From a virus (taxonomy: Duplodnaviria > Heunggongvirae > Uroviricota > Caudoviricetes): 24,281 nt of DNA. Shown here in pieces: positions 1-24,281 of the stretch (positions are counted from its first letter, which is position 1; each line of letters opens with the position of its first letter). Made by a program: the position numbers and the translations under genes. The notes below the pieces were generated by a model. That model was not told the DNA's origin. It saw nothing but the letters and a program-made list of their open reading frames with translations, and made no database searches. The DNA lies in the IMG/VR virus record IMGVR_UViG_2675903394_000002, positions 1 to 24,281 of that record, one strand, 5' to 3'.

Positions 1-3371
<3,371 letters not shown>

Positions 3372-3397
<26 letters not shown>

Positions 3398-3917
3398 TCA
3401 GCAACCCCGGTATCAGTTCATCCAGCGCGGCTGCTTTGTTCATGGCTTTGATGATATCCCGTTTCAGGAAATCAACATGTCGGTTTTCCAGTTCCGGAAA
3501 ACGCCGCTGCACCGACAGGGGGATCCCGTCGAGAATACTGGCAATTTCACCTGCGATCCGCGACAGCACGAAAGTACAGAATGCGGTTTCCACCACTTCA
3601 GCGGAGTCTCTGGCATTTTTCAGCTCCTGTGCATCGGCCTGCGCACGCGTAAGTCGATGGCGTTCGTACTCAATAGTCCCTGGCTGGAGATCTGTCTCGC
3701 TGGCCTGCCGCAGTTCTTCAACCTCCCGGCGCAGCTTTTCGTTCTCAATTTCAGCATCCCTTTCGGCATACCATTTTATGACGGCGGCAGAGTCATAAAG
3801 CACCTCATTGCCCTTGCCACCGCCTCGCAGAACGGGCATTCCCTGTTCCTGCCAGTTCTGAATGGTACGGATACTCGCACCGAAAATGTCAGCCAGCTGC
3901 TTTTTATTGACTTCCAT
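3372..3917 (-). CDS. Nu1: Terminase small subunit gpNu1 (181 aa)
   Basis: The 181-aa ORF MEVNKKQLADIFGASIRTIQNWQEQGMPVLRGGGKGNEVLYDSAAV... matches lambda Nu1 and lies immediately next to cos. Confidence 0.95.
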
Positions 3918-4180
3918 TGTTCATTCCACGGACAAAAACAGAGAAAGGAAACGACAGAGGCCAAAAAGCTCGCTTTCAGCACCTGTCGTTTCCTTTCTTT
4001 TCAGGGGGTATTTTAAATAAAAACATTAAGTTACGACGAAGAAGAACGGAAACGCCTTAAACCGGAAAATTTTCATAAATAGCGAAAACTCGCGAGGTCG
4101 CCGCCCCGTAGCCTGCCGGATCGCTGGAAAGGACCCAGCTACTAGCGAATGCCAGTAGCCAAGGTGGGCTGCGGGCTTAA
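3918..4180 (-). other. cos site (cosB, cosN, cosQ); the cosN 12-nt cohesive-end sequence is at 4095-4106
   Basis: The reverse complement of 3900-4106 reads GGGCGGCGACCTCGCGAGTTTTCGCTATTTATGAAAATTTTCCGGTTTAAGGCG..., the lambda left end up to the Nu1 start. The sequence beyond 4106 matches the lambda right end (cosQ side). Confidence 0.85.
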
Positions 4181-4181
4181 T

Positions 4182-4427
4182 TTAAAGCGGTGTGATTTGC
4201 AACCATTCAGACGCACTAATCTCAAAGCGACGTCCGTTAGACAACTCGATAATCACGGGTAATTCACCTAGCTCCAGCCAGGCGTTTTTTTCCGTTGGAA
4301 AACTAACAGTAGAGATCTGGTAATCCAATACGCTTTCAGCCAGTCGGCAACTTTTAAACACATCACCAAGGGCGGACGCGAAGAATACATTTAGCTCATA
4401 TTCAATCTGCTCTTTAGCAGCTGTCAT
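4182..4427 (-). CDS. Hypothetical protein (81 aa) between cos and the lysis genes
   Basis: ORF in the ORF track; occupies the lambda bor/right-end accessory position. Weak ribosome-binding site; no family recognised. Confidence 0.4.
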   Translation of the reverse strand: MTAAKEQIEYELNVFFASALGDVFKSCRLAESVLDYQISTVSFPTEKNAWLELGELPVIIELSNGRRFEISASEWLQITPL

Positions 4428-4559
4428 GTTTCTGTCTCATCAACTTGAATAGGGTAATCAGGAATGGATGCGAACTACAGGTCGTCTGCACCATCTTTCA
4501 GATTAAAGCAGCGCCACATTTCGTCAGGGTCAGTATTAGCCGACATCTCGTGCACCTGA

Positions 4560-4670
4560 TTAATGTTTGGCGATATTACAACAGGCGTTCAATGAATGCA
4601 TATTGTAAGCCTCTCGCTCAGGAGAACAGAATCGTTCCATTATTGAATTAAATTTCTGCGACTCTTTCAT
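4560..4670 (-). CDS. Small hypothetical protein (36 aa, MKESQKFNSIMERFCSPEREAYNMHSLNACCNIAKH)
   Basis: Strong ribosome-binding site AGGAGG five nt upstream of the ATG at 4670. Part of the 103-aa ORF-track entry 4560-4871; only the distal 36 codons have a good start context. Confidence 0.3.
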   Translation of the reverse strand: MKESQKFNSIMERFCSPEREAYNMHSLNACCNIAKH

Positions 4671-4692
4671 CACAACCTCCTGACAAATATAC

Positions 4693-4712
4693 CGTGCGAC
4701 CGTGGTCGCACG
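4693..4712 (-). terminator. Perfect 8-bp stem-loop (cgtgcgac-cgtg-gtcgcacg), possible terminator or attenuator downstream of the Rha-like gene
   Basis: Perfect inverted repeat seen directly. On the minus strand it is followed by GUAUAUUUGU (moderately U-rich). Confidence 0.3.
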
Positions 4713-4912
4713 CTCCTGAATACATGCCCTGTTTCTTCCACCCTCGCACAGGACTGGCGAGCATGAGGGACAAACCCGCGAATCATTAGCGCGGTAAAAA
4801 CCCGGTGTGCATCGTTTTTGATTATTTCCGCACACTCGCGCAGAAGGAATTCCCCGTCGGGCTACGGTCATGGTTAATGCGGGAATACAGCGACGATGCA
4901 GCGCAAGATGTG

Positions 4913-5461
4913 TCAGGCCTGAATACCTTTATCGAATCCCGGTAATAAAAACTGTCCCTGTCTCTCCAGACGTTCCAGCTTTGCAAGCAATTGAGGTTTT
5001 TTCGTTCTTCCCCAGCGATTGAGCAGACGGCCTGACATGCTGGCGACATCCTTCTCTTTCATGTACTCCAGCATTACGGCGTTACGTTCTGCTTCATAAC
5101 TTTCGCTGAACTTACGGAGTTCTGCTGACATCCAGTTAAACGCATTGATATAGGCTTCTTTAACAGCATCGGCTTTTGCCCCGTTAAATCCCATCACCAG
5201 CATAACGAAGCCGCTAAAATCCATGCGGTAGTAAATCTGCTTCTTATCGAAAATCCCTAAGTCATTGATTTTCTCGACGGCCCAAAAATGGGTTGTCGAG
5301 AATTCCTCAGAACATCGCAAACATTTAATAGCCCTAATCACATGCTGATGGCGTTTACCAAATGCCCTGGCAATCTGGAAGGTGTCAGTTACCGGTTGAC
5401 CTTCTGCTGCGGTAACTAACTGGCGAAAATCGAAGTCATGATTCGCAATTAATTCATTCAT
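4913..5461 (-). CDS. Rha-family phage regulatory protein (about 182 aa from the internal start MNELIANHDFDF...)
   Basis: Contains the segment GKRHQHVIRAIKCL and the motif FVMLVMGFNGAKADAVKEAYINAFNWM, typical of Rha proteins (Rha consensus-like FxGxKAxxxKxxYIxxFNxM). The ORF track gives 4913-5530; I chose the start at 5461. Confidence 0.7.
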   Translation of the reverse strand: MNELIANHDFDFRQLVTAAEGQPVTDTFQIARAFGKRHQHVIRAIKCLRCSEEFSTTHFWAVEKINDLGIFDKKQIYYRMDFSGFVMLVMGFNGAKADAVKEAYINAFNWMSAELRKFSESYEAERNAVMLEYMKEKDVASMSGRLLNRWGRTKKPQLLAKLERLERQGQFLLPGFDKGIQA

Positions 5462-5679
5462 GGCGTAGCCTGCTTCTTTGAAATGAACCTTTGCCGCACA
5501 GGAAACCAGCCCACCGAGGCTCGCCAGCACTAACTGGTATCCTCAAAGGCCCATTCCAAAGGGTCAGGTTCGGTGGTTATTGTGCGCTGCGGTGCGCGGT
5601 GAAATATCTGTACAAAAACGCCCCGCTTCTGCGAGGCATTTTCCTGAAAGTCACTTGTTAAATTTCAGCGAAGTTAAAA

Positions 5680-6147
5680 TTATTTTAAGCACTGCATCCT
5701 GATGTATTCCTGCAACGTCCTTAATGCGGCTTGATCACTGATGATTCCATCTCTGATACCGAGAACGTTTCGTCCAGCAACTGGAGAGAGTTCGACGGTG
5801 GCATCATTGCCCATGCCGGAGGCGCTGGAGGTTTTGGCTGAGGATGGCACAGGACATTTGCCTTTGACGAGCACCCGACCACCATTATTAAGCTTGCGCC
5901 GAAGAGCATCATTTTCAGCTTTCGCATCAGCTAACTCCTTCGTGTATTTAGCATCGAGTGCAGCAACATCACGCTGACGCACCTGCATGTCAGTAATTGT
6001 CGCGTTCGCCAGTTTCAGTTCTCTGGCATTTTTGTCGCGCTGCTCTTTGTAGGAGATGGCGTTATCACGGTAATGATTAACAGCCAACGACAGGCAGACG
6101 ATGATGCAGATAACCAGTGTGGAGATAATCGTGGTAACTCTGCTCAT
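5680..6147 (-). CDS. Rz: Spanin inner-membrane subunit (i-spanin) Rz
   Basis: [55 protein letters not shown]... closely resembles lambda Rz: N-terminal TM helix plus coiled-coil. The start overlaps the endolysin stop (ATGA). Confidence 0.9.
5721..5927 (-). CDS. Rz1: Spanin outer-membrane lipoprotein subunit (o-spanin) Rz1, embedded in Rz in the +1 frame
   Basis: [21 protein letters not shown]...[16 protein letters not shown]: lipobox (VVGC) followed by a proline-rich segment, lying entirely inside Rz, as for lambda Rz1. Confidence 0.8.
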
Positions 6148-6641
6148 TGTTGCCCCCATAAACAGACTTCACGCTCAATCTCACGGCGAGTCATCAGCCC
6201 TTTCCATTGCTTACCGCCAGCGTATGTCCAGCGCCGTAGCTGATCACATGCGCCTTTGATATCGCCCTGGTTTATTTTGCGAAGAAGCGTCGATGTTCTG
6301 AAATTGCCAGCGCCCACGTTGTAAACGAACGAGTAAAGAGCGCCGCGCGTTGTTTCCGGTATATCGACTTTGATGTACGGGTTAATTTGTCTGGCGACCG
6401 TGGCAAGGTCTTTATTCAGGAGGGCTTTGCATTCTGCTTCGGTATACGTTTTACCTGGTATGATGTCTTTTCCGGTGTGTCCGTGACATACAGTCCATAC
6501 ACCAACAATATCTTTGTATGGTATGTAGCTGACACCTTCCAGACCATCGTTACCACTTGGACCAGTGATGAGCACAGACGCTATGGCAACAGCCCCACCA
6601 CCAATAGCAGCAGCAATAGCCTTGCGTAATGATGGCGACAT
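6144..6641 (-). CDS. R: SAR endolysin (lysozyme, phage 21 R-type, 165 aa)
   Basis: N-terminal Gly/Ala-rich signal-anchor-release helix ([18 protein letters not shown]) followed by a T4-lysozyme-like domain; the sequence closely resembles phage 21 R as I recall it. Confidence 0.9.
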
Positions 6642-6856
6642 TATTCACCTCTCGCAGCCTTACGCTTATCTTCTTTAATCTTGAAATAAAGGTTTGTCAG
6701 ATACGTCAGCAAGCCAAATACCAGACTACCCAGCACACCTATTGCCGCCCACTGTGAGGGCGTGACTTTATCGAGCAACTGTAAAAACCAGTACCCGGCA
6801 CTACCTGCTGAGGTGCCATAGGCGACACCCGTTGTTAACTTATCCATGGATTTCAT
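6641..6856 (-). CDS. S: Pinholin, phage 21 S-type (71 aa) with dual-start motif MKSM
   Basis: [71 protein letters not shown]: two TM helices, resembles S21. Ribosome-binding site GAGGTGGAG upstream of the start at 6856. The ORF track extends to 6910. Confidence 0.85.
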
Positions 6857-7123
6857 AACTCCACCTCGCAGATGCGGGTGCAAATTGAGAGAATAAAAAA
6901 TCCCCGACAATTCCAGATGTCAGCGGCCTTAAATATAAAAACAGGCAAATGCCGAGGCCCGCTAATCGTTGCCACTATGAGCGCTGCGACGCCATTTCAT
7001 CCAGACAAGCTATCAGATACGGAAGCCGTGCTGCCGCTTTTACGGCATTGTATTCACTATACTTATCTATTCTGATATCGTTAAATCAACAGAAATAACC
7101 AATATCAGAAGGAACGCATTAAT

Positions 7124-7672
7124 ATGGCGAACAATCTTTTTTATACACTTGACAGGCAGCGCACACTGAAGTCAGGCATGAAAATTGAATTAGCAGAACC
7201 GTACTGCCCAATCGTTCCACTTCAGGCTCATACGAGCTCATTGTTTTCCGACGGTGTATCCCGGCATGCAAATAATCTTTTTTTCAACTACCACATAAAC
7301 CTCGTCAGCTCAGACGAACGATTTGGAGCAATAATAGAAATACTACTGGAAGAACGAAGGAAATCACACTTCCCTGAAAAACCATCACGCTTCCAATCAA
7401 TTTTTGCATGTGAGTCTGTAAAAGAAACCGCCTGGTTCAGAGGCTTTTCAAAATCCCCACTTGACACCCCAATATTTCAAGTCAGCTCATCGTCGAACTA
7501 TCATAGAGGTGATATGAATTTGTTAAATCTGAACTGCTCCCCAGTAGAAGTATCTCAGAGGCTGGATCTTTACTGGAAGGGTGAAACAACACAGATTTAC
7601 GAAGGGTATCAACCATTCTGGGAAGTGCTCATTCCATTGCCAGTTATTATTGGTGAAAGAATTATCGAATAA
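7124..7672 (+). CDS. Hypothetical soluble protein (182 aa), first gene of the inverted insertion between S and Q
   Basis: ORF on the strand opposite to the late operon in an AT-rich insert. No TM segments and no family recognised. Confidence 0.6.
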   Translation: MANNLFYTLDRQRTLKSGMKIELAEPYCPIVPLQAHTSSLFSDGVSRHANNLFFNYHINLVSSDERFGAIIEILLEERRKSHFPEKPSRFQSIFACESVKETAWFRGFSKSPLDTPIFQVSSSSNYHRGDMNLLNLNCSPVEVSQRLDLYWKGETTQIYEGYQPFWEVLIPLPVIIGERIIE

Positions 7673-7862
7673 TGGCTCTGACACCAGAATCATTTCCATA
7701 GCCGAACTGACGCTGACAGATTTTTAATTCGCTTATGGCTTTCTCCATTGCTAATAGCGCGTCTTCAGTACGGTAGCAATCAACCTCAAGAACAAACGTT
7801 TTGAGATTGCTACTATCATTCCCGGCGAAAAGCGCATAGCTGGGTTGACCAGTCTGATTCAT
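7662..7862 (-). CDS. Possible small antisense ORF (66 aa) whose start abuts a G9 tract
   Basis: ORF-track entry; the start ATG at 7862 is immediately preceded on the minus strand by GAGG plus a run of G. It converges on and overlaps the 3' end of the 7124-7672 gene by 11 nt. Could be spurious. Confidence 0.25.
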   Translation of the reverse strand: MNQTGQPSYALFAGNDSSNLKTFVLEVDCYRTEDALLAMEKAISELKICQRQFGYGNDSGVRAIIR

Positions 7863-8014
7863 CCCCCCCCCTCAAACGACGAAACCCGCTCGACGGCGGG
7901 TTTAAGCCACGTGACAAAGTAACCACTCTTAACACGATACAATAGTTTTTGCGTACGCGTTAGCATTTTTGTTAAAGTATAAAAATGTAATTAAACCAGT
8001 ATGTCATCACTACA

Positions 8015-8899
8015 ATGAAATGCATCCGAAAACATCCAGCAATAGCTTATACAGTAATTATTTTAGTTTTTGCCTTAATATACAATTTCACTTGGAGCGT
8101 CAATCCAGATTCTTTCATTAAAAACAACGTTCTCAACTCTACACCTGTATATGATGCCGTTAATTTAGCATATGCGAACAATGAGGTAAAAAAAGAAGCT
8201 CCTGTCAGTGTTTCGAGGGAAGTATTTGCAGAGCAAATTTTAACACTTACAAATCAATTCAATAAGATAATAATTGAAAACTTAGAACTTGAAAAAACAT
8301 TATCTCAGCAGCAAGAAAAATTAAAACAAATTAGTGAAAGACAATCAATAAAGTGGGGCGAAAACACCAAAAAATACATAGCAGACAGTTTGAAAGATTT
8401 ACACAAAACGCTTATCACTAAAAATAGTGAACGTACTGCCATAGCATCTTTAAAAAACAAAACAAATGAAAGTCAGATTAACACTATGCTGGCCGACAAA
8501 GATGAAGAAATAGCCAAAATAAACCTTGAAATAGCGTATAAAGAGTATGATGCTAATGTCTATATCTTATCTCATGTCGGCGACTTTAACGATCCAATAA
8601 TCGTTAATGAGCTTGACGCAATCAATAAAGAAATTGAGAAAACAAGAACAAAAATAATAAACAACAAAAAGAAAATAATGGAGATAAGGAATAAATCTCA
8701 ATCTATGCTGGAGAAACTCAAAAAAGATGACCTTAACTTTTTGGATTTCTTATTTTATAGCATAGGAATATCTACAACGACCACCTTTGGTGATTTGTTA
8801 GCAAATTCAAGACTTATCAGACTGATAGTTTGCGTGCAACTTTTACTATCAATTATAGTTTTAGCTAACGTAACTCAAAGATTTTTATCAAAAAAATAA
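8015..8899 (+). CDS. Hypothetical membrane protein (294 aa): N-terminal TM helix, Lys/Glu/Asn-rich coiled-coil domain, C-terminal potassium-channel-like pore helix/filter/TM module
   Basis: Hydrophobic segment AIAYTVIILVFALIYNFTW at about aa 9-27; heptad-like K/E/N/I-rich middle; C-terminal NFLDFLFYSIGISTTTTFGDLL (nt 8726-8794) followed by TM helix LIRLIVCVQLLLSIIVLANV. Very AT-rich codon usage. Confidence 0.7.
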   Translation: MKCIRKHPAIAYTVIILVFALIYNFTWSVNPDSFIKNNVLNSTPVYDAVNLAYANNEVKKEAPVSVSREVFAEQILTLTNQFNKIIIENLELEKTLSQQQEKLKQISERQSIKWGENTKKYIADSLKDLHKTLITKNSERTAIASLKNKTNESQINTMLADKDEEIAKINLEIAYKEYDANVYILSHVGDFNDPIIVNELDAINKEIEKTRTKIINNKKKIMEIRNKSQSMLEKLKKDDLNFLDFLFYSIGISTTTTFGDLLANSRLIRLIVCVQLLLSIIVLANVTQRFLSKK

Positions 8900-8906
8900 A
8901 AAACAA

Positions 8907-8926
8907 AGCCCTCAAAAATGAGGGCT
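8907..8926 (-). terminator. Rho-independent terminator hairpin (agccctca-aaaa-tgagggct), strongest on the minus strand just downstream of Q; also positioned to terminate the plus-strand 8015-8899 gene
   Basis: Perfect 8-bp stem with 4-nt loop. On the minus strand it is followed by UUGUUUUUUAUUUUUUU; on the plus strand by AAUUUAAA. Confidence 0.6.
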
Positions 8927-8936
8927 AATTTAAACC

Positions 8937-9281
8937 TTAAGATAAGAACGATAAAATCCCGTCCAAAAATCCTAGTGCAGTTTGCAATTCCTTTCTAATC
9001 GTGCCATCTGAACACCTTCTCTTCTTGGCAATAGTGCGTAATGAGATACCAATAACAAAGTGGGCAATTAGTAGCTCATATTCTTCTGGCTTATATTTAC
9101 GCAACCTCGCCACACATCCATCAATCATAAGACCTTCATCATCATCACACTGCATCCGGGACTTTTTGCCATGAGGTAAAAGCCCCTTGAAGCCTGCTGC
9201 TATCGGCTGCCAATCCACACTACTGTTATCTGCTGCAGCCCATGCTCCCCAGCGGTCCAAAACTTCATACATGTCACGCAT
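8937..9281 (-). CDS. Q: Late-gene antitermination protein Q (DLP12 QuuD-like, about 114 aa)
   Basis: MRDMYEVLDRWGAWAAADNSSVDWQPIAAGFKGLLPHGKKSRMQCDDDEG... resembles DLP12 QuuD as I recall it. Ribosome-binding site GGAGAAAG upstream of the ATG at 9281. The ORF track extends to 9335. Confidence 0.8.
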   Translation of the reverse strand: MRDMYEVLDRWGAWAAADNSSVDWQPIAAGFKGLLPHGKKSRMQCDDDEGLMIDGCVARLRKYKPEEYELLIAHFVIGISLRTIAKKRRCSDGTIRKELQTALGFLDGILSFLS

Positions 9282-9365
9282 CAACTTTCTCCACAAAATC
9301 AGGCCAGCACGCCAATTACAAGCAAAAATCAACAAAACAGTATTAGTTGATTGTTATCTCTGACT

Positions 9366-9506
9366 TCATACTCCTGCTCCTGTCAGGGTTTTGGCGTAAT
9401 TCTTCAGTATTCGGTAATCGGTCAAAACAGAACCGGGGAAACGATATAAGCGCAGACGCCCCCAGCGGTGGCGAAGAAGTTCTGCTATATTAAACTCAAA
9501 CATCAT
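9366..9506 (-). CDS. ylcG: Small nin-region protein YlcG-like (46 aa)
   Basis: Manual translation gives [46 protein letters not shown]. The start overlaps the rusA stop. Below the ORF-track size cutoff. Confidence 0.65.
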
Positions 9507-9865
9507 TCATTCCCCATTTCGGTGATGGTCAGTTCCAGCCTCCCACCTTTGGTAACAGGCATCTTCACAACGCGGTAATCAACGACCTGAGCATCATCCA
9601 GCCAGAAACCTGCTTTAGTGAGTGCGTCAAAAGCGGCTTTTTGCAGATTATCCAGGTCACGGCGACGGCGATCCGGCATGTGGCACTCAATGCGGATTTT
9701 CACAGGCATAGCCAGGCCGATATCCAGCATTGCGCTTTTAATGATTCGGGCGACGTTATCGCGGTATGCCTGCCCTTCTGCACTGACGTGCGTGCGCCCG
9801 CGATTATGGCGGTAATAGCGATTATTGCTCGGAGGCCAGGGTAATGTGATACTGTAGGTATTCAC
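9503..9865 (-). CDS. rusA: Holliday junction resolvase RusA (120 aa)
   Basis: [43 protein letters not shown]... is near-identical to DLP12 RusA as I recall it. Confidence 0.9.
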
Positions 9866-10152
9866 GCCTTAATAACCCCCTCTTTCAGCCAGATAACCTG
9901 TGTTCTCGCCATACCTTCCAGCGCGCATTCTTTTGCATATGCAGCATCGACAAAATGTGTGCGGCGGTCGATTTCGTCGTGGCAGGCAGAACATGCAATG
10001 GTGGCAATCAGGTCTGGCGGTTTGATACCGGTACCGCACAATCCAGCCAGCCGGATATGTGCCAGTACAGACGTTTCAGAATTGCCATTACATACGCCAG
10101 GGATTCTTACCTGGCATTCCCGACCACGCGCTGCTTTTCTCAAATCAGCCAT
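9862..10152 (-). CDS. ybcO: YbcO-like nin-region protein (96 aa, Cys-rich putative nuclease)
   Basis: [42 protein letters not shown]... matches DLP12 YbcO. The ORF track extends to 10191. Confidence 0.85.
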
Positions 10153-10315
10153 GATTCCTCCTTGCTGCCAGTCGCAACCATTTTTTATCAACCAGGCTAG
10201 CGGTATATCCGAGCAGTGTTGGTATTTCGGATGGCTTCAGCTCAGGCTTACGCTTACGACGATTTGATACTCTGTAGATGTGTCCGTTCATGACACGAAT
10301 AAGCGGTGTAGCCAT
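10145..10315 (-). CDS. ninE: NinE (56 aa)
   Basis: Codon-by-codon manual translation gives [56 protein letters not shown], ending at a TGA at 10147-10145. The start overlaps the ybcN stop (TAATG). Confidence 0.75.
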   Translation of the reverse strand: MATPLIRVMNGHIYRVSNRRKRKPELKPSEIPTLLGYTASLVDKKWLRLAARRNHG

Positions 10316-10770
10316 TACGCCTCCTGCTTGTCGCGGAGCAGCTGGAACTCGCAGCTCTGCGGAATAGTCAGGTGGCAGCCAATATTCACCGCCCAGGCTT
10401 CAACCTTACACAGGAAGACATACATCTCTCCGGTATCAAGATCGGAGGTATGGCGTAACGACTGGATAGTGGTGATATCACCGGTTACGACATCAACCAG
10501 GTCTTTGGTTTCATAACCGAGATATGTGTGTTTGAGAGCATCTTTTACCCAAGCTGGAGTGGCGAACGTTTTACCCCTGCTGATGAGGTATTCACTGATT
10601 TCGCTGTACCACATGTGGCTGAGTGCATTCTGGGAAAGACTGCGTTTCTCACGCCACGGTTTAAGCACCATGCGAAAGCATTTGCCCTCCTCCAGATAAG
10701 GCTGGATCTGCCGACCGATAGCGGTGAAGTTGCCGCGATGTAATTTGATGCCGTCTTGTGAGAGGTTCAC
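10315..10770 (-). CDS. ybcN: YbcN-like nin-region protein (151 aa)
   Basis: The 151-aa ORF has the size and position of DLP12 ybcN. Ribosome-binding site GGAGGTG six nt upstream of the ATG. Confidence 0.8.
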
Positions 10771-10891
10771 GCTTCACCTCCGCAGAGGTCAAACGCTAGA
10801 TGCAAAGAATTGCAGGTGCATTTCTGCATCTGTGAAGGGAGAAGAGAGTTTGGATTGTATGTGCGCATAAACGTCCCCGTTTAGCGCAGAA

Positions 10892-10920
10892 GTCACCGGA
10901 GTTGTTCAGGCTCCGGTGAC
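10892..10920 (-). terminator. Perfect 10-bp inverted repeat (gtcaccggag - 9 nt - ctccggtgac) between ybcM and ybcN; stem-loop, possible terminator or attenuator
   Basis: Seen directly. Neither strand has a strong U tract after it, so its function is uncertain. Confidence 0.35.
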
Positions 10921-10984
10921 ATAATTATGCCGTGTTGATTTCCCAAAATCAAAATCGATAGAATTGCTCCTTCTTAAAACACTT

Positions 10985-11782
10985 TTACTCTCTGGAAGCT
11001 TTTCTTATCTCTCTTGGTGTTATATTAAAACGATTATGAAATCTTTCTGTAAAACGAGAAGGACACTTATAACCATTTTCTCTGGCAATCTCGCTTATAG
11101 GTTTTACCGTCGTTTGTATAGCAGACAACGCATTATTTAACCTCACATCGTCCAGTATACTTTGGAAACTTACCCCCTCGCTTGCTAGACGGCGATGTAA
11201 TGTAGAAACAGAAATGTAGAGATATCGAGCAACCTTGTTTGCTGTCCATTTTGTGCCGGGTTCGGATAGCAGCAGGTTATAACAACGACTTATCAATGAT
11301 TGTTTACTATATGATAAAAGTAAATGATTAACATGATTCACTCCTAACGAAAGTAGAACGCCCATTGCTAAGTGCTCCTGAATTTTAGTTGAGAAGCCTC
11401 GGGAAACAGATGTTTTTAGTTGCTCCCAACAATATATTAACTCAGGATTCTGAGGTAAAAAGAAACTTGTTTTGTTACGTATTTGATCAGTTACCGTATA
11501 AAGTTTTTGGAAACTCTCAATTAAATCAATGGGTAAGTAAAGCATTTCTGCAAGATAAAGCCCTGCTTCAGGATAATTCTCAATATAAAATTCATAACCA
11601 CAAGGAAATAATATTATTTGATTATTATCAACAGTTAAAGTATGCGTCTCCCAATTGATAACTTTCTTTCCCTGACGGATACGACACAAAGCTGGCATAA
11701 GAGGCTTAACCCTATGAATCTCATGATGTTTATGCATCCGTATTTCTTCGATCTTTAAGTTAGTCTTACCTCTTGCCAGCAT
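10985..11782 (-). CDS. ybcM: AraC-family transcriptional regulator (265 aa)
   Basis: C-terminal AraC-type HTH region (…[41 protein letters not shown]…); size and position match DLP12 ybcM. Confidence 0.85.
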
Positions 11783-11791
11783 ACTCTCACC

Positions 11792-12343
11792 CTACTTTAT
11801 CTCATAAACTGGTGTTATCTCAGCGGTTGCGATTTTATTAGCATTAAGCATATAACCAACTAACGCTCCGCTGGAGTTAGAATCTACAGGAATCTTTTCA
11901 GTTTTTAGAGCCCATACTTTAAACTGGTAATGATGTGGTTTATCTCCTTTAGGAGGACATGCGCCACCAAACCCAGCATAGCCAAAATCATTTCGGCCTT
12001 GAACAGCACCAGTCGGCAGTTTTGTTCCATCACGTCTCCCTGCATCAACGGGCAAATATGTTATTGTTGCTGGAATATTAACAACAGTCCAATGCCACCA
12101 ACCACTGCCTGTAGGTGCATCTGGATCATATACAGTTACGGCAAAGCTTTTGGTACCTTCAGGAACACCAGACCAGGTTAATGAGGGCGATGTATTACCA
12201 CCTTCACACCCAAATCCAGAAAAGACATGAGACGTTGTAAGTTGCTCTCCTGTTTTTATTTCATTACTAGTGACCTGAAATGCTGCAGCCTGCGCAGAAA
12301 ATGTTATGAATGCCAATACAGTTGAAACGATAAGTGTTTTCAT
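11792..12343 (-). CDS. ybcL: Secreted PEBP/YbcL-family protein (183 aa) with signal peptide
   Basis: N-terminal signal peptide MKTLIVSTVLAFITFSAQAAA; resembles E. coli YbcL. Confidence 0.85.
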   Translation of the reverse strand: MKTLIVSTVLAFITFSAQAAAFQVTSNEIKTGEQLTTSHVFSGFGCEGGNTSPSLTWSGVPEGTKSFAVTVYDPDAPTGSGWWHWTVVNIPATITYLPVDAGRRDGTKLPTGAVQGRNDFGYAGFGGACPPKGDKPHHYQFKVWALKTEKIPVDSNSSGALVGYMLNANKIATAEITPVYEIK

Positions 12344-12559
12344 AAAAACCTCTTTGTTATGATCTATCGTTATTTTATTTGATATTCCTTTATCTCATTA
12401 TGCATAAAGGCGCAATGTTTATGCAAAAGCAATCACAATTGTACCCCCAACCCAATTATTTGCCACAATATACACAAAGCACATTGATACTATCTAAAAA
12501 CCCTGCTTTATTATTAGTAATACCTACGAAAGTCGGTGTTATTTTTTAACCTACCATTC

Positions 12560-12609
12560 AAAATACGTGACATACACCATTTTGCTCATAATAATTTGTC
12601 ACGTATTTT
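12560..12609. repeat. Perfect 13-bp inverted repeat (aaaatacgtgaca ... tgtcacgtatttt) with a 24-bp AT-rich spacer in the ybcK-ybcL intergenic region
   Basis: Arms at 12560-12572 and 12597-12609 are exact reverse complements. Confidence 0.6.
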
Positions 12610-12807
12610 CAGTATTTGAATCTGCGACCAAGAGTTCTCACCTAACAAATGATTAAGATTGTATAGCTCATTTACTACCCCAATACAGCCGTACAAAACT
12701 CGCTTGTGGGAGCAAACAAAGTAATTACCCATTAAGTTTCGTCAAAGATAATTAATTCTGTCTTGCACTTTATCACCATAGCATAACTTAAAATCCGAGA
12801 TCATTAT

Positions 12808-14334
12808 TTAGAAATAAATCTCACCATCAACCATATATTTGAGAGCACTTATCGCCTGCTGGGCGGATATTACTTTCATTAAAGGATAGTGTTTAAAAAC
12901 AATGCCATTCATAAAATAGATACCACAGGTTTTATTATCCGTATTAATTATGATTTTTTCGAATGTTTTATAGGCAAGTGTACGGCATAACTCTCGTCCA
13001 TTTTTACTGGTTAAGTCAATAGCATAAAAATCACTGAATGAATTTACACCTTTACTCTTCAAAGTTTTCAATGATACCGAAGCCCTTCGTAATTCCTTAT
13101 CTAATAGTCTTATTTTCTCTGCTATAGCGGTAACTTCAGGCGCGACAGACAATGCAACGATTAAATTATTAATTTTCATCTGAAGCTCAATAATTTTTAA
13201 CTCTAAAGTTTCATTAGCATCTTTCTTGTTTTCAACTGGTTGAATTTTGCTACAATTAAAAAGCAATTCATTAATGATATTATAATCAACCAAATCTCTT
13301 TTTATTGATGGCCTGTCACATCGATGTAATCTTCTCATCGGACAAACATAATAGCCATGCAAACTTCCAGATACCGCATGAACAATCATGGTATTACCAC
13401 AAGCCTCACACTTCATAACTGTTCGAAGTAGATTTATTAGCATAGGATTCTTGCTACTATTGCTAATACCAAAAGGTGCCAACCGAATTTCCTGTACAGC
13501 GTAAAACAAATCATCTGATATAACTCTGGGATAATAGCCAGCGATTTCACTTATCCCTTTCCCTCTTGCACGATATGAAGGTACGCATATACCTATCAGA
13601 GCTTTATTCGCTAATAATTTTTCAATTACAGAAGGTCCCCATGCACTTTCTTTTCCTGAGAAATTCTTTACAGCATGATCATTTAAATACTTGGCTATTG
13701 CATTCAATGAGCGCCTTTCCATCCTGAGTTTAAAAATTAGCTCAATAGTTTTCACCCTGTCGGGGTCTGGAACAAAAGCCGTTCTTTTGTCATCTAAGGA
13801 GAGCCATCTCGGACAAGACGCCGTCATAATCGTACCTGATTCCATTGCATCCTGCCGTTTTTTCTTCCATGATAATTTAACCCGACTTGACTTTATCTCG
13901 CTTTCTTCATTTGCCCTTTGTGCTATAAGTATGGCTTTTATTAATGAATATGGCTCATTCAAAGAGTCAATATTATAGACTGTATTGTCGCAAAGAGTTA
14001 TAACATCAATACCGTGATTCAAAATCAATTTCAGACGTTCAATCGCTTCACCGACTTTTTCTCTTGAAAGTCTGTCCAGACTTTCAACTAACAATGTAGT
14101 TCCTGGCAATATATAACCATGCTCTATAGCATCTAAAAATTCCGAAAAAGCTCCTGATTGTGCATGCTTTCCTTTGAATGCACTTAATCCTAAATCTTCA
14201 TATGTTATGGTATCAAGATAATAATCACTATTTACCTTTAACCATTCAGCAATAAGTCTTCTCTGTCGGTTTAATGAGTCACCAGACATCTGACCTGGTG
14301 ATGAAAATCGCATATATGCTATGGCTTTTTTCAT
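12808..14334 (-). CDS. ybcK: Large serine recombinase (508 aa)
   Basis: N-terminal resolvase-type catalytic motif AYMRFSSPGQ and a Cys-rich region (CPRW…C…CEACG…CPMRRLHRC) typical of large serine recombinases; size matches DLP12 YbcK. Confidence 0.85.
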   Translation of the reverse strand: MKKAIAYMRFSSPGQMSGDSLNRQRRLIAEWLKVNSDYYLDTITYEDLGLSAFKGKHAQSGAFSEFLDAIEHGYILPGTTLLVESLDRLSREKVGEAIERLKLILNHGIDVITLCDNTVYNIDSLNEPYSLIKAILIAQRANEESEIKSSRVKLSWKKKRQDAMESGTIMTASCPRWLSLDDKRTAFVPDPDRVKTIELIFKLRMERRSLNAIAKYLNDHAVKNFSGKESAWGPSVIEKLLANKALIGICVPSYRARGKGISEIAGYYPRVISDDLFYAVQEIRLAPFGISNSSKNPMLINLLRTVMKCEACGNTMIVHAVSGSLHGYYVCPMRRLHRCDRPSIKRDLVDYNIINELLFNCSKIQPVENKKDANETLELKIIELQMKINNLIVALSVAPEVTAIAEKIRLLDKELRRASVSLKTLKSKGVNSFSDFYAIDLTSKNGRELCRTLAYKTFEKIIINTDNKTCGIYFMNGIVFKHYPLMKVISAQQAISALKYMVDGEIYF

Positions 14335-14588
14335 GGTGACACCTGCTAACGTATGCTTTTATAAACCTTAGTGGTGGGATATAATTTTTGTTTAATTTTT
14401 ATTTAAAAAGACAATTAAGGTCACATTATCTTGAATATACAACAATAATCGTATTGCAATTTTCTTACGCCATAATCTTGAAAGCACAAAAGAATACATA
14501 AAAAATAAAGACATTAACAAAAAGCATAAAACGAGGCTCATATAAATATAAGAGCCTCCATATTTTAGTCGTTTAGAAACAAATTATT

Positions 14589-14921
14589 TTAATGTGGTGT
14601 GCTTCGTGACAATAAATTAATAACCAACACACCGGCACAAATCAACATCATGCCTATAATGGCTGGCAGGTCCAGCCGTTGGCCGAAAAATCCCCATGAC
14701 AGTAAACTAATCAGGACAATACCGACTCCTGACCAGATAGCATAAGCAATCCCTGTAGGAATATAAGCCAGCGTCTGAGCTAATAACCAGAATGATGCAC
14801 AATAACAAATAATTGTACCAACAGATGGCCATAACCGTGTAAAACCTTCTGAAAACTTCATTAAGGTTGTACCAATGACCTCTGCAAGTATTGCACCACC
14901 AAGATAAATATAAGGGTTCAT
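14589..14921 (-). CDS. emrE: Small multidrug resistance (SMR) efflux transporter EmrE (110 aa)
   Basis: MNPYIYLGGAILAEVIGTTLMKFSEGFTRLWPSVGTIICYCASFWLLAQTLAYIPTGIAYAIWSGVGIVLISLLSWGFFGQRLD... is near-identical to E. coli EmrE with four TM helices. The ORF track extends to 14975. Confidence 0.9.
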   Translation of the reverse strand: MNPYIYLGGAILAEVIGTTLMKFSEGFTRLWPSVGTIICYCASFWLLAQTLAYIPTGIAYAIWSGVGIVLISLLSWGFFGQRLDLPAIIGMMLICAGVLVINLLSRSTPH

Positions 14922-14988
14922 AGCATATTCTTTCCTGTTCAAACTGGAGAGAATTGTACTACAGTTTGAACTCAACTCACCTGTTTCA

Positions 14989-15291
14989 TCATTGTGTTCC
15001 CATTGATGTTCTTTTATATACCCTCAATACCCGTTTCATCGCGGCACTCTGGCGACACTCCTTAAAAATCAGATTCGTGCTCACCTTTCCTTCCCGTTCT
15101 TCTCTGGTAGCGAACCGGTAATACACCGTTCGCCAGACCTTACCATCAACGACCAGGATTCCTGCCCGCGCCATTTTAGCCGCAGCCTGATTTATGCTGG
15201 TTACGGTTGCGCCTGTTACCGCGGCAACGTCCTGTGCACAGAAGCTCTTATGCGTCCCCAGGTAATGAATAATTGCCTCTTTGCCCGTCAT
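14989..15291 (-). CDS. ren: Ren protein (100 aa)
   Basis: MTGKEAIIHYLGTHKSFCAQDVAAVTGATVTSINQAAAKMARAGILVVDGKVWRTVYYRFATREEREGK... matches lambda Ren. Confidence 0.85.
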   Translation of the reverse strand: MTGKEAIIHYLGTHKSFCAQDVAAVTGATVTSINQAAAKMARAGILVVDGKVWRTVYYRFATREEREGKVSTNLIFKECRQSAAMKRVLRVYKRTSMGTQ

Positions 15292-15989
15292 ACACTTGCT
15301 CCTTTCAGTCCGAACTTAGCTTTAATTTCTGCGATCTTCGCCAGAGCCTGTGCACGATTTAGAGGTCTACCGCCCATAACAGGAAGTTGTTTTACTGGTT
15401 CAGGTATCGTCTCACCACGGTTAATTCGCGCTGTCATACAGGTCAGTTCATCGGCAGCCTTGCGCCGTAATTCCGCGTCAGTCAGCGCATTGGCCCGCAT
15501 GTTCTGGTACAAGTTGGTAACCAACCAGTAATGCGCGTTCGATTTCCACGGATAAGACTCTGCATCCGGATACAGGCCACGCTTCCGGCAATACTCGTAA
15601 ACCATATCAACCAGCTCGCTGACGTTTGGCAGCCCGGCGTTAACAGATGCTTCTTCCCGGCACCAGGCGACAAACTGCCCGGGTGATGGCAGGAATGGTC
15701 GATTCTGCCGACGGGCTACGCGCATTCCAGCGTTAACCTGTTCCATTGTGGTGATCCCGTTTTCCCGGAAAGCCAGAACCCACTGGCGGCGGATTTCGTT
15801 CAGTTCATTCTGGTCACGGTTAGCCAGGCTCGCCGGGAAAGTTGCCAGTAACTGGCTTAACACACCGTTGATGATCTGCGCTACCTGCTGTACCTGTGGC
15901 TTTTCGTCGTACTGTTCCGGCATGTTGTTGGCGATCCGGCGCATCTGCTCACAGTCAAAGTTAACCATCTGTGCGGCGATGTTTTTCAT
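15288..15989 (-). CDS. P: Replication protein P (DnaB helicase loader, 233 aa)
   Basis: MKNIAAQMVNFDCEQMRRIANNMPEQYDEKPQVQQVAQIINGV... is colinear with lambda P; start overlaps the O stop. Confidence 0.95.
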   Translation of the reverse strand: MKNIAAQMVNFDCEQMRRIANNMPEQYDEKPQVQQVAQIINGVLSQLLATFPASLANRDQNELNEIRRQWVLAFRENGITTMEQVNAGMRVARRQNRPFLPSPGQFVAWCREEASVNAGLPNVSELVDMVYEYCRKRGLYPDAESYPWKSNAHYWLVTNLYQNMRANALTDAELRRKAADELTCMTARINRGETIPEPVKQLPVMGGRPLNRAQALAKIAEIKAKFGLKGASV

Positions 15990-16915
15990 AGCTCCACCCC
16001 GTAAATCCAGTCAGTGTTCGTCAGGTCGAGTTTTGGTTTGCCGGCTGTCACGCCAGCCTGTTGCTTGTTTCGGTTGATTTCGAGCTGGGTCCACTTGTCG
16101 CGGAGTTTGGCCGGACTTAGCACGTTACCGGACCAGAAGTTGTCCTGGCATGCCCAGCGGAACAGCACGCACATGTCGCGGTGGTTACGTCCGTCACGTT
16201 CACGCATCAGGCGGATATCGTTAGCCCACCCTGCAAAATTCGGTTTTCTGGCTGATGGCGCGATGGTCTTCACCATGTCAAACATCCACTCTGCGGCGGT
16301 CAGGTCTTCTGCTGTCCCCCACTTGCTGCCGCTCTGAATTGCAGCATCCGGTTTCACCACAGGAAGATCGTTTTCTGGTTGGTCAGAGGATTCGCCAGAA
16401 TTCTCGGACGAAAAAGGTTTTATATTGTCTTTTGTTAGTTTGTCTTTTGTGTTTACCTGATTCGGGTAAACGCCTTTACCTGATTTGGGTAAACTTTTTT
16501 TACCTGATTCAGGTAAATTTACCTCTTTCAGGTAAACTTTATTTTTCTTACCTGATTCGGGTAATGTTGACCATTCACTGACCACATTATTAATGCCGGT
16601 ATTCCGCCCGCTCTGAATAAAAATCCCACGCTTTACCAGAACACTTTTTGCAGCAGAACACTTGTGCGGCAATATCCCGGTTAATTCGGAAAGTTGCTCG
16701 TTGCTAACCCAATCCAGTTTTTTATTAAAGCCATATGTTTTGCGCATGACAGCCAGAAAGACCAGAAGCTGGTGCTGTGTTAATCCGGCCAGCATCACAG
16801 CTTCCAGCAACTCATTTGCAATGCGCGTATAACCATCATCGAGATCTGCCACGCGCGGCTCCTTTTGTGCCGCATCCGGCACTGGAAAATTGAATATCTC
16901 AGCAGTGTTTGCCAT
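15986..16915 (-). CDS. O: Replication initiator O (iteron-binding); about 310 aa from the start at 16915, with an alternative upstream start at 17005
   Basis: From MANTAEIFNFPVPDAAQKEPRVADLDDGYTRIANELLEA... onward it matches lambda O. Ribosome-binding site GGGAGGA upstream of 16915. The ORF-track ORF 15986-17005 carries a 30-codon in-frame extension whose ATG overlaps the stop of the upstream gene. Confidence 0.9.
   Translation of the reverse strand: MANTAEIFNFPVPDAAQKEPRVADLDDGYTRIANELLEAVMLAGLTQHQLLVFLAVMRKTYGFNKKLDWVSNEQLSELTGILPHKCSAAKSVLVKRGIFIQSGRNTGINNVVSEWSTLPESGKKNKVYLKEVNLPESGKKSLPKSGKGVYPNQVNTKDKLTKDNIKPFSSENSGESSDQPENDLPVVKPDAAIQSGSKWGTAEDLTAAEWMFDMVKTIAPSARKPNFAGWANDIRLMRERDGRNHRDMCVLFRWACQDNFWSGNVLSPAKLRDKWTQLEINRNKQQAGVTAGKPKLDLTNTDWIYGVEL
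16454..16567. repeat. Replication origin iterons inside the O gene: five copies of about 18 bp (TACCTGATTCGGGTAAAC and variants), flanked by an AT-rich region at about 16395-16450
   Basis: Direct repeats starting at 16454, 16477, 16501, 16520 and 16550. Each has palindromic ends (TACC ... GGTA), analogous to the lambda ori iterons. Confidence 0.75.
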
Positions 16916-17001
16916 AATTCCTCCCGCAATGAGTGTGTTACGATTTGCACCTGAAAGTCGGTTCTGTTCCAGCAGACCGGCTTTCGCCATTTCTGAACCT
17001 G

Positions 17002-17541
17002 TCATATCGCCCCCAGCATGGTAGTAACCATCGCCATCAATGGACCAGCCAGATCTGGGTCCACACGAAACATCGACACAATACCTTCACTAATTTCCTT
17101 CAGTTTCTGGTGGCGTGGTGCGTTGAGAATGACAGCCTGTTTTGCCTCACTGAGTTCCTTTTCCATTTCAGCCAACCTAGCCATGAAGCTATCCTGCTCA
17201 ACCAGGTAACCGCGATATTCCAGCGGTAGTACCGCCAGAATTGCCGGGGTCAGTTCACGCACGTTATTTCGGTATTTTTCAGAATCGAATTTGTTATCGA
17301 GGAAGCGGAACAGCTTCTGGCGTGCACGGCTGACATCATCAGGGAAATCGATGGTGCCGCCGCCCTGCTCCCGATACTCATTCACAATGAGTGTGGCAAC
17401 GACATCCTGATTATCTACAGCCGACCAGGCGCGGACGGCATCACGGATTTTTTCGTGGCCTGGCACCTGTTTTGTTTGAGAACGATTTATCACCGCAGTC
17501 GGGCTAAATCCGCTAGTCTGTTGGTATGTAAGTGGTTGCAT
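17002..17541 (-). CDS. CII-like/YdaT-family protein (179 aa)
   Basis: Motifs NEYREQGGGTIDF and VRELTPAILAVLPLEYRGYL resemble Rac YdaT as I recall it. It occupies the cII position between cro and O. Confidence 0.7.
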   Translation of the reverse strand: MQPLTYQQTSGFSPTAVINRSQTKQVPGHEKIRDAVRAWSAVDNQDVVATLIVNEYREQGGGTIDFPDDVSRARQKLFRFLDNKFDSEKYRNNVRELTPAILAVLPLEYRGYLVEQDSFMARLAEMEKELSEAKQAVILNAPRHQKLKEISEGIVSMFRVDPDLAGPLMAMVTTMLGAI

Positions 17542-17609
17542 AATTGCTCCTTTAGTTTGAATTGACTGTTAAGTTGATTGCTTATTGTTAAAGAGCGTGA
17601 AATGGAAAT

Positions 17610-17840
17610 TTAAGCTGCGTTCTTTTCGGTGTGTGGAAACAACTTCGGAAGATCCGGGCGAATCTGGTATGCCTTCACTACTCCACCAGTAGCCGTAACA
17701 ATGCTGCCGACATGTTCAGGGGATACCTTTGCTTTGTTGTGAAGCCACTTATAGACGGCCTGCTGTGAAACTTCGCAAGCAGCGCCCAGTTTCTTTTGTG
17801 AACCAACGATATTGATCGCTGTTTTGATAGCTGGGTTCAT
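17610..17840 (-). CDS. Cro-like (YdaS-family) HTH regulator (76 aa)
   Basis: Small HTH protein (…KKLGAACEVSQQAVYKWLH…) transcribed divergently from the repressor. Ribosome-binding site GGAGG five nt upstream of the ATG. Confidence 0.8.
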   Translation of the reverse strand: MNPAIKTAINIVGSQKKLGAACEVSQQAVYKWLHNKAKVSPEHVGSIVTATGGVVKAYQIRPDLPKLFPHTEKNAA

Positions 17841-17944
17841 AACAACCTCCGTGGTTAATTTGAATCAAGATTAAAACTATGGTTGTTTTTAGTCAACAAC
17901 CATTTTCGTTTGATGGAATAAAACCTTGGTTGTACATTTGGACT
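17841..17944. promoter_or_regulatory. Immunity-region operator/promoter region (oR, pR, pRM-like); 9-bp inverted repeat ATGGTTGTT-n7-AACAACCAT at 17879-17903 plus further AACAACC/GGTTGTT half-sites
   Basis: Divergent cro-like and cI-like genes flank 104 bp carrying repeated GTTGTT/AACAAC half-sites. Minus-strand TTGACT (-35 for cro) lies inside the palindrome. Plus-strand TTGATG-17 bp-TACATT ends 6 nt before the cI ATG, implying a leaderless cI mRNA. Confidence 0.5.
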
Positions 17945-18634
17945 ATGAAAACAACACTCTCAGAAAGACTTAAAGAAGCCAGATTAGCGCGAGGCCTTAC
18001 ACAAAAGGCGCTTGGGGATTTGGTCGGGGTTAGCCAGGCTGCTATTCAGAAAATCGAAACAGGGAAAGCTAATCAAACAACTAAAATCGTGGAGATCGCG
18101 AACGCTTTGGGTGTGCGCGCAGAATGGTTATCTTCTGGCGTTGGAAATATGTCAGACAGTACAGTGCAACCAATACAATCAACTGTCAGCCATTCCAAAT
18201 ACTTCAAGATTGACGTTCTTGATATAGAAGTCAGTGCTGGGCCGGGAGTCATCAACCGTGAGTTTGTAGAAGTTCTACGCTCGGTTGAGTACTCGTTTGA
18301 CGATGCTCGTCACATGTTCGATGGTAGGAAGGCGGAAAATATCCGCATCATTAACGTGCGTGGTGACAGCATGTCAGGAACGATCGAACCAGGTGATCTG
18401 CTGTTCGTTGATATCACAGTTAAATCTTTCGACGGTGATGGTATCTATGCGTTTCTGTACGACGACACAGCCCATGTAAAGCGCCTGCAAATGATGAAGG
18501 ATAAGCTGCTGGTCATCTCTGATAACAAAAGCTACTCACCGTGGGACCCGATCGAGAAAGACGAGATGAACCGGGTGTTCATCTTCGGTAAGGTTATTGG
18601 GAGCATGCCGCAGACATATAGGAAGCATGGGTAG
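17945..18634 (+). CDS. cI-like prophage repressor (HTH_XRE N-terminal domain plus S24/LexA-like autopeptidase C-terminal domain, about 229 aa)
   Basis: From MKTTLSERLKEARLARGLTQKALGDLVGVSQAAIQKIETGK... with C-terminal INVRGDSMSGTIEPGDLLFVD...AHVKRLQ (Ser/Lys dyad region). The ORF-track start at 17879 lies inside the operator; I chose 17945. Confidence 0.9.
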   Translation: MKTTLSERLKEARLARGLTQKALGDLVGVSQAAIQKIETGKANQTTKIVEIANALGVRAEWLSSGVGNMSDSTVQPIQSTVSHSKYFKIDVLDIEVSAGPGVINREFVEVLRSVEYSFDDARHMFDGRKAENIRIINVRGDSMSGTIEPGDLLFVDITVKSFDGDGIYAFLYDDTAHVKRLQMMKDKLLVISDNKSYSPWDPIEKDEMNRVFIFGKVIGSMPQTYRKHG

Positions 18635-18754
18635 TACCAATTAAAAATTATCAACTGGGCATTGTGCTCATTCAGTAAAGAACTAATTCCTATCTTTGCT
18701 CTAGGTAGTAATATTAAGCCACCGCAATAATATCTTTACCTAACGGCGTAAGAA

Positions 18755-18786
18755 TCCCGGTCACCGTGCCGGGTTTTCTTTTGCCC
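18755..18786 (+). terminator. Rho-independent terminator downstream of the repressor gene (cccgg-tcaccgtg-ccggg followed by TTTTCTTTT)
   Basis: GC-rich hairpin followed by a T-rich run on the plus strand. Confidence 0.5.
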
Positions 18787-18909
18787 TCCCCTCATCACAC
18801 ACACCGTTAAAAAAACCACCATAACCTCGCTTCAGTTATCGCTATGCGATTCAAGTCACAAAATAAATCCATCCTAAATACAACCAGTTATATCTAAAGC
18901 AATCAATAA

Positions 18910-18952
18910 AACAACTTTTGTTGTTGACGATAAAACAACTATAGTTTTAAAT
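18910..18952 (+). promoter_or_regulatory. Putative pL/oL: palindrome AACAAC-TTTT-GTTGTT (18910-18925) overlapping a -35-like TTGACG, with a -10-like TTAAAT about 17 bp downstream
   Basis: Shares the GTTGTT/AACAAC half-site with the oR region and sits upstream of the plus-strand early-left genes. Promoter hexamers are imperfect. Confidence 0.35.
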
Positions 18953-18956
18953 AAGT

Positions 18957-19008
18957 TCATCGCAACAACACAACGATACGGCAACTACCTGATTCACCGT
19001 TGCGATGA
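18957..19008 (+). repeat. 10-bp perfect inverted repeat (tcatcgcaac ... gttgcgatga) with a 32-nt spacer in the early-left leader
   Basis: Arms at 18957-18966 and 18999-19008 are exact reverse complements; they lie just downstream of the putative pL. Confidence 0.5.
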
Positions 19009-19229
19009 CCGCTTAGATCCGCAGTTTGAATTTCAGCAGGCTTCGGGGAGTGCGAGGGGTGAAACGGACGCGTGAACGTCGGTGTGACCAGCTGAAATTA
19101 ACTCAACATTTCATACCTTAGTCGCTTCAACGAGGCGGCTTAGTTATGACAACCGGCGGCCATCCACCGCCTGAATACGCGCAGAAGTCTCTATATGTTC
19201 AGCAGCCCAGCTTACGGGCAGGAGTTTTT

Positions 19230-19436
19230 ATGGTTCATCAACATTATGGAACGCAGACCGTTAATCGAGGTGCGGTCATGCCAGGAATGCTGGTCAAACA
19301 CAAAGATGGTACCTGGACTGCATCAGCTAATTTACGCGGACGGCTTTATCTGCATCGCGGCATCGAGCGCACTTATACCCGTGATTTGCTCGTGGAAGTT
19401 TTTCTCGACGGACGCGGTAACGGCCTGAATCACTAA
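19230..19436 (+). CDS. Hypothetical early-left protein in the kil/cIII position (68 aa from [14 protein letters not shown]...; the ORF could start at 19146)
   Basis: Strong ribosome-binding site AGGAG five nt before the ATG at 19230. Coding-like codon usage. No family recognised. Confidence 0.45.
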
Positions 19437-19511
19437 TCCCCTTTCCTGTTTTCCTAATCAGCCTGGCATTTCGCGGGCGATATTTTCACAGCCATTTTCA
19501 GGAGGTCAGCC

Positions 19512-19808
19512 ATGAACGCTTATTACATTCAGGATCGTCTTGAGGCTCAGAGCTGGGCGCGTCACTACCAGCAGATCGCCCGTGAAGAGAAAGAGGCAGA
19601 ACTGGCAGACGACATGGAAAAAGGCCTGCCCCAGCACCTGTTTGAATCGCTATGCATCGATCATTTGCAACGCCACGGGGCCAGCAAAAAAGCCATTACC
19701 CGTGCGTTTGATGACGATGTTGAGTTTCAGGAGCGCATGGCAGAACACATCCAGTACATGGTTGAAACCATTGCTCACCACCAGGTTGATATTGATTCAG
19801 AGGTATAA
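19512..19808 (+). CDS. gam: Gam, host RecBCD nuclease inhibitor (short GamS form, 98 aa)
   Basis: [60 protein letters not shown]... matches lambda Gam from its internal Met. Confidence 0.9.
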
Positions 19809-19813
19809 AACGG

Positions 19814-20599
19814 ATGAGTACAGCACTCGCAACGCTGGCAGGGAAGCTGGCTGAACGTGTCGGCATGGATTCTGTCGACCCACAGGAACTGATCACCACT
19901 CTTCGCCAGACGGCATTTAAAGGTGATGCCAGCGATGCGCAGTTCATCGCATTGTTGATCGTCGCCAACCAGTACGGCCTTAATCCGTGGACGAAAGAAA
20001 TTTACGCCTTCCCTGATAAGCAGAACGGCATCGTTCCGGTGGTGGGCGTTGATGGCTGGTCCCGCATCATCAATGAAAACCAGCAGTTTGATGGCATGGA
20101 CTTTGAGCAGGACAATGAATCCTGTACATGCCGGATTTACCGCAAGGACCGTAATCATCCGATCTGCGTTACCGAATGGATGGATGAATGCCGCCGCGAA
20201 CCATTCAAAACTCGCGAAGGCAGAGAAATCACGGGGCCGTGGCAGTCGCATCCCAAACGGATGTTACGGCATAAAGCCATGATTCAGTGTGCCCGTCTGG
20301 CCTTCGGATTTGCTGGTATCTATGACAAGGATGAAGCCGAGCGCATTGTCGAAAATACTGCATACACTGCAGAACGTCAGCCAGAACGCGACATCACTCC
20401 GGTTAACGATGAAACCATGCAGGAGATTAACACTCTGCTGATCGCCCTGGATAAAACATGGGATGACGACTTATTGCCGCTCTGTTCCCAGATATTTCGC
20501 CGCGACATTCGCGCATCGTCAGAACTGACACAGGCCGAAGCAGTGAAAGCTCTTGGATTCCTGAAACAGAAAGCCACTGAGCAGAAGGTGGCAGCATGA
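19814..20599 (+). CDS. bet: Bet (Red-beta) single-strand annealing recombinase (261 aa)
   Basis: [66 protein letters not shown]... is colinear with lambda Bet. Confidence 0.95.
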
Positions 20600-21276
20600 C
20601 ACCGGACATTATCCTGCAGCGTACCGGGATCGACGTGAGAGCTGTCGAACAGGGGGATGATGCATGGCACAAATTACGGCTCGGCGTCATCACCGCTTCA
20701 GAAGTTCACAACGTGATAGCAAAGCCCCGCTCAGGAAAGAAGTGGCCTGACATGAAAATGTCCTACTTCCACACCCTGCTGGCTGAGGTTTGCACCGGTG
20801 TGGCTCCGGAAGTTAATGCTAAGGCGCTGGCCTGGGGAAAACAGTACGAGAACGACGCCAGAACCCTGTTTGAATTCACTTCCGGCGTGAATGTTACTGA
20901 ATCCCCGATCATCTATCGCGACGAAAGTATGCGCACCGCCTGCTCTCCCGATGGTTTATGCAGTGACGGCAACGGCCTTGAACTGAAATGCCCGTTTACC
21001 TCCCGGGATTTCATGAAGTTCCGGCTCGGTGGTTTCGAGACCATAAAATCGGCTTACATGGCCCAGGTGCAGTACAGCATGTGGGTGACGCGAAAAGATG
21101 CCTGGTACTTTGCCAACTATGACCCGCGTATGAAGCGTGAAGGCCTGCATTATGTCGTGATTGAGCGGAATGAAAAGTACATGGCGAATTTTGACGAGAT
21201 GGTGCCGGAGTTCATCGAAAAAATGGACGTGGCACTGGCTGAAATTGGTTTTGTATTTGGGGAGCAATGGCGATGA
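20596..21276 (+). CDS. exo: Lambda exonuclease Exo (Red-alpha, 226 aa)
   Basis: [65 protein letters not shown]... is colinear with lambda Exo; start overlaps the bet stop. Confidence 0.95.
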
Positions 21277-21434
21277 AGCATCCTCACGATAATATCCGGG
21301 TAGGCGCGATCACTTTCATCTACTCCGTTACAAAGCGAGGCTGGGTATTTCCCGGCCTTTCTGTTATCAGAAATCCACTGAAAGCACAGCGGCTGGCTGA
21401 GGCGATAAATAATAAACGGGGGCTGTATGACTGA
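21273..21434 (+). CDS. Small hypothetical protein (53 aa, [53 protein letters not shown])
   Basis: Manual translation. The ATG overlaps the exo stop and the stop overlaps the start of the next gene (coupled arrangement). Below the ORF-track cutoff. Confidence 0.4.
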
Positions 21435-21984
21435 TTTCACCGGAAGCAATACTCCTGCCGAACATCGCGACAGCTGGCGCACACCACCAGAGATTTTTGC
21501 TGCGCTTAATGCAGAGTTCGTTTTTCAACTTGATGCTGCCGCCAGCGAAAAAAACCGACTATGTCGGCTTTTTATCTCACAGGAGCAGAACACATTAACC
21601 ACTTCATGGCCTGAAGCAATGGGATATGCCTCTGGTTATGTCTGGTTGAATCCACCATACAGCAATATTTCCCCTTTTGTGAAAAAGGCAGCCACTGAAA
21701 ACAAATTCAGTAGTGTGGGATGTGTAATGTTATTGCCTGCTGACACATCTGTCGGATGGTTTCATGAAGCGATACAAACCGCCAGTGAGGTCAGATTCAT
21801 CACGGCAGGACGACTGGCATTTATTAACCCACTCACTGAGAAACCCGTCAGTGGAAATAATAAAGGCTCGATGCTCATTATCTGGCACCCATACCCCCGT
21901 ACACACTGCCACTTTACGACCGTTGATCGTGGAGAGTTGATGGCGTTCGGCTCAAGGATTCTTGCCCGTCGGGAGGCTGCATGA
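21427..21984 (+). CDS. Phage orphan DNA N6-adenine methyltransferase (Dam-like, 185 aa)
   Basis: Catalytic NPPY motif (VWLNPPYSN) with an upstream SAM-binding-like region; typical size for a phage Dam-family methyltransferase with no adjacent restriction enzyme. Confidence 0.8.
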   Translation: MTDFTGSNTPAEHRDSWRTPPEIFAALNAEFVFQLDAAASEKNRLCRLFISQEQNTLTTSWPEAMGYASGYVWLNPPYSNISPFVKKAATENKFSSVGCVMLLPADTSVGWFHEAIQTASEVRFITAGRLAFINPLTEKPVSGNNKGSMLIIWHPYPRTHCHFTTVDRGELMAFGSRILARREAA

Positions 21985-22064
21985 CAACCACGGAATGCAT
22001 TTTTCTGGCAGCGGGCTTCATATTCTGTGTGCTTATGCTTGCCGATATGGGACTTGTTCAATGA
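21981..22064 (+). CDS. Possible hydrophobic micro-protein (27 aa, MTTTECIFLAAGFIFCVLMLADMGLVQ)
   Basis: Ribosome-binding site GGGAGG upstream of the ATG at 21981; the stop overlaps the next ATG (ATGA). A single predicted TM helix. Confidence 0.3.
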   Translation: MTTTECIFLAAGFIFCVLMLADMGLVQ

Positions 22065-22276
22065 CACCTCAGCAGGAAAACGCCCTTCGCAGCATTGCCC
22101 GTCAGGCTAATTCTGAAATCAAAAAAGCCAGACAGCAGTTTCCGGATAAAAACGTCGATGACATTTGCCGTAGCGTACTTAAGAAGCACCGCGAAACGGT
22201 AACGCTGATGGGATTCACACCGACTCATTTAAGCCTGGCGATCGGCATGTTAAACGGCGTCTTTAAGGAACGGTGA
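22061..22276 (+). CDS. Hypothetical protein (71 aa from MTPQQENALRSIARQANSEIKK...)
   Basis: Internal start of ORF-track entry 21962-22276; translationally coupled to the upstream micro-ORF. Confidence 0.5.
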   Translation: MTPQQENALRSIARQANSEIKKARQQFPDKNVDDICRSVLKKHRETVTLMGFTPTHLSLAIGMLNGVFKER

Positions 22277-22298
22277 ACATGAAAAGCAAAATCATCAG

Positions 22299-22319
22299 GG
22301 AGCTACAGGCTCCTTTTTT
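22299..22319 (+). terminator. Short hairpin (ggagc-tacag-gctcc) followed by TTTTTT; weak terminator or attenuator inside the early-left operon
   Basis: Seen directly; the 5-bp stem is short, so confidence is low. Confidence 0.3.
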
Positions 22320-22374
22320 ATTGTTCGCATTCATCCTCAAGCGTATTAACCAACAATTCAGGGATTAATGGAAG

Positions 22375-22593
22375 ATGGCAGACATCATTGATTCAGCATC
22401 AGAAATCGAAGAATTACAGCGCAATACAGCAATAAAAATGCGTCGTCAGAACTACCAGACTGTATCCGCAACTCATTGTTGTGAGTGTGGCGATCCGATA
22501 GATGAGCGAAGACGCCTGGCTGTTCAGGGTTGTCGGACTTGTGCAAGTTGCCAGGAGGAGATCGAACTTAAGAACAAACAATGGGGACTGTGA
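22375..22593 (+). CDS. TraR/DksA-family C4-type zinc-finger protein (72 aa)
   Basis: CxxC-n17-CxxC motif (CCECGDPIDERRRLAVQGCRTCASC) in a small acidic protein, typical of phage and plasmid TraR/DksA-like proteins. Confidence 0.8.
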   Translation: MADIIDSASEIEELQRNTAIKMRRQNYQTVSATHCCECGDPIDERRRLAVQGCRTCASCQEEIELKNKQWGL

Positions 22594-22640
22594 TGGCCTC
22601 AAAGCAGCAAATTTCAACATCGTCCAACTGAGGTGTAAAA

Positions 22641-22919
22641 ATGTTCAGAATCATTTTTCCTAACACCTGGTACGTCGACCACCACGGCACTCCCTGCAAA
22701 ATCCTGCGTTCTACCCACAACAAAGTTCACTACATCCGAAAAGGCAGAACATGTATCGCCAGCATGTTCCGCTTTAATCATGACTTTGAACCTGTGAATA
22801 AAGCTGATGCAGATCGGATAGCAGAAGAGATCGAAACGGCAGAACACATTAAGAAGTTACGTGACATGCGTTCAAAAAGCAGAGGTAACCATGGAATCAT
22901 ACAGCCTCACACTCGATGA
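22641..22919 (+). CDS. Hypothetical protein (92 aa)
   Basis: ORF-track entry upstream of xis; no family recognised. Confidence 0.4.
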   Translation: MFRIIFPNTWYVDHHGTPCKILRSTHNKVHYIRKGRTCIASMFRFNHDFEPVNKADADRIAEEIETAEHIKKLRDMRSKSRGNHGIIQPHTR

Positions 22920-23262
22920 GGCCTGTCAGTTTCTTAAGATATCCAGACCAACCGCCACCAACTGGATACGAACAGGCCGCCTACAGGCAACACGTAAAGA
23001 TCCAACCAAGCCAAAATCTCCTTACCTCACAACACGGCAAGCCTGCATTGCGGCGCTTCAGTCTCCGCTGCATACTGTCCAGGTGAGCGCGGGTGATGGC
23101 ATAACAGAGGAAAGAAAATGTCACTCTTCCGCAGAAATGAAATATGGTATGCCTCGTATTCGCTCCCGGGCGGGAAACGAATTAAGGAATCTCTTGGCAC
23201 AAAGGACAAGCGGCAAGCTCAGGAGTTGCACGACAAGCGAAAAGCAGAACTCTGGCGAGTAG
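22891..23262 (+). CDS. xis: Excisionase-like DNA-binding protein (HTH; about 124 aa if it runs to the stop at 23262)
   Basis: [31 protein letters not shown] is an excisionase/AlpA-type HTH; it lies immediately upstream of int and overlaps it by about 145 nt. Confidence 0.5.
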
Positions 23263-24281
23263 AAAAGCTAGGGGATTTACCTGATGTCACTTTTGAAGAG
23301 GCCTGCCTAAGATGGCTTGAGGAAAAAGCTGATAAAAAATCTCTCGATTCAGATAAAAGCCGGATTGAGTTCTGGCTTGAACATTTTGAGGGTATAAGGC
23401 TTAAAGATATCTCGGAGGCAAAGATTTACTCTGCTGTAAGCAGAATGCATAACAGAAAGACGAAAGAAATATGGAAACAGAAAGTTCAGGCCGCCATCAG
23501 GAAAGGTAAAGAACTGCCTGTTTATGAACCAAAGCCAGTATCAACTCAGACAAAGGCAAAGCATCTTGCCATGATAAAGGCCATTCTCCGTGCTGCAGAA
23601 CGCGACTGGAAGTGGCTGGAAAAAGCGCCTGTCATCAAGATACCAGCGGTCAGAAACAAGCGAGTCAGATGGCTGGAAAAGGAGGAAGCAAAACGCCTTA
23701 TTGATGAGTGCCCCGAACCACTGAAATCTGTCGTCAAGTTTGCGCTGGCAACTGGTCTGAGAAAGTCGAACATCATAAATCTGGAATGGCAACAAATCGA
23801 CATGCAGCGACGAGTTGCCTGGGTGAATCCAGAAGAGAGCAAATCAAACCGCGCCATTGGTGTGGCGCTGAACGATACCGCCTGTAAAGTGTTGCGTGAT
23901 CAAATAGGCAAGCATCACAAATGGGTGTTTGTACATACCAAGGCGGCTAAGCGAGCAGATGGAACATCAACGCCTGCGGTCAGGAAGATGCGCATCGACA
24001 GCAAGACATCATGGCTATCAGCTTGTCGTCGTGCAGGAATTGAAGATTTCCGTTTCCATGACCTCAGACACACCTGGGCAAGCTGGCTGATTCAGTCAGG
24101 CGTCCCATTATCAGTGCTTCAGGAAATGGGCGGATGGGAGTCCATAGAAATGGTTCGTAGGTATGCTCACCTTGCGCCTAATCATTTGACAGAGCATGCG
24201 AGGAAAATAGACGACATTTTTGGTGATAATGTCCCAAATATGTCCCACTCTGGAATTATGGAGGATATAAAGAAGGCGTAA
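23118..24281 (+). CDS. int: Tyrosine integrase (DLP12 IntD-like, 387 aa)
   Basis: [36 protein letters not shown]... with C-terminal catalytic residues (…[13 protein letters not shown]… …MVRRYAHL…); stop at the last three bases of the window. Confidence 0.95.

Follow-up and report, generated by a model that had tools for sequence, protein, structure and literature searches.

What is the tightly packed block of small genes that surrounds a solitary Dam-like methyltransferase gene in a lambdoid prophage, and is the smallest of its reading frames, with only 27 codons, a gene? This question is raised by a viral DNA of 24,281 nucleotides (IMG/VR record IMGVR_UViG_2675903394_000002), the whole of which is called the window here. 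The region is the exo-xis ('bin') segment of the pL (leftward early) operon of a DLP12/lambda-like E. coli prophage located next to tRNA-Arg (argU). It is 99.8% identical to phage PhiR30_1 and matches the chromosome of E. coli S10 at 100%; in both records the genes are called in the same way, and intD and tRNA-Arg are present too. The window also codes for a cI-like repressor (the prophage repressor gene is at 17879-18634) and contains O, P, emrE, rusA, lysis and terminase genes. The genes other than dam have ordinary lambdoid functions. Identities were assigned on the basis of matches to Pfam, PHROG and NCBIfam.

The genes are in the order bet, exo, orf60a, dam, 27-aa ORF and orf61, followed by the predicted terminator t2 (Table 1). 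[quoted passage not shown] That region shares with the window the position in the operon, orf60a, the 27-aa ORF, orf61, the t1 and t2 hairpins and orf73, with nucleotide identities of 95-100%, and has the same stop/start overlaps. It differs in that orf63 (DUF1382) is replaced here by a gene for a Dam-family methyltransferase, with the last residues of Orf60a being changed as well. A further difference concerns the lambda reference sequence, where orf61 is frameshifted by an extra A in an A-run, while the gene is intact in the window. The early-left block is thus an ordinary, tightly packed one which carries a phage DNA adenine methylase in place of orf63.

Table 1 Features of the exo-xis region in the window.
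Feature	Position	Strand	Evidence
bet (RecT-like annealase)	19814..20599	+	ORF list; annotated as Bet in the near-identical PhiR30_1 and E. coli S10 records
exo (lambda exonuclease, YqaJ family)	20596..21276	+	PF09588 E=4.7e-30; phrog_149
orf60a homologue (DUF1317), 53 aa	21273..21434	+	PF07026 E=5e-32; same start in PGAP; lambda ORF list
Hairpin in orf60a, equivalent to predicted terminator t1 of lambda/phi24B	21337..21359	+	t1 sequence identical in PMC4195576
Left mosaic junction	21420..21429		alignment with lambda/Stx phages
dam, orphan phage-type N6-adenine DNA methyltransferase (PF05869/TIGR01712), 185 aa, in the lambda orf63 slot	21427..21984	+	PF05869, TIGR01712, PADLOC, AF2
SD GGGAGG of the 27-aa ORF, within the 3' end of dam	21971..21976	+	duplex energy -10.3 kcal/mol
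Right mosaic junction	21979..21984		alignments with lambda/Stx phages
27-aa hydrophobic ORF MTTTECIFLAAGFIFCVLMLADMGLVQ, unannotated in RefSeq	21981..22064	+	identical peptide in lambda and Stx phages; variant test; SD
orf61 homologue (PHROG 303), 71 aa	22061..22276	+	phrog_303 E=4.7e-36; 97-100% identity to Stx-phage Orf61
Doubtful 31-aa ORF, crosses the t2 hairpin	22273..22368	+	ORF list; found in lambda too
Hairpin and T run, intrinsic-terminator-like, equivalent to predicted t2 of lambda/phi24B; closes the coupled block	22297..22325	+	PMC4195576 Table 4
orf73 homologue (TraR/DksA-type zinc finger), first gene past t2	22375..22593	+	PF01258; TIGR02419

An earlier note on this DNA had described a chain of four stop-to-start overlaps, and all four can be read directly in the sequence. 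The stop codon of exo (TGA, 21274-21276) overlaps the ATG of the 53-aa ORF at 21273, the ends of dam (21984) and of the 27-aa ORF (22064) overlap the ATG of the respective next gene at 21981 and 22061, each of these as ATGA, and the stop of the 53-aa ORF (TGA, 21432-21434) lies within the 8-nt overlap ATGACTGA which begins with the ATG of dam at 21427. The chain is longer than described, since bet and exo also overlap by ATGA (20596-20599). At its other end, the stop codon of orf61 overlaps GTG 22273, a possible start of the doubtful 31-aa ORF; starting from ATG 22279, this ORF would have 29 aa, and it is sometimes annotated as a hypothetical protein. The overlaps are real, yet such an arrangement is normal for lambdoid early operons.

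The earlier note had missed that the genes which it listed as a "micro-ORF" and a "71-aa protein" are the known lambda genes orf60a (DUF1317) and orf61. The 53-aa product scores 109.9 bits against PF07026 (cut-off 22.3), its gene follows exo directly and it aligns with lambda orf60a. The SD sequence of orf60a, GGGGAG, is 7 nt from ATG 21273 and just 1 nt from ATG 21267. The 71-aa protein is assigned to the Orf61 family by its match to phrog_303, by the position of its gene before t2 and orf73, and by its N-terminus MTP…ENALR. For the function of lambda Orf73 we refer to PMC9239242.

Alignment with ev243, VT2-Sakai and lambda revealed that dam has taken the place of orf63 in an exact exchange, with the junctions at the start and stop codons. 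On the left side, homology to lambda and Stx phages extends through GGGG(A)GCTGTATG, with a 1-nt indel, and still takes in the start codon that orf63 and dam have in common. On the right side it restarts at G(C/T)ATGA, where the stop codon of the cassette overlaps the start of the 27-aa ORF. The same slot is occupied by orf63 in lambda and Stx phages. Due to the cassette, the C-terminus of Orf60a is shortened and altered, ending in …NNKRGLYD as compared to …NNKRGAVCTKHLLLS in lambda. The 27-aa ORF belongs to the conserved lambda backbone and not to the Dam module; like orf61, it is identical or nearly so in lambda. Upstream of orf61-like genes, other cargo is found: Klebsiella phages carry genes for MT-A70 plus Dcm methylases, a Yersinia phage has one for a D12-class methylase, prophages of Klebsiella and Enterobacter have dam, either alone or together with HNH genes, and locus L009 has a DndB-like gene. 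DNA-modification cargo lands recurrently in this exo-xis slot.

The earlier note's description of the 185-aa protein as a Dam-family N6-adenine methyltransferase with an NPPY motif and without a partner nuclease was borne out by the family models, the gene neighbourhood and PADLOC. The protein scores 190.5 bits against PF05869 (cut-off 28.1), covering profile positions 1-168 of 169, and 165.6 bits against TIGR01712, an 'equivalog' model (cut-off 97.05). Catalytic motif IV, (D/N)PP(Y/F/W), is present as N75-P76-P77-Y78 and is invariant in an alignment of 35 homologues with 66-84% identity. The AF2 model (pLDDT 82.4, pTM 0.81) has the Rossmann-like fold of SAM-dependent methyltransferases. Its best fold matches in the PDB are N6-adenine methyltransferases, namely the cap-specific adenosine methyltransferase 6irx (E=1e-4, TM 0.60), TrmM, MmeI and E. 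coli Dam, while a sequence search of the PDB gave nothing meaningful and no close solved relative. The best PADLOC models are those for 'orphan methyltransferase'. The neighbours, orf60a and the 27-aa ORF/orf61, have no match to nuclease or defence models, so that a type II restriction-modification system is not indicated. This arrangement is already known: among 5426 complete E. coli genomes, 244 have dam in the orf63 slot, with the gene already annotated.

Phage orphan N6-adenine methyltransferases of PF05869/TIGR01712 include the Dam proteins of T1 and HP1. With members of this class such as M.EcoVT2Dam, the protein shares assignment by two curated models, NPPY, a length of ~170-200 aa, the lack of a nuclease and its phage origin. 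The nearest phage dam found with a specificity is that in the nin region of Stx phages, the product of which is 47% identical; the gene described here differs in being located in the exo-xis region of the pL operon and in having a predicted target. M.EcoVT2Dam, the Dam of the VT2-Sa prophage, has been entered as GATC (PMC6602927). We assume that it is the nin-region dam of Stx phages. Judging from relatives at 47% identity or less, the target of the protein in the window is most likely GATC. M.EcoGVI (ATGCAT) was considered as a Dam-family relative with another specificity and was dropped, as methylation of ATGCAT in E. coli and Salmonella is carried out by YhdJ.

The 27-aa ORF requires closer attention. 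An identical peptide is encoded in lambda (NC_001416, complement 30925-31008), ev243 and VT2-Sakai, and also in 933W-type Stx phages and ~58% of the complete E. coli genomes (3137 of 5426), which contain roughly 4400 copies of the 84-nt segment in total. The ORF was further found in 176 phage records. Of 112 loci, 111 have it intact and 100 code for an identical peptide, and the common haplotypes, which are up to 4 nt apart, code for the same peptide. Nine of its variants are synonymous and six non-synonymous (expected synonymous fraction 0.24, p=0.0027), which is a moderately strong test, as the diversity is low (12 haplotypes with 15 variants). When the same variants are read in the other sense frames, the counts are 3 synonymous to 6 non-synonymous and 3 to 11, and orf61 as a control yields 20 to 13.

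The start of the ORF is preceded, at a distance of 4 nt, by GGGAGG with a predicted anti-SD pairing energy of -10.3 kcal/mol. This is the strongest of 12 starts tested and the strongest of the chain, in line with the good ribosome-binding site that had been claimed; in the background, 1.2% of positions reach -8. Mini-ORF SD, conservation and hydrophobicity support the view of the ORF as a credible gene for a small hydrophobic protein, and it is probably translated. The peptide is hydrophobic, its best 19-residue window having a Kyte-Doolittle mean of 2.33, which places it third among the window's 184 short ORFs. As the single TM helix that had been claimed, it is only borderline: compared to the ~19 hydrophobic residues and a predicted insertion energy <= 0 that we used for a single-pass protein, the hydrophobic core CIFLAAGFIFCVLMLA between E5 and D22 has 16 residues and the Hessa-scale sum is +0.30 kcal/mol. 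There is no Lys or Arg (net charge about -2), so that flanking basic residues as expected from the positive-inside rule are absent.

The peptide may be compared to other small hydrophobic proteins of bacteria and phages, such as E. coli's type I toxin peptides and its small membrane proteins. With such proteins of less than 50 aa it shares its size, a single hydrophobic stretch, the fact that they are usually missed by annotation, and an operon of small regulatory phage genes. It differs in having no basic residues and a core of 16 residues, and in being translationally embedded between two genes. For a type I toxin-antitoxin locus, an own promoter, an Rfam match and an antisense RNA were sought, and none of these was detected. 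The peptide has no family similarity in Pfam, PHROGs, NCBIfam or PADLOC; 428-aa proteins that had been grouped with it are unrelated and result from a clustering artefact. Neither its sequence nor its UniProt accession was found in the literature searched. Ribosome profiling of lambda (Liu et al. 2013), as summarised in PMC8614690, gave additional ORFs in the exo-xis region, with lengths of 7 and 31 aa, and, as far as this summary goes, none of 27 aa.

The 27-aa ORF overlaps in another frame with longer versions of orf61, and the two cannot be discussed separately. The real gene might be a 93-aa Orf61 from ATG 21995 (MHFSGSGLHILCAYACRYGTCS followed by MTPQQ…), with the 27-aa frame being open by chance. 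This is how the gene is annotated in VT2-Sakai (H0081), in phi24B (vb_24B_7c) and for many members of PHROG 303, and lambda orf61 is drawn from further upstream still. The PHROG 303 profile has 101 positions, of which the 71-aa protein matches 23-93, and the 93-aa form is present in the protein database on 155 contigs. At locus L009 the start of the 27-aa ORF is lost, and an in-frame extension of orf61 is coupled to the upstream gene instead, the stop of which overlaps the ATG of the 93-aa form (ATGA) behind GGAGG (-9.5 kcal/mol). We nevertheless regard the longer form as improbable for the window. Here and in lambda-type phages its ATG has essentially no SD (-2.6 kcal/mol), and the 22-codon extension is unconstrained (3 synonymous, 6 non-synonymous, p=0.38), with six amino-acid changes in 22 codons at L009 and one extension sequence common to only 63 of 112 loci. 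Distant homologues (26-47% identity) from five other phage groups, namely those of Klebsiella, Yersinia, Erwinia, Vibrio and Enterobacter, all have the start MTP/MSP…ENALR and no extension, and PGAP calls the 71-aa form. Very probably, then, judging from these sequence comparisons, the lambda reference annotation of orf61 and the 93-aa annotation of Stx phages are wrong. Both mask the conserved 27-codon ORF, and the lambda version would be over-extended as well as frameshifted. Alternatively, the mini-ORF may be a relay to orf61 only, with a functionless peptide that is degraded. The weak SD of orf61 (-3.9 kcal/mol) next to the strong one of the mini-ORF is consistent with this. Genes of the Orf61 family are almost always coupled stop-on-start with whatever gene is upstream (as ATGA at L028, L030, L123 and L125), the mini-ORF is replaced by an in-frame extension at L009, and the peptide is dispensable for genes of this family, because the homologues in Klebsiella and Enterobacter have no mini-ORF. 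However, a mere relay should tolerate amino-acid changes, and it is at odds with the single peptide encoded by the different haplotypes. In addition, Yersinia phages have a non-homologous 31-aa hydrophobic ORF between the methylase and the orf61-like gene, which hints that hydrophobicity matters. A pure relay is, in our view, rather unlikely.

It is scarcely credible that the conservation of the 84 nt reflects an RNA element or an ORF on the antisense strand. The antisense frame which shares third codon positions also has an excess of synonymous variants (8 versus 7 non-synonymous, p=0.005), and the antisense strand is open for ORFs of 35-101 aa in this region. That frame, however, has a stop codon within the stretch, the long antisense ORF is unconstrained (5 synonymous, 10 non-synonymous), and the antisense ORFs cross the mosaic junction, beyond which they are wholly different in Dam-type and orf63-type phages. 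The known pL transcript is from the sense strand. An RNA element was dropped from consideration, as there is no Rfam match at E<=1 and the fold predicted for the RNA from 21960 to 22090 is unremarkable (z=+0.37). With respect to the methyltransferase, we think it unlikely that it is something other than a self-protecting GATC methylase, such as half of a restriction-modification or defence system, an epigenetic regulator in the lysogen, or an enzyme for another motif. Specificity cannot be read from the sequence, with the nearest relative of known specificity being only 47% identical; the slot has varied cargo including the DndB-like gene; and GATC is rare in the window, with 56 sites as compared to 90.6 ± 7.8 expected. 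These points have to be weighed against the absence of a flanking nuclease or defence gene, the assignment as an orphan enzyme by PADLOC and a score above the TIGR01712 cut-off. Moreover, no promoter-like site was found on the + strand between 20500 and 23200 (one nearby match on the minus strand is at chance level), and because dam is inside the pL operon without a promoter-like site of its own on this strand, its expression in a repressed lysogen is not expected. The suggestion of the earlier note that the enzyme modulates gene expression received no support here. Comparing the methylomes of a lysogen and a cured strain, as proposed there, would be a poor test: the pL repressor should silence dam and, if the target is GATC, the host Dam would mask its activity.

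Our preferred reading, to which we assign a probability of roughly 0.75, is that of an exo-xis block with orf63 exchanged for dam, a translated 27-aa relay ORF with some function of the peptide, and GATC methylation early in lytic growth. After loss of the repressor or upon infection, N-antiterminated transcription from pL would give one mRNA, on which ribosomes would reach each following gene by termination-reinitiation. The 27-aa ORF would be translated and hand over ribosomes to orf61 with its weak SD. It is well known that ATGA stop/start overlaps and short upstream ORFs deliver ribosomes to downstream genes with weak ribosome-binding sites, and the 27-aa ORF resembles such systems in having ATGA at both ends, a strong SD of its own and a weak SD of the following gene. 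Translation of orf61 is probably coupled to it. It differs from pure coupling ORFs in that the coupling is read from the DNA alone and in that the peptide is seemingly conserved at the amino-acid level, which a relay does not need. The peptide itself may also act as a small hydrophobic protein, possibly one that associates with the membrane. Dam would modify the replicating phage DNA, most likely at GATC, and would act in self-protection or complete methylation rather than as part of a restriction-modification system or as a regulator expressed in the lysogen.

Several sources proved to be of limited use for the diversity of orf61. The alignment of Orf61 homologues consists mainly of frameshifted variants of one gene, a scan of one genome per species retrieved mostly lambda DNA that contaminates unrelated assemblies, with L009 as the sole informative variant, and a scan of viral contigs returned solely 100%-identical copies, and thus little diversity. 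Some copies are named cell division protein ZapA by NCBI. This name stems from source annotations only and was rejected, as the 71-aa protein has no Pfam match at E<=0.01 and no NCBIfam match at E<=0.1. A three-helix model of Orf61 is available (PMC8614690).

Taken as a whole, the region is ordinary and for the most part known, and it leaves our knowledge of phage methylases and operon architecture unchanged. Of modest interest is the 27-codon mini-gene. We tentatively propose, with slightly less than even confidence, that lambda and most lambdoid E. coli prophages code for an overlooked 27-aa hydrophobic protein between orf63 and orf61, which could account in part for phenotypes ascribed to orf61, or drive the translation of orf61. 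If the published lambda orf61 deletion spans the annotated coordinates, the whole mini-gene has been removed with it, and a deletion of the 93-aa annotation in phi24B removes 70 of its 84 nt. If the proposal is true, lysis-lysogeny and host-survival phenotypes that have been attributed to orf61 may partly be due to the peptide or to its effect on orf61 translation. Both the genetic work on orf61 and its over-expression, in lambda and phi24B, have relied on gene boundaries that mask the mini-gene, and the phenotypes as well as the reported insoluble protein may need to be reinterpreted.

The window is a DLP12-type lambdoid prophage, with genes for terminase (Nu1/gpA), lysis, a serine recombinase and a cI-like repressor, with PEBP and AraC-type genes, and with rusA, emrE, P, O and gam. 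After gam, the order is bet, exo, a chain of small overlapping genes, a TraR/DksA zinc-finger gene, DUF4222, an xis-like HTH gene and the integrase. E. coli S10 has a stretch of identical DNA that ends in intD beside tRNA-Arg, and phage PhiR30_1 is 99.8% identical to the prophage DNA. The 53-aa ORF is lambda orf60a (DUF1317, E=5e-32), the 71-aa ORF is Orf61 (phrog_303, E about 5e-36) and the 72-aa zinc-finger protein is Orf73, which in lambda reprograms host RNA polymerase (PMC9239242). These identities place the chain in the exo-xis region of the pL operon, which is well studied and functionally obscure (PMC8614690, PMC4195576, PMC6213356). For Orf61, a three-helix homeodomain-like fold has been modelled (PMC8614690); no Pfam or NCBIfam model supports the name 'cell division protein ZapA' that many copies bear at NCBI.

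The earlier note had described stop/start overlaps from exo to the 71-aa ORF, and all of them could be read from the sequence. The bet/exo overlap is also ATGA (20596-20599), so that the chain begins earlier than reported. This coupling architecture is ordinary and already annotated. The interpretation given in the note was right in part, but it missed that this is the exo-xis block of lambda with a swapped cassette.

Overlapping genes of the exo-xis block and neighbouring ORFs
Feature	Coordinates	Strand	Remarks
exo	20596-21276	+	TGA stop overlaps ATG 21273
53-aa ORF (orf60a)	21273-21434	+	starts with ATG; stop ends 8 nt past dam ATG 21427
185-aa ORF (dam)	21427-21984	+	end overlaps ATG 21981
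27-aa ORF	21981-22064	+	end overlaps ATG 22061
71-aa ORF (orf61)	22061-22276	+	last member of the described chain
31-aa ORF	22273-22368	+	GTG overlaps TGA of orf61; 29 aa from ATG 22279, SD -8.0 kcal/mol
110-aa ORF	21150-21482	-	opposite exo and orf60a
xis-like HTH ORF	22861-23262	+	upstream of int

Three further ORFs are listed with the chain. The doubtful 31-aa ORF crosses the t2 terminator hairpin, is kept in lambda and is a hypothetical protein in some annotations. It may, as a guess, be the 31-aa 'orf2313' from ribosome profiling of lambda; in the summary of PMC8614690, the exo-xis ORFs gained by this profiling are 7 and 31 aa long. The antisense 110-aa ORF, whose phi24B counterpart is annotated as vb_24B_10, is probably a shadow ORF. 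The xis-like ORF is called by PGAP only as a truncated pseudogene, in E. coli S10 (3992-4057 of its locus L004); the excisionase may be defective or mis-called.

Only one of 187 matching phage records spans the whole query, while the others align as two pieces that skip the methyltransferase. Compared with ev243, VT2-Sakai and lambda, homology extends through GGGG(A)GCTGTATG up to the start codon common to orf63 and dam, and restarts at G(C/T)ATGA, where the orf63/dam stop overlaps the first codon of the 27-aa ORF. With breaks at start and stop codons, the swap is ORF-for-ORF; its sole side effect is an altered Orf60a C-terminus (…NNKRGLYD* here, …NNKRGAVCTKHLLLS* in lambda). The 185-aa protein exceeds the curated thresholds for PF05869 and the TIGR01712 equivalog by a wide margin, and matches orphan-methyltransferase models in PADLOC. 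The NPPY motif noted earlier lies at residues 75-78, and no nuclease gene occurs near the ORF, in line with the proposed lack of a partner. Its predicted structure is a methyltransferase core (pLDDT 82.4), with adenine-N6 methyltransferases as closest solved folds; a PDB sequence search found no close solved relative. Of 5426 complete E. coli genomes, 244 have the same arrangement, already annotated. In prophages of Klebsiella, Enterobacter and Citrobacter, homologues (65-84% identity) are frequent and lie in the same recombination-to-integrase neighbourhood. The methyltransferase is ordinary and already annotated.

Among phage dam genes that could be linked with a published specificity, the nearest is the one in the nin region of Stx phages (47% identity), which we take to be the same gene as M.EcoVT2Dam. 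The latter, the Dam of the VT2-Sa prophage, is listed as GATC (PMC6602927). By this analogy, the target of the prophage Dam would be GATC. GATC is rarer than expected in the window, which has its own Dam-family gene (56 sites versus 90.6 ± 7.8 in dinucleotide-preserving shuffles, all 100 of which had at least 56). Because the coding strand shows no promoter-like site from 20500 to 23200, and the pL operon is repressor-controlled, dam is predicted to be delayed-early in lytic growth and silent in the lysogen. The proposed methylome comparison of lysogen and cured strain would then not be informative, and with a GATC target in a dam-plus host for a second reason as well.

DNA-modification genes also occur upstream of orf61-like genes elsewhere: two Klebsiella phages have MT-A70 and Dcm methylases there, Yersinia phages a D12-class methylase, prophages of Klebsiella and Enterobacter a PF05869 Dam (alone or with one or two HNH homing-endonuclease genes), and one Escherichia sp. 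prophage a DndB-like gene. This suggests that the slot is an early-expressed hotspot for such cargo. Methylase or Dam cargo lies just upstream in loci L028, L030, L123, L124 and L125, which come from phages and prophages of Klebsiella and Enterobacter; in L028, L030, L123 and L125 the orf61-like gene, unannotated in L030 (2001-2222), is ATGA-fused, stop-on-start, to the preceding gene. Orf61-family genes in general appear to rely on such coupling. In Escherichia sp. E1V33 (L009, 371-1438), a 355-aa DndB-like (DGQHR) gene fills the orf63/Dam slot.

The 27-aa ORF is part of the lambda backbone. Lambda (complement 30925-31008), ev243 and VT2-Sakai all encode its peptide (MTTTECIFLAAGFIFCVLMLADMGLVQ) without a single change. 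The peptide was found in 176 phage records, and of 5426 complete E. coli genomes, 3137 have the ORF together with orf61. RefSeq/PGAP leaves an 80-nt "gap" at this site, while some GenBank records and UniProt A0A0A2SGE8 list a hypothetical protein.

The rival gene over this stretch, an unlikely one, is the 93-aa Orf61 that the VT2-Sakai and phi24B annotations begin at the equivalent of ATG 21995. Variation was compared among 112 loci, although their low diversity (12 haplotypes) weakens such a test. The 27-aa frame shows 9 synonymous and 6 non-synonymous changes (expected synonymous fraction 0.24, p=0.0027), against 3 and 6 in the orf61-extension frame (p=0.38) and 3 and 11 in the third sense frame (p=0.59); orf61, the positive control, has 20 and 13. 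One identical 27-aa peptide is encoded in 100 of the 112 loci, one extension sequence in 63. The ribosome-binding site claimed for the 27-aa ORF is GGGAGG, 4 nt ahead of its ATG; at -10.3 kcal/mol it is the best among 12 starts tested, compared with -2.6 at ATG 21995 and -3.9 at orf61's own ATG. Orf61 homologues (26-47% identity; Klebsiella, Yersinia, Erwinia, Vibrio and Enterobacter phages) all start at the equivalent MTP/MSP…ENALR, which leaves the 22-codon extension outside the family. The mosaic junction coincides with the start codon of the 27-aa ORF, as a gene boundary would. The longer Orf61 is favoured by the E1V33 locus, where the 3′ end of the DndB-like gene replaces the first ~20 nt of the 27-aa ORF, whose start is lost, and where the stop of the DndB-like gene is ATGA-coupled, behind GGAGG, to the ATG of an in-frame orf61 extension.

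An antisense frame with common third codon positions mirrors the synonymous excess (8 synonymous, 7 non-synonymous); this frame has an internal stop, and its ORFs span the mosaic junction. Neither an RNA family nor an unusual RNA fold was found over the 27-aa stretch. The 27-aa peptide itself seems to be under purifying selection, as judged from sequence variation, and for this reason we think that it has a function of its own.

The 27-aa ORF is probably translated, by way of its strong SD and coupling to the upstream stop, and ribosomes would be handed to orf61 by termination-reinitiation at ATGA. The peptide is hydrophobic, as the earlier note stated, and ranks third of 184 short window ORFs by hydropathy; with a 16-residue core it is only borderline as a single TM helix, and it lacks basic residues. 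Yersinia phage vB_YenM_210.17 has a positional analogue, an unannotated 31-aa hydrophobic ORF (MKRKISDGAWFWIYLIGYTVAATLYIVSNAG; L029, 1902-1997), which is ATGA-coupled to the D12-class methylase gene and whose end lies 3 nt ahead of the orf61-like gene. Its peptide is identical in five phages, but homology to the 27-aa peptide is not detectable.

In lambda, the 27-aa ORF is masked by annotated orf61, whose start lies upstream and in a different frame. An A-run that is A6 in Stx phages and the window (GAAATCAAAAAAAGCC) is A7 in lambda, so that the true orf61 is frameshifted after 22 codons; HK630 and O276 share this frameshift. The reference annotation (L005 3340-3525 = NC_001416 30839-31024, minus strand) looks like an artefact, and frameshift and upstream start agree with the truncated, unstructured appearance of lambda Orf61 (PMC8614690). 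In a one-genome-per-species collection, lambda DNA with this lambda-specific frameshift occurs in assemblies of Shewanella, Bradyrhizobium, Pseudomonas, Paenibacillus, Kitasatospora, Oceanobacillus and others (L010-L023 and other loci), almost certainly as laboratory contamination.

Over-expression of orf61 gave insoluble aggregates (PMC6213356), as might be expected if an over-extended, non-native ORF was expressed. A lambda orf61 deletion, if spanning the annotated coordinates, takes out the whole 27-aa ORF, and in phi24B, 70 of its 84 nt fall within annotated vb_24B_7c (93 aa). The 27-aa ORF is a reasonable candidate gene for an uncharacterised small phage protein, and a candidate annotation correction for lambda and Stx phages.
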